Assembly: GCA_016192455.1 (NCBI GenBank)
Contig: JACPUC010000030.1
Span: 62,001 to 126,000 of the forward strand
DNA: 64,000 nt
Source: Candidatus Tectimicrobiota bacterium
GTDB taxonomy: Bacteria; JACPUC01
Reading direction: 5' to 3'
The notes below the pieces were generated by a model. The model was given only the letters and a program-made list of their open reading frames with translations, was not told where the DNA came from and did not search any database. How positions within the stretch are numbered: the stretch's first letter is position 1; every line of letters begins with the position of its first letter. Positions 1-64,000 of the stretch are shown one piece after another. The translations under genes and the position numbers were made by a program.

Positions 1-843
1 GAACATCGTGCACAGCCCGCCGAGGATAGCGGCAGGAGTGAACTGCTCATAGCGGCGCATGAAGAGGGCTCCGAAGATGAGGGTGCCGAGAGGATTGCTG
101 TTCACAATCGGCGAGATGGTGATCAGGTCGCCGTGGCGCAGGGCGGTAAAGTAGAGGGCATAGGCAATGGTGATGGAGAGACCGGCCAGGGTCAGGTAGG
201 GGAGATCACGGCGGGCGGCGCGCCAGGGTCCCAGCGCGGGGCTGAGCACCCGAACGATTCCGAGCAGAGCAAGGGCCGCCGTGGTGGCCAGGGCGCTCCC
301 CAGCATCGGCGCGCCACCTTGCAACAGCGCCTCCTTGCGCAGAACCATGGCCCCGGAGAAGCAGATGGCTGAGGCCAGGGGGTAGATGAGGTCGCTCCGT
401 TTGAACGCCTTGACCTGGCGCTCGAAGGAGATCAACGCCACCCCCAGAACCACCGTCACCGCCCCGATGGCGGTCGGCAGCGTCAGGCGTTCGCCGAAGA
501 AGATGATGCCCGCCAGGGCGGCGAAGAAGGGGGCGACCGCCGTCAGTGGCGCGGCGCGCGCCATGCCGACGCGGATGATGCCCTCGAAGAAGAGGTACCA
601 GGAGAGCGCCGGAGAGAGGAACCCCGAGAGCACGAAGTAGAGGCCGGCGCCCAGGCCCGCAAGCTCGAGCTGGCCGAAGAAGGCGGCTACGAGCCAGAGG
701 CCAAGGCAGGCGACGGCCACCGAGAAGAGGACGCCAGCGAAGGTGGAGGTGCCCCGCAAGCCGAGCCGGACCAGGATCGTTTGGGCGGAGAAACTCAGGG
801 AGGTGAGGAGAGCCAGGATCTCTGGAGTCATGCCGGTCTTCAT
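1..843 (-). CDS. EamA/DMT family transporter (3' end runs off window)
   Basis: Manual translation MKTGMTPEILALLTSLSFSAQTILVRLG...; repeated hydrophobic helices, GIIFFGERLT motif, GGAAGGG RBS; missing from ORF track because no stop in window. Confidence 0.85.
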   Translation of the reverse strand, partial: MKTGMTPEILALLTSLSFSAQTILVRLGLRGTSTFAGVLFSVAVACLGLWLVAAFFGQLELAGLGAGLYFVLSGFLSPALSWYLFFEGIIRVGMARAAPLTAVAPFFAALAGIIFFGERLTLPTAIGAVTVVLGVALISFERQVKAFKRSDLIYPLASAICFSGAMVLRKEALLQGGAPMLGSALATTAALALLGIVRVLSPALGPWRAARRDLPYLTLAGLSITIAYALYFTALRHGDLITISPIVNSNPLGTLIFGALFMRRYEQFTPAAILGGLCTMF

Positions 844-1236
844 CCCTTCCTGGCGGCGAGCGACGCGCAGCCGCGGCGCACGGCGTTCGCGCCGCCCAGG
901 CGAGCAAGCCGGGCACGGAACCCCGCGGGACGTGCCAGCCGTCGCACCGACCTTGTACCTTGACTGCCAAGGAAGTTCAAATGGCGGGGAGCGGGGGGCC
1001 CCAGTTCTCCTCCAACGAATGCCTCCCGCTGGCGTGGCCATTAGGGGGCTTTCACCTTGACAAAACCTGAGGAGACTGTTAGGCAGCAAGGCAGGGAGCG
1101 TCATCGCGATCATCGTGGCGGAAGTTCCACAGGGTGGCTCGCGCTCCTCGGTGGCGCGCGCGTCGGGTTTCGCGGCCCAGGTTTTGCGGTCTCGCGCGCC
1201 GGACCAGCCTTCGTGCTACAGCTCAAGGAGTGCCCC

Positions 1237-2607
1237 ATGGCAAAAGACCTGCGTAGCTTCCTCGAAGATCAACAGCGCTGCTTCCCGGAGGAGTTCCTCA
1301 CCATCAAGAAGCCGGTGGACCCGCGAAACTGGGACATCTCGGCGATTCTTGAGCACTTGCGCCGCCAGGGACGCTTCGAGATCACGATGTTCGAACAGCC
1401 GCTGGGGATGAACGGCAAGCCCTCCCCCTTCCGCACCCTCTACAACGCCTTCGCCACGCGCCAGCGCTGCGCTGATGCCATCGAGTTTGATCGCGAGCAG
1501 TGGAAGATGCCTCTCAGCGAGGAGTTCGGACGCCTCGAAGAGCAGGTGGTGGAGCCGGTCACCGTGGCGCCCGGCCAGGCGCCCGTCAAGGAGGTGGTGC
1601 AGCGAGGGGAGGAGTGCGATGTCGGGGTCTTTCCCGGCGCCCGTTACCACCATGCCGACATCGGCCCCTACTTCGTCATGACCATGGTGCTGAAGGATGA
1701 AGAGGGAGGGTTCTACGACATCTCCTTCGCCAAGAACCTCTACAAGGGGCCGCGCAAAGTCTCGGCTTCTCTCACCTTGCCGCACCTGAAGCGCATCTTC
1801 GAGCAGAATGAGAAAAAGGGGAAAGAAACCCCGTGCATCATCGTGCTGGGGCATCACCCGGCCTTCTACTGGGGCTCGCTGGCGCTGACGCCGTTTGGGA
1901 ATGACGACTACCGCACCGTGGGGGCGTTCCTGCGCGAACCCCTCCGCTTGACCCCCTCGGAGACCTGGGGAAGCGACTTCATGGTGCCGGCGGACGCGGA
2001 GATCGTCATCGAAGGGGTGATGCCGCCGGGGGTGCGTGAGGTGCAGAACCCCTTCGGCGAGATCAGCGGTCATTACCAGCCGCAGATGCTGCGTCCCATC
2101 GTCAACGTCACGGCCATCACGCACCGCCATGATGCGATCCTGCAGGGCGTCTACCCCGGCCACGAGGCGCACTACAACCTGGGTGCCATTCCCAAGGAAG
2201 GATCGATCTACAAGACCTGCAAGAAGCTCGTCCCCTACGTCACCGCGGTGCACTACCCGCACTCCGGCTGCGGCCGCATGTCCTGCTACATCTCCATCAA
2301 GAAGAGACAGGAGGGAGACGCCAAGCGAGTGGGGCTGGTGCCTCTCGTCGAGTCGGCGCAGATGCAGCTCGTCGTCGTCGTCGATGACGACATCGATGTC
2401 TTTAACGAGACGGAGGTGATCTGGGCGGTGATTACGAACGCCCAGCCGTCGCGCGATTGGGACATCATCAAGAACATCGCGAGCATCCATTCCTGGACGG
2501 AGAAGGTCGTCATCGACGCCACCGAACCGCTCGACATTCCGTTCCCGGAGCGCATCAAGGTTCCGGAGCAGGCGTTGGAGCGCGTCAAGCTGGCCGATTA
2601 CCTCTAG
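1237..2607 (+). CDS. UbiD family (prFMN-dependent) decarboxylase-like protein, divergent active site
   Basis: MAKDLRSFL start after AAGGAG; APVKEVV, VPADAEIVIEG, PFGE, AITHR, VVVVDDDIDVF..EVIWA, KVVIDAT motifs. Confidence 0.9.
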   Translation: MAKDLRSFLEDQQRCFPEEFLTIKKPVDPRNWDISAILEHLRRQGRFEITMFEQPLGMNGKPSPFRTLYNAFATRQRCADAIEFDREQWKMPLSEEFGRLEEQVVEPVTVAPGQAPVKEVVQRGEECDVGVFPGARYHHADIGPYFVMTMVLKDEEGGFYDISFAKNLYKGPRKVSASLTLPHLKRIFEQNEKKGKETPCIIVLGHHPAFYWGSLALTPFGNDDYRTVGAFLREPLRLTPSETWGSDFMVPADAEIVIEGVMPPGVREVQNPFGEISGHYQPQMLRPIVNVTAITHRHDAILQGVYPGHEAHYNLGAIPKEGSIYKTCKKLVPYVTAVHYPHSGCGRMSCYISIKKRQEGDAKRVGLVPLVESAQMQLVVVVDDDIDVFNETEVIWAVITNAQPSRDWDIIKNIASIHSWTEKVVIDATEPLDIPFPERIKVPEQALERVKLADYL

Positions 2608-2744
2608 CCCGCGCAGGACCGGCGCGCCAGGCAGCGGGAACGCCCGGCGGCAGAGGAGAGAAGTGGCGAAGGTAGGACCGGCGGAGGGGGCGGCCGGCGC
2701 CCGCGGGCACGGAGTCCGCCCTCATCGCCGCGGGAGATCATGCG

Positions 2745-2897
2745 ATGAATATGATGGCCGATATCTTCTGGGTGCAGTGCCCCAAGTGTCAGGGACGGTG
2801 GTACTGCGAAGGAGACATGAAGGGGGTTTCGAACGTCGTCTGTCCCTTCTGCCTCCACGACTTCCCGCAAGAGGAGAGCCTGGAGAAGGTGAAGTAG
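2745..2897 (+). CDS. Small (50 aa) zinc-ribbon protein, CPKC...CPFC
   Basis: Manual translation MNMMADIFWVQCPKCQGRWYCEGDMKGVSNVVCPFCLHDFPQEESLEKVK; GGAG upstream; below ORF-track length cutoff. Confidence 0.75.
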   Translation: MNMMADIFWVQCPKCQGRWYCEGDMKGVSNVVCPFCLHDFPQEESLEKVK

Positions 2898-3146
2898 AAG
2901 CACCGTAAAGTTTTGCTGCGGCCGCCCTGAATTGTCCAAGGAAGATTGTCCTGGGAGTTCGGGAGCGTGGTTTGCGCCGTGCCCCGGGGCTGGAGATCGT
3001 CCTCGAGATCAGGCGCCCCACTTTGAGGTCGCAGGCAAGCACAGCTCCCGCGTGCCGCCTCCGCCGTCGGAGGAGGGCGCCTGAGTTCCGGGACGGCAAG
3101 CCTCTGCGCCCGGGCGCGGAGGGCGGCCGGGTGGGGAGGCCCGATC

Positions 3147-3614
3147 ATGCCGCCAGCAACCTTCGGCGAAGAGGTGAGGAGGATTCTGGAAAGCATCCAG
3201 ACCATTGCCGTGGTTGGGCTCTCACCCTCCCCGGAGCGACCGAGCTACGGGGTGAGCCGCTACATGCAAGACATGGGGTACACGATCATCCCCATCCGTC
3301 CTGGGGGTGGGAGGATCCTCGGTCAATCGGCCTATGCCTCGCTGCAAGAGAGTCCCGTCCCCATCGATATGGTGAATATCTTCCGGCGCCCGGAGTTCGT
3401 GCCGTCCATTGTCGATGCGGCGATTGCCTGCGGCGCCAAGGTGGTCTGGATGCAGGAAGGCGTGGTCCACCACGAAGCGGCGGAGAAAGCCAGGCAGGCA
3501 GGGATGCAGGTGGTGCAGGACGCCTGCGTCCTGAAAGCGCACAAGTTCTTCGGCCTGCCGCGGCGTCCTGAGCGAGGCGTCTCCGCCACGCCGGTGGCTG
3601 ATCAGCCGAAGTAA
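3147..3614 (+). CDS. CoA-binding protein (YccU-like)
   Basis: IAVVGLS..PERPSYGV, IDMVNIFRRPE, VVWMQEGV motifs. Confidence 0.9.
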   Translation: MPPATFGEEVRRILESIQTIAVVGLSPSPERPSYGVSRYMQDMGYTIIPIRPGGGRILGQSAYASLQESPVPIDMVNIFRRPEFVPSIVDAAIACGAKVVWMQEGVVHHEAAEKARQAGMQVVQDACVLKAHKFFGLPRRPERGVSATPVADQPK

Positions 3615-3693
3615 CCGCCCGACGCGGCGCACCCCGTGCCGGCGCCGCCGGGGCAGCCGCGCCTGCCCCCTACCCGCGCGGCTCCTCGGCAAA

Positions 3694-3722
3694 TTGACAA
3701 AGAGAGCGGCGAATACTACGTT
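3694..3722 (+). promoter_or_regulatory. Putative sigma70 promoter of hsp20
   Basis: TTGACA-N17-TACGTT about 100 nt upstream of the hsp20 start. Confidence 0.55.
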
Positions 3723-3821
3723 GAGAGTGGAGCCTGCCTGCTGGCTCGGGGTATGGTGGCATCAGGGTTCGAGGGTGATCGCCCGGGGGGAGCGGAGCAG
3801 GCTGAAGAGGAGGGAGAGGGG

Positions 3822-4265
3822 ATGGCGCTCATCCATCGGAGTCCGTTCGGTGAAAGCGGCTTGCTGCCCAACCTGATCAACAGCTTCTTCGATGAGTCCT
3901 GGCCCTTCTTCGAGCTGCCGGCGACCACCGGGCGCGGGTTTCGGCCGGCCGTCGAGGTGCAGGAGACCGATAGCAGTTTCATCATCCGGGCCGAGGTGCC
4001 GGGGATGAAGAAAGAAGACCTGAGCATCGAGGTGAAAGGGCATTCCCTGGTGCTTTCAGGCGAGAAGAGGGAACGCCGGGAAGAGAAGGGCCCGGGCACG
4101 TTCCGGAGCGAAATTCAATACGGCGCTTTCGAGCGCTCGTTCTCTCTGGGTGAACCGATCAACCCTGATGAGATCGATGCCGAGTTCAAGGATGGCGTCT
4201 TGACGATCACGGTGCCCAAACGCGAGCGGGAGAAGCGCCAAGCCATTGAGATCAAGGGTGAATAG
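3822..4265 (+). CDS. Hsp20/alpha-crystallin small heat-shock protein
   Basis: PAVEVQET, AEVPGMKKEDL, YGAFERSFSL, AEFKDGVLTITVPK, IEIK. Confidence 0.95.
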   Translation: MALIHRSPFGESGLLPNLINSFFDESWPFFELPATTGRGFRPAVEVQETDSSFIIRAEVPGMKKEDLSIEVKGHSLVLSGEKRERREEKGPGTFRSEIQYGAFERSFSLGEPINPDEIDAEFKDGVLTITVPKREREKRQAIEIKGE

Positions 4266-4306
4266 CAGGCTCCCCCGCAAGGGCCCCGCGGGGGCTGCGC
4301 GCCGAC

Positions 4307-4350
4307 GAGACCGCGAGAGCTCCAGGGAGGCTCTGGCGGTCTTCTTGTTT
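4307..4350 (+). terminator. Putative intrinsic terminator after hsp20
   Basis: Imperfect hairpin AGACCGC...GCGGTCT followed by TCTTGTTT, between convergent genes. Confidence 0.5.
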
Positions 4351-4393
4351 CAGGCGGGGCCGCCAGACTCCGCCGCGCCCGGCCCGCACCTGC

Positions 4394-5380
4394 CTATGCC
4401 GTCACCTTCAGCACCAGCCTGCCGCGCACCCTGCCGGCGAGAATCTCAGCGGCAAGGCGAGGCAGCTCCTCCAGCGTCGCCTCGCTTGTCATGGCGTCGA
4501 GGTTCTCCATCGGCAAATCCGTTGCCAGCCGCCGCCAGGCGGTCATGCGGCGCTCCCTGGGGCAGATCGAGGACTCCACGCCGATCAGGCTGACCGCCCG
4601 CAGCAGGAAGGGGAGCACCGTCGTCTCCAGCTTATTGCTGGCGACAAGCCCCACCGCGGCCACGGCGTGGTCATACTTCGTCTGCGCCAGCACCCGCGCC
4701 AGCGTCGTCCCCCCCACCGTCTCGATGCAGCCGGCCCAGCGCTCGCTCTCCAGCGGTCGGTTCAACGGCTCGGCCAGCACCTGCCGGTCGATGATCGAGG
4801 TGGCCCCGAGGGACGTGAGGTAGGCGTGGCTGGCCGCCCGCCCGGTCGAGGCGACGACGCTATACCCCAGGTTGGCGAGCGTGGCGACGGCCACCGAGCC
4901 GACTCCGCCCGAGGCGCCCGTCACGAGGACTTCGCCGTCGCCCGGCCGCATACCGTTCCGCTCCAGGGCCATGATTGCCAGCATGGCGGTGAAGCCGGCC
5001 GTGCCCAGCGCCATGGCGCGCCGCAGCGTCAGCCCCTGCATGGGTCGGACCAGCCACTCCCCCTGAACGCGCGCCTTCTCCGCGTAGCCCCCCCAGCGGG
5101 ACTCACCCACGCGACAGCCCGTCAGGAAGACCGCATCACCCGGCTTGAAGTCGGGGTTGCTGCTCTCGGCGACAATGCCGGCGAGGTCAATGCCGGGAAC
5201 GTGCGGGTAGTGCCGCACCATGCCGCCGATCCCCTTCAGCATCATGCCGTCCTTGTAGTTCAGCGTCGAGTACTGCACCCGCACCGTCACATCGCCCTCG
5301 GGCAGCCGCGCCTCCTCGATCTCCTGGATTGATGATCTCACCCTGCCCTCTTGCTGCTCCAGCACCACTGCCTTGAACAT
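4394..5380 (-). CDS. acuI: MDR-family oxidoreductase, acryloyl-CoA reductase AcuI/YhdH type
   Basis: YSTLNYKD, VPGIDLAG, GTAGFTAML, VTGASGGVGS, VLPFLLRAV. Confidence 0.85.
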   Translation of the reverse strand: MFKAVVLEQQEGRVRSSIQEIEEARLPEGDVTVRVQYSTLNYKDGMMLKGIGGMVRHYPHVPGIDLAGIVAESSNPDFKPGDAVFLTGCRVGESRWGGYAEKARVQGEWLVRPMQGLTLRRAMALGTAGFTAMLAIMALERNGMRPGDGEVLVTGASGGVGSVAVATLANLGYSVVASTGRAASHAYLTSLGATSIIDRQVLAEPLNRPLESERWAGCIETVGGTTLARVLAQTKYDHAVAAVGLVASNKLETTVLPFLLRAVSLIGVESSICPRERRMTAWRRLATDLPMENLDAMTSEATLEELPRLAAEILAGRVRGRLVLKVTA

Positions 5381-5703
5381 GAGCGCTCCTTCCCTCCATC
5401 CCTTCGGGTGCTGCGTCGTTGACCATAGCCCTCCCCCAGGAAGGGAGCTGCTGCGGTCCTCCTCACGGCCGCGCGGATCGAGAGCGGTCCGAGTCGTCAG
5501 ACAAGGCGACAGGGAACGCTCCTCCCCCGGCGGTCTCGCCTGCCACGGCGGCCGCCACTCCGGGGCGAGGGGCCCGCACCTGAGGCTTGGTCTTGCACCG
5601 CCTAGCTAAGGGGTCATGGTAGCAAAAAACCGCCCGCGTGAGAAGCTGCGGAGAAGCTCCTCGCGGCTCCACCAGGCGCCGGCCCATGCCATCGACGCAC
5701 GGC

Positions 5704-7524
5704 TCACCCGAGGGAGGAGGGGTCATGCCAAAGCACCGGCCAGAGGCAATGGACGCGCGCCTGCGAGAAGAGGCGCACCCCTTCCGCTGCGTACTTCAGC
5801 ATTGCCGAGAGATCAGGCTGCGGCAGCGTCGGAGGAGCGAGGGGGCGCGAGCTGGGCTTTACCGCTCGCAGCGGCGCGGTTTCCGGCAAGCCGGCGAGGT
5901 GTCGAGCCTTGGCGAGCGCCGCATCGAGCCGCCCCAGCTCATCGATGAGGCCGTGGCCGAGAGCCTGGCGGCCGCTCCAGACGCGGCCGCCCCCCACGGC
6001 GTCAACGGCGTCCCGCGTCATCGTGCGAGCGGCTGCGACGCGCGCCAGGAACAGCTCGTAGGTGGACGTGATCTCCTCCTCCATGATCCGCCGCTCCGCC
6101 TCGGTGAAGGGGCGGACCGGATCGTGGAGCGCGGCGTGCCGCCCCCGGCTCAGGCTCTCCCAGCGCACCAGGAGCTGGTCGAGGAAGCCGGCGTTGGAGA
6201 GCTTGCCGGCAAGCACCCCGATGGAGCCGGTGATCGTACCCGGCTGGGCGACGATCCAGTGTGCGGGGGCGGCGACGTAGTAGCCGCCCGAGGCGGCGAT
6301 GCCGCCGAGGTAGGCGACGAGGGGCTTCCGCGCCGCCACCCTGGTCAGCGCTGCGCAGATCGCCTCGGCGGCAGTGGCCGAGCCGCCGCGTGACTCGATC
6401 GCCACGACGAGCGCCGCGGCGCGCTCATCCCGCAGCACCCGGCGCGCCTCCTCAACCACGCTCAGGTCGCCGGCGCGCGCATTGAAGAGGAACGGCAGCG
6501 GCAGCGGCGGTCTGAACGGCGGCTGCTGGCTCCTGCCGTTGATGATGTCGCCCTCGACGCGCAGGAGCGCCACGTAGCGCCCCGACTTCCCGCGACGCCC
6601 GCGCGGCGCGACGGTGTCGAAGGGCGGGGCTGCGGACGCGCCGTGGCGTGGTTCCGCCGCCGGCCCGGGCGAGGGCGGCGCGCCGCGGTCGGCGCGGGGC
6701 TGCCCCGGCGCCGGCACCAGGAGGCGCCTCCGGGCCTCCCGCCAGGGGGCAAGCTGCGCCGGCTTCCCCGCGATGGCCAGGAAGCTCGGCAGCTCCTCCT
6801 CGCTCAGGCGCGCGTCCACGGCAGCCGCCGTCAGCGCCTGGAGATCGGTGTAGGGGGACCCGTCAACGAGCGCCTCGGCCCGCGCCTCGTCGATCTTTCG
6901 GCCGGCGGCGATCTCGCCCAACAGCTCGCCGTAGGCGGCATCCATGAGCCAGGTGAGATTTTCGCGCATGGCGTCCGACATGCGGTTGCGCGTGAACAGA
7001 TCGGCGGCCGCCTTGTAGGGGCTGATCTGCACGATGTCGGCTTTCAGGCCAAGGCGCTGAAACGCATCGCCGAGGAAGAGGAAACTGCGGTGCAGCCCGA
7101 GGGGATCGACGCGTCCGCCCGGCTGCAGAAGGATCGTCCCGGCGGCGCAGGCGACCTGAAAGCTGAGGTGATCATACTGCTGCGACCAGGCGATGACCTG
7201 CTTGCCGGCGCGGCGCAGCTCCTCGATGAGGCTGCGCAACGTCTGACGCTGCGAGCCGGAGAGATGCAGGTCGCGGAGGTGCAGCACCACCCCGCGCGGC
7301 CGCGGATCGCCGGCCACGCTGTGGAACTGCTCCGCCAGCTCCTGCAGGCTCGGCTGCGGCGGGAAGAAGCGGCGTTTCCAGTACTCCGCCGGCCGCGGGC
7401 GCAGCTCGGGGTAGCTGCCGGCCAGGGTGAAGACGACGTAATCGGGGGCCTTCCCGCGGCCGCGCCGGAGGTTCCGGAGAGCGCGCAGGAAGCGCCGCAA
7501 GGAGGAGAGGAGGAGGCGCAGCAC
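5704..7524 (-). CDS. sppA: Signal peptide peptidase SppA (protease IV, S49)
   Basis: Two S49 domains; YKAA lysine, AASGGYYVA serine motif, TITGSIGV, GGRVWSG. Confidence 0.9.
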   Translation of the reverse strand: MLRLLLSSLRRFLRALRNLRRGRGKAPDYVVFTLAGSYPELRPRPAEYWKRRFFPPQPSLQELAEQFHSVAGDPRPRGVVLHLRDLHLSGSQRQTLRSLIEELRRAGKQVIAWSQQYDHLSFQVACAAGTILLQPGGRVDPLGLHRSFLFLGDAFQRLGLKADIVQISPYKAAADLFTRNRMSDAMRENLTWLMDAAYGELLGEIAAGRKIDEARAEALVDGSPYTDLQALTAAAVDARLSEEELPSFLAIAGKPAQLAPWREARRRLLVPAPGQPRADRGAPPSPGPAAEPRHGASAAPPFDTVAPRGRRGKSGRYVALLRVEGDIINGRSQQPPFRPPLPLPFLFNARAGDLSVVEEARRVLRDERAAALVVAIESRGGSATAAEAICAALTRVAARKPLVAYLGGIAASGGYYVAAPAHWIVAQPGTITGSIGVLAGKLSNAGFLDQLLVRWESLSRGRHAALHDPVRPFTEAERRIMEEEITSTYELFLARVAAARTMTRDAVDAVGGGRVWSGRQALGHGLIDELGRLDAALAKARHLAGLPETAPLRAVKPSSRPLAPPTLPQPDLSAMLKYAAEGVRLFSQARVHCLWPVLWHDPSSLG

Positions 7525-7891
7525 AGCCGATCCCCTTCAACTGCCGAGGTGAACTGCCCGGGCGAACATTGCGGAGACCTTGCCCGGCGCTCTGCCCTGG
7601 TGCTGTCGCGGTTTTGCCGCAGAACGATTCGCGCCCGCGGGAGAGTCCAAGCGCAGCTCGCGAGCCGAGCGGCCCCGCTCCAATGTACCGTTGCAGCTCA
7701 GTCCTGTCCAAGGGGAAGAGGCCGTGCGCAACGGCGATGTCAAGTGCGCCATAACTTGAGGTGGGGAACGGCGGGGGAGGGGAGAAAGGGCGGAGGAAGA
7801 AAACGCCGTGGTCAAGGCTTACGGACGGGGCGCCCCGGCCGCGCGGCTGCGGAGCCCTCTCACCAATTCCCTTCGCAGGCAGCGGCAAGGC

Positions 7892-8845
7892 TCAGGGCCA
7901 GCTTGGCGGCTGGTCCTCGGCGTGCCAGTCGCGCGTCAGGTCGAGCCAGAGGGCCAAGCCCTGCCACGCCCCGAATTGCCGGTAGCGGCGTCGCAGCCGC
8001 GCCGGCGTGGGCAGCGTCTTCGTGCCGTAGAGCCGCTGGAACTTCGCCAGGCACCAGCGGTCGATCGCCAGCCCGTCGTAATGGCCGAGGAGGCGCAGCA
8101 GTCCTTCAGCGGCGTAGGGTCCCATCCCCTTCACCCCCAGCGCCTGCCGCTTCAGCGCCGCGCTGTCGGTCGCCCCGCCTTCCCACGCCTCCAGCTCCAG
8201 CTCGCCCGCGGCCACGCGCTCGGCCAGCTCCTTCAGGAAGGGCGCGCGGTAGCCGGCCTTGACCGTGTGACGGTAGAACCCTTCTGGCTGCGCCGCCATG
8301 GCCCGCGCCGTGGGGAAGGCGCGGCGGCCGTCCGGCGCCGCCTCGCCGAGGGCCGTCACCAGCCGCTCGACCATGCTCCGCGTCAGCCGCCAGTTGCAGT
8401 TCGTGGTGCAGAGGAGCTTCACCGCGTCTTCAAAGACGCAGGCGCCGCGTAGGAAGCGGCCGGCGCCGGCGGGTCCGGCCCAGGCCAGCGCCGGTTCCCG
8501 GGCGGTGAGATCGTAGAACGGCTCCAGCTCGGCGTCGAGGGAGAGCATGCGGCGCACGAGGCGCCGGGCTTCGGAGCGTTCCTCCGACCTCAGCGGCTGA
8601 CCGGCGCGCACCGTCAGCCGGGGGCGCGCCGCGTCGCTTGTCTGCCGACGCGAAGGCCCCGTGGGCTGACAGGCGATCTCCAGCGTGGTGACCATGCTGC
8701 CCAGGCGGGCGGTGTACCGGAGCGAGCCGCCGTCTCCGTCGTAACGGAACGGGAGCAGGGTGTACCAGCCGTGGCTGCGCACCGTGCGCTGGAAACTGAA
8801 GCCTGGCGGGGTGACAAGGCTGAAGCGGGTGGCGGAGGGAGCCAA
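7892..8845 (-). CDS. HhH-GPD DNA glycosylase (AlkA/OGG1-like)
   Basis: LCTTNCNW, AFPT, GYRA, GVKGMGPYAA helix-hairpin-helix and downstream Asp. Confidence 0.85.
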   Translation of the reverse strand: MAPSATRFSLVTPPGFSFQRTVRSHGWYTLLPFRYDGDGGSLRYTARLGSMVTTLEIACQPTGPSRRQTSDAARPRLTVRAGQPLRSEERSEARRLVRRMLSLDAELEPFYDLTAREPALAWAGPAGAGRFLRGACVFEDAVKLLCTTNCNWRLTRSMVERLVTALGEAAPDGRRAFPTARAMAAQPEGFYRHTVKAGYRAPFLKELAERVAAGELELEAWEGGATDSAALKRQALGVKGMGPYAAEGLLRLLGHYDGLAIDRWCLAKFQRLYGTKTLPTPARLRRRYRQFGAWQGLALWLDLTRDWHAEDQPPSWP

Positions 8846-8980
8846 GGCGGTTGACCATGGGGCTGCGGCGCCCCCGCGAAGCTCTGAACAGGGGGGAGGC
8901 TTGGGAGTACCGCTCAGCGAATGTCGTCAGACGGTCCTTGCCGCCGCATCTCCGTACGACATGTTCCCAGCCCATCAACC

Positions 8981-9005
8981 GGGGCGGTTCGCGAACCGCC
9001 CCTAC
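8981..9005. repeat. REP-like palindrome GGGGCGGTTCGCGAACCGCCCCTAC
   Basis: Perfect 22-bp palindrome ending in CTAC; near-identical copy at 47280. Confidence 0.8.
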
Positions 9006-9110
9006 CGGTGGGGATGCAAGGACCCACGCATGAACGCGGCGGCGCTGCCTCGTCCCGGAACCGCAGGGGCGCCGACCTACAGCCTCCCGGAAGCCTTCCG
9101 GGGCATGCCC

Positions 9111-10379
<1,269 letters not shown>

Positions 10380-10401
10380 TCCTCGTCATCCGTCCGTCGC
10401 A

Positions 10402-11940
10402 TTACCCCTGCGGCGTTCCACCGCGCCGCGGCCGCCCGGCCGGCGCGCCGCCGTCCCCAGAAACGCCTCGGCGTGCTCGGCGCGGGCGGGGGCGCCGGGG
10501 GGGCGCTGCCGCCAGGTAGTCGTCCAGGTTCACCTCCTTCGACCCTGCCACCTGGGCGCGGCGGAACCAGGGGCGCGCCGCGGCGGGGACGGCGGCGTTG
10601 ATGGCGATGCGCACCTGGCTGTCGTGGCCGAGGAAGCGCAGGTCGAAGGGGCTGACGACGACATCCTCGGGGGGCGGCTCCTGGCCGAGCATCATCCGCT
10701 TGCTGGCGAAGGGCGGGAAGTGGATGTCTTCCAGCGCCAGGTCGATGTCGAACTGGCGGAAGTGGAAGTCGCGCTTCGGATCGGTGCGGGTCAAGATGGC
10801 CCAGAGGATGTCCTCGGCGTTGTCGATGTCGATGTCGTCGTTCACCAGGATACCCATGCGCACCCAGGTGTGCTGCATGATGCCTTCGAGGAGCTTCTCG
10901 AGGGTCGGCTCATCGCAGTTGCCGACCGAGACGACGCAGCGCATGAAGTAGGGGAGGAAGCTGGCTCCCTTCACCTCCGGGGAGATTTTGCGCAAGTGGC
11001 GCAGCATCGCCCCCTCGCGGGGCAGGGCGCAGACGGCGTGCTCCTCGAGGTTGCCGCTGAAGAGGGTGTGGTAGATCGGCTGGAGGCGGTGGGTGATGGC
11101 GGTCACCGTGATCACCGGCTTGGGCGAGCGCGTGCCGTAGTAGCGGTGCATCTCGCCGAACGGCCCCTCCTCGCGCACCTCGCGGTGGCTGATGAAGCCC
11201 TCGACGATGATCTCGCTGTTGGCCGGCACCAGCAGGCCGTTGGTCTTGGCCGGCACGACCTCGAGCGGCTTCTCTTGCACGGCGCCGGCAAACGTGTACT
11301 CATCCGCGTCTTCCGGGATGTGAATGCCGCCGGAGATGAAGAGGGCCGGCTCGGCGCCGATCGCCAGGGCCACGGGGAGGTCGAGGCGGCGCGCCACGGC
11401 GCGGTCGTGGATCGCCTTCAGGTTCATGCGGGGAAGAATCTGGATGCCGAGCTTGTTGCCGCCATGCACCATGATGCGCTGGAACGAGGCGTTCATGGCG
11501 CCGCCCTGTGGGTCGCGCACGAGCACCACCGCGGCGGTGATGAAGGGGCCGCCGTCGCGGGCGTAGTGCGTCGGCACCGGCAGGAGGGCGGGGAGGTCCA
11601 CCTCCCCCTCGTGCACCACCTCCTGGGAGGCGGCACGCTTCACCTGGCGGGGCTCGAGGGGTTGGAAATCCCAGTAGCGCTCGAACGTCTCCGCCAGCTT
11701 CTCGATGGGCTGGCCGAGGAGGAGAGCGTACTTGTCCCGCCCGGCGAAGACATTGCCGGCGACGGTGACGCCCGGTATGCCCACGTCGGTGAAGTGGACG
11801 GCCTGCCCGGTGGTCGTCAGCGCCCGGTGGAGGACGGCCGCCAGCTCCTGGCGCGGGTTGACGCGGCGAGGCACGGTGGCGCAGCGGCCGGCTGCCCGCA
11901 GGCGCTCCAGGAAGTCGCGGAATGTGGTTGCCGTCAGCAC
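10402..11940 (-). CDS. UbiD family decarboxylase
   Basis: DGGPFITA, NASFQR, VPANSEIIVEG, canonical EGPFGE, VNDDIDI..ILWA. Confidence 0.9.
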   Translation of the reverse strand: MLTATTFRDFLERLRAAGRCATVPRRVNPRQELAAVLHRALTTTGQAVHFTDVGIPGVTVAGNVFAGRDKYALLLGQPIEKLAETFERYWDFQPLEPRQVKRAASQEVVHEGEVDLPALLPVPTHYARDGGPFITAAVVLVRDPQGGAMNASFQRIMVHGGNKLGIQILPRMNLKAIHDRAVARRLDLPVALAIGAEPALFISGGIHIPEDADEYTFAGAVQEKPLEVVPAKTNGLLVPANSEIIVEGFISHREVREEGPFGEMHRYYGTRSPKPVITVTAITHRLQPIYHTLFSGNLEEHAVCALPREGAMLRHLRKISPEVKGASFLPYFMRCVVSVGNCDEPTLEKLLEGIMQHTWVRMGILVNDDIDIDNAEDILWAILTRTDPKRDFHFRQFDIDLALEDIHFPPFASKRMMLGQEPPPEDVVVSPFDLRFLGHDSQVRIAINAAVPAAARPWFRRAQVAGSKEVNLDDYLAAAPPRRPRPRRARRGVSGDGGAPAGRPRRGGTPQG

Positions 11941-12188
11941 GTCTTCCCTTCTCCTCTTGGTGCTCGCTGGAGCTCTTGGCGCGCTGAGCCGCTCCGCGTG
12001 ACGCCGGCAAGCTCAGGCACGCCACCTCGAACGCCTCCGTTTCCTGGGAAGCGCTCCGGGGCCGGCGGCGCCGAAAGCGGCGGCCCGACCGCGAAGGGTG
12101 CCACGCCCGATGCGGCTCTCATTCTACTGGAAGGAGGGCGAGGCGTCCACTCCGTCTCCCCCGGCGAGCTCGCGGCGGGGACATGGCC

Positions 12189-13805
12189 TCAAAGGAGGCC
12201 CCAGCGGCCGGCGCGGTAGTAGGTCGGCAGAACGGGTCGCAGCTCCGTGTTGATCTCCACCTCGTCGGCGGAGCCGGGCGGCTCCTTGCCGAAGGCGAGC
12301 ATGGCGGCGGAGAGCTCGGCGGTGAGGTAGCGGGTCGTAATTCCGGCGTAGGTGAGCGCCGCGAAGCGCCGGCGCAGAAGGGCCTCGGAGGCGGCGTCGG
12401 GCGCCGTCGCCAGGTGCCAGCCCCAATCCCCCATGCTCGGCACGGAGGTGTGGTAGGGAAGGACGCTGAACCCGGCGGCGCGCAGGGTCTTGCCGATACT
12501 CTGGAAGACGCTCGGCGCCATGGCGGGGCTGGTGCTCTGGGTGACGAGCACGCCGCCGGGGGCCAAGCGGCGCCGCAGGAGCTGGTAGAACTCGAGGGAG
12601 AAGAGCCGCGCCAGCGCCACCGACTTCGGGTCGGGGAGGTCGATGATGACGACGTCGAAGAGGCCGGGTTCATCGCGCACGTACAGCGCCCCATCCATGT
12701 TGATCACCCGCAGGCGCGGTGAATCGAAGGCGTTGGCGTTGAGCCGCCGGAGCGCCGGATGGGTGCGTCCCAGCTTCGTCACGCCGGGGTCGAGATCGAC
12801 GAGGACGAGCTCCTCCACCTCGGCGTACTTGAGCGCCTCGCGCGCCGCCAGCCCATCGCCGCCTCCAAGGATGAGGACGCGGCGGCGATCCCGGCTGAGT
12901 TGCATGGCGGGGTGCACGAGGGGTTCGTGGTAGCGGGCCTCGTCGAAGCTGCTGAACTGCAGGCTGCCGTCCAGGAAGAGCCAGTACGTGTCGCGGAACT
13001 GCGTCAGCACGATGTTCTGGTAGGGGGTCTGCTCGGCGTGGATGATCTTGTCGCGGTAGCGGCTCTGCTGGCCGTAGAGGATGATCGGCTCGACGGTAAG
13101 GGCGAGGCCGGCGAGGATGGCGGTGCAGGCGATGAGGCCGGCCCCGAGCAGGCGGGGGCGGCGCAGGCTGCCGCGGCAGCGCAGGAACAGCGTCGCGGCG
13201 ACGCTGAAATTGAGGGCGCCGAGCGCCAGCGGCGTGTACGTCAGGCCGAGCCGCGGCAGGGCCACGAAGGCGAACAGCAGGCCGCCCGCCAGGGCGCCGT
13301 AGTAGTCCTGCTCCAGCACGCCGGCGATGTTCGTGCGCAGCGTCTCGTAGGTCTCGTTGATGCGCGCCACCAGCGGTATCTCCATGCCGATGAGCAGGCC
13401 GATGGCGATCGCCAGGGCGTAGATGAAGAGGTTGAGGCTCTCGGTGAAGGCCGCCAGGGTGTAGATGCTGACGGAGCTGACGGCGCACAGGAGCGAAAGG
13501 AGGAACTCCACGGCGATGAAGCAGTCCAGGAGGTGCCGGTGCAGGGCGCGGCTGACGCGGGTGCCGGCGCCCATGGCGAAGAGCATGAGCGACATCACCA
13601 GCGTCCACTGCAGGATGGCGTTGCCGAGCAAGTAGGTAGCGAGCGTCGAGAGGACGAACTCGGCGACGATGCCGGAGAGCCCAGTGGCGAACAGGCAGGC
13701 CTTCAGGAGCAGGCTGCGGCGCGTGCCGGAGGGCCGGTCGGTGAGGGAGACGGCGCCGGCGGCAGGCGACTGCGGTGCGGGGTGAGGGGAGGGATGCGAC
13801 AACAT
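12189..13805 (-). CDS. speE: Membrane-anchored polyamine aminopropyltransferase (SpeE-like with N-terminal TM region)
   Basis: About 7 TM helices, then TPYQNI, LQFSSFDE.RYHEPLVHP, LILGGGDG, VIIDLPDP; start codon uncertain. Confidence 0.88.
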   Translation of the reverse strand: MLSHPSPHPAPQSPAAGAVSLTDRPSGTRRSLLLKACLFATGLSGIVAEFVLSTLATYLLGNAILQWTLVMSLMLFAMGAGTRVSRALHRHLLDCFIAVEFLLSLLCAVSSVSIYTLAAFTESLNLFIYALAIAIGLLIGMEIPLVARINETYETLRTNIAGVLEQDYYGALAGGLLFAFVALPRLGLTYTPLALGALNFSVAATLFLRCRGSLRRPRLLGAGLIACTAILAGLALTVEPIILYGQQSRYRDKIIHAEQTPYQNIVLTQFRDTYWLFLDGSLQFSSFDEARYHEPLVHPAMQLSRDRRRVLILGGGDGLAAREALKYAEVEELVLVDLDPGVTKLGRTHPALRRLNANAFDSPRLRVINMDGALYVRDEPGLFDVVIIDLPDPKSVALARLFSLEFYQLLRRRLAPGGVLVTQSTSPAMAPSVFQSIGKTLRAAGFSVLPYHTSVPSMGDWGWHLATAPDAASEALLRRRFAALTYAGITTRYLTAELSAAMLAFGKEPPGSADEVEINTELRPVLPTYYRAGRWGLL

Positions 13806-13910
13806 ACTCGTGGTGCGGGAGAGGGCGCGGGGGCGCACTGGTTGCTCGCGTCGCGTCTCGGCGGCTCGACGCATGATCCCGGTTCGGGTTCGGAACCGAG
13901 GCAACGCCGC

Positions 13911-14759
13911 CTACATCGCCCAGACAATCAAAAACGATGCGCCGATGTACGAGAATGCTTCCACGTAAGCCGCCCCCAGGTTGGGCGGGTTCTCCTTGGC
14001 GATCTCCTCCGTCAGGCTGCTTCCCGGCAGCAGCATCTTGTCGGTGACGAAGCGGATCACCGGCAGGAGCAGGATCGTGATAAGGAACTCCAGGGCGAAG
14101 AAGCTCAAGTTCGAGGACCAGCTTATGAAGTCCGCCTCGCTGGCTCCGCGCACCACGTTGCCGACGGCCACGAGGGCTCCGGCAAAGCCGACCCCCACCG
14201 CCACGTTATCGCGCTCGATCAGCGCATGGATGTCATACGGGGTGATGAGCTGGTACACCAGCCCGACGATGACCAGCGCCGCCTGGCCGAGAATCCAGAA
14301 GGCGATGGCCGTGAGCAGGGTGCCCCCTTCGCCCGCCACCGCCCCGTAGATGACCATGCCGGAGGCGATGGAGATCGCCGCCTCCACCACGCCCGTGCCG
14401 ACGTTCTGGTCGCGGATGATCTCGTCCGTCACCCGAAACCGGTAGAGGATCAGCTTATCCCGGACCAGCGCCGAGATGTTGAGCGCGAGAATGCCGAAGA
14501 CGCCGTACAGCACGAGATCGAGGAGGTCCTCCACGAGTCCCCGGCTGGGGCCGACGATGCTGCCGCCGATCGCCAGGATGAGGCCGAAGTAGTACCCGAC
14601 CAGCGCCACGCCAAGGGCCGCGTTGTTGCGCTGCAGGAGTTCCTCGTTGACGTTCACGGAGGGGTGTGTGAGGCTGTACACCCCCTTGCCGAGCCAAAAG
14701 AGGAGGTAGCCCACGATGAGGTAGATGATGCCGAGAAGGAGACTGTCCAGGGTGACCAT
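13911..14759 (-). CDS. DUF350 domain membrane protein (two repeats)
   Basis: EELLQRNNAALGV, EIIRDQNVGTG, LIERDNVAVG, EEIAKENPPNLGAA pattern. Confidence 0.8.
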   Translation of the reverse strand: MVTLDSLLLGIIYLIVGYLLFWLGKGVYSLTHPSVNVNEELLQRNNAALGVALVGYYFGLILAIGGSIVGPSRGLVEDLLDLVLYGVFGILALNISALVRDKLILYRFRVTDEIIRDQNVGTGVVEAAISIASGMVIYGAVAGEGGTLLTAIAFWILGQAALVIVGLVYQLITPYDIHALIERDNVAVGVGFAGALVAVGNVVRGASEADFISWSSNLSFFALEFLITILLLPVIRFVTDKMLLPGSSLTEEIAKENPPNLGAAYVEAFSYIGASFLIVWAM

Positions 14760-14807
14760 GCGAGCCCTCACTCCCCAGAGGTGAGGCACGAGAGGTGCGG
14801 CAAGCGC

Positions 14808-15494
14808 TTACTTGCCAAAGCCGCGGACTCCCCCGCCGACCCGGACCGGCGCGCGGGAGCGCTCGAAGCGCCGGTTGAAGCGCTCGCCGAAGCTGCTGCG
14901 CTGAGCCGCCTGGCGCGCCTGGCGGCGCTCGAAGAAGTCGGGTTTGGTGCTGCGGGTGAAGCGTCCGCCGGTGCCGAACTGGTTGTCGCCGCCGAAGTAG
15001 GGGCGACCCTGCGTGCGGGAGCGGCTGTAGTCGTCGTAGTCGCGCCGGTAAATGAGGCCCGCGCCCAGGCCGATGAGGTCGGTCAGCAGGCGGTACTTGC
15101 CGTAGAACTCCCAGAAGCTGGTGCCGCGGCTGTCGGTGCGCCACTCGCCGTACCGCGGGTTGCCGACGTAGGCATAGCCCGGCGGCGCCGGTGTGGTGGA
15201 CGGCTGCTCATCCTTCGCCTTCGAGGCCAGGGCCATGCCAAGGTGGTTGGCGTGCGCCTCGTAGAAGTTCTTCGGCACCTGCAGCCAATCAGTGCGCTGG
15301 AGGCGCTCGCCCAGCGCGATGGTGTAGCGGTGGTAGTACGTCTTGATGAACGTGCCTTCCTCGCGCATGTCGTCGAGGATGATGAGGTATTCGGGCTCGT
15401 TCGCCACCGACCGCGCGATGCGGTCGAAGGGATTCGATTGGCCGCAGCCGGTGACAAGGAGCAGGAGGAAGGCGAGGATGGCAAGTTTTCGCAT
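14808..15494 (-). CDS. Lipoprotein with Gly/Arg-rich tail
   Basis: MRKLAILAFLLLLVTGC lipobox; PPGYAYVGNPRYGEW, SFWEFYGKY; ends GGGVRGFGK. Confidence 0.8.
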   Translation of the reverse strand: MRKLAILAFLLLLVTGCGQSNPFDRIARSVANEPEYLIILDDMREEGTFIKTYYHRYTIALGERLQRTDWLQVPKNFYEAHANHLGMALASKAKDEQPSTTPAPPGYAYVGNPRYGEWRTDSRGTSFWEFYGKYRLLTDLIGLGAGLIYRRDYDDYSRSRTQGRPYFGGDNQFGTGGRFTRSTKPDFFERRQARQAAQRSSFGERFNRRFERSRAPVRVGGGVRGFGK

Positions 15495-15600
15495 CGGCAC
15501 AGTCCATGTCCATGGAACACGCACAGGAACAGCACAACGTTCTCGTTTACCTTTTCATAGATGCTCTAGCATTGCAAGACAGGATCGGCGCGCCCGCCGG

Positions 15601-16377
15601 TCACCGCGCCACATAGCCGCCGTCCACCACGAGGATGTGGCCGGTGACGTAGTCGGAGGCGGAGGAGGCGAGGTAGAGGATGGAGCCGCGCAGGCTCTCG
15701 ACCTTGGCGAAGTGGCCGAAGGGGATGAGGGACTTGGTGCGCGCGTACCACGCGGGGTTGTGGTCGTAGCGGCGGTCGAGGCGCGTCGGGCCGTGGTAGC
15801 CGGGTGCGAGGGCGTTGACGTTGATGTGGTACGGGGCGTACTCGATGGCGAGCTCGCGGGTCAGATTCACGACGGCCCCCTTCGAGGCGGCGTAAGCGGG
15901 GATCGGGTGGTCGGCGCCGACGAGGCCGATGATGGAGGCCACGTTGATGATCTTGCCGGAGCGCTGCTGGAGCATCGGCTTCACGGCCTCGCGGGCGCAC
16001 AGGAAGACCCCCCGCAGGTTCACCGCCAGGACCGCGTCCCACTCCGCGAGTTCCAGCTCGTGGGCCGGTTTGCTTGGCTCCAGGATGCCGGCGTTGTTCA
16101 CCGCGATATCGAGGCGGCCATGCTGCGCGACAACCCCGGCCATGACGCTTGCCACCTCGGCCTCCTGGGTGACATCCAGCCGCACCGCCGCCGCCGAGCC
16201 GCCGCTGTCGAGAATCTGCCGCGCCGTCTCCGAGGCGGCCGCGACCTCGATGTCGGCGCACACCACGTGGGCTCCCGCCTCCGCCAGGGTGGCGGCGAAG
16301 GTGCGCCCCAGCCCCATGCCGGCGCCGGTGACGACGGCGACTTTGCGATCCAGCGAGAAGATCTCGGCGATGCTCAC
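15601..16377 (-). CDS. SDR family oxidoreductase
   Basis: TGAGMGLG, NNAG, YAASK, VNALAPG, VDGG. Confidence 0.93.
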   Translation of the reverse strand: MSIAEIFSLDRKVAVVTGAGMGLGRTFAATLAEAGAHVVCADIEVAAASETARQILDSGGSAAAVRLDVTQEAEVASVMAGVVAQHGRLDIAVNNAGILEPSKPAHELELAEWDAVLAVNLRGVFLCAREAVKPMLQQRSGKIINVASIIGLVGADHPIPAYAASKGAVVNLTRELAIEYAPYHINVNALAPGYHGPTRLDRRYDHNPAWYARTKSLIPFGHFAKVESLRGSILYLASSASDYVTGHILVVDGGYVAR

Positions 16378-16819
16378 AGGAGTTCCCTTTCTCTCCCCGG
16401 GCGACGCTCCCAGCGCCTGGTCTCGGGGGATGGCGTCGCCTGGGGGTGGTGGTCGAGCTGCTGACGGCCCCAGGCGCTTGCCGGGCGCCGGGCGCGCCGT
16501 GCCCCGGCACGAGGCTCTTTCCCAGCGCCGCGTCCAACCCAGACCTCAGGCGGCAGGGCCGCGCCACCCTATTGTATCGCCGCCGCCGTGGAAGGGCAAA
16601 ATGGACCGCGCTGCGTTGCGAGGCCGGCGTGGAGCCGCCGCCTCCCCCCTTTCCCGGCGCAGTCGGGAAGGAGTGGGAATACTTGCGAAGTGCGGCGCGA
16701 AGGTTGTAGGCTTCGAGGATGCCGCGCTGCGGCCTGCGGGAGAGGAACGGTCGGCCCGCCGCGACCAGGACGGGCGAACGGCGGGCAGCGAGGCCCATGA
16801 GGCGGTGACAGGTGAAGCC

Positions 16820-17875
16820 ATGACACGCGTTGCCTGGGGAGCCACGCTCCTCGTGGCCGGCATCATCCTCCTGGCGCGGCCGCTGCGGGCGGAGACCCTG
16901 AGCTTGCGGCCGAGCCAGGATACGACGATTTTCTCCGAGAGCACGAACAGCAATGGAGCGGGAAGCCGCATCTTCGTCGGGATGACGCGGCGGGGCGACA
17001 TCCGGCGTGGGCTGGTGCAGTTCGATCTGCGCCAGCTTCCGCCCGGCGCCATGATCACGTCGGCGGCCTTGACGTTCTCCATTGTCCGCAGCGCCTCCGC
17101 GTCCAGTGGTACGATCCTGGCCCTGCATCCGCTCACCGCCTCCTGGGGCGAAGCCGGCAGCACCAGCAGCACGGGGAGCGGGGCAAGCCCCCAGCGGGGC
17201 GATGCGACCTGGAGGCACCGTTTTTTCCCTGACACCTCATGGGCCCGCGAGGGAGGGGATTTCCTGCCAGACCCCAGCGTCACCGGCATGGAGAGCGGCA
17301 CGGAGGTGACCGTGACCGGGGAGGGTCTCCTTGCCGACGTGGAGACGTGGCTCGCAAACCCTGCCGAGAACCACGGCTGGATTCTGCGCGGCGACGAGAG
17401 CGTGCCCCAGAGCGCCCGGGCCTATATCAACCCCGTCCTCACCGTTGAGTTCAGCGTCAGCGAAGCCGCGCCGACAGCCGGCGGCGAGGCGCCGCGGCCC
17501 GAGCCCGGCGAGATGCCGGCGGCGCCCGCCGTGGAGCTGGGGGAACCGGGCGGGGAACTGCGCTTCAGCGTCAGCCTGCGCGCCGGACCACTCCCCGTCG
17601 ATGTCTACCTTGGCTACGTGACGCCCGCGGGCGAGATCGTTACGCTTACCCTGACGGAGGATCGCCTAGTGGAGCGGCGCGGCATCGGGCCCATCGTCAG
17701 GGGGTTCCTGCCCGTCGATCTCTCCGAGGTGCTGGTGTACGCACGCCCGTTCGGCGCCGTGGATGCGCCGGGAGGCTACCTCCTGTTCGCCGCCCTGGCG
17801 CCTGTGGGGGCAGACCCTCTCAACCTTGAGGGCCTCATCAGCCTGTCGACGGTGCGGCTGGAGCACGTGCGCTGA
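16820..17875 (+). CDS. Secreted protein with DNRLRE-like beta-sandwich domain and C-terminal domain
   Basis: Signal peptide; QDTTI, RRGLVQFDL, ITSAALT, SWGE, DATW, VETWLANPAENHGWIL pattern. Confidence 0.7.
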   Translation: MTRVAWGATLLVAGIILLARPLRAETLSLRPSQDTTIFSESTNSNGAGSRIFVGMTRRGDIRRGLVQFDLRQLPPGAMITSAALTFSIVRSASASSGTILALHPLTASWGEAGSTSSTGSGASPQRGDATWRHRFFPDTSWAREGGDFLPDPSVTGMESGTEVTVTGEGLLADVETWLANPAENHGWILRGDESVPQSARAYINPVLTVEFSVSEAAPTAGGEAPRPEPGEMPAAPAVELGEPGGELRFSVSLRAGPLPVDVYLGYVTPAGEIVTLTLTEDRLVERRGIGPIVRGFLPVDLSEVLVYARPFGAVDAPGGYLLFAALAPVGADPLNLEGLISLSTVRLEHVR

Positions 17876-17990
17876 GGAGGACGACCAAGAGGGGGCCGCG
17901 GGCGATGAGGCCGGCCGCGCCGGCGGGTGCGCTCCTCTGCTTCTGTTACCCCCGCCTCGCCAGCCCTCTTCAACGTGGAAAGGAGGCGCG

Positions 17991-18584
17991 ATGAAACGCG
18001 GTGGACTTCGTGCAGAGCTTGCCGCGGCAGGCCTTCTGGCGTTGCTCGTGTTGTGGTCCGTCGGCGCCGGCGCCGTGACCTTTGGCTTCGATCAGCGCCT
18101 CAGCTCCCTGACCTTCAAGGTGACCGCGCCCTTCGTGACCGCGGTGGGCCTTGTTCGGGAGTACTCCGGCACCGTGGAGGTGGAGGATGCGCGCCGGTTC
18201 CGCAATCCCCGCCTTGACCTCACCGTCAACCTGAAGAGCCTGTTCACGAAACATGCGGAGCGCGATGCGAAGATGATGGAGGTGCTCGAGGTGGAGAAGT
18301 TCCCCACCGCCAGTCTGCACATCGAGCGCATCGAGGGGATTCCCGACGCTCCCGCGCCTGGACAGCCGGCGGAGGTGACGCTGCGGGGCACGCTCAGCCT
18401 GCACGGCGCGTCGAAGCCGATCGACATCCGCGCCAGCGCCACGTACGACGGCGCCACCTTGATCGGCAGGGGCTCCGCCCAGTTCCTTCTCTCCTCTTTC
18501 AACATTGAGCGGCCGCGGGTGTTCCTCGTCTCTCTGCGTGATGAAGTTGAGGTGTTCTTCACCATTCGCGCCGTGCCGCGCTGA
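17991..18584 (+). CDS. YceI family protein
   Basis: Signal peptide; SLFTKHAERD, LEVEKFPTA, GTLSLHG; AGGAGG RBS. Confidence 0.85.
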   Translation: MKRGGLRAELAAAGLLALLVLWSVGAGAVTFGFDQRLSSLTFKVTAPFVTAVGLVREYSGTVEVEDARRFRNPRLDLTVNLKSLFTKHAERDAKMMEVLEVEKFPTASLHIERIEGIPDAPAPGQPAEVTLRGTLSLHGASKPIDIRASATYDGATLIGRGSAQFLLSSFNIERPRVFLVSLRDEVEVFFTIRAVPR

Positions 18585-18650
18585 GCGGAGAACGGGTGAC
18601 GGCGAAGAGATGCGGCTGGGGAAGGGAGGCAGGCGAGGCTTCCCTCCAGA

Positions 18651-19079
18651 CTACGTGTTGGGCGTGATGCGGCGGGCAACGCGCGACAGCGGGTGGCCCT
18701 TGGCGCGGATGTCGAGGGTGTTGAACCAGCCGAACGGAGTACGGATGACGCGGCCGAGGTGAGGGGCAAGCTGCTCTTCCACCTCGGCCAGGAGGGCAAC
18801 GGCATCGGCGGGGCGGCTCAGCTCGCCGAAGAGGTGCGCGAACGGATGCAGGACGACGGTGTCGACCTTCAACTGCCGGGCCAGGCTGAGCACCTCCCCG
18901 GCGGTGCGCCGCGCCACGCCCTCGCGGTCGGTCTCGTCCCCCGCTTCGGCCGCGGCGAGCACCAGGAGCGCCTCGTCAACAGCCGTGACCGGATCGTCAA
19001 AGGCTTCGATGATCTTCGAGCGGCCGCGCTCGGTGATGACGCAGCGGAACGAGTCGACGTGCCAGATGAGGATACGCAC
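18651..19079 (-). CDS. Free-standing archaeal-type threonyl-tRNA synthetase editing domain protein
   Basis: (V)RILIWHVD...VVLHPFAHL...TPFGWF...AKGHPLS matches the archaeal ThrRS editing (DTD-like) domain. Confidence 0.82.
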   Translation of the reverse strand: MRILIWHVDSFRCVITERGRSKIIEAFDDPVTAVDEALLVLAAAEAGDETDREGVARRTAGEVLSLARQLKVDTVVLHPFAHLFGELSRPADAVALLAEVEEQLAPHLGRVIRTPFGWFNTLDIRAKGHPLSRVARRITPNT

Positions 19080-19538
19080 GGAGTTCCGGAACACGGGGGC
19101 GAGGTTCCTCTCGCGTCCCGCGCCATGATGGGGCGCAGCAGCCCTGGTGGGATGGACTGCTTGGCGGTGAGGCGGGACCCCGGGGGGACGCGCCGCCGCT
19201 TGCCGCCGTTCGCCGTCGGCTGTCGCTGAGCCGCAGGCGGCTGCCGGCTCATCCCCAGGGTTTTCCGTACCAGAGATTGGGCTACCGCTTTCCTTGCCCA
19301 TCAAGACCGCGTGGGAGAGGGTGCGCCGCCCCGGAGAGCAGAACCGCCCGCCATGCGGTGCATGCCGGGCACTCAACGTTCTCGCGCCATCCTCGCGGCT
19401 CAGCAGGAAGCCTCTCTCCTTTCCAACGAGGCGCGCCGGCGCTTCACCCCTCGCCCGCGCCCCAGCCTTCCCCGCTGCCCTGCTGACGGCCGCTCAACGG
19501 GCCTCCGCCGCTCTGCCGGTCCTGCCTCCCCAGGCTTG

Positions 19539-19907
19539 TTATGAGCGCCGTTGCTGCACCTCTCGTTCTTCCTGACAGGCTACGCAGAGGACGGCGAACG
19601 GGAGGATCTCGAGCCGGCGCGGCTCGATGGGACCGCCGCAATCCTCACATTCCCCATAGGAGCCCGCTTCGATGCGTTCGAGCGCGCCTTCGATGGACCG
19701 GAGCTCCTGACGGTCTCGATCATTCAAGACGTAGTTCAACTCGATATTTTGGGTGCGGCTTGCCTCGTCCAGATAGTCCCCAGGACCGGAGTCCGACGAG
19801 AACCCTTCCGTTCCCTTCGTATGACCGAGCCGCGCGAGAAGCGCGCGCTTCATCTCCTTCAGCTTCGTCTTCACCGTGGCATAATTTGGTTGGGGCTTTT
19901 TCTTCAC
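19539..19907 (-). CDS. TraR/DksA family C4 zinc-finger protein
   Basis: DYLDEAS coiled-coil tip, GSYGECEDCG..I..RRLEILPFAVLCVACQ. Confidence 0.92.
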   Translation of the reverse strand: MKKKPQPNYATVKTKLKEMKRALLARLGHTKGTEGFSSDSGPGDYLDEASRTQNIELNYVLNDRDRQELRSIEGALERIEAGSYGECEDCGGPIEPRRLEILPFAVLCVACQEEREVQQRRS

Positions 19908-20135
19908 TCGGTCTTCCTTTCACACCAGAAGAACCGCGGTGTGTTGGGTGGACGGCCGGCGCCCCCTCACCCGCGTTGCTCGTGGCGCAGCACGGTGAGG
20001 TTCCGTCGCCGATCCGCCACCGCGCGCTCCATGATACGGCCTCCGCGCGCCGCGCCTGTAGCAATGTGCGACATACTATTGGTCAGGGGGCGAGAGATTG
20101 CAACACGCCGCCGCATCTTCGGCGGGCGCTCCCTT

Positions 20136-20453
20136 TCAGGCGCGCCGCACGGTGATTTGCGTGGCGCAGTGGACGCCGTCGCGGTCGCGGATGGCGGCCA
20201 CGTCGGCCACAATGCGCACGCGCGCGCCGCCCTTCGCGAGGCGCTCCGCATGGAAGCCCTGCACGTTCCCCTCGGACCTCACCCGCTCAAGGACGCCGGC
20301 AGCCGCCTGGCGCTGATCCTCCGGCACCAAGGTGAACACCGGCTGACCGAGAATCTCGGCGGCCTCATAGCCGAAGATCTCCTGCACGCCAGCCGTCCAG
20401 GCAACGATCGTGAGGTTGCGATCCAAGGTGAGGAAGGAGTCGACCTTGCTCAT
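20136..20453 (-). CDS. Stand-alone PAS domain protein
   Basis: IVAWTAGVQEIFGYEAAEILGQP..LVPED, ERLAKGG. Confidence 0.8.
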   Translation of the reverse strand: MSKVDSFLTLDRNLTIVAWTAGVQEIFGYEAAEILGQPVFTLVPEDQRQAAAGVLERVRSEGNVQGFHAERLAKGGARVRIVADVAAIRDRDGVHCATQITVRRA

Positions 20454-20502
20454 GGCACCTCCGTGCTCGCGTTGCGGCAGCCGCGCCCACGAGCGGCCGG
20501 CG

Positions 20503-22092
20503 CTACGCCTGCTGCTCCTGCCGCAGCATGCGCCGCAGGATCTTGCCGGTGGCGGTCTTCGGCAGCTCGCTGACGAACTCGATCTCGCGCGGCGCTTTGT
20601 AGGGCGCGATCTTCTCCTTCAGCATCGCCTTGATCTCTTCAGCCAACGCACCGGACGGCGCCACGCTTGGCTTGAGCGTGATGAAGGCTTTGATCTTCTG
20701 CCCGATGGTGGGGTCGGGCAGCCCCACCACGCCCGCCTCGAGCACGGCGGGGTGGTCCATGATCGCTTCCTCCACCTCCTTCGGGCTTACCAGGTAGGCG
20801 CGGGTGACGATGATGTCGTCCGAGCGGGAGACGTACCAGTAGTAGCCGTCTTCATCGCGATAGGCGTAATCCTTGCAGTAGTACCAGCCTGCCTTGTTGA
20901 CCGCCTGCCAGCGGTCCTCCATCTTCCGGTACCCCAGGGTGAGGCCGGGGTCATCGGCGCGGAGGCAGAGCTCCCCCACTTCGCCGGCAGGGCATTCCTC
21001 GCCCTTGTCGTTCAGCACCGCCACCGTGTGCCCGAGCATCGGCTTCCCCATGGCGCCGGGTTTCACCTTCAGACCGGGATAGTTGCTGAGGAAGATGTGC
21101 AGCTCCGTCTGGCCGATGCCGTCCATGGTCTCGAAGCCGAAGCGCCGCTTCACCTCCTCGTAGGTGTCCTGCGGCAACGGCTCGCCGGCTGAATTGCCGA
21201 GGCGCACGCTGCTCAGATCGTAGCGCTTCTCGGCGTCCGCAATGGCCAGCAGCATGCGGTAGATCGTCGGCACCGCCGAGAAGATGGTCACCCGGTAGCG
21301 TTGGATGTACGCCAGCGTCCGCTCCGGCTCGAAGCGCCCCGCGTACATGACAATGCAGGCGCCGGAATAGAGGGGGTAGAAAAAGTTGTTGCCGAATGGG
21401 TACATGAAGCTGATCTCTTGCGGCTGGAAACAGATGTCGCTCGGCCGCAGGTCCATGGCGAAGTGACAGATGGGGTCTCCCGAGCCGATCAGCCAGCGGT
21501 GGGCATGCTGGACCCCCTTGGGGTCCCCCGTGGTGCCGGAGGTGTAAAGGCTGAAAGCCAGGTCGTCCTTGCTCGTCCGCGCCGCCTCCAGGCGCTCGCT
21601 GCCCGCCTCGAGGAGGTCGCTGAAGGAGAGCTGCCCCGCCTTTGGGGCGCCGAGGATGATGGTGTGGCGCAGGCTGGGACAGGCGCGCCGCACTTCGTCG
21701 ATGGGGCCCACCAGCTCCGGGGTGGAGATCACCGCGATGGACTCGCTGTTGGTGATGATGTGGCGCAGCTCCTTGGAGCGGAAGAGCGTGTTGGTGGGGA
21801 TGGGGACGGCGCCGATCTTCATGCCGCCGAGCACGGCCACGTAGTATTCCAGGCAGTTGGCGGCGCGGATGATGAAGTGATCCCCTTTCTTGAAGCCGAG
21901 GTCCTTGAGGGCGTTCCCCCAGCGGTTGAGGAGACGCTGCAGCTCGGCATAGGTGATCGTGCGCTCGCCGTCGAGAATGGCGGGCGCCCCGCCCTTGCCC
22001 GCCTCCACATGGCGGTCAACCGCCAGGGTGGCCATATTAAGGAACGGGGGAACGACCATATAGTTCGGGGGAAGTGTGCGTGGCTCGGACAT
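20503..22092 (-). CDS. Acyl/aryl-CoA ligase (benzoate-CoA ligase-like ANL enzyme)
   Basis: YTSGTTGDPKG, SAGEPL, DGIGQTE, LPKTATGKI. Confidence 0.9.
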   Translation of the reverse strand: MSEPRTLPPNYMVVPPFLNMATLAVDRHVEAGKGGAPAILDGERTITYAELQRLLNRWGNALKDLGFKKGDHFIIRAANCLEYYVAVLGGMKIGAVPIPTNTLFRSKELRHIITNSESIAVISTPELVGPIDEVRRACPSLRHTIILGAPKAGQLSFSDLLEAGSERLEAARTSKDDLAFSLYTSGTTGDPKGVQHAHRWLIGSGDPICHFAMDLRPSDICFQPQEISFMYPFGNNFFYPLYSGACIVMYAGRFEPERTLAYIQRYRVTIFSAVPTIYRMLLAIADAEKRYDLSSVRLGNSAGEPLPQDTYEEVKRRFGFETMDGIGQTELHIFLSNYPGLKVKPGAMGKPMLGHTVAVLNDKGEECPAGEVGELCLRADDPGLTLGYRKMEDRWQAVNKAGWYYCKDYAYRDEDGYYWYVSRSDDIIVTRAYLVSPKEVEEAIMDHPAVLEAGVVGLPDPTIGQKIKAFITLKPSVAPSGALAEEIKAMLKEKIAPYKAPREIEFVSELPKTATGKILRRMLRQEQQA

Positions 22093-22419
22093 GGTCTTCA
22101 ATCTCCCAATGGCGGGGCGCCCACGGGCGTAGGCGCCGATCAACGGCGTTGCACCTGTCGAACTATCACAAATCATGGCGTCCCTGGTCAAGGGGCTTGT
22201 TGCCGCCCCGCCGCTGTAAGGTTTCAGCGTGAAGAAAACCACCATGCTTGCGAACGGCGGCGAAGTACCTATAATGAGAGTACCTAGGTGCCGACAGAAG
22301 GCGGCGCGCTAAAGATTGTCCCTTCTGGCGGGTGCTTTGCCAGGTGAGGGTGCCGCATTCCTGAACGTACCCTGCCCTCCGGAGGGTGGTATGACAGCGG
22401 AGTGGTCGGGAGAGCCATC

Positions 22420-23166
22420 ATGAGCTGGTTGCTCGTATTCATCCTTATGGGCATCGTCTTCCTCTACCTGCAGCAACGCCGCGCCGGCCACACGCTGCGG
22501 GCTTCGGAGCGCAGCGGGGAGTCGACCGCGACGCTCAATCCAGGGGTGGTGACCGGCATCGGTTCCAAGCGGGCCCCCGCCAGACAAGCGCAGGAGGAGG
22601 TGGCGGCGGAGGAGCACGTTGAGCTGGTGCGGATTAGCTGGGAATGGCCCACCTGCGAGCGCTGCAACCAGTTTCAGGGAAAGGTCTACGCCGCCAAGGG
22701 ACGGAGCCGCATTTACCAGTCCCTCGAAGAGCTGCCCGGCGGCGGGCCCCCCTTTCATCCTGAATGTCGCCACACGCTGAAACCGTTCTCGGAAAGCGAG
22801 GTGACGAAGGAGGAGCTGGAGCGCCTGCGCGCGGGGGCTCCGTTGCGCGAGCTGACGCGTGATGACCAGGGGCAGTATCGGCGCGAGAAGATCGAGCGCA
22901 TCCGCAAGGTGGAGTACGAGCAGCTCAGGATCGCGGAGGCCGAGAATAACACCTCCAAGGTGCTCCGCTCCCTGCTGCGGCTTGTTTCACGAGGCGCGGC
23001 GACCGCCGGGGACCTGAAGAAACTTGGCGATACGTACGAGCGCCTGGGCAAAATCTACACGGCACTGGAGGCCTGGAAACGAGCCCGCAGGCTCGATCGC
23101 ACGCTGCCCGGGGTGGAGATCAAGCTCAAGAAGTACGAGCAGTTGGAGGAGAAGGCACCCTCCTAA
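22420..23166 (+). CDS. Membrane-anchored protein with phage minor-capsid (MuF-like) CxxC...HPxCRH motif and C-terminal TPR-like helices
   Basis: N-terminal TM; CERCNQFQGKVY...GPPFHPECRH; LGDTYERLGK..ALEAWKRA. Confidence 0.7.
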   Translation: MSWLLVFILMGIVFLYLQQRRAGHTLRASERSGESTATLNPGVVTGIGSKRAPARQAQEEVAAEEHVELVRISWEWPTCERCNQFQGKVYAAKGRSRIYQSLEELPGGGPPFHPECRHTLKPFSESEVTKEELERLRAGAPLRELTRDDQGQYRREKIERIRKVEYEQLRIAEAENNTSKVLRSLLRLVSRGAATAGDLKKLGDTYERLGKIYTALEAWKRARRLDRTLPGVEIKLKKYEQLEEKAPS

Positions 23167-23638
23167 GTGTCATAGTCTCACCAGTTCGCTGACCCAGGTG
23201 CGGCGTTGCACGCTGTATCGAGCGTGGGCGTGTGGGGGACCCTACGGCCCCTCACCTGCCTGCCGTCCCAGCGAAGCAGCGTGGCGCCCCCATTCCCCGC
23301 GAGATGCGCGGCAGCTCGCGTAAGTGGGGTGCGCGAGGGGAGAGGGTTCCCTCGCTGCATGAAGTGATGGAACTGAGGGGAGACAACACGAGCAGAGGGT
23401 TGTCGGTCAGCTCCCTTGGCGAGCAGCGGGTGGTCTCTCAGGGCGGGCGAGGAGTTGAAGGGGCGGGGTTCCCGCCCCTTTGTCGTTCGTGCGCTGGCGG
23501 CAGGACGCTCCCCACGCTCTTGCTTCCCCGCGCCGCGCGGCAGCTCGCGCGCAAGAGGTTTGCGCAGGGGTGCGACGGCCTCGCGGCAAACCCTTTTTCG
23601 GCGGCCAGCCGAGAGGAACCAACGTCCAGACCGCCACC

Positions 23639-24649
23639 TTAGCCCCTCTTCGCCAGCGTCAGCGGCAGGGCGCTCATGGTGCTGCTGTGACCGGGGAACG
23701 CCTTCGCCTCGGGGTCGATGTAGTTCTTGGCGAAATTCACCGCCACGGCGGCTTCCCCGAAGCCGGTGACAATGAGCTTCAGTTTTCCTGCGTGGTCCGA
23801 GACATCGCCGGCGGCGTAGACAGCCGGCAGGTTCGTCTCCATGCGCGCGTTCACGACGATGGAGTTCTTGCGAAACCTGATCCCCCAGTTCTTTAACGGC
23901 CCCATGTCGGAGACAAACCCCAGGTTCAGCAGCACGTGATCGACGCCAAGGGTCTCCTCCTCGTTCGTCTGGTTATTGAAGATCACCGCCTCCGTCACCC
24001 ACTCCTGCCCATGCAGGGCGCGCAGCTCGTAAAAGGTCTTCACGTCGACCGACGACGCGAAGAGCTGGTTGACGCTGTGCTCGTGGGCGCGAAACCGATC
24101 GCGCCGATGGATGAGGGTGATCGCCTTGGCGATGGGTTCGAGGTTGAGCGCCCAGTCCAACGCCGTATCGCCGCCACCCACGATGAGGAGGCGTTTGCCG
24201 CGCAGCTCCTCCTTCGAGGTCACGATGTAAGAGAGCCCCCGTCCTTCGTACGCATCGATGCGGGGATCACCGATCTTGCGGGGCGAGAAGGCGCCCAGAC
24301 CCGTGCAGATGATGAGGGAACGCGTGAAATGCTCCTGAACATTGCTCTGCAGGCGGATGATCTTGTTGTCCAGGTAGGAGAACTCGGTGAGGAACTCGTT
24401 CAGGCAGAAGGTGGGGTTGAACGCCTGCGCCTGCTCCAGGAGGCGTTGCACGAGGTCCTTCGACATGATTTTCGAGAAGCCGGCGACATCATAGATGTAC
24501 TTCTCCGGGTAGAGCGCCGCGAGCTGCCCACCGGGTTCCGCCAGGCTGTCGATCAGCTTCACGCTGCAGCCGCGAAGGCCGGTGTAGAAGGCGCCGAACA
24601 AGCCCACCGGTCCCGCCCCCAGGATGGTCACATCGTAGACGGTATCCAT
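23639..24649 (-). CDS. Ferredoxin--NADP+ reductase (TrxR-type, YumC-like)
   Basis: GAGPVGL, GGQLAALYPEKYIYDVAGF, GGGDTALDW, FPGHSS; no CxxC. Confidence 0.9.
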   Translation of the reverse strand: MDTVYDVTILGAGPVGLFGAFYTGLRGCSVKLIDSLAEPGGQLAALYPEKYIYDVAGFSKIMSKDLVQRLLEQAQAFNPTFCLNEFLTEFSYLDNKIIRLQSNVQEHFTRSLIICTGLGAFSPRKIGDPRIDAYEGRGLSYIVTSKEELRGKRLLIVGGGDTALDWALNLEPIAKAITLIHRRDRFRAHEHSVNQLFASSVDVKTFYELRALHGQEWVTEAVIFNNQTNEEETLGVDHVLLNLGFVSDMGPLKNWGIRFRKNSIVVNARMETNLPAVYAAGDVSDHAGKLKLIVTGFGEAAVAVNFAKNYIDPEAKAFPGHSSTMSALPLTLAKRG

Positions 24650-24799
24650 GCAGTCTCCCGCTGCGTCTGATCAGCAACCCACCTTAGGCTCTGCTGCGGC
24701 GCCTGCCTCTCCGCGGCTTTCACGTCAAGAGCTCGTCCATTTGCCGATAACGGCCCCCGGCCACGTCCGGGTGGGGGGTAACGACGTCTCGCCACGGTT

Positions 24800-25795
24800 T
24801 CATTGTTGTTCGTCCCGACTTGCGTTGATGATGCCGTTCAAGCGGGCAACCGCCCGCTCACGAACCTCGTCCCACGTGTTTCCCTCCAGGCGGACGGGAA
24901 CGACGCAACTTTCACTGTAGTCCACGACGCCTCGCACGCGGGAACGGAGCCAGCGAACCGCTTCCCGCTCATCGGCGGTCAACCAGAGCGGTCCCACCCG
25001 CTCCGACGCCCACGGACCGACCCATACTCCGAACCACACTTGGACGGAACTTGAGACCGGCTTGAGATAAAAGCCGTAGTACCATCCCTTGTCGTCGCCG
25101 GAGCTGATGCGGCCCACCTCGACGCCATCCGACTCCATCTTGGCGCGAACGTTGCCGACGATTCGGCAGAGGTCCCGGAGCGCCGCCCCCAAACCGTCAA
25201 CGGCCAGACGGTCCGGTTTCGACTCGAACCGCGGGTCTATCTCGTCGGTTACCACGACGACCTCCTCCATGTGCATTTTCGTTCTTGGGTCATCTTCTTC
25301 TCCGGCGGCTTTTCTGACCCAATCGCCAACATCGCGCCATGAAAAGCAGACCAGCCGGACTCCATTGGCCTTTCCAACGCCATCGCTCCATGATGTCGCG
25401 GGGAAGTCCTTTCTGAGCCGCTGGACTGCCTCCTCACGGAGAACGACCAAGCGGGTTGACGGAGCCACAAGTCCGAAGACGGCATCGCCGCCCTCGACAA
25501 GGAGGTCGCGTATGTACCGGCTGGGTTGTTCTTGGCCCCACCAAGCCCAGATCTTGGATTCGAGGATGAACGTTCGCCCAGGCGCTTTCCACATGACATC
25601 GGCCCGTCCACCGCCCGCGCCTCGTTGAGTCTCAATCTCGAAGTCATCATCCACGCCACCATTGCCCCAAATGCGTTTGGCCACGAGTCGCCGAAACGGC
25701 GCGCTGTTCCGCAGCATGTAGGCCAGCGCCTCCGTGAGGATGTCCTCGGGAGTCGATCGGCTCATCATCTGCGGCAACAGGTATTCGTCACTCAC
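24800..25795 (-). CDS. PD-(D/E)XK nuclease family protein
   Basis: EDILTEALAY, ETQ, GRADV...ILESKI, QPSRY, SWRDV motifs; composition differs from flanks. Confidence 0.75.
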   Translation of the reverse strand: MSDEYLLPQMMSRSTPEDILTEALAYMLRNSAPFRRLVAKRIWGNGGVDDDFEIETQRGAGGGRADVMWKAPGRTFILESKIWAWWGQEQPSRYIRDLLVEGGDAVFGLVAPSTRLVVLREEAVQRLRKDFPATSWSDGVGKANGVRLVCFSWRDVGDWVRKAAGEEDDPRTKMHMEEVVVVTDEIDPRFESKPDRLAVDGLGAALRDLCRIVGNVRAKMESDGVEVGRISSGDDKGWYYGFYLKPVSSSVQVWFGVWVGPWASERVGPLWLTADEREAVRWLRSRVRGVVDYSESCVVPVRLEGNTWDEVRERAVARLNGIINASRDEQQ

Positions 25796-25813
25796 GGTCG
25801 CTCACCGTGTGGT

Positions 25814-26242
25814 TCACGTGAAGAGGTCCTGTTGTTTTCTGCCCGTGCCCACCCGCGCCGCTTTGGCCTGAATCGCGGGCCACGACACGACCAGGGAGTT
25901 GTAGGCCAGGGTCTCTTCGGACCACGCCTTGCGCTCGCATATCGAGAACAGTCGGTAGGCCAGCGCGCGAGCGTCCTCCGCCTTCCCGCCGCCCAGCCGG
26001 GCGCAAAGCCGCGCGGCCCCGTCTTCGCCCTCCGCAGCGAGCTTCTGGATGAGATGCTGGGTGCACTCCCACACTGTGAGCCGCGTGTCCTCGACCGGGC
26101 CCCAGTCCTTCTCGTACTCAGACCGCTTGAGGAGACGCACCTTGCCCGCCCGTGCCACGAGAACGCCAGCGTTCACGAGGCCCTGCACCGACGTGTTCTT
26201 GGCGCGGGCGAGAACGTCCGCCTCGCCGAACTGACCTTCCAC
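25814..26242 (-). pseudogene. C-terminal fragment of DUF1156-type DNA methylase
   Basis: FGEADVLARAKNTSV.GL..AG, GKVRLL, TVWE..QHLI, ARALAYRLFSICERK.W, YNSLVVSWP; in-frame stop just upstream and no methylase core. Confidence 0.72.
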
Positions 26243-26406
26243 CGTCTCTCTTCAATACGAGTGAGCAGGCAGCCGGGACCCCAGGCGCGCTGATTTCTGG
26301 GCGGCGGCGTTGGCACCTGTCATGGCGCCTAAGGTCGGTCTGTGAGGGAGCGCCGGCCCGCGGCCCGCAAACAGCCGCCTTCCATGACACGGAAGGCCGC
26401 GCCTTG

Positions 26407-27351
26407 TCAAGGCTGGGAGCTTGATGAGGCGGCGCCGGGCTCGTGCCCGTGCCCCTGGGGAGGGGCATGGTGGCCGCGCCATTTCCGGCGTAGGGGCGCC
26501 GCCAGGGCTTCGGCCAGCGCTGCCTCGCTCCACCCCTCGCGCAGCCCGTTGCACAGCACCGGCAGGCAGAGCCGCACCTCGTCGTTGGGGCCCGGCAGGG
26601 CGATCAGCAGGGAGCGGCCCAAGCGGCCGACGGCGAGACGCACGCCATCCTTCGCATGCCGGCCCGTTCCCACCTCGTAGCGCACGATGTACGGCGTGGC
26701 GGCCTGCAGATCGAGGTCGAGCACGGCCTCGACGGTGTGATCCTTGTCCTCCGCGCCGATCCCGCCGGTGGTGATGAGCACCCCGAAGCCGGCGACGGCG
26801 CCCTCGTAGAGAGCCCGGCTGATCGCGCCACGACTGTCGGGGAGGATCGGCCCGCGCCGCACCTGGTAGCCTTCCTCCTCCAAGGCCGCAGCCAGGGTGG
26901 GGGAGTTCGTATCAGCGATGAGGCCCGCCTGGACTTCGGCGCCGGTGGAGAAGATCATCACTCGTCGATCCACGCGCGCCTTGATCTCCTCCGCCATCTC
27001 CCGAGAGCGTGCCAGCACGTCGCGGCCGAGGGCTGCGTCCAGCGCCACGAACCCCAGGATGCCTTCGGAGCGGAGGTCCGTTTCCGGCAGCAGGGTCACA
27101 CCCGCAACGGCGGCCAGCGCCGCCAGAATCTCGTCGCGCTTGCCGAGCAGGTTCTCCGGGCGAAGCGTGGGCCGCAGCACGTCGAGGGTGAGGGTGTCGT
27201 CGCGCACATCCGTAACGAGGACCTCCTCCGCCCGCAGGGCGAGGACCTCCGCTACCCGCGCCGCCACCGCCGTGAGGTTGGCGCCCCGCAGACGGATCGG
27301 GCGAATCCACAGCTCCGTCTTCTCCAGCAGGTTGAAGTCGTCGTCGGCCAT
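26407..27351 (-). CDS. Molybdopterin-binding (MoCF_biosynth/CinA-N-like) domain protein
   Basis: FSTGAEV..G.I.DTN, ITTGGIGAEDKDHTVEA, IALPGP. Confidence 0.8.
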   Translation of the reverse strand: MADDDFNLLEKTELWIRPIRLRGANLTAVAARVAEVLALRAEEVLVTDVRDDTLTLDVLRPTLRPENLLGKRDEILAALAAVAGVTLLPETDLRSEGILGFVALDAALGRDVLARSREMAEEIKARVDRRVMIFSTGAEVQAGLIADTNSPTLAAALEEEGYQVRRGPILPDSRGAISRALYEGAVAGFGVLITTGGIGAEDKDHTVEAVLDLDLQAATPYIVRYEVGTGRHAKDGVRLAVGRLGRSLLIALPGPNDEVRLCLPVLCNGLREGWSEAALAEALAAPLRRKWRGHHAPPQGHGHEPGAASSSSQP

Positions 27352-27364
27352 GGGGTCCAGCTCC

Positions 27365-28174
27365 TCAGCGCTCCACCTCGACGACGTCGAAGCGCAGCGG
27401 CAGGCACGGCGCGTCGAGCACCGCGTAGCCGATGTCCAGGAGGTCCACATCCTCGCGGCTGAGGCGTTCGATGTCGCCGAGCGCGATCGAGCCGGCGAAG
27501 GCGAGCCGCAGGCTGTCGCGACAGCCGGCCCGGCGCAGGACCGCCGCGGCCTGCCGCAGGTCGCGCAGGCGCCCCGTATCGATCATGATGATGGAGGCGC
27601 CGCCACGGGCCGCGGCGAGCGTCTCCTCGGCGGGCGCGCCGTGCTCGCCGCGGACCTGCACGACGATGGGGCGCCCCAGGGGACGCGCCTGCTCGAGCGC
27701 CGCCGCAATGCCGCCGAAGATGCGCACGTAGTTCTTGTCGAGATAGGTGAAGGGCGGCTCGCAGATGCGCGGCTTGGCCCCGCCGTCCTGCACGGCCTGG
27801 CGCAGGGGTTCCTTGAAGGCGGGGGGAAGCTTCTTCCAGCCGCCGCAGACGATCTCCACCCGCCCGTCCGCGGCGGCCACCGCCTGCGCCACCGCCGTCG
27901 CCACGCCCGACGGCTTCGAGAGCAGCCCAATGACGTGGTTCTCGGCTTCCACGATGGCCGCGGGGGCGCCCCGGAAGCGGGCCACCGGCGTGCCGGCCGC
28001 GCAGCGGCCGCCGTCAGGCAGGAGCGCTTCACAGCTCAGCCCCTCCTCGGCGCAGCGGGCCGCCAGCAGCACCATGCCGCTCAGCACGCCGGCCGCCTCC
28101 GCAATGAGCTGGGCGTGCGCGCGACGCGCCGAGCAGCTTCGGAAGAGGCGCTCCTGGAACTCATCCGGCTTCAT
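27365..28174 (-). CDS. Divergent quinolinate phosphoribosyltransferase-like (NadC/ModD-like) protein
   Basis: GVLSG, AENHVIGLLSKPSGVAT, LDKNYV, IIMIDT, AFAGSI, VDLLDIG. Confidence 0.75.
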   Translation of the reverse strand: MKPDEFQERLFRSCSARRAHAQLIAEAAGVLSGMVLLAARCAEEGLSCEALLPDGGRCAAGTPVARFRGAPAAIVEAENHVIGLLSKPSGVATAVAQAVAAADGRVEIVCGGWKKLPPAFKEPLRQAVQDGGAKPRICEPPFTYLDKNYVRIFGGIAAALEQARPLGRPIVVQVRGEHGAPAEETLAAARGGASIIMIDTGRLRDLRQAAAVLRRAGCRDSLRLAFAGSIALGDIERLSREDVDLLDIGYAVLDAPCLPLRFDVVEVER

Positions 28175-28426
28175 GCGCTGGCCCAGCAGCGGTACCGTGG
28201 CAGGCGCGCCGCTCGTGGGCGCCGCGGCCTGGAAGCTGCGCGGCTCCGCGGGCGGCGGACCAGGGCGAACCTCGGTCTCGATGAATGACGCCTGGCCCAC
28301 TCTGGGGTTGCGGGAACGGAGGCGTGATCGGCCTGAGGAACGGCGAGGAGCCAGCCTCCCGCAGCCGCCCCATGCTGCCCCTGGCGCGCGGTGAGGAGGA
28401 TGGCAAGAGGGAGTTTAGTAAACGCG

Positions 28427-29326
28427 TCAGAAGGTGTCAATCGGTGAGCTTGGCTGCGAGGGGTGCGAGGGCGGGAGCAGCCTCGCTTCAGGAAGCCGGG
28501 TCGGCAGCATCATCGTCTGGTGGGCGAGGCGGAGAAGGTCCTCCGATCCCATCTCCGAGGCGCCGGCGACGAGCGCGTAAGCCAGCCCCGCCTTCTTCCA
28601 GCAGACGGCGCGGTAGCCTTTCATGGCGCCGATGTGGAAGGTTTCGCCCCGATAGCGCTGGGTTCCCTCGCGAGGGAAGATCAGGTCATCGCCGTTCGCC
28701 GCGTAGAGGGAGACGAGCGAACCGTTGCGCGTGTAACAGACCTGCGCCGCCACCCTGTCCCCCGTGTAGCCCAGCCGTGCGCCGAGGAGGGTGAGGCGCT
28801 CATGCTCCAGGCTGGGCACCGTCGCCGCGGCATCGAGGTTGCGCTCCAACCAGCTTCTCGCCAAGCCGGCGTCGGCGGTCTTGACGCCGAGGGGGAGTCG
28901 CAACATGCCCTGGCGGATGTGATCGTTGATCGCCGCGGTCATGAAGAGGGCGGGGGCAGCTCCCCCGCCGGATTGCAGGGCCGACCGCCCGGCGTACGCG
29001 CCGACGCCAAGCAGGGCAAGGAGGAGCGAGGCGGCCAGCGCGAGAACCGGCTGGCGCGGCAACCATCCCAGGAGGCGCGTCGCGCGCGGCTGGGCTGACG
29101 CCTCCCGGGCCAGGCGTTGCCGGATGTGCCGGCTAAGGCGCGCCGGGGGCGCCGCTTGCAAAAGTGGACACCCGAGCAAAGTCTGGAAGTTGCGCTGCGC
29201 CAGGCTCTCGGCGCGGCACGGCGGGCATTCCAGCAGATGGTCTTCAACGGCCAGGGTGTCGCGCACGCGCAGTTCGCTGTCGGTGTGCGCCTGCATGAGG
29301 TTGCGTGCGCTCCTGCAATTCATCAT
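28427..29326 (-). CDS. Zinc-finger (zf-HC2) transmembrane anti-sigma factor
   Basis: MNC...DSEL...HLLECPPCR, TM helix, LLGARL..VCY; directly after ECF sigma. Confidence 0.88.
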   Translation of the reverse strand: MMNCRSARNLMQAHTDSELRVRDTLAVEDHLLECPPCRAESLAQRNFQTLLGCPLLQAAPPARLSRHIRQRLAREASAQPRATRLLGWLPRQPVLALAASLLLALLGVGAYAGRSALQSGGGAAPALFMTAAINDHIRQGMLRLPLGVKTADAGLARSWLERNLDAAATVPSLEHERLTLLGARLGYTGDRVAAQVCYTRNGSLVSLYAANGDDLIFPREGTQRYRGETFHIGAMKGYRAVCWKKAGLAYALVAGASEMGSEDLLRLAHQTMMLPTRLPEARLLPPSHPSQPSSPIDTF

Positions 29327-29333
29327 CTGCCGC

Positions 29334-30005
29334 CTATGGCTCCTGCCTCTCCTGCTTGCGACGGAACTGGCTGAGGTCAACGGCGTCCGCCTTGCGCTGC
29401 ACGCTCTCCGGCCGCACGTAGCCGCGCTGCAGGGCGAATTCCCACAGCATGTTCTGCAGCAGCTTCCGCCCGCGGTAGAGACGCGACATCACCGTCCCCA
29501 TGGGGCAGCCGACAATGTCGGCGATCTCGCGGTAGGAGAACCCCTCCATGTCCGAGAGGACGACCACGCTGCGGAACTCGCTGGGAAGCTGCTCGATCGC
29601 CCGCCGCACCTCATCGTGCACGGAATTCGCCAGGGCGATATCCTCCGGGTTGCCGAGCATCTTCTGCGAGAAGTCGGCGCGCTGCTGCGGGTCGATGGTA
29701 TTCTCCACCGTGGCGAAATCGACCTGCCCCGGTTCGCGCGACTGTTTAAAGTAGTGATCCTTGTAAACGTTGATGAGGATTTTGAACATCCAGGCCTTGC
29801 AGTTCGTCCCCGGCTGAAACTGGTGGAAGAAGCGGAACGCCTTCAGGTAGGTCTCCTGCACGAGGTCCTCGGCATCCTGCTTGTCGCGCGTCATGCGCAG
29901 GGCGGTGTTGTAGAGAGTCGGCATGAACTCCAGGGTGAGCGCCTCGAACGCCTGCCGGTCTGCGCGTGGCGCCTCTGGGTTCTGTTTCTTCGTCGCGGCC
30001 GTCAT
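29334..30005 (-). CDS. ECF sigma-70 factor
   Basis: DAEDLVQETYLKAF, KAWMFKI, EGFSYREIADIVGCPMGTVMSRLYRGR. Confidence 0.95.
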   Translation of the reverse strand: MTAATKKQNPEAPRADRQAFEALTLEFMPTLYNTALRMTRDKQDAEDLVQETYLKAFRFFHQFQPGTNCKAWMFKILINVYKDHYFKQSREPGQVDFATVENTIDPQQRADFSQKMLGNPEDIALANSVHDEVRRAIEQLPSEFRSVVVLSDMEGFSYREIADIVGCPMGTVMSRLYRGRKLLQNMLWEFALQRGYVRPESVQRKADAVDLSQFRRKQERQEP

Positions 30006-30441
30006 GCCTCGGGTTCCTCGCGCCTCTGCTTTCCGCCAGCCTCGCCCAGTGTCATCTGGAACGGCAGCAGGCGGTCTTCTATTCCGCCGCCTCCAGGGGC
30101 ATCGCCGCTCTCGCCGCGGCGCGTCGGCATCGTGGCGCTATCATACCACGCCGGCGGGTCCGTCGGCAGGCAATTCTCCCCCCGGCGACCGGCCGCGGCC
30201 CGCCAGCGATCACCTCGGGCCTCGGGCGCCCATCGCCCACGCATCTTTTGCCGGCGCTTCCTTCCGCGGGATGTTGCCAAGGCTTGCCGGAGGGATGACT
30301 CCTCCCGCATGGTTTGCGCCAGCGGGGAAATTGTATACACTTCTGCCCTGTGGAACGCTGGCGGGCGCAGTCGCCGGGCGTGTCGCTGCGCCGCCGTGCC
30401 CAAGTCTCTCTTCTCCCCTTCCTCGATGAGGCGTGCCGCGC

Positions 30442-32043
30442 ATGTCGATCTCCTTCCACCCCTATCCCATGGACATCCCGGAGCGCCTGAACATGGCCGA
30501 TTGGGCCATCGACCGCTGGGTACGCCAGGGTCACGGCGACCGGGTGGCCTTCGTAGCCCCGCACCCTGCCGGCGGGGGCGACGCCATCCTGGAGCTCACC
30601 TACGCTGCCATGCAGGAGCGCATGAACCGCGCCGGCAATGCCATGCGCGCCCTCGGGGTGGGGCGAGGCGAGCGGGTCCTGGTGCGCAGCCAGAACACGC
30701 CGGAGATCCTCGCCATCGTGCTGGGGTGTTTGAAGATCGGCGCCGTGCCGATGGCCGTCTCCTCGCTCTTCCGCTCCGAGGAGCTCGCCTACATCTTGCG
30801 CAACAGCGAGGCCGCCGTCGCCGTCTCCTCCCAGGAGCTGGCGGGGCCCCTGCGGGCCATCAGGCAGCGTGTTCCCACCTTGAAAACCCTCGCCACCCTC
30901 GGCGGCAGCGAAGCCGGCGAGACCGCCCTCGAGCCGCTGCTCGCCGCCTCGTCCGCCGAGCTCGCCTGCGCCGACACCCGCCGCGACGAGGCCGCCTTCG
31001 TCTTCTACACCTCCGGCACCTCGGGGAACCCAAAGGGCATCTGCCAGGCGCATCGCTACGTCATCGGCGCCCTCGATCCCCTGGCCCGCTTCCTGGTCCA
31101 GTTTCAGCCCCACGAGCGCATGTACAACCCGCATGAGATCAGCTTCAGCTACGCCTTCGGGTGGACCTTCTTCATGCCGCTGCTGGTGGGCGCCTCTAGC
31201 ATCCTGCACCTGGGGCGCATCGAGCCGCGCTCGCTCCTGCAGAATATCCAGCGCTTCCGGCCGCAGATTCTCGCCTCGGTGCCGACGCTCTACAACGCCA
31301 TGATGGCGCTCGACGACCGCCAGGCCTACGACATGCGCTCCCTGCGCCTCATCATCTCCGCCGGCGCGCCCCTGCACCAGGAGCTGCACGCGGAGATGCG
31401 CGCCTACTTCGGCTGCGAGGTGCGCGAGGCCATCGGCCAGTCGGAGAGCCAGACCTTCATCGGCCAGTGGGGCGACCGGCCCAGGAAGCCGGGGTCGCTC
31501 GGCTACCCCCTGCCGAGCTATCACATCCGCATCCTCGACGAGGAGGGGAAGGACTGTCCCCCCGGCGCCATCGGCTCCATCGCCATCCGCGACGACCACC
31601 CGTCGCTCTTCATCGCCTATCAGGGCCTGCCGCAGTTCTGGCAGGCGAACCACCGCGACGGTTGGTACCACACGGGCGACATGGGGCATCTCGACGGAGA
31701 GGGCTGCATCTGGTTCGACGCGCGCGGCGATGACCTCATCAAGAGCCGCGGCTACCTCGTCTCACCGGACGAGATCGAGCGGGTCCTGGCAGGCCATCCC
31801 GCGGTGGCGGAGGTGGGCGTGATCGGCGTGCCGGATGCGTACTACGGCCGGCGCCTGCGGGCCTACGTGGCGCTGCGGCCCGGCGCCGCGGCAGGCGAGG
31901 AGGAGCTGAAGCAGCACGTGCGCGAGCGCCTCGCCCCCTTCAAGACGCCGCAGGAGGTGGTTTTTCTACCGGCCATGCCGCGCACCGCCACGGGCAAACT
32001 GCAGCGCGTTACCCTGCGCCGGCTGATGGAGACGCAGGGGTGA
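30442..32043 (+). CDS. Acyl/aryl-CoA ligase (ANL family)
   Basis: YTSGTSGNPKG, SAGAPL, IGQSE, WYHTGD, PRTATGK. Confidence 0.9.
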   Translation: MSISFHPYPMDIPERLNMADWAIDRWVRQGHGDRVAFVAPHPAGGGDAILELTYAAMQERMNRAGNAMRALGVGRGERVLVRSQNTPEILAIVLGCLKIGAVPMAVSSLFRSEELAYILRNSEAAVAVSSQELAGPLRAIRQRVPTLKTLATLGGSEAGETALEPLLAASSAELACADTRRDEAAFVFYTSGTSGNPKGICQAHRYVIGALDPLARFLVQFQPHERMYNPHEISFSYAFGWTFFMPLLVGASSILHLGRIEPRSLLQNIQRFRPQILASVPTLYNAMMALDDRQAYDMRSLRLIISAGAPLHQELHAEMRAYFGCEVREAIGQSESQTFIGQWGDRPRKPGSLGYPLPSYHIRILDEEGKDCPPGAIGSIAIRDDHPSLFIAYQGLPQFWQANHRDGWYHTGDMGHLDGEGCIWFDARGDDLIKSRGYLVSPDEIERVLAGHPAVAEVGVIGVPDAYYGRRLRAYVALRPGAAAGEEELKQHVRERLAPFKTPQEVVFLPAMPRTATGKLQRVTLRRLMETQG

Positions 32044-32132
32044 ACGTTGCCTCCGCAACGGCCAGGCAGAGACCGGTGCGCGGCGATGCGATCAGGAAGA
32101 GCGGCAAGGGGGTGGCGCGGGCCGTCGCGGCG

Positions 32133-32465
32133 CTAGTTTCGGCTGACGCTCTCGTACAGCTTCTGGAAATCGGTCTTCACGTCATCGAGCCAGGTGACGC
32201 CGATCCACCTGAAGCGTGGCACGAGGTACTTGCTCGCCTGCGAGGAGAGATCGAAGAGGAAGTGCTGGTAGACCTGCTCGGCGCTCTGGGCCTGTGTGCG
32301 GTACTCCTGCGCCAGCCGCTTCATGACGATCTGGGCGTAGTTGAACATGGCGAAGCGTTCGTTCTCCTCCTTCTTGTCATACGGGTTCTCGGCATTCATG
32401 ACCGGAAGGAACACCCGTTCATTGAGGAACTGCAGAAGCTTGTCACGCGCCATCGAGTCTGCCAT
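32133..32465 (-). CDS. Hypothetical protein
   Basis: Host-like codon usage, AGGAAGGG upstream; no motif recognised. Confidence 0.6.
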   Translation of the reverse strand: MADSMARDKLLQFLNERVFLPVMNAENPYDKKEENERFAMFNYAQIVMKRLAQEYRTQAQSAEQVYQHFLFDLSSQASKYLVPRFRWIGVTWLDDVKTDFQKLYESVSRN

Positions 32466-32836
32466 GCCCTTCCTACCTCTCTGCAATGCCATCGTCTGGG
32501 CGCACTCCGCGAGGGTACCCGGCGTGCGCGTGCGCTGCCCCCCTTCCGCGAGCCATGGTAGATTCTCATCTTAGCAGACCTCTCCCCGCCTGCCAAGACG
32601 TGCGGGGAAGGCGGCCGCGCGACAAGGAGTCCTGGGGGAAACCGCGCTTTGACTCGAGCGGCGGGGCGGAGGGCTGAAATCCCCTTGCAAACTCACGGAG
32701 CTGGCCCGATGCTACGAGGGGAAGAGGCGGTTGGAGGTTATGAGCGCGGACGGTCCGCGCCACGTGCGCCTGGCTCGCCGGGGACGAGGAGCGGCGGGCA
32801 GGGTCGTGGCGCGCTTCTAGCAACGAGGAGACGAGG

Positions 32837-33715
32837 GTGGGGTATCCGCAGCTCTGCACGTTGCGCGAGGCGGTGACGGAGGTGCCGCAGGGGGCCTTCA
32901 TCGTCATGGCGGGGACGAACGACATGGCGCCGATGGCGCTGGTGCGCGAGCTCGTGCGCCAACGCAAGCGGGGCCTGCGCGTCATCACGGCGCCCACCGG
33001 CGGCTTGAACGTTGATCTCCTCATCGGGGCGGGGTGCCTTGCGAGCCTCGAACTCTCGGCCGTCTCCCTGGGCGAGTTCGGCGCGGCGCCGCACTTCCGT
33101 CGCGCCGCCGAGACGCGGAGCCTCGACCTCAGGGATACGACCTGACCCGCCGTGCTCGCGGCGCTCCAGGCTGGAGCGCAGGCCCTCCCCTTCGTGCCGG
33201 TGCGCGGTCTCCTGGAGAGCGACCTCCTGCGCACGCGCCCCGACTACAAGGTCGTTGCGAACCCCTTTGACGAGAGCGAACAGATCGTCCTCGTGCCGGC
33301 GCTGCGGCCGGAGTTCGCGCTGCTCCACGGCTTCCAGGCCGATGCCCATGGCAATGTGCTGCTGCCGGGCGGCCTGGACGGCGTGCTCGCGGCGCAGGCG
33401 GCCGAGCGCGTCATCGTGACGGTGGAGGAGCTGGTGGATCACGATCTGTTCGAGCACCCGCGTCCCGGCGTGGTGCTGCCGGCGCTCTATGTGGAGAGCG
33501 TCGTCCTGGCGCCCTCCGGCGCGCGCCCCACGGGCTGTCCGGGATACTACGAGGTGGATGGCGCGGCGATCCAGGACTACCTGAGAGCGGCGGCTGACCC
33601 CACCGCCTTCGCGGCCTACCTGGCGCGCTCCGTGCTCCGCCCCGAAGGCGAGGAGGGCGGCCGCGAGGACTTCGAGACCGCAGGAGCCGCCGGGGGGAAG
33701 CGCGTGGGCAGCTAG
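32837..33715 (+). CDS. Class I CoA-transferase-fold alpha subunit, putative selenoprotein (Sec103, TGA 33143-33145)
   Basis: ORF-track pieces 32837-33145 and 33152-33715 are in one frame; read-through gives 292 aa with DTT-U-PAVLAALQAGA; SECIS-like hairpin 33161-33179. Confidence 0.85.
33161..33179 (+). promoter_or_regulatory. Putative bacterial SECIS element
   Basis: GCGCTCCA-GGC-TGGAGCGC, 8-bp stem, G-initiated loop 23 nt after UGA. Confidence 0.7.
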
Positions 33716-34001
33716 GGCCGTGGCCCGGCGTTTCGGTGCGGCATGGCGGGGCGTGATTCGGCGGCAGGCATGGTGCGAGGCAACCGTCTCCCACCGCCTG
33801 CCGGTGGGTTGCATCCGCTTCGTCGTCGCTCCCCTCAGCGCGGTCGCCTTGACCAGTGGCAGAGGCGTAGGCTGGGAGGGCGGGGGATCAAGGCCCCTCA
33901 GCCAACGTGAGCCTTCGTGACGCGGCACGGATGCCGCGCGCGCGCCGGAGCCCAGCAGGCGACGACTCCCTCAGAGGTGCGACGCGGCGGGAGGAGCGTG
34001 A

Positions 34002-34760
34002 ATGGAGGCGGAAGCGTCCTGGACACAAGCGGAGATGCTGGCCTGCATCATCGCGCGCGAGCTGCGCGACGGCGAGACCGTCGGCGTGGGAGCCGCCTCT
34101 CCCGTGCCCGCCGCGGCAGCCCTGCTGGCCCGGGCCAGCCACGCGCCGACGCTCTGCCCGCTCATCATCGGCAGCCCCGCCCACTTCCCCTTCCGGGGCG
34201 GCAGCAAGGAGTTCTTCGATTTCGCCCAGCGCGGCGGCCTGGACGTCTTCTTCCTCAGCGGCGCCCAGATCGACCTGCGCGCGAACATCAACCTCCACTG
34301 CATCGGGCCGTACGAGGCGCCCAGCGTGCGGCTGCCGGGAGCGCGCGGCTCCGCCATGCTCTACTACATGGCGCGCCGCACCATCCTCTTCCGCACCGAG
34401 CACACGCCGCGGGTGTTCGTGCCGCGCGTTGATTTCATCACCAGCCCCGGCGCCAGCTCGGCCGGCGTGTTTCGGCGCGGGGGGCCGGACAAGGTCATCA
34501 CCCCGCTGCTCACCTTCCGCTTCAATCAGCAGGCGGGGGAGCTGGAGCTGGCCGGCCTGCACCCCGGCGTGAGCCTCGACGCGGCGCGCGCGCAGACCGG
34601 ATTCCCGCTGCGCTGGCAAGGCGGCGAGGCGCCGCGCGTGGCGCCGCCGACGGCGGAGGAGCTGGCGGTCCTGCGCGAGCGCGTGCGCGACGAGCTCGCG
34701 CCCATCTATCCGCGCTTCGCGGCAGGCCAGATCAAGGCGCCGCACGCGGCGCAGCCCTGA
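34002..34760 (+). CDS. Class I CoA-transferase-fold beta subunit
   Basis: ARELRDGE.VGVG, DVFFLSGAQID..ANIN, RLPGARGS, FVPRVDFITSPG, LHPGVS. Confidence 0.88.
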   Translation: MEAEASWTQAEMLACIIARELRDGETVGVGAASPVPAAAALLARASHAPTLCPLIIGSPAHFPFRGGSKEFFDFAQRGGLDVFFLSGAQIDLRANINLHCIGPYEAPSVRLPGARGSAMLYYMARRTILFRTEHTPRVFVPRVDFITSPGASSAGVFRRGGPDKVITPLLTFRFNQQAGELELAGLHPGVSLDAARAQTGFPLRWQGGEAPRVAPPTAEELAVLRERVRDELAPIYPRFAAGQIKAPHAAQP

Positions 34761-34933
34761 GTGGCAAGGCCCTCCCCGCCCCTCCAGCCTCGACGGCTGC
34801 GGCGGCGCAGCAGCACGTAGTCCCGCCCGCCGATCTCCCTCCATCCTATCTCCACGTCTATGGCAAGCCTTCGGCGCCGGTCGTTGGGCGGCGTTCCCCT
34901 AGGGTATCGCGAAGCAGGGCGAGGCTATTTTTC

Positions 34934-34962
34934 TTGCAAAACGCCAACGCCGACACTATCAT
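34934..34962 (+). promoter_or_regulatory. Putative sigma70 promoter
   Basis: TTGCAA-N17-TATCAT with AT-rich upstream tract. Confidence 0.5.
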
Positions 34963-35170
34963 TGGGTCCTCTCTGTCAAGGACCTGCGCAGGTGGCTGGG
35001 GGCGCAGGGGCAGCGGCTGTGCCGCTCGCGACGAGGCGGAGCGGCGTGGCGGGCGATGAGGCCGTAGTCCCGCGGAGGCGCCGTGGCATGAGCTCCGGGT
35101 AAGCGACGGAGCTGTTCAACAAGCGACAAGGGTGCTGGCGAGTGCCCATCGCAGGGGAGGCGTAAAGAGG

Positions 35171-36529
35171 ATGAAGAGGTATCGTGGTGCGAATGCAGCG
35201 CGTCGGGCCGTTGTGGCGGGGGTTGCCATAGCGGTGCTTCTCCTCAGTGGCTCCCTGGTCCTGGCGCAGCGTCCCTTTGGTCCGCCTTCGGGGGATCAAG
35301 CCGGAGTGCGACCCGAGGTGCCGTCGCCGCCGCCGCCGCCGCCGCCGCCGGGTGAGCCCAGCAAGCCACCCGTGCCGAGCAGTCTGGCGGATCTGTTGGT
35401 GGGATTGCGGCCGAGCGGCGGCGGCGCGCCGCAGGCCGGAACAGGTCCTGATATCAATGCCACCTTCTCCGGCCAGGTGCCGGGGTTCATTCCTCTGAAC
35501 ATCGAAGTCAATATCACGGAATCCGAGGGGGCGATCAGCGGCTCGGTGAACGTGCTCCAGGGTCAAACGCTCTTGACCGAGTTCGGCATGAGCGGGGAGT
35601 ATGATCGCCAGATGCGCAAGGTGACGTTGAGCATCCAGCTCGATCCGCCGCTGTCGCTGAGCGGCGAAGTCTCTCCCGATGGGAACATGATCGAGACCGA
35701 CCTGGGGATCGTGCTCTTTCGCGGCGGTGGACGTGGGAGCCCCGTGGAGGGGCTGTTCATCGGCTCCCTGGGCGTCTTCCAGGTGCCCCTCCTGGGCGAG
35801 ATCGATATCAGCCTGAGCGTGGAACTCTTTGAAGCGGAACCTGGGAGTGTGGATGGGTTCTTCGACACCCGCGTGGGCGGCGAGTTCCTCGGTTTCGGCG
35901 AGGTGCGGGGGAGCGCGGCGCCCGCCGATCAGAGCGGCGCCCGCCATCTCACGCTCACGTTCTTCTTCCAAGACCGCACCGAGGTGACCGTGGAGGCGGT
36001 GCTGCCCTTCGATCAGCGCGTCCTCGAGGTGCCGCAGTTCCAGTTGCTGCTCCACCGGGGCCGCTTCCTGGATGGCACGGTGGAGGAGATCGGCGAGGAC
36101 CAGTTCACCATCTTCAACGAGTTCAGCGAGGAGCGGTTTGTGGTGCGCGTCAGCCGCAACACCCGCTTCCTCCTCGGCCCCTCTATTCTTGCTACGCACG
36201 CTGAGGACGTGGAGGGCGAAGCCCTGGAGGAGGACGCGCTGGATTTCGTCGACGAGGGCGTTCTGCGCGGCAAGGCCGGCTTGCAGGCCCTGCGGCAGGG
36301 TGAGTTCGCCTTCGTCTTGGCCATCGAAGGGCTGCCCGATGAACCATTGCTGGCGCTGGAGGTGGAGCAGGGGGGCTTCTTCGATGAGGGCGAACTCGAC
36401 TTTGAGGAGAACGACGACTCGCTGAGTGATGGGTTCGCCGATGGTGGGTCGCTCGACTGCGCGCCGGACGATACCGCGTGCCTGGCCGGCCTTGCCGGTG
36501 TCGACTCACTATTTGGCAATGGCTCCTGA
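35171..36529 (+). CDS. Secreted acidic beta-rich protein with poly-Pro linker
   Basis: Signal peptide, PPPPPPP run, acidic C-terminus; no family recognised. Confidence 0.65.
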   Translation: MKRYRGANAARRAVVAGVAIAVLLLSGSLVLAQRPFGPPSGDQAGVRPEVPSPPPPPPPPGEPSKPPVPSSLADLLVGLRPSGGGAPQAGTGPDINATFSGQVPGFIPLNIEVNITESEGAISGSVNVLQGQTLLTEFGMSGEYDRQMRKVTLSIQLDPPLSLSGEVSPDGNMIETDLGIVLFRGGGRGSPVEGLFIGSLGVFQVPLLGEIDISLSVELFEAEPGSVDGFFDTRVGGEFLGFGEVRGSAAPADQSGARHLTLTFFFQDRTEVTVEAVLPFDQRVLEVPQFQLLLHRGRFLDGTVEEIGEDQFTIFNEFSEERFVVRVSRNTRFLLGPSILATHAEDVEGEALEEDALDFVDEGVLRGKAGLQALRQGEFAFVLAIEGLPDEPLLALEVEQGGFFDEGELDFEENDDSLSDGFADGGSLDCAPDDTACLAGLAGVDSLFGNGS

Positions 36530-36574
36530 TTGCGCTTCGTGGCCGCGCCGCACGTTCCCGCCCGCAGTAACGAA

Positions 36575-36603
36575 AATGGGGCGCCCGTGGGGGGCGCCCC
36601 ATT
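36575..36603. terminator. Hairpin between convergent genes (likely bidirectional terminator)
   Basis: AATGGGGCGCCC-loop-GGGCGCCCCATT, 12-bp stem. Confidence 0.7.
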
Positions 36604-36659
36604 GTTGTTGACGCGCCGGCCGCCGGTCGCCGGTCGCCGTGCCGGGGACTCCCCCCATC

Positions 36660-38205
<1,546 letters not shown>

Positions 38206-38624
38206 TCGCTGGTTGGTAGGTGAAGTGTAGGCCGCGCGCGCCGCAAAATCAAGCACGGAGTGCGGCATGCGGGGCCTCGCCGCGATACCCGGCCAGCGGC
38301 GCATGCTGAGCGGTCGCACGGCGCCGCCGACGCGCCTCGAGTCTTCGGCGGCACGAGACCAGCGAGCGCCGAGGCCCACTGCTTTCTCCCGGCCATCCCC
38401 CCAACACTCGCCCCCCAGCCCCGCGCCGATCTCCCATGGCGGGGTGTCCGCCGTTGCGTTATCTTTAGCAAAACTCGCCGCCAGGACAGGCGGCGAGGTT
38501 CCTGGCGCTCCAACCCGACGACCGCAACGGCGAGTCTCTCAAGGCCGGCGCGGCGGTGGAGGGCTGGCGGTGGCGCGCTGTCCGCGCGCGGCGGAGCCTG
38601 CCGCCGGCGGGGAGGGAACGGGGC

Positions 38625-39683
38625 ATGAAGACCATGGAAGCGGCCATGGCGAAGACGCCGCAGGCGTACTTCCAGGAGGTGGCGCGCTACAAGACGGAGC
38701 CGCTCTGGATGCGCCTGGCGGAGGTCCTCACGAACGAGCCGCCGGTGCGCGCCCTCCCCTGCCTCTGGCGGTATGCCGACATTCGCCCGCTGCTCCTCCG
38801 CGCCGGCGAGCTCCTGACCGCGGCGGAGGCCGAGCGCCGCGTGCTCATGCTCATGAACCCCGGCCTCGAGGGAGAGGTGGCCGCCACGCAGACGCTCTAC
38901 GCGGGGCTGCAGCTCATCCTTCCCAGCGAGATCGCGCCGACCCATCGCCACTCCCCGGCGGCCTTCCGCTTCATCGTCGAGGGGGAGGGGGCTTACACCT
39001 CCGTGAACGGCGAGCGCCTCATCATGCACCCGGGCGATCTCATCCTGACGCCGGCCTGGGCCTGGCACGACCACGGCAACGAGACGGACGCCCCCACCGT
39101 TTGGCTTGATGGCCTCGACGTGCCCTTGGTGAAGGGGCTGGGCGCTGTCTTTGCGCAGCCGTATGCCGCCGGCACTCACCCCGTGGCGCGACCCGACAAC
39201 GCCTCCTTGGGGCTTTACGGCGCCGGCGGCATGCTGCCCCTGGGCGCGGCGCACGACGGCCCCCACTCGCCCCTGCCGATCTACCCCTGGAAGCAGGCCA
39301 GGACCGCCCTCGAGCAGGCCGGCGCGCCGACCACGCCGCACGACGGCGTCATCTTCGAGTACGTCAACCCGCTGACCGGCGGCCCGATCTTCCCCACCAT
39401 GTCGGCCTACGTGCAGATGCTGCGTCCGGGCGAGCAGACGCGCCGCCACCGCCACATGTCGAGCCACGTCATGCACGTCGTCAGCGGCAGCGGCGTCAGC
39501 ATCATCGGCGATGCGCGCCTGGAGTGGCGCGCCAAGGACACCTTCGCCCAACCCGGCTGGATGTGGCACGAGCACCGGAACCTCTCGGCGAGCGAGCTGG
39601 CGTTCCTCTTCTCCTTCTCGGATCGGCCGGTGCTCGAGCGCTGCGGCCTCTACCGTGAAGAGGATCGCGGACCGCAGGGATAG
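38625..39683 (+). CDS. Gentisate 1,2-dioxygenase-like bicupin
   Basis: AERRVLMLMNPGL, APTHRH..AAFRF, WHDHGN, WLDGLD, EYVNP, WHEH. Confidence 0.9.
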   Translation: MKTMEAAMAKTPQAYFQEVARYKTEPLWMRLAEVLTNEPPVRALPCLWRYADIRPLLLRAGELLTAAEAERRVLMLMNPGLEGEVAATQTLYAGLQLILPSEIAPTHRHSPAAFRFIVEGEGAYTSVNGERLIMHPGDLILTPAWAWHDHGNETDAPTVWLDGLDVPLVKGLGAVFAQPYAAGTHPVARPDNASLGLYGAGGMLPLGAAHDGPHSPLPIYPWKQARTALEQAGAPTTPHDGVIFEYVNPLTGGPIFPTMSAYVQMLRPGEQTRRHRHMSSHVMHVVSGSGVSIIGDARLEWRAKDTFAQPGWMWHEHRNLSASELAFLFSFSDRPVLERCGLYREEDRGPQG

Positions 39684-39812
39684 GCCGCGGGCGGCCGGGG
39701 GGCTGCGCCGCCTCACGGCGCTGGGGAGGCCGGGTTGCACGCAGTTCCTGGGCGAGGGGCTGGCGCGCTTCGCGGCGCGAAGATCCCGAGTATTCTCGGA
39801 AAGGATAGGTGC

Positions 39813-40655
39813 ATGGAGCTCTCCCCGGGGGTCTATCACATCGAGGTGCCGTCCCGCACGCTGCCGCCGGCCAAAGCGACGAACTCGTACCTCATCGGCG
39901 CCGTCGAGCTGACGCTCATCGACGTGCCGCGCACCTGGGATACGGCGCACAACCCCATCGCCCGGGAGCTCGAGCGGCGAGGCAGCCCGCCGTTGCGGCG
40001 CGTCCTCTTCACGCACTCCCACATGGACCATTACGAGGGCGTGGATGACATCCCGGCCCTGGCGGGCGCCGCGCTCATGGCCCATCCGGTCGAGGGAAGG
40101 GTGATCAGCGCCAACCTGAAGACGCAGCGCGTCGAGCACGATCTCCAGGATGGAGATCGGCTGCGCGCCGACGGCATCACGATCCGCGCCCTCTTCACCC
40201 CTGGCCACGCCCCCGGCCACCTTTGCTACTACCTCGAGGAGCCGCGCTTCCTCATCTCTGGCGACGTCATCCTGGGCTTCGGCACCTCCGTCATCAGCCC
40301 CCCCCAGGGCGACATGAGCGAGTACCTCGCCACCCTCGAGCGCCTCAAGCAGCTCGACTTGGCGATGATCCTGCCGGCCCACGGACCGATGATCCGCGAC
40401 CCCTACGCCAAGATCCAGGAGTACATCGAGCACCGCCTCAGGCGCGAGGCGAAGGTGCTCGACGCGGTCCGCCAGGGGCACGCCACGCCGGAGCGCATCG
40501 CCCGGGCGATTTACGGCGAGGAGGATTTCCGCGTGCACGGCTACGACCTGCTGCCGCGCGCGGCCCGCATGGTCCTTGCCCACCTCCTGAAGCTGGAGCG
40601 GGAGGGCCGCATCCACCGCACCGCCGGGGCGCGCGTCGATGCCTTCGCGGCGTGA
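39813..40655 (+). CDS. MBL-fold metallo-hydrolase (LACTB2-like)
   Basis: THSHMDH, TPGHAPGH, SGDVILG, PAHG. Confidence 0.9.
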   Translation: MELSPGVYHIEVPSRTLPPAKATNSYLIGAVELTLIDVPRTWDTAHNPIARELERRGSPPLRRVLFTHSHMDHYEGVDDIPALAGAALMAHPVEGRVISANLKTQRVEHDLQDGDRLRADGITIRALFTPGHAPGHLCYYLEEPRFLISGDVILGFGTSVISPPQGDMSEYLATLERLKQLDLAMILPAHGPMIRDPYAKIQEYIEHRLRREAKVLDAVRQGHATPERIARAIYGEEDFRVHGYDLLPRAARMVLAHLLKLEREGRIHRTAGARVDAFAA

Positions 40656-40769
40656 GGGAGGGCGACCATGCCGCGGAGGCGCGTCCGGCGCCCACATTTT
40701 CAGATTTTCTGCTTGCGCGGCGCCTGGGGATGTGCTAAAGGAGGGTCACGCAAGAAAGGAGGTGGTCCG

Positions 40770-40811
40770 ATGGCATTACCGTGTAGGACCTGCGAGGTGA
40801 CTGAGCGGTAG
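40770..40811 (+). other. 13-codon small ORF (MALPCRTCEVTER) in an apparent stand-alone small transcript
   Basis: Preceded by AGAAAGGAGGTGGTCC; followed by a hairpin and a terminator. Confidence 0.5.
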
Positions 40812-40886
40812 CGCTTTGCGCCGCGACTCGGCGAGATTGCAAAGCGCCAGCGCAACAGCGCTATTGCAATCCAATCAGTTTCACCG

Positions 40887-40954
40887 ACCCTGAAAGCGCC
40901 GCGGTAAGGTCCCCGCGGCCGGCTCCGCCGTAAAAGCTTTCAGGGTTCTTTTTT
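40887..40954 (+). terminator. Intrinsic terminator-like structure
   Basis: ACCCTGAAAGC...GCTTTCAGGGT followed by TCTTTTTT. Confidence 0.7.
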
Positions 40955-41124
40955 GCCTGCAGGCTGCGCCGCCAGCGGCGCGACTTTTCCCCGCCTGCTT
41001 GCCCACCTTGCTGCACCGTCCTTGCGTGCCAGAAGTGTCCGCCTGCCGAAGCGAGGCTCGCTGCTCCATGCCCAGCACACCTGCGCCCGGCGCGAGCCGC
41101 TGGGAGGATTGGGGGCTGCCCTCC

Positions 41125-42225
41125 TCACGCCAGGCGCGCCGGGTCGAAGGCCGCGGCGTCCTCGCGCGGCTGACCAAGGAGGAGGTCCGCCGCCAGCCGG
41201 CCGACGGCGTAGCTCGTGGTGACGCCGTGCCCGCCCAGCCCGGCAAGCCAGAAGAAGCCCGGCAGGCGCGGGTCCCAGCCGATGACGAAGCGCCCGTCAG
41301 GGGTGAGCGTGCGCAGCCCCGCCCAGATGCGCTGCACCTCGATGCGCGGCAGGCGGGGGAAATGGGCCGCCAGCTTCTCCCCCAGCAGGTCGAGGACCGC
41401 GTGGTTGGTCGGCGGCAGGCAGGCGGCCATCTCGTCCTCATCGCAGGCGCTCAGCAGCAAGCCGCCCGACTCCGGCCGGAAGTAGACCTCGTGGGCCACG
41501 TCCCAGATGAACGGCCAGGAGGGATCGACCTCCCGCATCGGCGGCGTGCATACGAGGTGGCGCCGGCAGGGGCGCAGCGGCAGGGCGTCGGCGCCGGCGA
41601 GCCGGGCGAGGGGATTCGCCCAGGCCCCCGCGGCATTGACAAGCAGCTCGGCGCTGATCGGTCCCTGGGTGGTCGTCAGGGCGAAACCCCCGTTGCGCGC
41701 CGCGATCGCCTCCACCCGGCAGGAGGTGAGGAGGCTGGCGCCGGCGGCCTGGCTGGCGCGCACGTAGCCGCTCAGCAGGGCGTGGATGTCAACGACGCCG
41801 TCGCTGGGGCACCAGAGACCGGCCTCGCAGTCGCTGCCCTCGAGGAAGGGGTAGCGGGGGACGAGATCAGGGATCGGCAGGCAGGCTGCTTCCACGTCGT
41901 CGCCGCGGGAGGCCAACAGCCTCTCGGCCAGCGCCTGGTCGCAGAGGAGGAGCGACCCCGTGCGGTTCAGGATCGGCTGCCCCTCGTTGAGCGCCGGGGC
42001 GCCCTCGCGGAGGAACCGGGTGCCCTCCCGGGCGAGGCGGGCGAGATGCGGGTCCGCCACGAGCTGCCGGGCCATGGCCGCGTTGCGTCCCGAGGAGTGC
42101 GCGCCGGGGGTCGGCTCGCTCTCGAGGATCACTACGTCCCGCTCCCCCGCCAGCGTCAGATGGTAGGCGGCGGCAGCCCCGGCAAACCCCGCACCGATGA
42201 TGGCCACGCGCGCGTGCTGTCTCAC
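41125..42225 (-). CDS. FAD-dependent oxidoreductase (DAO/sarcosine oxidase-like)
   Basis: IIGAGFAG, HSSGRNAA, VNAAGAW, WAGLR..TPDG, GLGGHG. Confidence 0.9.
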   Translation of the reverse strand: MRQHARVAIIGAGFAGAAAAYHLTLAGERDVVILESEPTPGAHSSGRNAAMARQLVADPHLARLAREGTRFLREGAPALNEGQPILNRTGSLLLCDQALAERLLASRGDDVEAACLPIPDLVPRYPFLEGSDCEAGLWCPSDGVVDIHALLSGYVRASQAAGASLLTSCRVEAIAARNGGFALTTTQGPISAELLVNAAGAWANPLARLAGADALPLRPCRRHLVCTPPMREVDPSWPFIWDVAHEVYFRPESGGLLLSACDEDEMAACLPPTNHAVLDLLGEKLAAHFPRLPRIEVQRIWAGLRTLTPDGRFVIGWDPRLPGFFWLAGLGGHGVTTSYAVGRLAADLLLGQPREDAAAFDPARLA

Positions 42226-42659
42226 TCGACCTTCTCCTCAGCCTGGGGGGAACGCAGCCTGCCTGCCGCGCCGCGTCCGGGTTCTGGGATGCCGCCGGCC
42301 GTCGTGCCGCGGTCTCTGGGAGGGACCTGTTCCCGCTTCCATCCAGGGCCGACGGGGCTTTCTCCAGCGGCATTCTTTCGATAGTATGCGCAGGTTGCGG
42401 TCTGCCTTCCATGGCATGCCGGACGCGGCCGGGCGGTCAACGTCCACCACGCCGGAGGCGTCGCGTGCCGGGAGGATGCCGGTTCGCTGGGGCGTGGGGG
42501 CGTCAACCGTAGGCTGGCCTTCGGGGAAGCGGGTGCCGGGGGGAAGGAAGCGCGGCGAAACGCCACGGCGCCGCGCCCCGACTGTCGTGTCGTCCTGCCG
42601 CCAAGGAACCTGGCGGAGACGGCGAAGGTGCGCCGTGGAACGCCGCTGGAGAGTCCGTC

Positions 42660-43094
42660 ATGGCCGATGCGGGCCTGCGAGAGAAAATCTATGCGGTCAC
42701 CGATGCCAACTACCTTGCGGTGGTGGCCACGGTGGATGAGCGCGGCGAGTCGCCGAAGCTGCGCATCATGGCGCCGGCGCGCGAGGGGGACGTCTTTTGG
42801 TTCAACAGCACCCACGCCGCGGGCGGCAAGCTGCGGCAGGTGGCGCGGCGTCCCGCTGCGGAGCTCTTCTTCACCCCCGACGGCTATCGCCGCTGCGTGC
42901 TGGCGGCGGGGGAGATGGTTCTCGTCACCGACGGCGACGAGAAGCGCCGCGTCTTCCCGCTCTTTCTGAAGGGCCAGCAGCGCCTCATCGGCAGCCCCGA
43001 GGCGCCGAACTTCAATCTCCTGAAATTCACGACGCGCCGCTACACCTACCTCGATCACGATGCCTCGGAGTTCCACTCCCTGAACGTGGCATGA
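42660..43094 (+). CDS. Pyridoxamine 5'-phosphate oxidase family protein
   Basis: VATVDE..PKLRIM, WFNST...K..Q split-barrel pattern. Confidence 0.7.
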   Translation: MADAGLREKIYAVTDANYLAVVATVDERGESPKLRIMAPAREGDVFWFNSTHAAGGKLRQVARRPAAELFFTPDGYRRCVLAAGEMVLVTDGDEKRRVFPLFLKGQQRLIGSPEAPNFNLLKFTTRRYTYLDHDASEFHSLNVA

Positions 43095-43187
43095 TGGCGC
43101 GGCTGGAATGTCCACCGGCGCACCGGCCCGGCCCTGCGAAGCCGCGCCGGTGTGGGCCGCGCGGGGCCGGTGGCTCTATGCTCAACG

Positions 43188-44231
43188 TTACTCCCGTTTG
43201 TAGGGCCGCGTGTAGACGCCCTTGTCGTAGAGCTTTTCGAGGATGGAGCGGAAGAGGGCGCGGGTCTGGTCGATGCTCTCGATCGGCTGCTCGAGGAAGC
43301 CATCGAGGGGCCAGCCGATCGCCTCGGCGTACTCGCGCGCAAACAGCTCGGCGCGGATCGAGGCCGGGTAGAAGGGCCTCGAGCGCGCGGCGCGCAGGGC
43401 GTTCACGTCGACGAGGGCGCGGATGCTCGCTTCGCCCGGGCCGCCCGTCTTCGCCAGCACCTGCCCTTCGTGGTTGATGATCATGCTGCCGCCGTGGGAG
43501 CAGTCGACGCCGCGCTTGGCGCCCTCGAAGACGCCGATGTTGCAGGTGGCGAAGATCGCCTTGTTCTCGATGGCGCGGGTGATCTTGATGGGACCCCAGT
43601 CGGCGTAGTCGAGCGACTCCGAGGTGCAGTGGAAGATGATCTCGGCGCCGTTCAGCATGGTGCAGCGCGCGTTCTCGGGGTAGAGCAGCTCGCCGCAAGT
43701 GATCACCCCGACGCGCCCGTGCGGCGTCTCGAGGACGGGGAAGAGCGCCTGCCGGCCGTAACGCTCGACGAACTCGGAGTAGATGTCCGACGGCGTGGTG
43801 TAGGGGAGGAGCCAGGAGTTGTTGTTGATCTTCCAGTGCTTCAGCACCACCTCGCCGGTGGGGCTGATGATGAAGGAGGTGTTGAAAAAGCGCCCCGGCC
43901 AGTCGTCGTGCACCTCGGCCATGTTGGCGACGATGTAGACCCCCAGCTCCTTCGCCTTCTGGCCCATGAGGTCGGTAACGGGGCCGGGGATCGGCACGGC
44001 GATCTTCATCCAGTCCTTCACTGGCATCTCTTTCCAGGCGCCGTTGATGCCGTACTCCGGCATGACGATGAAGCGCACGTCGCTGCGGCCGAAGGAGGCG
44101 ACGTAGTCCATGAGATCGAAGGCGCGCTCCAGGTTGGCGTGGATGTGCTTGTCGCGCTCCCTGCGGTTCGTCGAGGCCTGGTGAGCCACGCTCTGCAGAC
44201 AGGCGATGCCGAAGGGCTCAACGTAGTCCAT
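43188..44231 (-). CDS. Nitrilase-related carbon-nitrogen hydrolase
   Basis: E-K-C triad: VMPEY, HWKIN, ITCGE. Confidence 0.88.
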   Translation of the reverse strand: MDYVEPFGIACLQSVAHQASTNRRERDKHIHANLERAFDLMDYVASFGRSDVRFIVMPEYGINGAWKEMPVKDWMKIAVPIPGPVTDLMGQKAKELGVYIVANMAEVHDDWPGRFFNTSFIISPTGEVVLKHWKINNNSWLLPYTTPSDIYSEFVERYGRQALFPVLETPHGRVGVITCGELLYPENARCTMLNGAEIIFHCTSESLDYADWGPIKITRAIENKAIFATCNIGVFEGAKRGVDCSHGGSMIINHEGQVLAKTGGPGEASIRALVDVNALRAARSRPFYPASIRAELFAREYAEAIGWPLDGFLEQPIESIDQTRALFRSILEKLYDKGVYTRPYKRE

Positions 44232-44292
44232 GGCGTTTCCTTTCGCTCCACCATTGGCGAGGCGCGCCGCTCGGAACTTCCGGGTCCTGCTG

Positions 44293-45324
44293 CTACAGAT
44301 AGTCGTTGGAGTAGAGCGACTGCAGCTCCTCGTCGGTCAACATGCGTTTGATCTTCTTTCCTTCCAGGAGAAATTTCGCGGCGTTGCGCATCCCCTCGGG
44401 CGAGAACTTCCCATCCGGCGAGGTGGCCGCGATGATGCGCTCCACGCTCAGGCGCAGGACCTTCTCGGGCGTCTTCGAGAAGCGCTTCTGGAACAGGGGG
44501 AAGAGCTCGTCCACCTGGTGCGATTTGATAAACTCGTTCGCCCGGCGCACCGCCCCGGCCACTTTCCGGGTGATGTCGGCATGGTCCTTGGCATAGGCGA
44601 CGGTGGTGTGGAGCGAGCCGTAGTCGAACGGCCAGAGGGCCTTCAGGTCGCCGAGAGGGGCGCTGATGAGGGTCGCGCCGAACCCCTCGACCACCGGCAC
44701 CATGGTGTTCGGCAGGGCATGCGCGAAGGCCTTGATGTCACCCCGGCGCAGGGCGGCGATATTGGCCTCGGGGGTGCCGAGCGGCACCTTCGTGACGTCG
44801 CGCTCAGGGTTGAGCCCCTGGCTTCCCAGGGCGTAGGAGACGAAGAGGTCGGGCACGCCCCCCCGGCTGGAGATGCCGACGCGCAGCCCTTTCAGCGCCG
44901 CCACCCGCGCCGCCAGCGGCGAGGCGGCGGTGATGCCGCGCTCCTTGGCCTCCTCGGTGCTCATGACGATCTCGATCGTCATGGTGTTCTGGAAGAGGGC
45001 GATGTTCAGCGGCTTCTCACCCTTCTCGAAGACCTGGATTGTCGAGGGGACCGAGTTGGCGCCGAACTGCGCGTTGCCCGCCAGCACCGCCGCCATGGCC
45101 AGGGGCGAGCCTTTCATGCGCACCTCTTTGACCTGCAGGCCGGCATCCTTGTAGTAACCGTTCAAGGTGGCGATCTCGAGGGGCGCCCATGAGAGGCTCA
45201 CCGGCGAGGAGTAGGCGATGGTCACCTCCTCTCCCTGAGCCGGCGTTGTCAGGCTGGCGGCGAGTAGCGTGATGAGCAGAAGCATGAGCGGTCGCAGGAC
45301 GTTCGTTGCGCGCATGGCCACCAT
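44293..45324 (-). CDS. ABC transporter substrate-binding protein (NMT1/SsuA-like)
   Basis: Signal peptide; GYYKDAGL.V, LKGLRVG; follows permease; start uncertain. Confidence 0.88.
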   Translation of the reverse strand: MVAMRATNVLRPLMLLLITLLAASLTTPAQGEEVTIAYSSPVSLSWAPLEIATLNGYYKDAGLQVKEVRMKGSPLAMAAVLAGNAQFGANSVPSTIQVFEKGEKPLNIALFQNTMTIEIVMSTEEAKERGITAASPLAARVAALKGLRVGISSRGGVPDLFVSYALGSQGLNPERDVTKVPLGTPEANIAALRRGDIKAFAHALPNTMVPVVEGFGATLISAPLGDLKALWPFDYGSLHTTVAYAKDHADITRKVAGAVRRANEFIKSHQVDELFPLFQKRFSKTPEKVLRLSVERIIAATSPDGKFSPEGMRNAAKFLLEGKKIKRMLTDEELQSLYSNDYL

Positions 45325-45365
45325 CCCCCTGGGTATGTTCCCCTTGCGGGTCCCCGCCGTGGGTT

Positions 45366-46253
45366 CTAGAGAACCTCGCGATCCTCGACGCGGGTCGTGC
45401 CGCGCTCCTCTTGCGGCCGCCACTTCAAGAGACGGCGCTCGGAGGTTTTGAGGATCTCGTTGATGAGCATGATGATGACGGCGATCAAGACAACGCCGGC
45501 GAAGACGCCGGAGGTGTCGTACTGCCCCGAGGCGTCCATGATGAGGTAGCCGATCCCCTTGTCCGAGGCGATGAACTCACCCACGATGGCGGCGGTGAGG
45601 GCGTAGGGAAGCGCCACCTTCAGCCCGGCGATGACGTAGGGCACGCAGCTCGGCAGCACCACCGTGCGCTCCACCTGCCAGGGGGTGGCTCCCATGACGC
45701 GGGCCACCTTTGTCAGCTCCACGTCCACGCCGCGGATGCCGGCGTAAGTGTTGAAGAAGACGATGAAGAAGGCGAGGAGGCCGGCGAGGTAAATCTTCGA
45801 CAGCAGGCCGATGCCGAACCACAAGATGAAGAGCGGCGCAAGAGTGATCTTGGGGATGCCGTAGATCGTCATGAGGAACGGATCGAGCGCCTCGGCCAGG
45901 TTCTCGAAGCGGCTGATGGCGAAGGCGAAGATGAGGCCCAACAGACCCCCCGCCACGTAGCCGGAAAGCGCCTCGAAGAGGGTGATGCGGATGTGCAGCA
46001 GGGCGTCGCCCGAGGTGATGAGCGCCCACAGGCTCTGCCAGGTCAGCAGGGGCGAGCTCACCCAGAAATGGCCCAGGCTGCGGCTGGCAAGAACCCAGAG
46101 GACCAGGAAGAAGGCGATGATGATGAACCGGTAGCTGTTCACCCGCACCCAGATCAGGAGCCGTCTGCGGGTGCGCGTCGTAGACCCCTCCGGAGCAGTG
46201 AGGATGTCCACCTCCGCCGCGGGGTCTTCCCTGCTCCGCGCGCTTTTGACCAT
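45366..46253 (-). CDS. ABC transporter permease (SsuC-like)
   Basis: PKITLAPLFILWFGIG, AIVGEFI..GIGY. Confidence 0.92.
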   Translation of the reverse strand: MVKSARSREDPAAEVDILTAPEGSTTRTRRRLLIWVRVNSYRFIIIAFFLVLWVLASRSLGHFWVSSPLLTWQSLWALITSGDALLHIRITLFEALSGYVAGGLLGLIFAFAISRFENLAEALDPFLMTIYGIPKITLAPLFILWFGIGLLSKIYLAGLLAFFIVFFNTYAGIRGVDVELTKVARVMGATPWQVERTVVLPSCVPYVIAGLKVALPYALTAAIVGEFIASDKGIGYLIMDASGQYDTSGVFAGVVLIAVIIMLINEILKTSERRLLKWRPQEERGTTRVEDREVL

Positions 46254-46277
46254 CCGCTTCTCCCTCACGCACACCCT

Positions 46278-47060
46278 TTAGCGCTTGAACTCCTTCAGGA
46301 CGCGCAGGTAGAGCTCGGTGAACTGCTGATCTTCAAGGGGATACTCAAGATGGCGGGGTCGCGGCAGGGCAACCTCGTACTCGCACTGCACCGACGCCGG
46401 CCGATTGCCGAGGAGGATGGTGCGGTCGGCGAGCAGGATGGCCTCGATGAGATCGTGGGTGATGAAGAGGATGGTCTTCTTCGTGCGTTGCCACAGGGAG
46501 AGGAGCTCGCGGTGCAGCTCCGTGCGGGTGTAGGCGTCGAGCGCCCCGAAGGGCTCGTCCATGAGGATGATGGGGGGATCATAGATGAGCGTGCGGATGA
46601 GGGAGACGCGTTTGCGCATGCCGCCGGAGAGCTCATGCGGGTAGTGCTGGGCGAACTCCGCCAGCCCCACCATCTCCAGCAGCTCCCCGACCCGTTCCTT
46701 CTGCTCCGGCAGCGGCACCCCGGCAAGCTCCAGGGGGTAGCGCACGTTGTCGAAGACGAGCCGCCAGGGGAAAAGGTTGTCGTTCTGGGTGATGTAGCCG
46801 ATCCGCCGCTTGAAGCCTGGATGGAGGCGGCCGTTGTAGGTATGCCCCGCCACGGTGATCGAGCCGGCCGACGGCGGCAGCAGGCCGACGAGGATGTTCA
46901 GCAGCGTCGACTTGCCGCACCCCGAAGGACCAATGATGGTGACAAACCCGCCCTCCGGCACCGTGAAGCTCAGATTCTGCAACACGTTCACGTGCCGGAC
47001 CTCGCCGCCGCGCTCGACAACAAAGGACTTGCTGAGGTTTTCGACGCGCAGCAAGGACAT
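46278..47060 (-). CDS. ABC transporter ATP-binding protein
   Basis: GPSGCGKST, LSGGMRKR, LMDEPFGALD, ITHD. Confidence 0.95.
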   Translation of the reverse strand: MSLLRVENLSKSFVVERGGEVRHVNVLQNLSFTVPEGGFVTIIGPSGCGKSTLLNILVGLLPPSAGSITVAGHTYNGRLHPGFKRRIGYITQNDNLFPWRLVFDNVRYPLELAGVPLPEQKERVGELLEMVGLAEFAQHYPHELSGGMRKRVSLIRTLIYDPPIILMDEPFGALDAYTRTELHRELLSLWQRTKKTILFITHDLIEAILLADRTILLGNRPASVQCEYEVALPRPRHLEYPLEDQQFTELYLRVLKEFKR

Positions 47061-47189
47061 GGCAGGTGACCTGTGGCGCGGGCGGGGGTTGCGGCGTGGT
47101 GATGCTCCCCAACGTACACAAAAGCCGCGCCGGAGTCAACAGCCCCCCTCACCCTCGCGGCGCCTGTAGGACAGTTGCACAGAGGCGTG

Positions 47190-47655
47190 TCGCCCTCCGC
47201 GCCTCGGCGGTGCAATCCTTTGAACCGCGGAGACGCGGAGGGCGCAGAGATGCGAGGACGGTCTTCCCGCCTGTCGACCGTAGGGCGGTTCGCGAACCGC
47301 CCCTACATCGGGATGCGGGGAACCACTGATGAACACTGATGGACACTGATAGGCGTAAATTCGTCTCCCTCCGTGGATCACCCTTCCTCCGCGCCCTCTG
47401 CGTCTCGGCGGTGCAATCCTTTGAACCGCAGAGACGCGGAGCGCGCAGAGGTGGAGGACACCGGCCGCGCGACCGTCAGCCTCACCGCGCCAGGCGTCTT
47501 GCCTGTCACCATGGGACGGGATAATGACAGACAGGATGCTCCGCCTACGGGGAACAAGGCGCCGCCAGAACTCCTGCCTCGGGCGCTTCCGGTCTGTCAG
47601 CGCACCCTTGAGACACACCTCTCCGTGTGAATCCGTGTCCATCCGTGGTTCCGCG
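47190..47655. repeat. Composite intergenic repeat island with REP-like palindrome (47280-47306) and duplicated palindromic units
   Basis: CTCGGCGGTGCAATCCTTTGAACCGC(G/A)GAGACGCGGAG twice; tandem ACACTGAT units; ATCCGTG units. Confidence 0.8.
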
Positions 47656-47702
47656 CGCATCCGGTCTGTCAGCGAAATTTTGAGCTACGCAAGCAGGGTG
47701 AT

Positions 47703-48401
47703 TCAGAGGTAGGCCGGCAGGTCGGTGAGTGAGGGCATTGAAGGGCAGTCGGCGTCGGGATGGAGCCGGTGGGGGTCGAGGAGGAGCGGCTGCATGCCGG
47801 CGGCGCGGGCGCCGAGGACATCGGCGTAGTAGTTGTCGCCGACGTGCAGGGCGCGCTGCGGCGCCACGCCGGCCTGGGCCAACGCATGCTGGAAGATGCC
47901 GGCATCCGGCTTCGAGGAGCCGACGAGCATGGAGGCGTGGATGCCGTCGAAGTAAGGGCTGAGGCCGTGCTCATCGCAGTGGCGGCTCAGGGAGGCGTCC
48001 CAGTTGGAGATGATCCCCAGGTGGTAGCCGGTGCCGCGCAGCTCGCGCAGCAGCTCGTGGACCCCCGGCGGGCAGACCATCTTTTGCTCTTGGCGGAGGG
48101 CGCGCTGCTTTTCCTGCACCTGCTCGATGAGCTCCGGGGTGATCGGCGCGATCCCAACCGCCTCGAGGAAGGCGCGGAAGAACTCCTCCTCAAGCGCCTT
48201 CGGCGACACCCCCGCATCGCGCAGGCGGGCGTCGAAGCTGCTCATCGCCTGGCGGGCCCAGCGCATGCCAGCGGCGCGCTGCTGCGGGGAGACGCGCCAG
48301 CCGAGCTGCTCGAGGACGGTGTAGAAGACCTCCTCGTGCGACGGCCGGTGGTAGACGAGGGTCTCCCCCATATCGAAGAAGATGGCGTCATACTTCCGCA
48401 C
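47703..48401 (-). CDS. HAD family hydrolase
   Basis: FFDMGETL, ISNWD, KPD..IF, HVGDNYYADV.GA. Confidence 0.92.
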   Translation of the reverse strand: MRKYDAIFFDMGETLVYHRPSHEEVFYTVLEQLGWRVSPQQRAAGMRWARQAMSSFDARLRDAGVSPKALEEEFFRAFLEAVGIAPITPELIEQVQEKQRALRQEQKMVCPPGVHELLRELRGTGYHLGIISNWDASLSRHCDEHGLSPYFDGIHASMLVGSSKPDAGIFQHALAQAGVAPQRALHVGDNYYADVLGARAAGMQPLLLDPHRLHPDADCPSMPSLTDLPAYL

Positions 48402-48479
48402 GGGACCCTCCGCTCCGTTGCCGCCAGGGGCGCCGCAGGACCGCCTCCCCCGCCGCGCGCGGCGCCACCGGCGCGCCGT

Positions 48480-48884
48480 TCAGGCCACCAGGGCGATGCA
48501 GTCGATCTCCACCATCATCCCCTCGATCGCTAGTTTGCGCACCTCGACCATGGTGGAGACCGGCGGGTTGTGCACGTCGATGAACTCCGCCCGCACGTTG
48601 CGCACCGGCCACTGGTGGTTGGCGATGTCGAGGAGGTAGATGGTCATCTTCACCACGTCCTTGAACGCCGCCCCGGCCAGCTCGAGGTGCCGCTTGAGGT
48701 TCCGAAAGGTGGCGCGCGCCTGGGCTTCGATGTCGCCGGCACCGATGACCTTCATGTTCTCATCCAGCGGTCCCTGGCCGGCAATGAAGACGAACGAAGC
48801 GGGATTCTTTACTCTGATCGCATGGCTGTACCCGCGCGGGATGGACTTCATGGCGCCGGATGGATTGAAGAACTCACGTTCCAA
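48480..48884 (-). CDS. RidA/YjgF family protein
   Basis: YSHAI, FIAGQ, DVVKMTIYL, PVSTMVEV..L, VEID. Confidence 0.9.
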   Translation of the reverse strand: MEREFFNPSGAMKSIPRGYSHAIRVKNPASFVFIAGQGPLDENMKVIGAGDIEAQARATFRNLKRHLELAGAAFKDVVKMTIYLLDIANHQWPVRNVRAEFIDVHNPPVSTMVEVRKLAIEGMMVEIDCIALVA

Positions 48885-49005
48885 GGCTCAGCTCCTTCCT
48901 CGCTGGTGATGACCTCCGTGGCCGAGATTGATCCAGAATCGCACTGCTCACCGGCTGGCCGGGAGGGGGGATTGCGCTTGCCAGCCACCGCTCGGCCCGC
49001 CCGTC

Positions 49006-50112
49006 TCAGGCGCCGGAGAGCAGCATCGGCGTGAACGTCTTCTCCACGCGCTGCTGGTGGCCGTTCTCCGCGTAGGCTTCCTCGCGGGAGAGGTTGAAGG
49101 TGTCGTAGATCGGCTTGTCGCTTATCACGAAGAAGCGGCTCTCCTCTGCCGCGGTGTTGACATGTTCATGCCAGTACCACGGTGGGATCATGAAGAGGTC
49201 GCCCGGCGCCCAGTTGAAACGCTCGCCGTTCAGGACGCTGTAGCCGGCGCCGTCGAGGACGAAGCAGATGGCGCTGCTGGTGTGCCGGTGGGCGCGGGTG
49301 TGCTCGCCGGGCCGCAGGAGCTGCGCGTAGCAGGCCATGGTCGGCAGCACCGGCCCCTGCCGGAAGGGATTGACGTACTCCAGGAGGATGCCGTCAAAAG
49401 GGCTGCCCTCTGATCCCTGCAAGTACTGCAGCGCGCGCGCGGTCTCCGTCCAGCGGTAGGTCGCCAGCGGCACGGGTTCCGCGTAGGTCTCCCAGGTGGG
49501 GCGCGCGAAGCCCATCCAGTTGGCCGTATACCCCAGCGGCTTGGTGAAGGGATGGCGGGCCTCCGGATAGGCATTGAAGAAGCTCACCTGCATGAGCTGG
49601 TTGAACGGGTAGTCGAGGGCGTCCACCCAGATGATGGGCTCGGTGGTCTCGTTGCCGTGGTCGTGCCAGGTCCAGCTTGGGGTGAGGATGAGGTCGCGCT
49701 CCTCCATGTAGAGCGGCTCCCCCTGCACGGCGGTGTAGGAGCCTCTTCCCTTGACGATGAAACGGATGGCATTGGCCAGGTGGCGGTGCGCCGGCGCCAC
49801 TTCGCCCGGTTTCACCAACTGCACGGCGGCGCCGATGGTGTGGGTGGTGCCCATGATGTGCCGCAGGGCGGGGTTGACCAGCTCGAACGAACGCCGCTCG
49901 GCGCCCCGCTCGAGGTCCACCAGCTCGCCGGCGCGCCGCAGGTAGTGCAGCAGCACCTCCCACTTCCACAGGTAGGGCGCATAGCTCACCTTCGGCTGGG
50001 GGGTGATCAGGCTCGTGTAGTAGGCCCAGGTCGGCGTGAGGTTCTGCTTCAGCAACTCGGCGTTGAGCCGTTCGAGCTCGACATCCCGGCTCGCCTCGGT
50101 GCGGCTTGCCAT
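49006..50112 (-). CDS. Gentisate 1,2-dioxygenase-like bicupin
   Basis: AERR..LVNP, APAHRH..AIRF, WHDHGN, EYVNP, HRHTSS, WHEH. Confidence 0.9.
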   Translation of the reverse strand: MASRTEASRDVELERLNAELLKQNLTPTWAYYTSLITPQPKVSYAPYLWKWEVLLHYLRRAGELVDLERGAERRSFELVNPALRHIMGTTHTIGAAVQLVKPGEVAPAHRHLANAIRFIVKGRGSYTAVQGEPLYMEERDLILTPSWTWHDHGNETTEPIIWVDALDYPFNQLMQVSFFNAYPEARHPFTKPLGYTANWMGFARPTWETYAEPVPLATYRWTETARALQYLQGSEGSPFDGILLEYVNPFRQGPVLPTMACYAQLLRPGEHTRAHRHTSSAICFVLDGAGYSVLNGERFNWAPGDLFMIPPWYWHEHVNTAAEESRFFVISDKPIYDTFNLSREEAYAENGHQQRVEKTFTPMLLSGA

Positions 50113-50424
50113 GCTTCGCTCTCCTCCCACGCCTCCCTGCCACGGACGGCGGCGCGGGAACGCCGCCGCGGCGGGCGGCGCCCTCGGTGGGTCCAGGTCG
50201 CCTCCGGCCGGCGTGGCCGCCGGGAGGGTCACGGACCCTGGCAGGCCGGCATGCATCCCAGGAAGCCGCTGGATGTCCTGCCCTTGCAGCCGATACGTCG
50301 GCGGCAGCCGTTTTTCACAGTCGTTATAGAGTATCCCCAGGAGACGGCCAAGATCAACGGCATTCCACGCTGAACCGAGTAACAGACGCGCGCGGCCGTT
50401 GCCGGCTCAGACCCCGACGGCGAA

Positions 50425-50454
50425 TTGACACCCTGAAGCTCTCTCATCTACAAT
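50425..50454 (+). promoter_or_regulatory. Putative sigma70 promoter for coxG-like/pilT/pilU
   Basis: TTGACA-N18-TACAAT. Confidence 0.55.
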
Positions 50455-50566
50455 CCTTGCGTGGGTTCGAGCTCCGGCCTGGGGCGGCGCCTCGGAAGTC
50501 TCGCTGCGTGTGCGGCGAGCGGCAGATTTGCGCATACTACCTGGAGACAGTGACGGGAACGCAACC

Positions 50567-51013
50567 ATGGAGTTTCACGAGACCTTTACGATCAAGGCCC
50601 CAATTCAACAGGTGTGGGATTTCCTCTGGAACCCGCGGCAGATGTTGGAGTGCGTGCCGGGCTGCGAAGACGTGGAGCAGGTGGATGAGAACAACTTCCG
50701 CGTCCTGCTGAAGGTGAAGGTCGGCTTCCTGTCGGCCAACTTCAAGGCGAAGCTGAGCGTCACGGAGAAGAAGCCGCCGCACTTCTTCACCTCGGTTGGC
50801 ACCGGCGAGGACTCGCGGCTCGGCAGCTTGGTGAAGCAGAGCAATACGGTGACCCTCACCGAGCTCTCTCCGGGCGCGACCGAGGTGGACCTGAAGTCGG
50901 AAGTGAGCATGTTCGGCAAGCTGGGCACCCTCGGCTACAGCGTCATTAAAGGCAAGGCGGCGAAGCTCACCGAGGAGTTTGCTGCGAACGTGCGGCAGCG
51001 GTTGGAGAAGTAG
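50567..51013 (+). CDS. CoxG/SRPBCC family protein
   Basis: APIQQVWDFL.NP...CVPGCE, KVKVG, GKLGTLG. Confidence 0.85.
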   Translation: MEFHETFTIKAPIQQVWDFLWNPRQMLECVPGCEDVEQVDENNFRVLLKVKVGFLSANFKAKLSVTEKKPPHFFTSVGTGEDSRLGSLVKQSNTVTLTELSPGATEVDLKSEVSMFGKLGTLGYSVIKGKAAKLTEEFAANVRQRLEK

Positions 51014-51054
51014 CCGGACGAGACCTCGGCCGGCGGGCTACAGGGAGCGTGGGC

Positions 51055-52119
51055 ATGGATATCTCGGAACTCCTGATGTTTGCCGTCAAGCAGGGCGCTT
51101 CGGACGTTCATCTGAGCTCCGGAGAGCCGCCCATCGTGCGCGTCTCGGGCGACATGAAGCGGGTGAAGGTGCCGGTGCTGACGAAGGAAGAAGTCCACGG
51201 CATGATCTACGACGTCATGAACGATAACCAGCGCAAGGTCTTTGAAGAGATCTACGAGCTGGACTTCTCCATCGATCTCGGCACGGTGGCCCGCTTCCGC
51301 GTCAACGCCTTCCGGCAGCGGCGCGGCGAGGCGGCGGTGTTCCGGCAGATTCCCACCGAAATCCTCAGCATGGAGCAGCTTGGCCTGCCGCCGATCTGCC
51401 GCGAGCTCTGCGACCGCGAGCGCGGCCTCATCCTCTGCACCGGCCCCACCGGCAGCGGCAAGTCCACCACGCTGGCGGCCATGGTCGATTTCATCAACCG
51501 CGAGAAAGCCGGGCACATCCTCACCGTGGAGGACCCCATCGAGTTCGTGCACCAGTCGAAGAACTGCCTCATCAGCCAGCGCGAGCTGGGGCCGCACACG
51601 CACTCCTTCGCCAATGCCCTGAAGAGCGCCCTGCGCGAGGACCCCGATTACATCCTGGTGGGCGAGATGCGCGACCTCGAGACCATTTCGCTGGCCCTCA
51701 CCGCGGCGGAGACCGGCCACCTCGTCTTCGGCACCCTGCACACCAGCAGCGCCCCGAAGACCGTGGACCGCATCATCGACGTCTTCCCCTCGGCGCAGCA
51801 GGCGCAGGTGCGCGCCATGTTTGCCGAGTCGATCGTGGCGGTGATCTCCCAGGCCCTGCTGCGCCGCAAGGAGAAGGGCCGCGTCGGTGCCCAGGAGATC
51901 ATGATCGGCGTGCCGGCGGTGCGCAACCTCATCCGCGAGGGGAAGATTCACCAGATTCCCTCGGCCATTCAGACCGGCCAGAAGTTCGGCATGCAGACGC
52001 TCGAACAGGCGGTGCTGACGCTCTACGAGAAGGGGATCGTCAGCCGGGAGGAGGCCTTGCTCAAGTGCCCCGGCCTCTTCCGCGAAGAGCAGGTGGAGCA
52101 GCGCAAGGCGGTGGCGTAG
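51055..52119 (+). CDS. pilT: Type IV pilus retraction ATPase PilT
   Basis: ASDVHL, GPTGSGKSTT, ALREDPD, GHLVFGTLHT, AVRNLIRE, GMQT. Confidence 0.96.
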   Translation: MDISELLMFAVKQGASDVHLSSGEPPIVRVSGDMKRVKVPVLTKEEVHGMIYDVMNDNQRKVFEEIYELDFSIDLGTVARFRVNAFRQRRGEAAVFRQIPTEILSMEQLGLPPICRELCDRERGLILCTGPTGSGKSTTLAAMVDFINREKAGHILTVEDPIEFVHQSKNCLISQRELGPHTHSFANALKSALREDPDYILVGEMRDLETISLALTAAETGHLVFGTLHTSSAPKTVDRIIDVFPSAQQAQVRAMFAESIVAVISQALLRRKEKGRVGAQEIMIGVPAVRNLIREGKIHQIPSAIQTGQKFGMQTLEQAVLTLYEKGIVSREEALLKCPGLFREEQVEQRKAVA

Positions 52120-52211
52120 CGAACCGGCGCGGGCGGGCGTGAGGCTGGCGGCGCCGGCCGCCGCGGCCGCGAGGGCCGGCACGAACCCTTTGCACGCAGG
52201 GGGACCCTGCA

Positions 52212-53321
52212 ATGACCATCAAGGACCTGTTGAAGATCATGGTGGAGCGCGACGCCTCGGACGTCTACTTGACGGCGGAGGCGCCCCCGATGTACCGCAT
52301 CGACGGCGTCAACCGACCCGCCGGCAAAACGCCGCTCACCGCCCAGATGACCGACGCCCTGGCCGCCTCTGCGATGACTGAAAAGCAGCGAGCCGAGTTC
52401 GACGAGACCATGGAGATGAACCTCGCCCTCTACTACCCCGAGCTGGGGCGCTTCCGCGTCAACATCTTCCGGCAGCGCGGCTGCACCGGCATGGTCATCC
52501 GGCAGATCAAGGTCGATATCGTGACGATGGACCAGCTCAAGCTGCCGCCGATTATCAAAGACGTCATTATGACAAAGCGCGGCCTCATCGTCGTCGTCGG
52601 CGCCACCGGCTCGGGGAAATCGACCTCGCTGGCCGCCATGATCGACTACCGCAACACCCACGAGGCGGGGCACATCATCACCATCGAGGACCCGGTGGAA
52701 TTCGTCCACCCGCATAAGAAATCCGTCGTCACGCAGCGCGAGGTCGGCATGGACACGCACTCCTTCCACGCCGCCCTGAAGAACACCCTGCGCCAGGCGC
52801 CCGACGTCATCCTCATCGGCGAAATCCGCGACACCGAGACCATGGAGGCCGCCATCACCTTCGCCGAGACCGGCCACCTCTGCCTGGGAACGCTGCACTC
52901 GAACAACGCCAACCAGGCGATGGAGCGCATCCTCAACTTCTTCCCCCAGGAGCGCCACGAGCAGATTCTCTTGCAGCTCGCCCTCAACCTGCGCTCCATC
53001 ATCTCGCAGCGCCTGGTGCGCACGGTGGACGGCAAGCGCGCCGCCGCCGTGGAGATTCTCCTCAACACGCCGCGCATGGCCGACCTGATCATGAAGGGAG
53101 AGATCGAGAGCCTGAAGGACACCATGGAGCACAGCATTCAGGACGGCATGCAGACCTTCGACCAGGCGCTCTTCAAGCTCTACCAGGAGGGCCGCATCTC
53201 CTACGAGGACGCCCTGGCCAATGCCGACAGCGCCAACAACCTGCGTCTGAAGATCAAGATGGCGAAGCTCGACGAAGGCGCCGAAGAGGAGGTGGAGGAG
53301 AAGAGCTCGTTGAAGATTTGA
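52212..53321 (+). CDS. pilU: PilU twitching-motility ATPase
   Basis: GATGSGKSTS, LRQAPDVILIGE, TLHSNNANQA, ADSANNLRL; follows pilT. Confidence 0.93.
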   Translation: MTIKDLLKIMVERDASDVYLTAEAPPMYRIDGVNRPAGKTPLTAQMTDALAASAMTEKQRAEFDETMEMNLALYYPELGRFRVNIFRQRGCTGMVIRQIKVDIVTMDQLKLPPIIKDVIMTKRGLIVVVGATGSGKSTSLAAMIDYRNTHEAGHIITIEDPVEFVHPHKKSVVTQREVGMDTHSFHAALKNTLRQAPDVILIGEIRDTETMEAAITFAETGHLCLGTLHSNNANQAMERILNFFPQERHEQILLQLALNLRSIISQRLVRTVDGKRAAAVEILLNTPRMADLIMKGEIESLKDTMEHSIQDGMQTFDQALFKLYQEGRISYEDALANADSANNLRLKIKMAKLDEGAEEEVEEKSSLKI

Positions 53322-53380
53322 GGGTTTCGCGGCAAGCCTCGGAAGGTTCTGCGGACGGGCCACGTCAGGGATTACTCTAG

Positions 53381-54277
53381 ATGTTGAGAACCCTCGGCAA
53401 GTGGGCTGTTGGATTGTTCGTAGGGATATTAGGGATTCCATTAAATTGGGGGATTGAGTTCTTTTCCAAATTGCGATCCAGGGAAGGGTACGTGCTTTTT
53501 TTCACAATTATCGGTGCATACGTGGCGCTCTATGCGATATTCGTAAGCCAGCACGAACGGCAATTGAATCGTGCGCTGTTTGAACGCCAAGCATTCCTTT
53601 CGATGGTCTCCTCTAACAATCGGGAGATGATTATCACAGCGATGAAAAATTTTGGACCTATCCAATCAATAGAGGTCCGGCAAGAACCATCTCTTTTCAA
53701 GCCATGGACTTGGCTACCGTGGAATTACCTCAAGCCCAATGAAAGCCCCCTCTATCTCTGGGCCCAAACTTTCTTGAACCAATGTGAACCAGGAACCTGC
53801 GGATACACTAAACCTCGTTCAGGTGATAGTTATAGGATTGACCTGCGCCTGGCAAATCTGGAAGGAGCCAACCTGGGCATGAATTGGGTTCTGCGGGCCA
53901 ATTTGAATGGAGCCGACTTACTATGGGCGAAGCTAAGTAAAGCCAATTTGCAAAGAGCCATGTTGCGCGGCGCGCTCATGGGGTCAGTCGACCTGCAGGG
54001 TGCGAATTTACGGTGGGCTGATCTACGCGAAGCTTGCATGGGTTTGGCAACATTGGTGGATACTGACCTGTTCGAAGCAGACCTGCGTAAATCTTCTTTG
54101 CGCTCAGCAGATCTGAAAAGGGCTAATGTAACGAAGGCCGATCTACGTGGTGCCGACCTTTGTTGGGCAAGGAACCTGGCAAATGATCAGATAAAAAGCG
54201 CGAAAACAAACGGCGAAACCTTATTGCCTGGTAATCCACAATGTGTGATAGAGAGGCGTTGCCCACACGCCCCCTAA
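53381..54277 (+). CDS. Membrane-anchored pentapeptide-repeat protein (AT-richer, likely acquired)
   Basis: N-terminal TM segments; A(N/D)LxG/A pentapeptide repeats; abrupt compositional shift. Confidence 0.85.
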   Translation: MLRTLGKWAVGLFVGILGIPLNWGIEFFSKLRSREGYVLFFTIIGAYVALYAIFVSQHERQLNRALFERQAFLSMVSSNNREMIITAMKNFGPIQSIEVRQEPSLFKPWTWLPWNYLKPNESPLYLWAQTFLNQCEPGTCGYTKPRSGDSYRIDLRLANLEGANLGMNWVLRANLNGADLLWAKLSKANLQRAMLRGALMGSVDLQGANLRWADLREACMGLATLVDTDLFEADLRKSSLRSADLKRANVTKADLRGADLCWARNLANDQIKSAKTNGETLLPGNPQCVIERRCPHAP

Positions 54278-54477
54278 AACTTTTGAACCATCTGAGTTTC
54301 AGGTTCTCTCTGCAGGATGCTGGTGCAAGTGGTGGGTTCCACTTAAAAACGAAGAGCCAGCACAATAACTGGGAATTATACCAGTCCTCTCACCACTAAG
54401 AATCTCCTTCGACCTGAAGTGTGGAGCATCGAGAATCCCCTGCTGTGCCTGCAAAGTACGTCGCTCCCCCACTCTCC

Positions 54478-55065
54478 CTACTTCACCTCCGCGAGCAATT
54501 TCCTGAACAGCTTCAGCGACTCCTCGCCGTCCCACTGGCGGGGGCCGATGCCCATGCCGACGAGGTCGCCGCGGTGGTCGATGATGAAGGTGGTGGGGGT
54601 GCCCCGCACCATGTAGAGAATCTGCGCCGCCCCCTCCGGGTCGAGGAGGATTGGGAAGGGGATGGCGTGCTTCTTTACGAAGGGGGCCACCGCCGACTTC
54701 CCCTCGCGGTCGATGGCAACGCCCACCAGCACGAACTTGTCGTTCTTCAGGAGCTCCGACAGCTTGATGAGAGAGGCACGCTCTCGCGCGCAGTAGGGTC
54801 ACCAGGTGGCCCAGAAGTTGAGGAGCATCACCTTGCCCTTGAAGTCGCTCAGCTTCACCGTCTTGTCGTCGAGGTTCGGCAGCGCCACGTCCGGCGCCTG
54901 GATGCCGGGCGGCGCCGGGTGCAGACCGAGCGCGCCCAGCTCCTCCTTGTAGGGGTTCTCCGGAGTCGGCGGGGTCTCGGCGACCGCGCGCCGGCCAAGC
55001 AGGGCGAACGCGAGCAGCACGGCACACGCTACCAGAATGACGTTACGCCGCTGCACTGATGCCAT
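54478..55065 (-). CDS. TlpA/ResA-like redoxin, putative selenoprotein (WATW-U-PYC, TGA 54801-54799)
   Basis: Two ORF-track pieces join in frame to 195 aa: APDVAL...KGKVMLLNFWATW*PYC..E...GTPTTFIID; SECIS-like hairpin 54771-54785. Confidence 0.9.
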
Positions 55066-55316
55066 GAGATGCTCCTTCAACCCCGTTTCGTTCCAACCCG
55101 CCCATACAGGCCCTCGACATCGACTTGCGGCGTGGCGACGCGCGCCGCGCAAGCTTGATTCCTACCGGGCAACGCGGTCAGGCGCTGAGGTATTCCCCCA
55201 CCGCCGGGGCCCCGCCGCGGCAGGGGCCCGCCTCCACCTGGATGCCGCAGCGCGGCGGGCGCGTCTGCCTTCAGGATGAGCCGGCGGGGTCCGGGGCGGC
55301 GCGGTCGCCACGCGGC

Positions 55317-55910
55317 TCAATGCAGGGATTTCGGCCCCACGCGGATCACCGTCATCATGAGGTCGTCCTCGCCGATGCTCTTGATGGTGTGCCGCCAGTT
55401 CGTGGGGACGGTGAACCAGGAACCGGCCGGAACGGCTTTCACGACCTCCCCCTTGGCATCCATCAAAAGCCCCAGGCCCTGCTCGATGTAGCAAATCTCC
55501 GTGGTGCTCATGATCCCCACATTTCCCCCGTTGGGGATGCGCGCCTTGCGGACGGAGAACCAGACGTCATTGCCGAAGTCGACCTTGGCGATGAGCTTCG
55601 CAAAGAACTTCTCTCCCATGCCGGTCGGCTGAAAGGGGAGGGCTTCATCGGGAAGCACGACCTGCTTCTCGAAGCTGCTGATGAGGAGGTCGGGGTCGGG
55701 CACCTTGCCCATCTCCATCGTAGGCATTGGTGGTGTGCGCATCGGTTGCCCGGCGTCGGGTTGCATGCTCTGCATCGGCTGCTGCATCGGCATGGACGAG
55801 GGCGCGCCCGGTTGTCTGCGCGGCATGCTCGGCATTCCCTGCGCCAAGACGCCCGCGGAGCCGAGCCACACCACGAGCATTCCCACCACACTCGCGAGAA
55901 CCCCCCTCAT
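55317..55910 (-). CDS. Exported cupin-domain protein with Met/Gln/Pro-rich N-terminal region
   Basis: Signal peptide; MPSMP..MPMQQPMQSMQ..MRTPPMPTMEM; cupin motif 2 GSWFTVPTNWRH. Confidence 0.75.
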   Translation of the reverse strand: MRGVLASVVGMLVVWLGSAGVLAQGMPSMPRRQPGAPSSMPMQQPMQSMQPDAGQPMRTPPMPTMEMGKVPDPDLLISSFEKQVVLPDEALPFQPTGMGEKFFAKLIAKVDFGNDVWFSVRKARIPNGGNVGIMSTTEICYIEQGLGLLMDAKGEVVKAVPAGSWFTVPTNWRHTIKSIGEDDLMMTVIRVGPKSLH

Positions 55911-55961
55911 GGTCTCCCCTCCTACTGGAGCCACGGGCCGCCGCCGGCCGCGTCGCCTCGG

Positions 55962-56282
55962 TTACTCTCCGGCGGGTTTCTCCGCGGCCCCTCCGGGATC
56001 GCTGGACAGAACGCCGGCCCGGAACCCCACGGACCTGAGGGCGGCGATCATCTGCGCCGCGCCGACGCGGGCTGGGTCGAATGCCACCTCGGCCTTCGCC
56101 TCGCGCAAGCTCACCTGCGCCTTCTCAACTCCGTCGAGCCTCTCCAAGGCTCGTTGAGCGATGATCACTCACGTCCCTCACGTCAGCCCCTCGACGCGCA
56201 GGCTCAGGTTCTCCGCCAGCGCGGCGGCGCTGCCGAGACCGAGGATGCTGGCCGCCAAGAGCAGCGTGACCCAGGTGCGCAT
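55962..56282 (-). CDS. Exported MerP/CopZ-like HMA chaperone, putative double selenoprotein (GLT-U-GT-U)
   Basis: MRTWVTLLLAASILGLGSAAALA-ENLSLRVEGLT*GT*VIIAQRALERLDGVEKAQVSL...; TGA at 56180-56178 and 56171-56169; hairpin 56135-56153. Confidence 0.88.
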
Positions 56283-56284
56283 GC

Positions 56285-56569
56285 TCACTCCTCCCTCTCC
56301 AGGGCGAAGACGCCGTAGGCATGCAGCAGGCGAAACGTCTCGCCGCAGTGCTCGAGGCGGTCGCCCGCGGCGGCCTCATCCGGCAGGGTGAGCATGGTCC
56401 CGCACGCCGGACAGCTCGCGCGCTTGACGATCATGAGGCCGTACCGACCGTGTCGCTCCGAAACTCGGAACAGGAGCCCGGCTCAGTTGGCGCACTCGAA
56501 GCCCTCGCCCGGGCGCGCCCGCGGCCCAAGCTCGACCTCTTGCCCTCAGCCAGGACAGAGCGCCTTCAT
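56285..56569 (-). CDS. Tandem zinc-ribbon protein, putative double selenoprotein (CPG-U ... CAN-U)
   Basis: GGAGG RBS; MKALCPG*GQEVELGPRARPGEGFECAN*AGLLFRVSERHGRYGLMIVKRASCPACGTMLTLPDEAAAGDRLEHCGETFRLLHAYGVFALEREE; fills the gap between grx and HMA genes. Confidence 0.82.
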
Positions 56570-56600
56570 GCCGCCTCCCGATCAGGTGGGTACGTTGAAG

Positions 56601-56834
56601 CTACAGGTGCAGGAGCTGCTTCAGCCGCCCCAGGTCGAAGCCCACGACCACCTCGTCGTCCACTGTGATCACCGGCACGGCAAGCCGACCCGTCTTCGCC
56701 TTCAGCTCGGCGATGGCGCCTTGGTCCGCTTCGACGTTCCGCTCCACGAAGGCGATCTGGTTCTGTGAAAGGAACTCTTTCACCTGTTTGCAGGGCCTTC
56801 ACGTAGGGCTGGTAAAGACCATGACGTTGGGCAT
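56601..56834 (-). CDS. Glutaredoxin/NrdH-like protein, putative selenoprotein (U-RP-C)
   Basis: MPNVMVFTSPT*RPCKQVKEFL...AVPVITVDDEVVVGFD; TGA 56801-56799; hairpin 56765-56783. Confidence 0.92.
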
Positions 56835-56875
56835 CGTTCTCCCTCCCTATGAATTACGGCTGGCGAGGCAGATCC

Positions 56876-57259
56876 TCAGTTCATCGCGCCTTGCAGCAGC
56901 GCGGCGGTTGCGTCCGGGAAGAGATCGAGCGCCAGCGCCGCCAGCAGCGCCAGGGTGGCGCCCAGCAGCATAACGAGGTTGAGGCGCGCCCCGATGAAGC
57001 GGCATGCCACCGCGCGGCAGCGTCGGCGCTCCCTGAAGTATAACGCATACGAGCCAAGAACTCCGAACACGCCGGCTGGCAGGAAGATGGAACGGTACTG
57101 CATCGTCGTGCCCATGAACGCCCCTGTCCCAAGCCCCGTGAGCACGACGAGAAGCGGCAGGACGCAGCAGAGCGAGGCGACGAAGGCCGCCCCTAGGCTC
57201 ACCGCGCCCACTCCGAAAGCGCGCAGGCACTCTCGACCGGCATGCAGGGATACTCTCAT
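56876..57259 (-). CDS. MerT-like mercuric/soft-metal transport protein
   Basis: ASLCCVLPL in TM1, second Cys pair CRAVAC in a loop, three TM segments. Confidence 0.8.
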   Translation of the reverse strand: MRVSLHAGRECLRAFGVGAVSLGAAFVASLCCVLPLLVVLTGLGTGAFMGTTMQYRSIFLPAGVFGVLGSYALYFRERRRCRAVACRFIGARLNLVMLLGATLALLAALALDLFPDATAALLQGAMN

Positions 57260-57439
57260 GAAACGTCCCCTGAACCGGCTTCACAAGCGCAAGACTGGAC
57301 GTCCCGCGTCGCCAGCCGCGTCCACGCCGCGCAGGGTCGCTGCTTGGGGATGACGCCGCGACCGGCGCTGGACCCTGCTGTCAAAGAAAACGATGCGCCG
57401 ACGGGGTTTTATTCGCCCAGCGGCGAAATTTTTCCGCTC

Positions 57440-58750
57440 CTACACCTTGTTCATCTTCAGCTCATCGAGGGGGTACCAGGTATCCCGCCAGGTGATGCCA
57501 TGGTTGCGCAGGGTGACGATGGCCGACCTCCAGAGGATGTAGAGGAAGACGAGGGCGGCGAGTGGAAAACCCAGGCCGTACCAAGGGCGCATGCCGTAGA
57601 ACCTGGCGTTGTCCCAACAGAGCAGGACAAGGCTGAGGAGGATGAGCCCGTTGAGGAGCCGGGTAAGGCCGTCGGTGGCGGCGAGGGCCGCGAACGGCCA
57701 CACATCAACCAGCAGCAGGGCGAGGGTGGAGGCGATGACGACGGAGAGGCGGTAGTCGATGCCGGCGAAGGCGTTCTTCATCAAGCCGTCGATCATCTCG
57801 CGCAGCGAGGTGTACCACTCCACCGCCAGCATCCCCTGGCCGAGGAGCACCTCCTGCCGGAAGCCGGACTTCTTCACCAGCTTGCCCAGCTTCACGTCAT
57901 CATCGGGGCGCATGGCAATGGCCCGGTGCGTGCCGATGGCATCGTAGACGCCGCGCCGCAGCAGGTTGAAGGCGCCGATGCCAAGGTGACAGCGGCTCGC
58001 CGCGTCCCGCGCCTTCCACGGTTTCGTGTAGCTGATGAAGAAGACGCCGAAGGCGGCGGCAAGCCAGTTCAGCAGCACGCCGGGCATGGTGAGGCGCGGG
58101 AAGACGGTGAGGTGATCGAGGCGCTCCCGCAGCAGGAAACGGGTGGCGCGGCGGAGCACGGTCGGTTCCATGACGACATCGGCATCGGTGAAGAGAAGCA
58201 GCTCGCCGCGGGAGTGCAGCGCCCCCTGGTGCAAGGCGTGGTTCTTCCCCAGCCACCCCGGCGGCAGCTCGCTGACATGGAGAACCCGCAGACGTTCCTG
58301 CCGCCGAGCCAGCTCATCCAGAATGGCGCCGGTGCGGTCGGTGGAACGATCGTCGACCGCCAGCACCTCGTAGGCATCGTACTCCTGCGCCAGCACCGAC
58401 AGCAGCGCCTGCCTGAGGTTACGCGCCTCGTTCCGCGCGGCGATGATCACCGACACCGTGGGGGCCGCGCCCGCCACGGCGGCCGAGGTTTTGGCGGCGC
58501 GCGGCGACGCCGTGCTACGAGGCGAAACGTGACGGGATGCCTCCACCGAGGCGCCGGCCGCTGCCGGGAATGGCGAGAGAGGGTGCGCCTCAACCTTCCC
58601 TGCTTCGCCAGGGGCGCCGGGGGGGAGATCACGCAGGAACTGCAAGGTGCGGTTGCCGCGCGCCATCCGCAGCGCGATGCCGAGGCCGAGGACGAGGGTC
58701 GCGAGGGCGAGGGAGAAGAGGATGGGATGACCCAGGGAGAGTGCCGGCAT
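57440..58750 (-). CDS. GT2 family glycosyltransferase, membrane-bound
   Basis: SVIIAARNE, VDDRSTD, GWLGKNHAL, FTDAD, DDVKLG; start uncertain. Confidence 0.9.
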   Translation of the reverse strand: MPALSLGHPILFSLALATLVLGLGIALRMARGNRTLQFLRDLPPGAPGEAGKVEAHPLSPFPAAAGASVEASRHVSPRSTASPRAAKTSAAVAGAAPTVSVIIAARNEARNLRQALLSVLAQEYDAYEVLAVDDRSTDRTGAILDELARRQERLRVLHVSELPPGWLGKNHALHQGALHSRGELLLFTDADVVMEPTVLRRATRFLLRERLDHLTVFPRLTMPGVLLNWLAAAFGVFFISYTKPWKARDAASRCHLGIGAFNLLRRGVYDAIGTHRAIAMRPDDDVKLGKLVKKSGFRQEVLLGQGMLAVEWYTSLREMIDGLMKNAFAGIDYRLSVVIASTLALLLVDVWPFAALAATDGLTRLLNGLILLSLVLLCWDNARFYGMRPWYGLGFPLAALVFLYILWRSAIVTLRNHGITWRDTWYPLDELKMNKV

Positions 58751-59008
58751 GGATGGTTGGGGAGCGCCTTGCCGCTTCGCTGGGGTTGGGGGACCGCGCG
58801 CCGTCCCGCCGCGGCTCTTCCCCTGGGGTGCGGCCGGATACCACCCGGCAAGCAGCGCGGGTAACCTGAAGGACACCACGACAGGCGCGGCCTAGCTCTC
58901 AGGAGATAGGGGAGACCGAGGGCCAGCGTCACGTTGCCGCTGCCGCCGCGCCTCCCTCCGCCTCTCCGCCGCCGCCATCCACCCACCCAGCCCGGCAAGC
59001 CGCAAGGC

Positions 59009-60148
59009 TCAGGCTGGCTTCACCATCTCCTTGTCGTCGGCGCCGAGCTTCTCAAAGACCTTTTGCTTCACTTGGGCGTCGAAGATTTCCCATTTCTTGT
59101 ACGTGAAGTCCCCTTCAAGGGTGCCGGAGAGGAAGCCGAGGGGCACGGTGAAGCCGCCGGCATCGTGCCGTCCGCCGCCGAAGTAGCGGCCGGCGGCGTC
59201 GCGCCCGAAGCTCTCCTTCAGGAAATGGTCAGGGTCCAGGGTGATCTTCGAGGTGCGCAGGGAGCCAACGAGCATCTCGGTCTTGTCGGCATCGATGACG
59301 ATGCCGTAGACGATGGCGGTGTGGACGTTCTCTTCGGTAAGGAGGAAGTCGGCCGCCTGCGGGATGGCATCGCGGTCTTCGGCCCGCAGGTAGCCGATGC
59401 CGGCCACGCTGACGTTGTTCTGCACGACGCGGTTCTCGAGCGCCTTCTGGATGACGCTCATCACCTTCTTCGAGCGCGCCTGGTTCATAATGTCGCTGAG
59501 CAGCCCTTGATCGGTGAAAGAGCTCAGGTACGCGGCGGCGTAAAAATCCTCCTCGCCCGCTCGCAGCAGGTTCGAGGTTTCGGTGATGATCCCGTGCATG
59601 AGCGCCGTGGCGCAGCGCACATGGGTCTTGTTCGTGCGCTCGAAGCTGACGAGCCCGGCCTGCAGGTAGCCGGTGTAGATCGTTGCGGTGGCGCCCACCT
59701 TCTGGATGTCGCAGAACTCCGGGCTGACCGCGTACTGCTTCTCGTGGTGGTCGACGACGATCAGGTCCTTCACGCCGGCCTCGTGCAGGCGCTCGGTAAG
59801 CGAGGTGGTGGTGCCCTGGTTGTCGATGAAGACCGCGCCGTCGAAACGCTTGAAGTCGAAGCCGGATTGGTAGCGGGTGAGGTCGATCTCCAGCAGCTTC
59901 GTCAGGGCGATGTTCTGTTGGTGGCTGATGATGCCGTCGTAGACGATCTCGCACTCGATGCCGAAGCCGCGGGAGATGAGCAGATGGGCGAATCCCGAGG
60001 AGATCGCGTCGGGGTCGGGGAAGTTCTGGATGGCGATGATGTGGTGCTCACCCCGGTGGAGCTGCAAAAAGCTCGCAAGCTTCTCCGCCATCGACCGGGG
60101 GACGGCGTTGGAGGCGACGAGGCTCGCCACACTCTGTTGCTGTTCCAT
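59009..60148 (-). CDS. DHH family phosphoesterase
   Basis: PDPDAISS, VVDHHE, GATATI, GGGRHDAGG. Confidence 0.9.
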   Translation of the reverse strand: MEQQQSVASLVASNAVPRSMAEKLASFLQLHRGEHHIIAIQNFPDPDAISSGFAHLLISRGFGIECEIVYDGIISHQQNIALTKLLEIDLTRYQSGFDFKRFDGAVFIDNQGTTTSLTERLHEAGVKDLIVVDHHEKQYAVSPEFCDIQKVGATATIYTGYLQAGLVSFERTNKTHVRCATALMHGIITETSNLLRAGEEDFYAAAYLSSFTDQGLLSDIMNQARSKKVMSVIQKALENRVVQNNVSVAGIGYLRAEDRDAIPQAADFLLTEENVHTAIVYGIVIDADKTEMLVGSLRTSKITLDPDHFLKESFGRDAAGRYFGGGRHDAGGFTVPLGFLSGTLEGDFTYKKWEIFDAQVKQKVFEKLGADDKEMVKPA

Positions 60149-60969
60149 AAACGTAGAAACTCCTGAGCTCGCCGGTGGCAAGCCTCACGACGACGCGCCG
60201 ACGGCGCCGACCCTCGGGTCTCCGGGCCGCACCTGGCGCCGGCCGTCAGCGAAGCTTCCTCACCGGAGCAGCGGCTGATCCCAAGCGACGATAGACGAGG
60301 AATCCATCAGGGGAAATGACTATCGCTTCGCGCTACGGGCTGGTTAACTGCATGACCGTGGTACTCATGTATCACGATTGAGCAAAATGTCAACGGTTGA
60401 ATTTCGCTGCTTCAACCTCGCGGGACGCGCCTGGGCGCGCCAGGGGGAAATGGGGGCCACGAGGGAGCGGAGGGCCTCCTCCCGAGGCACTGCGGCGGGC
60501 GCGGGACGCGCTGGAGGAACAAGGGTGGCGCCATGATCGGCCTGTGCCTCCAGCCTCATTTGACGAACCTTCGTAGCTGTGCTACCGAACATCAGGGGCA
60601 GCCGAGAACGCCCGCGGCTTCATGCGGCCTGGCGAGGTGGCGGAGCTGCTCACCGGCTCGGCGCAGGTTCCCCCGCCCTCGCTCCGCCATCCCCCAGGCT
60701 GGCTCCTGGGGCGTGCTTCCGGGGGCTTGCTCTTAGGGCTCGCTGGAAGGGGCTTGCTGGGGATGCCTCGATCCCGAGGCATTCAAGCGCGATTCGGTTT
60801 TTCACCACAAGACAAGAGTAAGAATGGAAGGACTACATTTCAAGTCCCGCCGGCGAGTCTCGGCGCCGAACCGCTCCTGGCGCTGGGCCGCGACGGCCTC
60901 AGCGCGACGGCCTTGGCTTTTGAGGGCGACTGCGGGCAGGCGCGCGCCCTGAACAGTGAAGGAGGCAGT

Positions 60970-61953
60970 GTGGCAGGGGTGCTCATTACCGGCGGAACGG
61001 GATTGATCGGCGCGCAGGTGGCGCGCCTCCTTGTGGAGCGCGGCGAATCGCCGCTGCTCTTCGAGCTGTCGCCGCGCCAGGAGGCTGTCTCCGCATTGCA
61101 GGCGGAGTCCGCTGGAGCTGCGGCGCGGGGTCGCATCCATCTGCTTCAGGGGGACGTGCTGCATCTGGACCAGGTGCGGGCGGCCGTGCGGCAGCACGAC
61201 ATCAGGTGCGTCATCCACACCGCCGCCCTGCGGGGCCTCACCGCGGGGGTGCAAGCGAATCCCTACGAGGGGGCGCGCTTGAACTTCGAAGGGGCCTTGA
61301 ACATCCTGGAGGCGGCTCGCCTCGAGGGGGTTCGGCGGGTTGTCTTCTCCAGCTCCTCGACGGTCTACTTCGGCACTCTTGATCCCCTGCCCGCGACGCT
61401 CCGCGAGGAGATGCCCCTGCGGCCGCCGCCGTCGATTTACGCCGCCACGAAGCTCGCCGCCGAGCACCTGGGGCGGAACTACGCCCGCTGGTTCGGCGTC
61501 GAGTTCACGGCGGTGCGCTATGCCAGGGTGATCGGCCCCCAGGCGAACCCCGTCACCCCTCACGGGGTGGCCCTCAAGACCATGGCGGAGGCGGCGGTGC
61601 GCGGCGAGCCCGCCAAGGTTGAGGCGTTCCTGTTCAGCGAGGAGCTCCTCTCGTATCGGGACGCGGCTCGCGGCACCGTGCTGGCGGCGCTGAAGAAGGG
61701 CGACCCGGCGCCGGCGTACAACATCGGCAGCGGCCAGCCCCACACGATGGCGGAGGTGCTGGAGGCCCTGCGCCGCTGCGTGCCCGAGGCGCGCATCAGC
61801 ACGCGCCCCCTGTCGCCGAGCTTTCCCTACCGCTTCCCCATCCCCCCGCAGGACGGCGAGCTGGCGCAGCGGGACCTCGGCTACACCGCCGCCTGCGACC
61901 TCGAGCAGATCATGGCGGAGTACTGCGACTATGCTCGCGCTCGGCGCGGCTGA
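60970..61953 (+). CDS. NAD-dependent epimerase/dehydratase (extended SDR)
   Basis: ITGGTGLIG, IHTAA, FSSSSTVY, YAATK; GGAGG RBS. Confidence 0.9.
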   Translation: MAGVLITGGTGLIGAQVARLLVERGESPLLFELSPRQEAVSALQAESAGAAARGRIHLLQGDVLHLDQVRAAVRQHDIRCVIHTAALRGLTAGVQANPYEGARLNFEGALNILEAARLEGVRRVVFSSSSTVYFGTLDPLPATLREEMPLRPPPSIYAATKLAAEHLGRNYARWFGVEFTAVRYARVIGPQANPVTPHGVALKTMAEAAVRGEPAKVEAFLFSEELLSYRDAARGTVLAALKKGDPAPAYNIGSGQPHTMAEVLEALRRCVPEARISTRPLSPSFPYRFPIPPQDGELAQRDLGYTAACDLEQIMAEYCDYARARRG

Positions 61954-62081
61954 GGGAGCCGCCCGGGGGAGGAAGAGCGCCACGGCGCAGGGACGAGCCG
62001 GTGTGGAGGGGGCGCGCAAAGCGCAGAAAGGGGCAGCGCCGCCGCGCCGCCCCTTGCAGGAGGGTCCAGGTCTCCCGAACG

Positions 62082-63092
62082 CTACTTCTTCCCCGCCGCT
62101 TTCAGGAAGCTCAGGTCGAAGAGCTGGTCCTCGGGCACCATTTTCTGCACGTTCCCGGTCTTGACAAGCCACTCCTGCATCGCCATGACGCTCTTTATGT
62201 TCGGCATGGAATCGTACGTAAAGCCGGCATGGATGGACTTCTTGATGAGGTCCGGCTCAAGCTTCGTCCATTTGTTCATCACCGTGGCCACTTCATCGCT
62301 CTGCTTGCCTTTGTCGATGTAGAACTTCACCCCCTTCTGGTAGGCGTTCATCCATTTCTGGGCATCGTCGCGGCGCTCGCGGATGAACTTACCGGTGTAG
62401 ATGAAGAACGCCGAGGTAAAATCGAGGGTGCCGGGGGTCTGATCGCCGGTGACCAGGATTTTGCCGACGCCCATCTCCTCGGCGCGCGTCCCCCATGGGT
62501 CCACGAAGATGCCCGCGTCGACGGCCTTGGTCTGCATCCCCTGCACCATCTTCGGGATGTCCATGTATTTGACCTTGTTGTGATCGTAGGGAACACCGTT
62601 CGAGGTGAGGATGTGGTAGAGGAGGTACTCGCCGGAGGTGAAGGGGGCGTTGTTGTAGATCGTCCGGCCGGCAAGGTCCTTCACGCTGCGGACCTCGCCG
62701 GAGTCGTAGAGGTCCTTGCGGACGGCCAACAAGAGGTAGCCGTTGCCCTTCGACAGCTTCCCCTTGTCGGCGACGATCTTCATATCCAGGCCCGTGGCGA
62801 AGGCGTTGAAGAAGCCCGCGCTCACCGCGCCGCCGAGGACATCGAGCTGCCCGGTGGCGGCGGGCGCCATCATCTTCTGGGCGGAGATGAAGCGCTCGGC
62901 CTTGACCGTCAGTCCTGCCTCCGTGAAGTAGCCGTTGTCAATGGCGATAAAGAACGGGGCGTAGGAGAGGAACGGTTGGTAGCCGGCATTCACCTCCGCC
63001 GCCGAGGCCGGGCCGAGGGGCAGGGCGAGCAGGCTGGCGAGCAGAGCGAGGGGGAACGTCAGGGATACAACGCGTCGCATGCGTGGCAGCAT
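62082..63092 (-). CDS. ABC transporter substrate-binding protein (NMT1/SsuA-like)
   Basis: Signal peptide; APFFIAIDNGYFTEAGL, VKDLAGRTI. Confidence 0.88.
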   Translation of the reverse strand: MLPRMRRVVSLTFPLALLASLLALPLGPASAAEVNAGYQPFLSYAPFFIAIDNGYFTEAGLTVKAERFISAQKMMAPAATGQLDVLGGAVSAGFFNAFATGLDMKIVADKGKLSKGNGYLLLAVRKDLYDSGEVRSVKDLAGRTIYNNAPFTSGEYLLYHILTSNGVPYDHNKVKYMDIPKMVQGMQTKAVDAGIFVDPWGTRAEEMGVGKILVTGDQTPGTLDFTSAFFIYTGKFIRERRDDAQKWMNAYQKGVKFYIDKGKQSDEVATVMNKWTKLEPDLIKKSIHAGFTYDSMPNIKSVMAMQEWLVKTGNVQKMVPEDQLFDLSFLKAAGKK

Positions 63093-63394
63093 CTTGATAC
63101 CTCCTCAGGAACAGCGCGTGCGTTCAGTGGCCGCTCCTCTCATCTCGTCGCCGCGCCGTTCGGGGCAGCGCTCCGCGATGAGAAGGCCGCAGGACCACAT
63201 CTCCTCATGCCGACTTGGTGAGCGGAGAGGCTCCGCCGCCGAGCATCACTTGTGCAGAGCTGGGTGTGCTCTCTCCCATATACCAGCCGCGCCGCAAGAG
63301 TTCAAAGGGAAAGCGGCCCAGCCGCCCGGCCCGCGGCTGTGGCGTGGTGACCCTCCACCCCGCCGCGCCGGTCGTCGTCCTGCCCCGGCGCGTC

Positions 63395-64000
63395 TTAAAA
63401 CTTCGCAAAGAGCTCCTTGTCCGGCGCCTTCTTCACGATGCCGAGCTCCACCGCTTTCCGCACCTGCCACCTGCCGGCCTCGATCGCCTTGTCATCCCAC
63501 GGCGTCTTGTAGATGCGGATCATTCGCTGCTTCAGGACGGCGATGACTTTGGGATCGCTGATCTCCAGGGTTTTCCTGCCGATCTCCAGCGCTTCATCGG
63601 GATGCGCCAGAATCCAGGCGCGCGCCTGCCCCACGGCGCGGGCCAGCCCTTGCGCCGCCTTCGGGTGCGCATCGAGCCACGCCTTGCGCGCCGCTAACGT
63701 CGAGAAGAGGAGCGGCACGCCCTTCGTCGTCTCGTTCCAGAGGTCTTCAAACCACACCACTTCCTCGGCCTCGCCTTTCGCGATCAGCATGCTGGTGAAG
63801 GGCTCGTAATGGATCGACGCGTCAACCTCCTTGCGGCTGATGAAGGCCATCAAGGCGATGGGGTTGCCGATGATGAGCTTGTAATCCTTCTCGGGATCAC
63901 AGCCGCGCACCGCGCAGAGAATCCTGAACGTGTTGTACGTTGAGGAGCTGCGCTGGACGAAGCCGAGGCGCTTCCCCTTCAGGTCCTCAAAGCGGTTGAG
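63395..64000 (-). CDS. ABC transporter substrate-binding protein (5' end outside window)
   Basis: DLKGKRLGF, VDASIHYEPF, WLDAHP..A.GLARA. Confidence 0.8.
   Translation of the reverse strand, partial: LNRFEDLKGKRLGFVQRSSSTYNTFRILCAVRGCDPEKDYKLIIGNPIALMAFISRKEVDASIHYEPFTSMLIAKGEAEEVVWFEDLWNETTKGVPLLFSTLAARKAWLDAHPKAAQGLARAVGQARAWILAHPDEALEIGRKTLEISDPKVIAVLKQRMIRIYKTPWDDKAIEAGRWQVRKAVELGIVKKAPDKELFAKF

What the first reader, a model, noticed from the sequence alone, without database searches (positions are those of the whole stretch)
54478..57259. Hidden selenoprotein-dense mer-like soft-metal cluster (6 Sec codons in 4 genes)
Seen: six co-oriented minus-strand genes, namely MerT-like transporter, Grx (UxxC), tandem Zn-ribbon (2x CxxU), exported HMA (UxxU), Met-rich exported cupin and TlpA (UxxC). 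The first five are 2-51 nt apart; TlpA follows after 251 nt and may be transcribed separately. Every in-frame TGA sits where the motif needs Cys, and each is followed by a hairpin with a G-containing loop. Gene callers fragment or miss four of the six genes. Known: MerT/MerP import Hg(II) through Cys pairs, and selenolate binds Hg and other soft metals more tightly than thiolate. Inference: a selenium-based capture, transport and redox-maintenance system for Hg/Ag/Cu(I), with no merA or merR in the window. Sec-containing Grx, TlpA-like and HMA proteins are individually known, but I do not know this combination.
Basis: partly seen in the sequence, partly recalled or inferred. Interest (0 to 1): 0.95.

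Follow-up and report, generated by a model that had tools for sequence, protein, structure and literature searches.

The report
Selenoprotein-rich mercury-type metal-handling gene cluster
Six neighbouring genes of a groundwater bacterium encode a mercury-type metal uptake and handling set in which four proteins use selenocysteine in place of key cysteines, and one of the four belongs to a protein family not yet catalogued as a selenoprotein.

Summary
Six co-oriented minus-strand genes lie at 54478-57259, with six in-frame TGA codons, each at a motif cysteine position.

The genome has selA, selB, selD and tRNA-Sec. Each TGA is followed by a hairpin with a G in the loop. Relatives carry Cys or TGA at the same sites.

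Three of the four selenoproteins belong to catalogued kinds: UxxC glutaredoxin, UxxU heavy-metal-binding (HMA) protein (NCBIfam NF041115) and UxxC TlpA/redoxin. The fourth is a tandem LysW-like zinc ribbon, here called ZnR. I found it in no family model or paper searched.

The Sec-glutaredoxin/ZnR pair is invariant: 40 of 40 genome loci. It usually sits with a MerT-like transporter, a UxxU HMA protein, a MerR-type regulator and often a MerB-like lyase. True MerA is rarely near.

The Met-rich cupin and TlpA are additions of this genome. Elsewhere that cupin sits beside copper P-type ATPases.

The best reading is a selenium-assisted soft-metal relay of Hg or organomercury type. The metal is inferred, and this genome shows no merR, merB or merA.

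This scan has noted related UxxU-HMA/MerT modules on other DNA. I rate it a new variant of a known kind, interest about 0.65.

The parts
56876..57259 (-). MerT-like three-helix membrane protein, 127 aa. It has a CC pair in the first helix (C31, C32) and a cytosolic C81/C86 pair. It ends at a true TGA stop.
   Evidence: Translation. The family hits are weak: MerT NF010314 E 5.5e-6, PF02411 E 0.006. All four Cys are invariant in 82 of 82 relatives.
56601..56834 (-). Cytoplasmic glutaredoxin-like selenoprotein, 77 aa, motif U12-R-P-C15. The Sec codon is at 56799-56801.
   Evidence: PF00462 E 1.3e-17 across the TGA. Position 12 is U in 51 of 51 loci and in 38 of 39 loci.
56765..56783 (-). SECIS-like hairpin of the Grx gene: GUGAAAG[AGUUC]CUUUCAC.
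   Evidence: It is conserved in 40 unique sequences. One pair shows compensatory change: CG 31, AU 6, UA 2.
56285..56569 (-). Tandem LysW-like zinc-ribbon protein (ZnR), 94 aa. The first ribbon is C5-x-x-U8 ... C26-x-x-U29. The second is C53-x-x-C56 ... H73-C74. The Sec codons are at 56546-56548 and 56483-56485.
   Evidence: Translation. There are 62 homologues at E<=1e-3. Relatives carry Cys or Sec at both sites. AF2 pLDDT is 94.5 and the top fold match is LysW 3vpb_E.
56507..56531 (-). SECIS-like hairpin after ZnR U8, with loop GGGC.
   Evidence: A hairpin stands at the same distance in 19 Sec-form genes. The strict hairpin is present in 15 of 19 Sec forms against 13 of 62 Cys forms.
56454..56472 (-). 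SECIS-like hairpin after ZnR U29: UGUUCCGA[GUU]UCGGAGCG.
   Evidence: It stands at the same position in 33 Sec-form genes but with a different stem sequence. It is present in 27 of 33 Sec forms against 22 of 53 Cys forms.
55962..56282 (-). Exported HMA (MerP/CopZ-like) selenoprotein, 106 aa. It has a signal peptide and motif U35-G-T-U38. The Sec codons are at 56178-56180 and 56169-56171.
   Evidence: NF041115 UxxU_metal_bind scores 108.5 bits, above the cut-off of 95. In relatives, position 35 is U in 75 of 77 and position 38 is U in 59 and C in 18 of 77.
56135..56153 (-). Single SECIS-like hairpin serving both HMA Sec codons: CGAGCCUU[GGA]GAGGCUCG.
   Evidence: It is conserved in 49 sequences, and one pair is CG in 44 and UA in 3.
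55317..55910 (-). Exported protein, 197 aa, with a Met-rich N-terminal stretch and a C-terminal cupin barrel. M134, E138, C140, E143 and H174 are conserved.
   Evidence: Translation, homologues, alignment. The cupin fold matches DddK and TM1459 at E about 6e-8. Relatives sit next to copper-type P-type ATPases.
54478..55065 (-). Exported or membrane-anchored TlpA/ResA-like thiol-disulfide oxidoreductase selenoprotein, 195 aa, motif W-A-T-W-U89-P-Y-C. The Sec codon is at 54799-54801.
   Evidence: AhpC-TSA E 1.4e-27, Redoxin E 5.2e-26, and ResA and TlpA models. In five other genomes, 13 of 33 paralogue hits carry one TGA.
54776..54791 (-). SECIS-like hairpin of the TlpA gene: GCGCGC[GAGA]GCGUGC.
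   Evidence: Three other Sec-form TlpA genes near ZnR loci have a hairpin at the same place, and three Cys forms do not.

Best explanation
The cluster is a selenium-assisted soft-metal relay of the mer (mercury or organomercury) type.

Shown:
- Four of the six genes are selenoproteins.
- Sec replaces the metal- or redox-active Cys in each of them.
- The core is conserved across several phyla: MerT-like, Sec-Grx, ZnR and UxxU HMA.

Inferred mechanism:
1. The exported UxxU HMA protein captures Hg(II), or another thiophilic metal, in the periplasm with two selenolates, as MerP does with two thiolates.
2. It passes the metal to the CC pair of the MerT-like channel, and from there to the channel's cytosolic Cys pair.
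3. In the cytoplasm the always-paired Sec-glutaredoxin and ZnR take the metal over. ZnR's first ribbon offers a Cys2/Sec2 site.
4. This pair stands in for the NmerA domain or the thiol buffer of classical systems. In relatives it also serves a MerB-like lyase.

In this genome two periplasmic proteins are appended. The Sec-TlpA most likely keeps the UxxU pair reduced. The Met-rich cupin is a further metal-binding protein, probably for Cu(I).
For: Sec decoding:
- selA 596 bits, selB 366 bits, selD 389 bits and tRNA-Sec are present.
- Hairpins follow all six TGAs but not the three stop TGAs.
- Sec/Cys pairs in relatives: Grx U in 51 of 51; HMA U in 75 of 77 and 59 of 77; ZnR U in 3 and 7 of 62. 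In 40 genome loci the ZnR pattern at positions 8 and 29 is UU 14, CU 13, CC 11, UC 1 and RC 1.
- Stem pairs show compensatory change. ZnR hairpins keep their place while their sequence differs.
- The TGAs are reproduced in independent contigs.

Module, in 80 metagenome loci anchored on MerT-like:
- HMA downstream in 69 of 70.
- ZnR upstream in 58 of 65.
- Grx in 48 of 55.
- MerR-type regulator in 19 of 24, of which 18 are divergent.
- MerB-like in 10 of 36.

Module, in 40 genome loci anchored on ZnR: Grx 40 of 40, MerB-like 24, MerT-like 21, HMA 20.

Link to mer:
- The regulators score best on MerR TIGR02051 (134.9 bits, against 121.8 for CueR).
- The lyases score best on MerB (168 and 162 bits).
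- One Tectomicrobia MAG carries merB-like, merR, merT-like, grx(U), znr and HMA(UGSU), followed by MerE-like, MerT(RC607)-like and a MerA core ending in CCAG.
- The MerT-like protein keeps all four MerT-type Cys.

Structure: ZnR folds as two LysW-type ribbons.
Against: - No metal, binding or expression data exist. No RNA holder was listed.
- In this genome (88% complete) no MerR-like, MerB-like or true MerA was found. The PF03243 control rang nowhere, so that search alone proves little.
- The MerT and MerP models score below their curated cut-offs.
- True MerA is absent from all 40 ZnR loci. It is present in only 3 of the 42 ZnR-positive genomes, against 2 of the 109 ZnR-negative genomes, among 151 sampled. 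Classical Hg(II) reduction is therefore not the usual endpoint.
- The cupin's other contexts are copper ATPases with CueR-like regulators.
- A four-Cys ribbon may bind only structural zinc.
- The loci counted are related to one another, so the counts are not independent events.
Confidence: 0.6

Rival explanations
1. In this genome the cluster is a copper/silver (Cu(I)/Ag(I)) envelope homeostasis set. The HMA acts as a CopZ-like periplasmic chaperone, the Met-rich cupin as a Cu(I) binder, and TlpA as the reductant of copper-site cysteines or selenocysteines. The MerT-like protein moves Cu(I) across the membrane.
For: - Relatives of the cupin lie beside heavy-metal/copper P-type ATPases: TIGR01525 565 and 550 bits, TIGR01511 472 and 457 bits.
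- They also lie beside CueR-like regulators, and in one case a cupredoxin-like gene.
- The HMA protein also scores on CopZ models at 50-51 bits.
- This genome has no MerR, MerB or MerA.
- Met-rich stretches are typical of Cu(I)/Ag(I) proteins. This last point is recalled knowledge.
Against: - The four-gene core is linked elsewhere to MerB-like lyases, MerE, MerT and MerA, and to regulators that score best as MerR.
- The cupin is absent from 80 of 80 and 40 of 40 core loci.
- No copper ATPase is adjacent in the window.
Confidence: 0.2
2. The cluster is a trans-membrane redox relay, not a metal transporter. Cytoplasmic Sec-Grx and ZnR would pass reducing equivalents through the Cys pairs of the MerT-like protein to periplasmic UxxU HMA and Sec-TlpA, in the manner of CcdA/DsbD systems.
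For: - Thioredoxin-fold selenoproteins sit on both sides of the membrane.
- The membrane protein between them has two conserved Cys pairs.
- TlpA-like genes recur near the module in 6 of 40 loci.
Against: - The MerT family is known as a metal transporter, and nothing seen here shows an electron-transfer role.
- The HMA fold is a metal-binding fold.
- The association with MerR-type metal sensors and MerB-like lyases is not explained.
Confidence: 0.08
3. The TGAs are ordinary stops, or come from pseudogenes or assembly errors, and the motif positions are coincidence.
For: Under table 11 the four genes are broken. No protein-level evidence exists.
Against: - The complete Sec machinery is present.
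- The frames stay open and domain matches span the TGAs.
- TGA is conserved at the same codon in dozens of relatives, which alternate only with Cys.
- Hairpins follow the Sec TGAs and not the stop TGAs.
- Contigs from several runs and from a second study are identical at these codons.
Confidence: 0.03

Closest known systems
MerP-MerT Hg(II) uptake relay of mer operons (Tn501/Tn21 type), with MerR, MerB, MerE and MerA
   Same: - A periplasmic HMA protein sits next to a three-helix membrane protein with a CC pair in helix 1 and a cytosolic Cys pair.
- In relatives, a MerR-type regulator is transcribed divergently.
- MerB-like lyases are adjacent.
- In one MAG, MerE-like, MerT-like and MerA genes lie nearby.
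   Different: - Sec replaces the HMA cysteines.
- Two extra cytoplasmic genes, Sec-Grx and ZnR, are always present.
- MerA is usually missing.
- The MerT, MerP, MerB and MerR models all score below their curated cut-offs.
- This genome lacks merR, merB and merA.
[quoted passage not shown]
   Same: The window's HMA protein scores 108.5 bits, above the cut-off of 95, and has the UxxU motif.
   Different: None for this protein: it is a member. In the passages I read, the catalogue says nothing about the gene neighbourhood.
SAO (selenocysteine-assisted organometallic) system of Clostridioides difficile and other anaerobes (Haft and Gwadz, bioRxiv 10.1101/2022.07.06.499078; passages read)
   Same: It is a conserved neighbourhood that combines a MerB-like lyase, a thioredoxin-fold selenoprotein and metal-binding selenoproteins. 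Some MerB-like partners here carry Sec at the position of MerB C159.
   Different: - The families differ. The MerB-like partners score 33-60 bits on SaoL NF040728, whose cut-off is 140.
- Grx does not hit SaoT.
- There is no ABC transporter.
- The hosts are soil and groundwater lineages.
- The window's genome has no MerB-like gene at all.
LysW/ArgW amino-group carrier protein (zinc ribbon)
   Same: Each half of ZnR matches the LysW globular zinc ribbon: NF041070 in 30 of 30 family members with best E 6.5e-17, and Foldseek 3vpb_E at rmsd 1.3 A over 46 columns.
   Different: - ZnR has two ribbons in tandem.
- It has no acidic carrier tail of the LysW kind (the tail motif is recalled).
- Its context is not lysine or arginine biosynthesis.
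- Sec stands at ribbon cysteines.
TlpA/ResA periplasmic thiol-disulfide reductases and their UxxC selenoprotein forms (PMC13188914 Table 1: thiol:disulfide interchange, redoxin, Prx-like)
   Same: It has the AhpC-TSA/Redoxin fold, the WxxW(U/C)xxC motif and an N-terminal signal or anchor. Sec and Cys paralogues coexist in related genomes.
   Different: Here it sits at the end of a metal cluster. Its target is unknown.
MerR-controlled outer-membrane barrel / UxxU HMA / C-U MerT-like modules of Acidobacteriota, noted earlier in this scan (e1-4491864, e1-2080675)
   Same: Both have a secreted UxxU HMA selenoprotein with a MerT-like partner near mercury-type genes. I saw the barrel plus UxxU-HMA pair in loci L021 and L022.
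   Different: Those modules have no Sec-Grx/ZnR pair, and the window has no barrel.

Membership tests
Bacterial selenoprotein genes (Sec decoding) | selA, selB, selD and tRNA-Sec are present in the genome. | tested here: met
   596, 366 and 389 bits, all over their cut-offs; tRNA-SeC with anticodon tca at C8:15297-15393.
Bacterial selenoprotein genes (Sec decoding) | A SECIS hairpin with G in the apical loop lies a short distance 3' of the UGA. The distance range is recalled from the bSECISearch model. | tested here: met
   The loops start 13-32 nt after the codon. The TlpA loop at 13 nt is at the short end. Conservation and compensatory change are shown.
Bacterial selenoprotein genes (Sec decoding) | Homologues carry Cys or Sec at the aligned codon. 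| tested here: met
Bacterial selenoprotein genes (Sec decoding) | Selenium is incorporated into the protein. | not testable with these tools
   This needs 75Se labelling or mass spectrometry.
NF041115 UxxU metal-binding (seleno)protein | The HMM score reaches the curated cut-off of 95 bits, and the UxxU motif is in the HMA loop. | tested here: met
   108.5 bits. The motif is U35-G-T-U38.
Classical mer operon | MerT at equivalog level. | tested here: not met
   NF010314 scores 26.5 bits against a cut-off of 150, and PF02411 scores 17 against 32.9. The four MerT-type Cys are nevertheless conserved.
Classical mer operon | MerP at equivalog level. | tested here: not met
   TIGR02052 scores 50.1 bits against a cut-off of 92.55.
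Classical mer operon | A MerR regulator is adjacent. | tested here: not met
   None was found in window 52-60 kb or in the genome by phmmer at E<=1e-5. It is present in relatives: 19 of 24 and 15 of 40 loci.
Classical mer operon | MerA mercuric reductase is present. | tested here: not met
   The best hit in the genome scores 374.5 bits, below the cut-off of 454. It has a CVNSGU active site and no C-terminal CC pair. The genome is 88% complete.
Glutaredoxin selenoproteins (PF00462, UxxC) | A Glutaredoxin domain with UxxC in the active-site position. | tested here: met
   E 1.3e-17. The motif is U12-R-P-C15.
Uxx-star glutaredoxin-like family (NF041212) | The HMM score reaches the cut-off of 66 bits, and Sec lies three residues from the C-terminus. 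| tested here: not met
   55 bits. Sec is near the N-terminus.
TlpA/ResA-type UxxC selenoproteins | A Redoxin/AhpC-TSA domain with the W-(U/C)-x-x-C motif. | tested here: met
   E 1.4e-27 and 5.2e-26. The motif is WATWUPYC.
LysW/ArgW carrier proteins | The model score reaches the cut-off of 75 bits. Members also have a C-terminal acidic carrier tail and a lys/arg biosynthesis context (both recalled). | tested here: not met
   48.1 bits. The tail is ...FALEREE. The neighbours are metal genes.
SAO system (Haft and Gwadz) | SaoL (NF040728) and SaoT (NF040730) members are in the neighbourhood. | tested here: not met
   There is no MerB-like gene in the genome. The partners in relatives score 33-60 bits, below the cut-off of 140. 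Grx gives no SaoT hit at E<=0.1.

The most novel reading that the evidence does not exclude
The invariant pair of Sec-glutaredoxin and tandem Zn-ribbon (seleno)protein is the missing cytoplasmic Hg(II) acceptor of organisms that carry MerB-like lyases and MerT/MerP-like importers but no MerA.

On this reading it is a selenium-based, MerA-independent way of handling Hg(II) released from organomercurials. It may end in a Grx-dependent MerA-like flavoenzyme, such as this genome's CVNSGU oxidoreductase on another contig.

ZnR would then be a new selenoprotein family that binds metal at a Cys2/Sec2 ribbon site.
Probability: 0.35. Interest if true: 0.85.

Novelty: new variant of a known kind. Interest (0 to 1): 0.65.

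Why it matters
Christakis et al. 2021 (PMC8261052, passages read) point out that many genomes encode MerB without MerA. They conclude that such cells must have other ways of coping with the Hg(II) that MerB releases.

The module described here offers a concrete, testable candidate. It consists of a MerB-like lyase, Sec-Grx, a Zn-ribbon (seleno)protein, a MerT-like transporter and UxxU HMA, and it is nearly always without MerA. It is common: 42 of 151 sampled genomes of one phylum, and 289 metagenome relatives of its transporter.

It also adds a probable new family to the prokaryotic selenoproteome. Because it concentrates up to six Sec codons in one operon, standard gene calling will systematically break or miss these genes in soil and groundwater MAGs.

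Tried and rejected
- The search for homologous proteins with ZnR found nothing. The full HMMER scan then found 62 relatives.
- 'Relatives' of G000 in the genome set are all of 'same domain' kinship only, so no near kin could be used.
- The search for related loci with the ZnR alignment failed for lack of a conserved stretch. The MerT-like alignment was used instead.
- An all-against-all clustering of neighbour ORFs was dominated by off-frame translations of the module itself. It gave no further common neighbour.
- Overall folding energy downstream of the ZnR codons does not separate Sec forms from Cys forms (MWU p 0.42 and 0.24). Only the position-specific hairpin criterion does.
- The promoter and terminator scan found 0 promoter-like sites. 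It found 2 terminator-like sites, within the shuffle expectation of 1.9. One lies about 105 nt after the TlpA stop on the minus strand, and none lies in the 251-nt gap. Whether TlpA is co-transcribed stays open.
- The PF03243 (MerB) search of the genome was negative, but its control rang in no genome, so it is uninformative.
- No RNA holder was listed among the public runs.
- Complex prediction was not used. Binding is inferred from gene neighbourhood only, and no natural Cys form of the module's Grx was available.
- Searches of papers for this gene combination returned no description of it. Subscription journals and supplementary files were not visible.


Full report
**What is there**

On the minus strand of window 54478-57259 lie six genes:
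- MerT-like membrane protein, 57259..56876.
- Glutaredoxin, 56834..56601.
- A 94-residue tandem zinc-ribbon protein, here called ZnR, 56569..56285.
- An exported HMA protein, 56282..55962.
- An exported Met-rich cupin, 55910..55317.
- A TlpA-like oxidoreductase, 55065..54478.

The gaps are 41, 31, 2, 51 and 251 nt. Five of the six starts have GGAGG-type ribosome-binding sites.

Six in-frame TGAs sit exactly at motif cysteines:
- U-R-P-C in Grx.
- C-P-G-U and C-A-N-U in ZnR.
- U-G-T-U in HMA.
- W-U-P-Y-C in TlpA.

Pfam and NCBIfam matches run across the TGAs: Glutaredoxin E 1.3e-17, HMA E 2.7e-10, AhpC-TSA E 1.4e-27. Three further TGAs in the cluster are genuine stops, those of the MerT-like gene, ZnR and the cupin.

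**Are the TGAs selenocysteine?**

The genome (G000, 31 contigs, 88% complete) encodes:
- selA at 596 bits.
- selB at 366 bits.
- selD at 389 bits, itself with an in-frame TGA.
- a tRNA-Sec.

Each Sec TGA is followed by a hairpin with G among the first two loop bases:
- The uninterrupted stems are 7, 5, 8, 8, 8 and 6 bp. The two HMA codons share one hairpin.
- The three stop TGAs have stems of only 1, 4 and 3 bp.
- Among 1652 TGA triplets of the window, 20% reach 6 bp and 4% reach 8 bp.

Comparative data, from 88 related loci (8 from genomes, 80 from metagenomes):
- Grx has TGA at position 12 in 51 of 51 loci, and Cys at position 15 in 51 of 51.
- HMA has TGA at position 35 in 75 of 77 loci (Cys in 2). 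At position 38 it has TGA in 59 and Cys in 18.
- ZnR has Cys in 59 and TGA in 3 of 62 loci at position 8. At position 29 it has Cys in 55 and TGA in 7.

In 40 genome loci of the phylum of G044, a MAG titled Candidatus Methylomirabilia, ZnR is often Sec. The pattern at positions 8 and 29 is UU 14, CU 13, CC 11, UC 1 and RC 1.

Hairpin conservation:
- The Grx hairpin is conserved in 40 unique sequences. One pair is CG in 31, AU in 6 and UA in 2.
- The HMA hairpin is conserved in 49 sequences. One pair is CG in 44 and UA in 3.
- The two ZnR hairpins keep their position while the window's stems differ in sequence from those of the relatives.
- The strict hairpin is present in 15 of 19 Sec forms against 13 of 62 Cys forms at position 8. 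At position 29 it is 27 of 33 against 22 of 53.

These sequences are related, so no probability is attached to the counts.

TlpA-like paralogues in five other genomes carry one TGA in 13 of 33 hits. Three Sec-form TlpA genes near ZnR loci show a hairpin at the same place.

Contigs from three runs of one groundwater study, which may be the source of this DNA, match 54400-57400 without a difference. A roughly 98% relative in a soil run of another study keeps the TGAs of Grx, ZnR U8 and both HMA codons. It has a synonymous change in the codon next to U8. I take Sec decoding as very likely, about 0.93.

**What is known and what is not**

The HMA protein is a member of NCBIfam NF041115, 'UxxU_metal_bind' (108.5 bits, cut-off 95). 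The 2026 catalogue of prokaryotic selenoproteins (PMC13188914, Table 1 passages read) lists all of the following:
- that family;
- Grx (UxxC);
- thiol:disulfide interchange, redoxin and Prx-like proteins (UxxC);
- a putative mercuric transport protein;
- a cation-transporting ATPase.

A MerP selenoprotein already appears in the GOS study (PMC2398784).

ZnR is different:
- It hits no specific NCBIfam or Pfam family. It matches only the LysW/ArgW ribbon domain, below the cut-off, in 30 of 30 family members.
- Its ten looked-up relatives are named 'hypothetical protein' or carry no name. Two further members of one of those clusters are named 'uncharacterized paraquat-inducible protein A'.
- The catalogue text contains neither 'LysW' nor 'ribbon'.
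- AF2 gives a confident model (pLDDT 94.5) of two ribbons. The best fold match is LysW (3vpb_E, rmsd 1.3 A over 46 columns).

In ZnR both Sec residues lie in the first ribbon, at the second Cys of each knuckle.

**The neighbourhood is conserved**

In the 80 metagenome loci anchored on the MerT-like gene (the best 80 of 289 relatives), the typical order is MerR (divergent), sometimes MerB-like, then Grx, ZnR, MerT-like and HMA. The counts are:
- HMA directly downstream in 69 of 70 loci with enough flank.
- ZnR directly upstream in 58 of 65.
- Grx in 48 of 55.
- MerR-type regulator in 19 of 24.
- MerB-like in 10 of 36.
- Cupin in 0 of 80.
- TlpA-like in 1 of 80.

In the 40 genome loci anchored on ZnR:
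- Grx is adjacent in 40 of 40.
- MerB-like in 24.
- MerT-like in 21.
- HMA in 20.
- MerR-type in 15.
- TlpA-like somewhere within 8 kb in 6.
- Cupin in 0.
- True MerA in 0.

ZnR occurs in 42 of 151 sampled genomes of that phylum. Two of them are unpublished (G092, G103); without them the count is 40 of 149.

**Link to mercury**

- The regulators score best on MerR TIGR02051 (134.9 and 134.3 bits, against 121.8 and 125.3 for CueR). All are below the cut-off.
- The lyases score best on MerB (168 and 162 bits, cut-off 193).
- A second MerB-like type scores 75-94 bits. In some members it carries Sec where MerB has C159.
- In a Tectomicrobia MAG (L126) the order is merB-like, merR, merT-like, grx(UGAC), znr and HMA(UGSU). 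An ECF sigma factor, a MerE-like gene (49.6 bits), a MerT(RC607)-like gene (57.3 bits) and a MerA core follow. The MerA core has CVNRGC and a C-terminal SCCAG, and is split over two frames.

Against a classical mer function:
- MerA over the cut-off was found in only 5 of 151 genomes of the sampled phylum. Three of these are among the 42 with ZnR.
- G000 has no MerA over the cut-off, no MerB-like gene and no MerR-like gene by my searches.

**The two additions of this genome**

The cupin family has 33 relatives. Its members have a Met-rich N-terminus and a conserved M134, E138, C140, E143 and H174, with a cupin fold. In the five genome loci found, it lies in these contexts:
- Next to heavy-metal/copper P-type ATPases in three.
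- With a CueR-like regulator in one of those three and two MerR-family regulators, not typed further, in another.
- Next to a cupredoxin-like gene in one.
- Near a further exported UxxU HMA in two.

That points to copper. TlpA-like genes recur near the module more often than I would expect for a family of 4-11 copies per genome, but I did not test this formally.

**Mechanism**

Shown: the gene content, the Sec codons, the conserved pairing, and the cellular sides, read from signal peptides and hydrophobic segments.

Inferred:
1. Periplasmic capture by the UxxU HMA protein.
2. Passage through the MerT-like Cys pairs.
3. Cytoplasmic hand-over to ZnR and Sec-Grx, which replace the NmerA or thiol buffer and serve MerB-like lyases in relatives.
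4. Upkeep of the periplasmic selenols by Sec-TlpA.
5. The cupin acting as an extra Cu(I)-type binder.

The rivals are a copper/silver role for the whole cluster in this genome, a trans-membrane redox relay, and artefact.

**Assessment**

The finding is a new variant of a known kind.

The mer-type MerT/MerP relay and three of the four selenoprotein families are known. This scan has already noted related UxxU-HMA/MerT modules in Acidobacteriota.

Three things are new:
- the Zn-ribbon selenoprotein family;
- its invariant pairing with Sec-Grx;
- the frequent MerB-like partner without MerA.

The third point bears on the open question raised by Christakis et al. 2021 (PMC8261052): how do MerB-only organisms deal with Hg(II)?

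Noticed in passing
G000:C22:15159-16484 (locus L030 about 1498-2865): A MerA-like pyridine-nucleotide disulfide oxidoreductase has an in-frame TGA in the active site (CVNSGU). It scores 374.5 bits on the MerA model, below the cut-off, and has no C-terminal CC pair. An all-Cys orthologue (CVNTGC) exists in G044 (L122). It is probably another selenoprotein. It recalls the Grx-dependent MerA-like enzyme of Synechocystis cited in PMC8261052.
   Followed up: partly
G000:C3:190907-191827: The selD gene of this genome itself carries one in-frame TGA, so it is a Sec-containing SelD.
   Followed up: no
L109:847-1491 and L075:1885-2514 (metagenome loci): A distinct MerB-like family sits next to Grx and ZnR. 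It has TGA where MerB has C159. Cys forms occur in L105 and L046.
   Followed up: partly
L021:15-3923 and L022:10016-11508: The C-terminal HMA domain of a P-type ATPase has the motif GMHUxxC. An outer-membrane-barrel-like ORF is followed by exported HMA proteins with UPIU or UPVU. This resembles the modules of earlier notes e1-4491864 and e1-2080675.
   Followed up: partly
L126:8533-9946 (G042:C6): The MerA core gene of the Tectomicrobia MAG is split over two reading frames. This is either a frameshift or an assembly error.
   Followed up: no
window 53400-54200: GC falls from about 0.67 to 0.46-0.51 over a plus-strand pentapeptide-repeat gene (53381-54277) directly after the TlpA gene. It may be a foreign insertion.
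   Followed up: no
window 55066-55316: A 251-nt GC-rich spacer lies between the cupin and TlpA genes. I found no ORF, promoter-like or terminator-like site in it.
   Followed up: partly
G000 as a whole: All 40 'relatives' offered for this genome are of 'same domain' kinship only, so it has no near kin in the genome set. Public holders of the stretch are groundwater metagenomes.
   Followed up: no

What the first reader, a model, noticed from the sequence alone, without database searches (positions are those of the whole stretch)
55962..56282. MerP/CopZ-like periplasmic chaperone with a UxxU (double-Sec) metal site
Seen: signal peptide, then LRVEGLT-TGA-GT-TGA-VII..ALERLDGV; both Cys of the HMA G(M/L)TCxxC motif are TGA (positions 35 and 38). 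One hairpin (CGAGCCT-TGGAG-AGGCTCG, extendable by CTCAA/TTGAG) lies 31 and 22 nt downstream, so one SECIS could serve both codons. UxxU motifs are rare (known in SelL-type proteins). Inference: a di-selenolate metal site or diselenide switch in an exported protein.
Basis: partly seen in the sequence, partly recalled or inferred. Interest (0 to 1): 0.9.

Follow-up and report, generated by a model that had tools for sequence, protein, structure and literature searches.

The report
Exported two-selenocysteine metal-binding protein gene
This gene of an uncultured groundwater bacterium encodes a secreted metal-binding protein whose two metal-holding cysteines are written as selenocysteine codons; the protein family is already catalogued, so it is a new member sitting in an unusually selenium-rich operon rather than a new kind of thing.

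Summary
On the minus strand (56282..55962) lies a 106-codon frame: signal peptide, then an HMA domain whose two metal-ligand positions (35, 38) are TGA. It passes the curated cut-off of NCBIfam NF041115 'UxxU_metal_bind, metal-binding (seleno)protein' (108.5 vs 95 bits). Two reviews list that family as a predicted two-Sec selenoprotein, so the kind is known. The genome has selA, selB, selD and tRNA-Sec and uses TGA as its commonest stop. Contigs from three studies carry the same stretch, and one outside the likely source study matches across both TGAs without a difference. A 7-8 bp hairpin built from three rare codons lies 15 nt after the second TGA, the spacing seen at this genome's other Sec codons. 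The first TGA is 9 nt further away, so whether one hairpin serves both is open. New here: a six-Sec operon of MerT-like protein, glutaredoxin-like UxxC, a LysW-like zinc ribbon with two CxxU knuckles (apparently uncatalogued), the UxxU protein, a Met-rich cupin and a TlpA-like UxxC. Four of these genes, plus a different thioredoxin-like UxxC gene, recur in another phylum beside MerF. Function is inferred, not shown.

The parts
55962..56282 (-). UxxU HMA selenoprotein gene (106 codons plus TAA), a member of NCBIfam NF041115
   Evidence: Translation. Pfam HMA 40.9 bits. NF041115 108.5 bits against a cut-off of 95. The whole-genome search reports it with '2 TGA' at 95 bits.
56214..56282 (-). Predicted Sec-type signal peptide (residues 1-23, with A-L-A before E24)
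   Evidence: Read from the sequence. L063 and L085 have an equivalent N-terminus ending A-V-A before E. No predictor was run.
56178..56180 (-). First in-frame TGA (U35), at the first Cys position of the HMA CxxC
   Evidence: aligned with Cys in P0162, L059 and L028.
56169..56171 (-). Second in-frame TGA (U38), at the second Cys position of the HMA CxxC
   Evidence: alignment.
56124..56158 (-). SECIS-like hairpin: core CGAGCCU-UGGAG-AGGCUCG at 56153-56135, with lower stem CUCAA/UUGAG
   Evidence: It starts 15 nt after the second TGA and 24 nt after the first. It is built from rare codons. The core GCCUUGGAGAGGCU is kept in L063 and L085. Background frequency is 0.5-1.6%.
56285..56569 (-). Upstream gene: tandem LysW-like zinc-ribbon protein (94 codons) with CPGU and CANU. 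TGAs are at 56548-56546 and 56485-56483. Its stop lies 2 nt before the HMA start codon.
   Evidence: Both U align with invariant Cys of L063 and L085. Each TGA has its own hairpin.
56601..56834 (-). Glutaredoxin-like selenoprotein (TURPC; TGA at 56801-56799)
   Evidence: Pfam Glutaredoxin 64.1 bits. Hairpin GUGAAAG-AGUUC-CUUUCAC starts 15 nt after the TGA.
56876..57259 (-). MerT-like membrane protein (SLCCVLPLL in the first helix; CRAVAC after the second)
   Evidence: Weak matches only: MerT NF010314 26.5 bits against a cut-off of 150 and Pfam MerT 17 bits against 32.9. Close homologues lie beside the UxxU gene in L063 and L085.
55317..55910 (-). Downstream gene: exported Met-rich protein with a cupin-like C-terminal domain
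   Evidence: No Pfam or NCBIfam match. Protein-atlas feature score 0.90 to Cupin_2 clusters; structure TM 0.47-0.51 by query. This is lead-level evidence.
54478..55065 (-). TlpA/ResA-like thiol:disulfide oxidoreductase selenoprotein (WUPYC; TGA at 54801-54799) with an N-terminal membrane anchor or signal
   Evidence: Pfam AhpC-TSA 96.5 bits and Redoxin 91.7 bits. ResA and TlpA models match below their cut-offs.
54357..54372 (-). Terminator-like hairpin about 105 nt after the TlpA-like stop; possible end of the operon
   Evidence: Two such sites were found in the region and 2.0 are expected by chance, so this is weak.

Best explanation
This is a real gene for an exported, MerP-like HMA-domain protein in which both metal-ligand cysteines are replaced by selenocysteine. 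It is a member of the already curated family NF041115. SHOWN: the frame, the domain, the two TGAs at the ligand positions, family membership by the curated score, the Sec machinery in the genome, the reproducibility of the TGAs in other assemblies, and a rare-codon hairpin at this genome's usual SECIS distance from the second TGA. INFERRED: SelB with Sec-tRNA(Sec) reads both UGAs. The hairpin is placed canonically for UGA2 (stem 15 nt downstream). UGA1, 9 nt further upstream, is served by the same element at a longer distance, as in the genome's other UxxU gene. The Sec translocon exports the pre-protein, and the mature domain offers a di-selenolate site for a soft metal. Hg(II) is favoured by the MerT-like and MerF neighbours; Cu(I) or Ag(I) is the alternative suggested by the Met-rich neighbour. 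The metal would pass to the Cys-Cys pair of the MerT-like membrane protein encoded in the same operon, and then to the cytoplasmic selenoproteins of the operon (the Grx-like UxxC protein and the zinc ribbon with two CxxU). The periplasmic TlpA-like UxxC protein would keep the easily oxidised Sec pair reduced.
For: Frame and motif. HMA. NF041115: 108.5 bits against 95. U aligned with Cys of CxxC in homologues. Machinery: selB 366 bits, selA 596 bits, tRNA-Sec 75.5 bits, selD 389 bits (itself with one TGA), all over their cut-offs; ARAGORN tRNA-SeC(tca). TGA is a normal stop here: it ends 426 of 869 long coding-like frames. Not an assembly error: a contig of run X6 (a study other than the likely source) covers 56145-56299 with 0 differences, and an X5 contig (a third study) covers 56147-56355 with no difference listed at the TGAs. 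The 3 itemised X5 differences inside the gene are all synonymous third-position changes, 1 upstream and 2 downstream of the TGAs. Hairpin; background 1.6% / 0.5%; rare codons CGA 3.2%, UUG 6.1% and AGG 4.2%; the same core in two UxxU genes of another phylum. Same geometry in the genome's other UxxU gene, C9:76080-76607 (stem 14 nt after UGA2, 23 nt after UGA1), and in its Grx-like gene (15 nt). Context: an operon with a MerT-like protein and three more selenoprotein genes. A related operon in L063 and L085 includes MerF at 87.4 bits against a cut-off of 50. A CCxxP hydrophobic MerT/MerF-like motif lies within about 3 kb of 20 of 29 Cys-type homologue loci, or 19 of 28 without L100 from the unpublished genome G560.
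Against: No expression or protein data exist. The first TGA lies 24 nt from the hairpin stem (loop 31-32 nt away). That is outside the 13-25 nt loop distance I measured at 13 single-Sec genes of this genome, and the only hairpin nearer to it (7 bp, loop UCA, 6 nt downstream) contains the second TGA and has no G in its loop. L063 and L085 have an extra hairpin (loop GGUC, 10 nt after UGA1) that the window gene lacks. No Rfam family matched the region at gathering threshold. The MerT-like match is far below its cut-offs. No MerA reaches its cut-off in this 88%-complete genome (best 374.5 against 454.45 bits), and I saw no MerR- or ArsR-like gene among the ORFs read around the operon (no family search run for a regulator), so this is not a canonical mer operon and the metal is unknown. 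The SNP support rests on 3 sites. Only 3 UxxU genes from 2 lineages were available for the RNA comparison.
Confidence: 0.72

Rival explanations
1. The Sec pair works mainly as a redox centre (a diselenide/diselenol switch or a carrier of a chalcogen such as Se, S or Te) and not as a metal-transfer site. The operon would then be a periplasm-to-cytoplasm redox or selenium-trafficking relay.
For: Two of the neighbouring selenoproteins are thioredoxin-fold oxidoreductases: Grx-like UxxC and TlpA-like UxxC. L063 and L085 also carry a thioredoxin-like SPTUGVC gene directly downstream of the UxxU gene. From general chemistry (recalled), a Sec pair in the oxidising periplasm would readily close to a diselenide.
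Against: The fold is HMA. Its solved relatives are all metal binders: Cu-ATPase domains, CopZ and MerP. The partner genes MerT-like and, in L063, MerF are metal transporters. Most Cys-type homologue loci (20 of 29) also sit beside a MerT/MerF-like CCxxP membrane motif.
Confidence: 0.15
2. One or both UGAs are read as cysteine by a SECIS-dependent tRNA(ReC)-type tRNA, or the first UGA mostly terminates. The cell would then make a C/U, U/C or C/C protein, or mostly a 34-residue peptide.
For: PMC13582414 (passages read) reports tRNA(ReC)-like genes in about 56% of genomes with UXXU hydrogenases and warns that UGA may then be read as Cys. ARAGORN calls a 94-nt 'tRNA-Cys(gca)' at C20:156564-156657. 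The first UGA has non-canonical spacing to the hairpin.
Against: The 94-nt candidate has mismatched acceptor, D and anticodon stems. No Rfam model, tRNA and tRNA-Sec included, matches that 6.2-kb stretch at E up to 1, and it overlaps long ORFs. It is probably a false call. The canonical tRNA-Sec and SelB are present. The same two-TGA spelling is kept in L063 and L085.
Confidence: 0.07
3. The gene is a decaying pseudogene or an assembly artefact with two chance nonsense codons.
For: Public protein sets hold only the truncated 68-residue product (P0003).
Against: Both TGAs fall exactly on the two ligand Cys positions. Contigs from other studies reproduce them. The strain differences are synonymous on both sides of the TGAs. 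A rare-codon hairpin follows them. Two further genomes spell the motif the same way. A curated family model exists for this very spelling.
Confidence: 0.03

Closest known systems
NCBIfam NF041115 'UxxU_metal_bind', metal-binding (seleno)protein. [quoted passage not shown]
   Same: A single HMA domain with both ligand positions as Sec. The window protein scores 108.5 bits against the curated cut-off of 95.
   Different: Nothing in kind; this is a member. What differs is the host (the only genome of its phylum in the collection searched) and the operon around it. The family is known only from sequence analysis. I found no experimental paper.
MerP with MerT of mer operons (TIGR02052; PDB 1AFI and 1OSD)
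   Same: An exported single HMA domain encoded next to a small membrane protein with a Cys-Cys pair in its first helix and a second Cys pair after the second helix. It probably works like this relay.
   Different: MerP scores 50.1 bits against a cut-off of 92.55. The ligands are Sec, not Cys. No MerR, and no MerA over its cut-off. The MerT match is weak. Selenoprotein partners stand where NmerA/MerA would be.
CopZ and the HMA domains of Cu(I) P-type ATPases (for example PDB 1CPZ and 7XUK)
   Same: The same fold and loop motif. These are the best sequence matches among solved structures.
   Different: Those are cytoplasmic Cys proteins. The CopZ models score 50-51 bits against cut-offs of 91-95. 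This protein has a signal peptide and Sec.
Other UxxU selenoproteins: SelL-related and Prx-like redox proteins (NF040769) and UXXU-type Group 4 [NiFeSe] hydrogenases (PMC13582414)
   Same: Two UGAs 9 nt apart are followed by one strong hairpin. That paper raises the same single-SECIS idea. This genome's own Prx-like UxxU gene shows the same spacing.
   Different: The folds and chemistry differ: a thioredoxin fold with redox function, or a Ni ligand in a hydrogenase, against an HMA metal-binding loop.
UxxU HMA genes of L063 and L085 (genomes G394 and G087, another phylum)
   Same: 42% and 35% identity to the window protein, a signal peptide, UxxU, the same hairpin core, and neighbours MerT-like, Grx-like UxxC and LysW-like zinc ribbon.
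   Different: They score 89.1 and 87.4 bits, just under the NF041115 cut-off. They have an additional hairpin after UGA1. Their zinc ribbon is all-Cys. Their operon adds MerF, an ArsR-type regulator and a different thioredoxin-like UxxC gene.

Membership tests
NCBIfam NF041115 UxxU_metal_bind | Whole-protein score at or above the curated cut-off (95 bits) | tested here: met
   108.5 bits, E 1.3e-31, profile positions 1-73 of 74. 95.0 bits when the two stops are left unread in the genome search.
NCBIfam NF041115 UxxU_metal_bind | Sec (or Cys) at both ligand positions of the HMA loop (UxxU) | tested here: met
   TGA at codons 35 and 38, aligned with CxxC of Cys-type homologues.
Bacterial selenoprotein (any) | The genome encodes SelA, SelB, SelD and tRNA-Sec | tested here: met
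   All four are over their cut-offs. ARAGORN finds tRNA-SeC(tca).
Bacterial selenoprotein (any) | A SECIS stem-loop just downstream of each UGA, with G in the apical loop | tested here: inconclusive
   Met for UGA2: a 7-8 bp stem 15 nt downstream with loop UGGAG. For UGA1 the same hairpin is 24 nt away and no separate convincing hairpin exists. No Rfam match at gathering threshold.
Bacterial selenoprotein (any) | Sec is actually inserted | not testable with these tools
   Needs 75Se labelling or mass spectrometry.
Pfam HMA (PF00403) | Score over the gathering threshold (24.8 bits) | tested here: met
   40.9 bits, residues 28-87 on profile positions 2-61 of 62.
MerP (TIGR02052) | Equivalog score of at least 92.55 bits | tested here: not met
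   50.1 bits.
MerP (TIGR02052) | Sits in a mer operon with MerR, MerT and MerA | tested here: not met
   The MerT-like neighbour matches only weakly (26.5 against 150 bits). No MerA over its cut-off anywhere in the genome, which is 88% complete. No regulator gene was seen among the ORFs read around the operon; no family search was run for MerR.
CopZ (NF033795 / NF033794) | Score over the cut-off (91 / 95 bits); cytoplasmic | tested here: not met
   51 and 50 bits. An N-terminal signal peptide is present.
SelL (UxxU, thioredoxin fold) | Thioredoxin-like fold around the UxxU | tested here: not met
   The domain is HMA, and no thioredoxin-type family is among the matches. The genome's SelL-related UxxU protein is a different gene, C9:76080-76607.

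The most novel reading that the evidence does not exclude
The operon 57259..54478 is a selenium-based soft-metal relay with six Sec residues in four proteins. The path would run from the periplasmic UxxU HMA protein to the Cys-Cys pair of the MerT-like protein, and then to a cytoplasmic LysW-like zinc ribbon whose first metal site is Cys2Sec2 (CPGU...CANU) and a Grx-like UxxC protein. A periplasmic TlpA-like UxxC reductase would keep the Sec pair reduced. The zinc-ribbon protein would be a selenoprotein family not yet in the curated lists. The closely spaced UGA pair would be decoded from one hairpin at two different distances.
Probability: 0.3. Interest if true: 0.6.

Novelty: new member of a known kind. 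Interest (0 to 1): 0.38.

Why it matters
The family is catalogued but wholly uncharacterised. Nobody has shown that two UGAs three codons apart are both read as Sec in a bacterium, which metal a di-selenolate HMA site prefers, or how such a site stays reduced outside the cytoplasm. This locus puts all three questions in one short operon together with plausible partners: a transporter, a reductase and cytoplasmic acceptors. It also offers a natural test of SECIS spacing rules, because the hairpin can be destroyed by synonymous recoding. Practically, it is another case in which public protein sets hold only a truncated product (68 residues here), so metal-handling selenoproteins are under-counted in groundwater and soil metagenomes.

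Tried and rejected
(1) Word-indexed protein search with the full protein found only its own truncated 68-residue form. I had set E at 1e-5, which was too strict. A two-sequence profile at E up to 1 then found 13 entries.

(2) The exhaustive representative search was swamped by multi-HMA proteins: 9134 hits at E up to 1e-3, and apart from the window's own truncated product P0003 the 150 listed gave no close single-domain relative. It was not informative.

(3) Scans of genome contigs and metagenome contigs with the protein each returned one unrelated HMA locus, L057 (the N-terminus of a CopA-type ATPase) and L058.

(4) Phylum-level searches around G000, G006 and G394 covered only 1, 2 and 3 genomes. 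The phylum of G050 (167 genomes) has 21 genomes with Cys-type hits and none with TGA (the tally includes the unpublished genome G560).

(5) 'Relatives of G394' turned out to be essentially the same 400-genome sample.

(6) A motif-plus-hairpin scan of the genome for selenoprotein genes gave 2261 candidates and was useless. Adding codon-position GC filters reduced them to 88.

(7) A TGA pair at window 25816 is a gene end followed by another gene, not a selenoprotein.

(8) tRNA(ReC): the ARAGORN candidate is not supported by Rfam.

(9) Sequencing runs: no RNA holder is listed, so nothing can be said about expression.

(10) Sigma-70 promoter scan: 0 sites in 54200-57700.

(11) A Foldseek search of the zinc-ribbon model gave only LysW at E 8.8e-3.

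(12) The 2007 source paper's main text does not contain 'mercuric reductase' or 'UxxU'.

Full report
**What is there**

The finding's coordinates hold a minus-strand gene, with ATG at 56282 and TAA at 55964-55962. Read with TGA=U it gives 106 residues: MRTWVTLLLAASILGLGSAAALA|ENLSLRVEGLTUGTUVIIAQRALERLDGVEKAQV... The TGAs are at 56180-56178 (U35) and 56171-56169 (U38). Pfam places an HMA domain on residues 28-87, at 40.9 bits against a threshold of 24.8. The domain therefore starts upstream of the first TGA and ends downstream of the second. In an alignment with Cys-type homologues the two U fall on the two Cys of G-M-T-C-x-x-C. The N-terminus has one Arg, a hydrophobic core and A-L-A before E24. 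I read this as a Sec-type signal peptide; no predictor was available.

**It is a known family**

NCBIfam NF041115 'UxxU_metal_bind, metal-binding (seleno)protein' (an equivalog model) matches at 108.5 bits, over its curated cut-off of 95. MerP (50.1 against 92.55) and CopZ (50-51 against 91-95) do not reach theirs.

- The review PMC9312934 lists 'Putative mercuric reductase, PRK13748, UxxU' in a table (table passage read).
- Both cite Zhang & Gladyshev 2007 (PMC1976440). Its main text does not contain the term, so the listing is presumably in the supplement, which I could not open.
- 'NF041115' occurs in one paper of the library.
- I found no experimental work on the family.

Earlier reports of this scan had met the same family several times in Acidobacteriota. 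I treat those as leads only.

**Is the read-through credible?**

- The genome (4.46 Mb, 31 contigs, 88% complete) has selB (366 bits) and selA (596 bits) side by side. It also has tRNA-Sec (75.5 bits; ARAGORN tRNA-SeC tca) and selD (389 bits, itself with one TGA), all over their cut-offs.
- TGA is otherwise a stop. It ends 426 of 869 long coding-like frames, against 306 for TAG and 137 for TAA, so this is not a TGA-reassigned code.
- The TGAs are not an assembly slip.
  - Contigs of two runs of one study (possibly the source) are identical across the whole stretch.
  - A contig of run X6, from another study, covers 56145-56299 with no difference.
  - A contig of X5, from a third study, covers 56147-56355 with three differences. 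One is itemised (56274) and none is listed at the TGAs.
- The three itemised X5 differences inside the gene (codons 3, 83 and 98) are all synonymous third-position changes in this frame, on both sides of the TGAs. This is a small sample.

**The hairpin**

CGAGCCU-UGGAG-AGGCUCG lies at 56153-56135, or 8 bp with loop GGA. Energy alone is unremarkable (z = -1.38). Three other things argue for function.

1. Position. The stem starts 15 nt after UGA2, exactly as in the neighbouring Grx-like gene (7 bp, loop AGUUC, 15 nt). With a crude hairpin enumerator, 13 of the 14 single-Sec genes I examined (the 14th, the Prx gene on C5, gave none) have a stem of 5 bp or more whose loop starts 13-25 nt after the UGA. 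The loops mostly contain GU or GG. Only 1.6% of sampled TGA triplets (175 of 11010) have a hairpin of 7 bp or more at 13-16 nt, and 0.5% (57 of 10909) also have G[GU] in the loop.
2. Codons. The stem is spelled CGA-GCC-UUG-GAG-AGG-CUC. CGA, UUG and AGG are 3.2%, 6.1% and 4.2% of their families in this genome. Their product is about 8e-5 if the choices were independent.
3. Conservation. The two other UxxU HMA genes I could retrieve, L063:1426-1722 (G394) and L085:1492-1788 (G087), keep GCC-UUG-GAG-AGG-CU at the same place. They come from one genus of another phylum and are 42% and 35% identical in protein.

**One SECIS or two?**

UGA1 is 24 nt from the stem, with the loop 31-32 nt away. That is beyond what I saw at single-Sec genes here. 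The only nearer hairpin (UGAGUGA-UCA-UCGCUCA, 6 nt downstream) contains UGA2 and has no G in its loop.

The genome's second UxxU gene is a SelL-related or Prx-like protein at C9:76080-76607. It shows the same picture: one 7-bp hairpin, 14 nt after UGA2 and 23 nt after UGA1.

L063 and L085 have an additional hairpin, CCGUCUU-GGUC-AAG(G/A)CGG, 10 nt after UGA1. A G-to-A change between the two genes turns a U-G pair into U-A.

So the lineages may differ, and for the window gene a single element serving both codons is the simplest reading. PMC13582414 raises the same idea for UXXU hydrogenases. It also warns that tRNA(ReC) could insert Cys (passages read). Here the only candidate for such a tRNA is a poor ARAGORN call without Rfam support, lying inside ORFs.

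**Surroundings**

All genes are on the minus strand and closely spaced.

| Gene | Coordinates | Key features | Evidence |
|---|---|---|---|
| MerT-like protein | 57259..56876 | SLCCVLPLL and CRAVAC | Weak MerT matches |
| Glutaredoxin-like protein | 56834..56601 | TURPC | Pfam Glutaredoxin 64.1 bits |
| LysW-like tandem zinc ribbon | 56569..56285 | CPGU and CANU | See next section |
| UxxU HMA gene | 56282..55962 | Starts 2 nt after the ribbon's stop | |
| Met-rich cupin-like exported protein | 55910..55317 | No family match | Atlas lead |
| TlpA/ResA-like protein | 55065..54478 | WUPYC, after a 254-nt gap | AhpC-TSA 96.5 bits |

That makes four selenoprotein genes with six Sec codons in 2.8 kb.

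L063 and L085 repeat the module: MerF (87.4 bits against a cut-off of 50), zinc ribbon, Grx-like UxxC, MerT-like CCVLPL, UxxU HMA and a thioredoxin-like SPTUGVC gene. An ArsR-type regulator lies beside it.

Among Cys-type loci from other genomes, 20 of 29 carry a hydrophobic ...CCxxP... MerT/MerF-like motif within about 3 kb. The count is 19 of 28 without L100 of the unpublished genome G560.

No MerA reaches its cut-off in this genome. The best hit, at C22:15159-16484, scores 374.5 against 454.45 bits and has CVNSGU in place of the redox-active Cys pair.

**The zinc-ribbon gene**

Gene callers see only its last 49 codons. Read from ATG 56569, after a GGGAGG box, it has CPGU and CANU. L063 and L085 have invariant CPGC and CDVC at these positions, at 43% and 41% identity.

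Each TGA has its own hairpin, for example UGUUCCG-AGUUU-CGGAGCG 10 nt after the second. An X5 strain difference at codon 9 is synonymous in this frame.

AlphaFold gives a confident all-beta model (pLDDT 91.7). Its only meaningful PDB match is LysW (3vpb_E, probability 1.00, E 8.8e-3).

It matches no selenoprotein model of NCBIfam at E up to 0.1. The 18 database relatives are Cys forms or shorter entries. My searches for 'selenoprotein / zinc ribbon / CxxU' and for 'LysW / selenocysteine' returned nothing relevant.

**How common is the UxxU gene?**

In a 401-genome sample of diverse families, three genomes have a two-TGA hit: G000, G394 and G087. The window genome is the only one of its phylum in the collection.

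Nine 53-54-residue database proteins begin 'MVKTALERLDGV...' or 'MVVKTVLERLDGV...', just after the UxxU position. I read them as truncated calls of L063-like genes, but their DNA could not be fetched.

**Verdict**

What is new is a member from an isolated lineage, the six-Sec operon, a probably uncatalogued Cys2Sec2 zinc-ribbon selenoprotein, and a clear geometric statement of the two-UGA, one-hairpin problem. The metal, the relay and the decoding mechanism are inferences.

Noticed in passing
window 56285-56569 (-): A tandem LysW-like zinc-ribbon gene. Gene callers see only its last 49 codons. Read from ATG 56569 it has CPGU and CANU where two homologues have CPGC and CDVC, and each TGA has its own hairpin. 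It matches no curated selenoprotein model and may be an uncatalogued selenoprotein family with a Cys2Sec2 site.
   Followed up: partly
window 56601-56834 (-) and 54478-55065 (-): Two more selenoprotein genes lie in the same operon: a glutaredoxin-like protein with TURPC and a TlpA/ResA-like protein with WUPYC. Both belong to known UxxC types.
   Followed up: partly
window 55317-55910 (-): An exported protein with a Met-rich stretch (about 14 Met in 45 residues) and a cupin-like C-terminal domain. It has no Pfam or NCBIfam match. It hints at Cu(I)/Ag(I) handling.
   Followed up: partly
G000, other contigs (C1, C3, C5, C7, C9, C22, C23, C25, C30, C31): The genome is selenoprotein-rich. Nine of the 10 further TGA-containing ORFs tested match NCBIfam families whose names fit known selenoprotein types (all but GrdA and one AhpD-like protein below the equivalog cut-offs): GrdA, PrdB-like, deiodinase-like, Prx TxxU, two AhpD-like CxxU, two Prx-like UxxC, and one SelL-related UxxU at C9:76080-76607. 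A DUF3179-like WUPLC ORF and three more AhpD-like CxxU ORFs were seen by motif only.
   Followed up: partly
G000:C22:15159-16484 (+): A MerA-like flavoprotein disulfide reductase (374.5 bits, below the MerA cut-off) has GGSCVNSGU: Sec stands in place of the second redox-active Cys. There is no C-terminal Cys pair.
   Followed up: no
G000:C20:156564-156657 (-): ARAGORN calls a 94-nt 'tRNA-Cys(gca)'. Its stems are poor, no Rfam model matches and it lies inside ORFs, so it is probably a false call. It matters because tRNA(ReC) would change how UGA is read.
   Followed up: yes
window 54788-54884: Metagenome contigs pile up here (summed depth 2234 against about 30 elsewhere in run X1) with many variant letters. 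The stretch around the WATWUPYC motif of the TlpA-like gene is shared at 80% or more by many other organisms in groundwater and soil.
   Followed up: no
L029 (G006:C264:2210-2410, -): Another genome carries an HMA protein with one Sec (GGMFUPLC, a UxxC form). It scores 80.3 bits on NF041115, below the cut-off.
   Followed up: no
window 38098-38209 (-) and 40748-40953 (+): A TPP riboswitch (67.5 bits) and a match to the actinobacterial sRNA family Ms_IGR-5 (52.3 bits against a threshold of 45). The latter is unexpected in a genome that stands alone in its phylum.
   Followed up: no
window 51049-54277 (+): By eye, two PilT/PilU-like ATPase genes and a pentapeptide-repeat protein lie next to the operon's downstream end on the opposite strand. 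These names are recalled from the sequence and were not tested.
   Followed up: no

What the first reader, a model, noticed from the sequence alone, without database searches (positions are those of the whole stretch)
56285..56569. Uncalled tandem zinc-ribbon protein with two CxxU motifs
Seen: a 94-aa ORF absent from the ORF track, with a GGAGG RBS and a stop 2 nt before the HMA start. Domain 1 is CPGU-x17-CANU; domain 2 is a related repeat CPAC-x17-HCG. The internal repeat therefore supplies its own Cys counterpart for the first TGA. Each TGA has a hairpin: 56508-56530 (weaker) and GTTCCGA-GTT-TCGGAGC at 56455-56471. The architecture resembles LysW/rubredoxin-like ribbons (by eye). Inference: an S2Se2 metal site acting as cytoplasmic metal sink, sensor or carrier; I know no described selenoprotein family like it.
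Basis: partly seen in the sequence, partly recalled or inferred. Interest (0 to 1): 0.9.

Follow-up and report, generated by a model that had tools for sequence, protein, structure and literature searches.

The report
Two-selenocysteine tandem zinc-ribbon protein gene
A small uncalled gene encodes a double zinc-ribbon protein in which two conserved metal-binding cysteines are replaced by selenocysteine, and its relatives sit in a mercury-transport-like gene cassette rich in selenoproteins, so it looks like an unlisted selenoprotein family that handles soft metals.

Summary
Window 56288-56569 (-) reads as a 94-aa protein only if the TGAs at codons 8 and 29 are decoded. Both TGAs fall on the only two invariant Cys columns of a real family. 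Three genes from two phylum-level lineages keep TGA there. SECIS-like hairpins follow the TGAs, and selA, selB and tRNA-Sec are present. A run from another study carries both TGAs unchanged.

Each half has the LysW-type zinc-ribbon fold. It is not a LysW carrier.

The gene lies next to a glutaredoxin-like gene in all 7 genome loci, with UxxC in every one. In 80 soil-metagenome loci the order is Grx(UxxC), ribbon, MerT-like, HMA(UxxU), with a MerR-type regulator and MerB/SaoL-like lyase upstream in the loci annotated.

Most likely it is a cytoplasmic Cys2Sec2 soft-metal acceptor working with the Sec-glutaredoxin. This function is inferred, not shown. A redox-relay role is the main rival.

The family is absent from the 119-family inventory of 2026 and from Pfam and NCBIfam as a specific model.

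The parts
56285..56569 (-). Tandem LysW-type zinc-ribbon selenoprotein gene. The CDS is 56288-56569 (94 aa), with the terminal TGA at 56285-56287.
   Evidence: translation. (homologues). (AF2 mean pLDDT 92.5).
56546..56548 (-). In-frame TGA, codon 8 (CPGU), read as Sec.
   Evidence: The aligned column is Cys/Sec in 31 of 31 rows that cover it. TGA also occurs here in G040:C245. Unchanged in runs X5 and X6.
56483..56485 (-). In-frame TGA, codon 29 (CANU), read as Sec.
   Evidence: The column is Cys/Sec in 35 of 35 rows. TGA occurs here in both G040 genes. Unchanged in run X6.
56507..56531 (-). SECIS-like hairpin after TGA1. It has 10 bp with one bulge and apical loop GGGC, and starts 14 nt after the TGA.
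   Evidence: The local MFE is -19.1, against a mean of -14.1 (sd 3.2) for Cys-form genes.
56455..56471 (-). SECIS-like hairpin after TGA2: GUUCCGA-GUU-UCGGAGC, starting 11 nt after the TGA.
   Evidence: A perfect stem of at least 6 bp with a G-first loop occurs in 3 of 3 Sec forms and 0 of 61 distinct Cys forms.
56574..56579 (-). Shine-Dalgarno-like GGGAGG, 4 nt before the ATG.
   Evidence: read directly.
56601..56834 (-). Glutaredoxin-like selenoprotein (TUrpC; Sec12 at 56799-56801), the conserved partner gene.
   Evidence: Pfam Glutaredoxin 64.2 bits. TIGR02196 74.1 bits, below its cut-off of 88.55. Adjacent in all 7 genome loci.
56876..57259 (-). MerT-like membrane protein, with CC in TM1 and a CxxxxC pair in the loop after TM2. 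No Sec.
   Evidence: weak MerT matches, 17 and 26.5 bits, below the cut-offs. Conserved in the cassette.
55962..56282 (-). Secreted HMA-domain metal-binding selenoprotein (GLTUGTU).
   Evidence: Pfam HMA 40.9 bits. NF041115 UxxU_metal_bind 108.5 bits, above its cut-off of 95.
55317..55910 (-). Secreted protein with a Met-rich N-terminal stretch and a weak cupin-like C-terminus, in the same operon.
   Evidence: Only weak Pfam cupin matches. No NCBIfam match.
54478..55065 (-). TlpA/redoxin-like thiol:disulfide oxidoreductase selenoprotein (WUPYC), the last gene of the operon.
   Evidence: AhpC-TSA 96 bits and Redoxin 91.2 bits.

Best explanation
The locus encodes a genuine 94-aa cytoplasmic selenoprotein built from two LysW-type zinc ribbons. 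In the first ribbon the four-Cys knuckle site (CPxC...CxxC in most relatives) has the second residue of each knuckle recoded to selenocysteine, which would give a Cys2Sec2 site.

The protein is a fixed partner of a Sec-containing (UxxC) YruB/NrdH-like glutaredoxin. Together they form the cytoplasmic half of a conserved cassette. The membrane and periplasmic half is a MerT-like transporter plus a secreted HMA protein with UxxU.

Most likely mechanism (inferred): a soft metal ion, Hg(II)-like or possibly Cu(I), Ag(I) or Cd(II), is captured outside by the UxxU HMA protein and passed through the Cys pairs of the MerT-like protein. It is then received in the cytoplasm by the ribbon's S2Se2 site. 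In this the ribbon plays the role that the N-terminal HMA domain of MerA plays in classical mer systems (that role is recalled knowledge). The selenolate of the glutaredoxin then loads or unloads the site by ligand exchange, or keeps it reduced.

My estimates of likelihood:
- The gene is real and Sec-decoded: about 0.9.
- LysW-type tandem ribbon fold: about 0.9.
- Core member of the Grx/MerT-like/HMA cassette: about 0.85.
- The metal-acceptor mechanism itself: about 0.45.
For: Sec decoding:
- The frame is open only with TGA=U.
- 62 homologues at E<=1e-3. Full-length ones have Cys at both TGA positions.
- The two TGA columns are the only invariant Cys columns, 31 of 31 and 35 of 35.
- Two G040 genes keep TGA there.
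- The Sec forms are scattered among Cys forms on a tree. Three changes are needed and at least 2 are forced by supported branches. 32 of 47 rows were used; rows under 84 aa were dropped.
- A G-first-loop hairpin 7-10 nt after TGA2 occurs in 3 of 3 Sec forms and 0 of 61 Cys forms.
- selB scores 366 bits, selA 596 bits and tRNA-Sec 75.5 bits, all above their cut-offs.
- The TGAs are unchanged in runs of other studies.

Fold:
- 30 of 30 aligned members hit PF21344 at E<=0.01.
- NF041070 matches at 8.8e-13 in two stretches.
- The PDB profile search finds LysW best: 3vpb_E at 2.7e-5, with Cys aligned to the LysW knuckles.
- AF2 gives pLDDT 92.5.
- LysW tops Foldseek (TMt 0.69) and VIA (Z 7.5 and 6.5, next 3.8).

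Context:
- The Grx-like gene lies within 67 nt in 7 of 7 genome loci, always with UxxC.
- In 80 soil-metagenome loci, 75 have the Grx gene directly upstream. The other 5 have the ribbon at the locus edge.
- Of 82 loci with a Grx hit, 75 show UxxC, 7 lack the N-terminus in the hit, and none shows CxxC.
- MerT-like with CC: 71 of 76. HMA with UxxU: 66 of 68.
- Upstream lie metal-type MerR regulators (133 and 126 bits to TIGR02051, just below its cut-off) and MerB/SaoL-like lyases with an in-frame TGA at the position that, by my own comparison with the MerB sequence as I recall it, corresponds to MerB Cys159.
- The window operon adds a Met-rich secreted protein and a TlpA-like Sec redoxin.
Against: - No experiment or expression data exist, and no RNA holder was listed.
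- The hairpin energies are not better than shuffles.
- No MerA above its cut-off and no MerB-like gene was found in this genome, which is 88% complete, so a complete mercury pathway is not evident.
- Four of the 7 genome loci have the Grx-ribbon pair without MerT-like or HMA nearby, so the core function may be more general than metal import.
- CxxU is a classic redox motif.
- The 80 soil loci come from one subgroup and were found with a pattern that requires Cys at position 29. They are neither independent nor informative on how frequent Sec is.
- The target itself scores below the curated cut-offs of the LysW models (25.4 against 27 bits, and 48.1 against 75 bits).
Confidence: 0.55

Rival explanations
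1. Redox relay rather than metal carrier. The two CxxU knuckles cycle between selenol/thiol and selenenylsulfide or diselenide. The ribbon is a substrate of, or electron donor to, the Sec-glutaredoxin. It feeds reducing equivalents via the Cys pairs of the MerT-like protein to the periplasmic UxxU HMA and the TlpA-like UxxC proteins, in the manner of DsbD/CcdA.
For: - CxxU and UxxC are typical redox motifs, and reviews assign most such selenoproteins redox roles (Table 1 and text).
- The partner is always a UxxC glutaredoxin-fold protein.
- TlpA-like redoxins follow in the window and in G103.
- Four of 7 genome loci have the pair without MerT-like or HMA.
- Repeated Cys/Sec exchange is the signature used to flag reactive Cys.
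Against: - The four residues align with the Zn-ligand knuckles of LysW, and the fold is a zinc ribbon.
- The cassette's regulator, lyase, transporter and HMA are all metal-type.
- No reductase that could feed the relay was seen among the neighbours annotated.
Confidence: 0.25
2. A structural zinc-ribbon adaptor or regulator. The ribbons bind Zn only to fold, and the protein scaffolds or regulates the Grx or the MerT-like protein (or a sigma factor or DNA) without touching the substrate. On this view Sec is a neutral or merely stabilising replacement.
For: - Most family members are all-Cys.
- Small zinc ribbons are often interaction modules.
- One G040 copy is followed by a long open frame that I read by eye as an ECF sigma factor. 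It was not scanned against any family library.
Against: - Sec is costly.
- Sec sits exactly on the two invariant Cys columns.
- It was gained or lost at least twice.
- Ribbon 2 tolerates loss of its ligands (for example P0035; position 75 is variable), while the ribbon 1 ligands are kept. This points to a working site in ribbon 1.
Confidence: 0.1
3. Not a selenoprotein. The TGAs are true stops, or sequencing or assembly errors. Only the 49-aa second ribbon (56285-56434) is made, and the upstream part is a decayed remnant.
For: - Standard ORF calling gives only the 49-aa ORF.
- Several database relatives are roughly 60-aa C-terminal fragments.
- The hairpin energies are not significant against shuffles.
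Against: - The same TGAs are seen in runs from other studies.
- TGA sits at the same invariant Cys columns in three genes of two lineages.
- The region between and before the TGAs is conserved at protein level (42% identity over residues 2-93 with a Cys form, E 2e-21).
- The SECIS-like hairpin is specific to the Sec forms.
- The Sec machinery is present.
- Three neighbouring genes also need TGA=Sec.
Confidence: 0.05
4. A LysW/ArgW-type amino-group carrier protein for lysine or arginine biosynthesis.
For: The best family and structure matches are to LysW.
Against: - Scores are below the curated cut-offs.
- The architecture is tandem.
- There is no conserved acidic C-terminal tail; the ends are EREE, APK, IEG or simply ALE.
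- The neighbours are Grx, MerT-like and HMA. No ATP-grasp or lysine-pathway gene was among those identified.
Confidence: 0.02

Closest known systems
LysW/ArgW alpha-aminoadipate/glutamate carrier protein (PF21344, NF041070, TIGR01206; PDB 3vpb, 3wwl, 5k2m)
   Same: Each half has the LysW globular zinc-ribbon fold and the CPxCG...CxxC knuckle pattern. LysW is the only clear structural and sequence match.
   Different: - Two ribbons in tandem instead of one.
- No acidic carrier tail and no conserved C-terminal Glu.
- No lysine or arginine pathway neighbours.
- Sec in the knuckles.
- Scores are below the family cut-offs.
FmdB-family zinc-ribbon putative regulatory protein, Sec forms (TIGR02605/Zn_ribbon_8; GOS survey 2008; listed with 2 Sec in the 2026 inventory)
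   Same: A small zinc-ribbon protein in which knuckle Cys are replaced by Sec. It was predicted from Cys/Sec pairs and SECIS elements (passages, Table 1).
   Different: A different ribbon family: the target scores E 0.87 and 9.7 bits against a cut-off of 31.3. It has a single ribbon, a marine origin, and no reported Grx/MerT/HMA cassette in the passages I read.
NF041197 CxxC_Se_CxxC 'dual CXXC motif small (seleno)protein' (OS_HP3 / hypothetical protein DW)
   Same: A small protein with two CxxC-type motifs and Sec (Table 1).
   Different: Not homologous. It gave no hit to the target at E<=1. The model finds nothing at the locus in the whole genome; its best hit is E 0.3 elsewhere. It has one Sec, in an RxU or GxU motif.
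N-terminal HMA domain of mercuric reductase (NmerA) and MerP/MerT relay of mer operons
   Same: The proposed working analogy is a cytoplasmic Cys-rich acceptor for metal handed over by MerT (and MerB). The cassette has MerT-like, MerP-like HMA, MerR-type and MerB-like genes. The role of NmerA is recalled knowledge, not a call.
   Different: - The fold is unrelated: a zinc ribbon, not the ferredoxin-like HMA fold.
- It is not fused to a reductase.
- No MerA was found in the cassette or above its cut-off in the genome.
- It is paired with a Sec-glutaredoxin.
NF041115 UxxU metal-binding (seleno)protein and Sec-glutaredoxin (PF00462 UxxC), known selenoprotein families
   Same: They are the neighbours of the target and fellow cassette members, and both are already in the inventory.
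   Different: The ribbon is a separate, unlisted family. These two are Sec forms in nearly all cassettes seen, whereas the ribbon is usually all-Cys.

Membership tests
Bacterial selenoprotein (criteria used in the Zhang/Gladyshev surveys, passages) | An in-frame TGA with the ORF continuing on both sides. | tested here: met
Bacterial selenoprotein | At least two Cys-containing homologues with Cys aligned to the TGA. | tested here: met
   31 of 31 and 35 of 35 rows have Cys/Sec in the two columns.
Bacterial selenoprotein | [quoted passage not shown] | tested here: met
   The window plus G040:C64 (TGA2) and G040:C245 (TGA1 and TGA2).
Bacterial selenoprotein | A SECIS-like stem-loop with G in the apical loop just downstream of the TGA. 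| tested here: met
   At TGA2, 3 of 3 Sec forms have it against 0 of 61 Cys forms. At TGA1 a bulged hairpin with loop GGGC is present, with weaker statistics. No Rfam match was found.
Bacterial selenoprotein | The Sec insertion machinery is present in the genome. | tested here: met
   selB, selA and tRNA-Sec all score above their cut-offs. selD was not searched.
Bacterial selenoprotein | Selenium is incorporated into the protein. | not testable with these tools
   This needs 75Se labelling or mass spectrometry.
LysW/ArgW carrier protein | A LysW-type zinc-ribbon globular domain. | tested here: met
   PF21344 is hit by 30 of 30 members at E<=0.01. VIA gives Z 7.5 to 3vpb. The window protein itself scores 25.4 bits, below the gathering score of 27.
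LysW/ArgW carrier protein | A score above the curated family cut-off (NF041070 75 bits; TIGR01206 53.2 bits). | tested here: not met
   48.1 and 12.3 bits.
LysW/ArgW carrier protein | A conserved acidic C-terminal tail with a terminal Glu for conjugation (feature recalled). | tested here: not met
   The C-termini vary (EREE, APK, IEG, ALE) after the conserved FGAFALE motif.
LysW/ArgW carrier protein | Linkage to LysX/ArgX ATP-grasp and lysine-pathway genes (feature recalled). | tested here: not met
   The window neighbours are MerT-like, Grx, HMA, cupin-like and redoxin. The same partners recur in the other loci. The ATP-grasp family was not searched explicitly.
FmdB / Zn_ribbon_8 (TIGR02605) | A match to the family model. 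| tested here: not met
   E 0.87 and 9.7 bits against a cut-off of 31.3.
NF041197 CxxC_Se_CxxC | A match to the family model. | tested here: not met
   No hit at E<=1. The genome-wide search does not hit the locus.
Rubredoxin | A match to the Pfam rubredoxin model. | tested here: not met
   Rubredoxin is not among the best 25 of 35 Pfam families listed at E<=1. Iron binding cannot be excluded by sequence.
Rubredoxin | A spacer of about 29 residues between the two knuckles (feature recalled). | tested here: not met
   The spacer is 17 residues.

The most novel reading that the evidence does not exclude
A natural Cys2Sec2 (S2Se2) metal site in a LysW-fold zinc ribbon would be the cytoplasmic acceptor of a selenium-based, MerA-independent mercury or organomercury (or other soft-metal) handling pathway. 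The pathway would run from a secreted UxxU HMA protein through the MerT-like protein to the ribbon, with a MerB-like Sec lyase in the soil versions. A Sec-glutaredoxin would resolve or transfer the metal by selenolate ligand exchange. This would be a new class of metallochaperone and the first ribbon-type selenoprotein with a defined role.
Probability: 0.3. Interest if true: 0.85.

Novelty: new variant of a known kind. Interest (0 to 1): 0.62.

Why it matters
- It adds a selenoprotein family with two Sec residues in a fold not listed for selenoproteins. It is not in the 119-family inventory of May 2026, nor a specific model in Pfam or NCBIfam. It shows that standard gene calling truncates this gene to a 49-aa fragment.
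- It defines a conserved cassette of Grx(UxxC), tandem ribbon, MerT-like and HMA(UxxU), with a MerR-type regulator and MerB-like Sec lyase upstream in the soil loci annotated. At least 523 relatives were found in one metagenome scan. This gives a concrete, testable system for how bacteria use selenium to handle soft metals.
- A genetically encoded S2Se2 knuckle site would interest bioinorganic chemists, who could probe it by 77Se, 199Hg or 113Cd spectroscopy.
- The Cys forms give a ready control for every experiment.

Tried and rejected
- The search for homologous proteins with the U-to-C protein found 1 candidate and none scored. The exhaustive HMMER search was needed.
- The search for related loci with the 30-row alignment failed because no stretch was conserved enough.
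- The first metagenome scan, with the window's nearest relatives, matched 87 patterns and confirmed none.
I therefore have no organism names for genome hits and no broad census of Sec against Cys forms.
- Phylum-level searches around G000, G040, G087 and G172 covered only 1-3 genomes each.
- No plasmid match was found for a Cys homologue.
- No Rfam family matched the region; the best hits were noise.
- No RNA holder was listed among the sequencing runs, so there is nothing on expression.
For a natural Cys homologue it only returned automatically named LysW-like clusters, with few taxon labels (Rokuibacteriota/Methylomirabilota), which is a lead only.
- The Haft & Tolstoy 2025 paper is not held, and supplements are closed. 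A mention of this family there cannot be excluded.
- Paper searches for selenoprotein with 'zinc ribbon', and for selenocysteine with LysW, gave nothing relevant.
- Source names for relatives are only 'hypothetical protein' or 'uncharacterized paraquat-inducible protein A'.
- The LysW-carrier, rubredoxin, FmdB and NF041197 memberships were considered and rejected (see Membership tests).
Full report
**1. The observation**

The minus strand of window 56285-56569 reads, with TGA=U, as a 94-aa protein with U8 and U29:
MKALCPGUGQEVELGPRARPGEGFECANUAGLLFRVSERHGRYGLMIVKRASCPACGTMLTLPDEAAAGDRLEHCGETFRLLHAYGVFALEREE

Table 11 ORF listing shows only the 49-aa tail, 56285..56434. A GGGAGG lies 4 nt before the ATG. 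The terminal TGA lies 2 nt before the ATG of the next gene. Every sequence statement is therefore correct. The fold energies by themselves are not better than dinucleotide shuffles (z -0.87 and -0.03), so the case has to rest on comparative evidence.

**2. It is a real gene that needs Sec at both TGAs**

- *Homologues.* An exhaustive HMMER search of 1.84 billion cluster representatives gave 62 proteins at E<=1e-3 and 30 at E<=1e-10. About thirty are full length (84-129 aa). They share the pattern CPxCG-x17-CxxCAG, then SCPxC-x17-(C/H)CG, then a C-terminal LTxE(F/Y)GA(F/Y)A(L/A)E.
- *Invariant columns.* In the 47-row alignment, the columns under U8 and U29 are the only ligand columns that are Cys/Sec in every row that covers them, 31 of 31 and 35 of 35. 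The other six ligand positions each show exceptions.
- *Other Sec forms.* A six-frame search of 40 other genomes found two copies in G040. One is CPDC...CPNU and one is CPGU...CPNU. TGA therefore recurs at the same columns in a second phylum-level lineage.
- *Repeated exchange.* On a maximum-likelihood tree the three Sec forms are scattered among Cys forms. The tree used 32 of 47 rows; 15 rows shorter than 84 aa were dropped. Three changes are needed and at least two are forced by supported branches. Cys/Sec exchange therefore happened repeatedly.
- *SECIS at TGA2.* All 3 Sec forms have a perfect stem of 6-9 bp with a 3-4 nt apical loop that begins with G (GUU, GGC, GGUU), starting 7-10 nt after the codon. 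The stem sequences differ between the three genes. None of 61 distinct Cys-form sequences has such a hairpin there. Most of those Cys forms are one soil clade.
- *SECIS at TGA1.* The two Sec forms fold to -19.1 and -23.4 kcal/mol, against a mean of -14.1 (sd 3.2) for Cys forms. Each has a bulged hairpin with a G-first loop.
- *Sec machinery.* The genome has selB (366 bits), selA (596 bits) and tRNA-Sec (75.5 bits), all above their curated cut-offs.
- *Independent reads.* Logan contigs of run X6, from another study, cover 56390-56568 with no difference, so they carry both TGAs. A roughly 98%-identical soil contig (X5) covers TGA1 unchanged. Its nearest variant is 56543 C>G, the third base of the following Gly codon, which is synonymous in the proposed frame.
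- *Neighbours.* Three neighbouring genes also require TGA=Sec and are well-known selenoprotein types.

**3. What the protein is**

- All 30 rows of the first alignment match Pfam Zn_ribbon_LysW at E<=0.01, best 1.8e-10.
- The window protein matches NCBIfam LysW/ArgW at 8.8e-13 in two stretches, but at 48.1 bits against a cut-off of 75. It matches Pfam at 25.4 bits against 27.
- A profile search of PDB sequences puts LysW first (3vpb_E, 2.7e-5). The ribbon-1 Cys align to the CPxC...CPxC knuckles of a second LysW chain, 5k2m_E.
- AlphaFold2 on the 47-row alignment gives an all-beta model with mean pLDDT 92.5.
- LysW is the top Foldseek hit (TMt 0.69, rmsd 2.3 over 50 columns).
- LysW stands alone in the Foldseek-independent VIA search, with Z 7.5 and 6.5 against 3.8 for the next hit.

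The protein is therefore a tandem of two LysW-type ribbons. It is not a LysW carrier. There is no conserved acidic tail, the C-termini vary, and no lysine-pathway genes lie nearby. Ribbon 2 tolerates loss of its ligands in some members, while the ribbon 1 ligands are kept. The working site is in ribbon 1, which is where Sec occurs.

**4. Context**

The window operon on the minus strand contains six genes, in this order:
- MerT-like (56876-57259).
- Grx-like, TUxxC (56601-56834).
- The ribbon.
- A secreted HMA protein with UGTU (55962-56282). It scores 108.5 bits to NF041115, at or above its cut-off of 95.
- A secreted Met-rich, cupin-like protein (55317-55910).
- A TlpA/redoxin-like protein with WUPYC (54478-55065).

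*Genome survey.* A profile search of 401 genomes gave 7 with a match at E<=1e-6. Six had full-length matches (G000, G040 with two copies, G087, G103, G172, G394). One was a weak partial match (G116). In all 7 genome loci a Grx-like gene lies within 67 nt of the ribbon, and in all 7 it has UxxC. G087 and G394 also carry MerT-like and HMA(UxxU). G103 has a TlpA-like gene next door.

Of these, 523 were confirmed and 80 were kept.
- 75 of the 80 have the Grx gene directly upstream. The other 5 have the ribbon at the locus edge.
- Over all 82 loci with a Grx hit, 75 show UxxC, 7 lack the N-terminus in the hit, and none shows CxxC.
- The MerT-like protein has CC in 71 of 76 loci. HMA has UxxU in 66 of 68.
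- In the longer soil loci that I annotated, upstream genes include a divergent metal-type MerR regulator (133 and 126 bits to TIGR02051, just below its cut-off). They also include a MerB/SaoL-like lyase (63-67 bits, below its cut-off).
- That lyase's frame continues through a TGA at the position that, by my own comparison with the MerB sequence as I recall it, corresponds to MerB Cys159.

These soil ribbons are all-Cys. The search pattern required Cys at position 29, so they say nothing about how frequent Sec is. They are also close kin.

**5. Mechanism**

Shown:
- Sec-type recoding signals.
- The fold.
- The invariant ligand columns.
- The conserved pairing with a Sec-glutaredoxin.
- The recurrent MerT-like/HMA(UxxU)/MerR/MerB-like company.

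Inferred:
- The ribbon is the cytoplasmic acceptor of a soft metal delivered by the HMA and MerT-like relay, and by the lyase where one is present.
- It binds the metal at the ribbon-1 site (S4 in most members, S2Se2 here).
- The selenolate of the Grx exchanges ligands with it.

The analogy is to the N-terminal HMA domain of MerA, which is recalled knowledge.

Against a complete mercury pathway: no MerA reaches its cut-off in this genome. The best hit is 374.5 bits against 454.45, and it is itself interrupted by one TGA. No MerB-like gene was found, in a genome that is 88% complete. Four of the 7 genome loci have only the Grx-ribbon pair.

The main rival is a redox relay, with CxxU/UxxC exchange feeding the periplasmic UxxU and UxxC proteins. 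Sequence data cannot decide between the two.

**6. Comparison with what is known, and novelty**

I read the whole of Table 1 of the May 2026 inventory of prokaryotic selenoproteins (PMC13188914, section 7, parts 1 and 2). Its 119 families include the neighbours: Grx UxxC, NF041115 UxxU and Redoxin UxxC. They include no LysW-like or tandem-ribbon family.

The nearest entries are these:
- The FmdB zinc-ribbon family. It had 2 Sec sequences in GOS, and its CxxU motif was read there as redox-related (passages).
- NF041197, the 'dual CXXC motif small protein'.

The target matches neither model.

From the other papers I saw the following:
- The 2022 review (PMC9312934): two passages returned by a search for zinc, ribbon, LysW, rubredoxin, heavy metal and mercur-. 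It had no hit for zinc, ribbon or LysW.
- The Haft & Gwadz preprint: four passages returned for MerT and glutaredoxin. It had no hit for zinc, ribbon or LysW.
- The 2007 Olavius symbiont paper: passages only.
- Haft & Tolstoy 2025 is not held, and supplements are closed, so a mention there cannot be excluded.
- Two full-text searches (selenoprotein with zinc ribbon and bacteria; selenocysteine with LysW) found nothing relevant.

Public sources name relatives only 'hypothetical protein' or 'uncharacterized paraquat-inducible protein A'.

I rate the finding as a new variant of a known kind. It is a new selenoprotein family and a newly delineated cassette, within the familiar class of Cys/Sec-exchanging bacterial selenoproteins in metal-related neighbourhoods.

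**7. Verdict**

The finding is real and worth follow-up. I put the probability that the gene is a Sec-decoded member of a real family at about 0.9, and the probability of the metal-acceptor mechanism at about 0.45. Interest is 0.62. It remains well above ordinary because of three features: the double Sec in a ribbon metal site, the obligate Sec-glutaredoxin partner, and the abundant, uncharacterised cassette.

Noticed in passing
window 54478-57259 (-): The six-gene operon has four selenoprotein genes carrying six in-frame TGA codons in all: Grx TUxxC, ribbon CxxU twice, HMA UxxU and redoxin WUxxC. Under table 11 each appears only as fragments.
   Followed up: yes
window 55317-55910 (-): A secreted protein has a strikingly Met-rich N-terminal stretch (many MxxM- and MP-type repeats) before a weak cupin-like domain. 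It has no NCBIfam match. The Met-rich stretch resembles periplasmic Cu(I)/Ag(I)-binding segments (resemblance recalled).
   Followed up: partly
L107:3085-3780, L059:3091-3780 (soil metagenome loci): A MerB/SaoL-like lyase lies upstream of the cassette. Its frame continues about 50 residues past a TGA that, by my own comparison with the MerB sequence as I recall it, sits at the position of MerB Cys159 (motif SLU, not the CU described for SaoL). This is probably a further Sec form of the MerB-like family.
   Followed up: partly
G000:C22:15159-16484 (+), outside the window: The best MerA-model hit in the genome (374.5 bits, below the cut-off of 454.45) contains one in-frame TGA. It may be a pyridine-nucleotide disulfide oxidoreductase selenoprotein.
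   Followed up: no
whole genome G000: The window's genome is the only one of its phylum among the genomes held. The carriers G040, G087 and G172 also belong to phyla with 2-3 genomes. The DNA is held by groundwater metagenome runs.
   Followed up: partly
L093:2406-2693 (+); L039:2276-2857 (-): Other thiol and selenoprotein-type genes lie near the cassette in relatives. In L093 there is an OsmC-related (seleno)protein (NF041052, 87.4 bits, below its cut-off of 95). In G040 there are frames beside the pair that I read by eye as a CMD/AhpD-like protein and a TetR regulator; these were not scanned.
   Followed up: no
P0046, P0055 (library proteins): Two database proteins join a Grx-like N-terminal part to ribbon sequence. 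They are probably gene-call or frameshift artefacts across the Grx-ribbon junction, but real fusions are not excluded.
   Followed up: no
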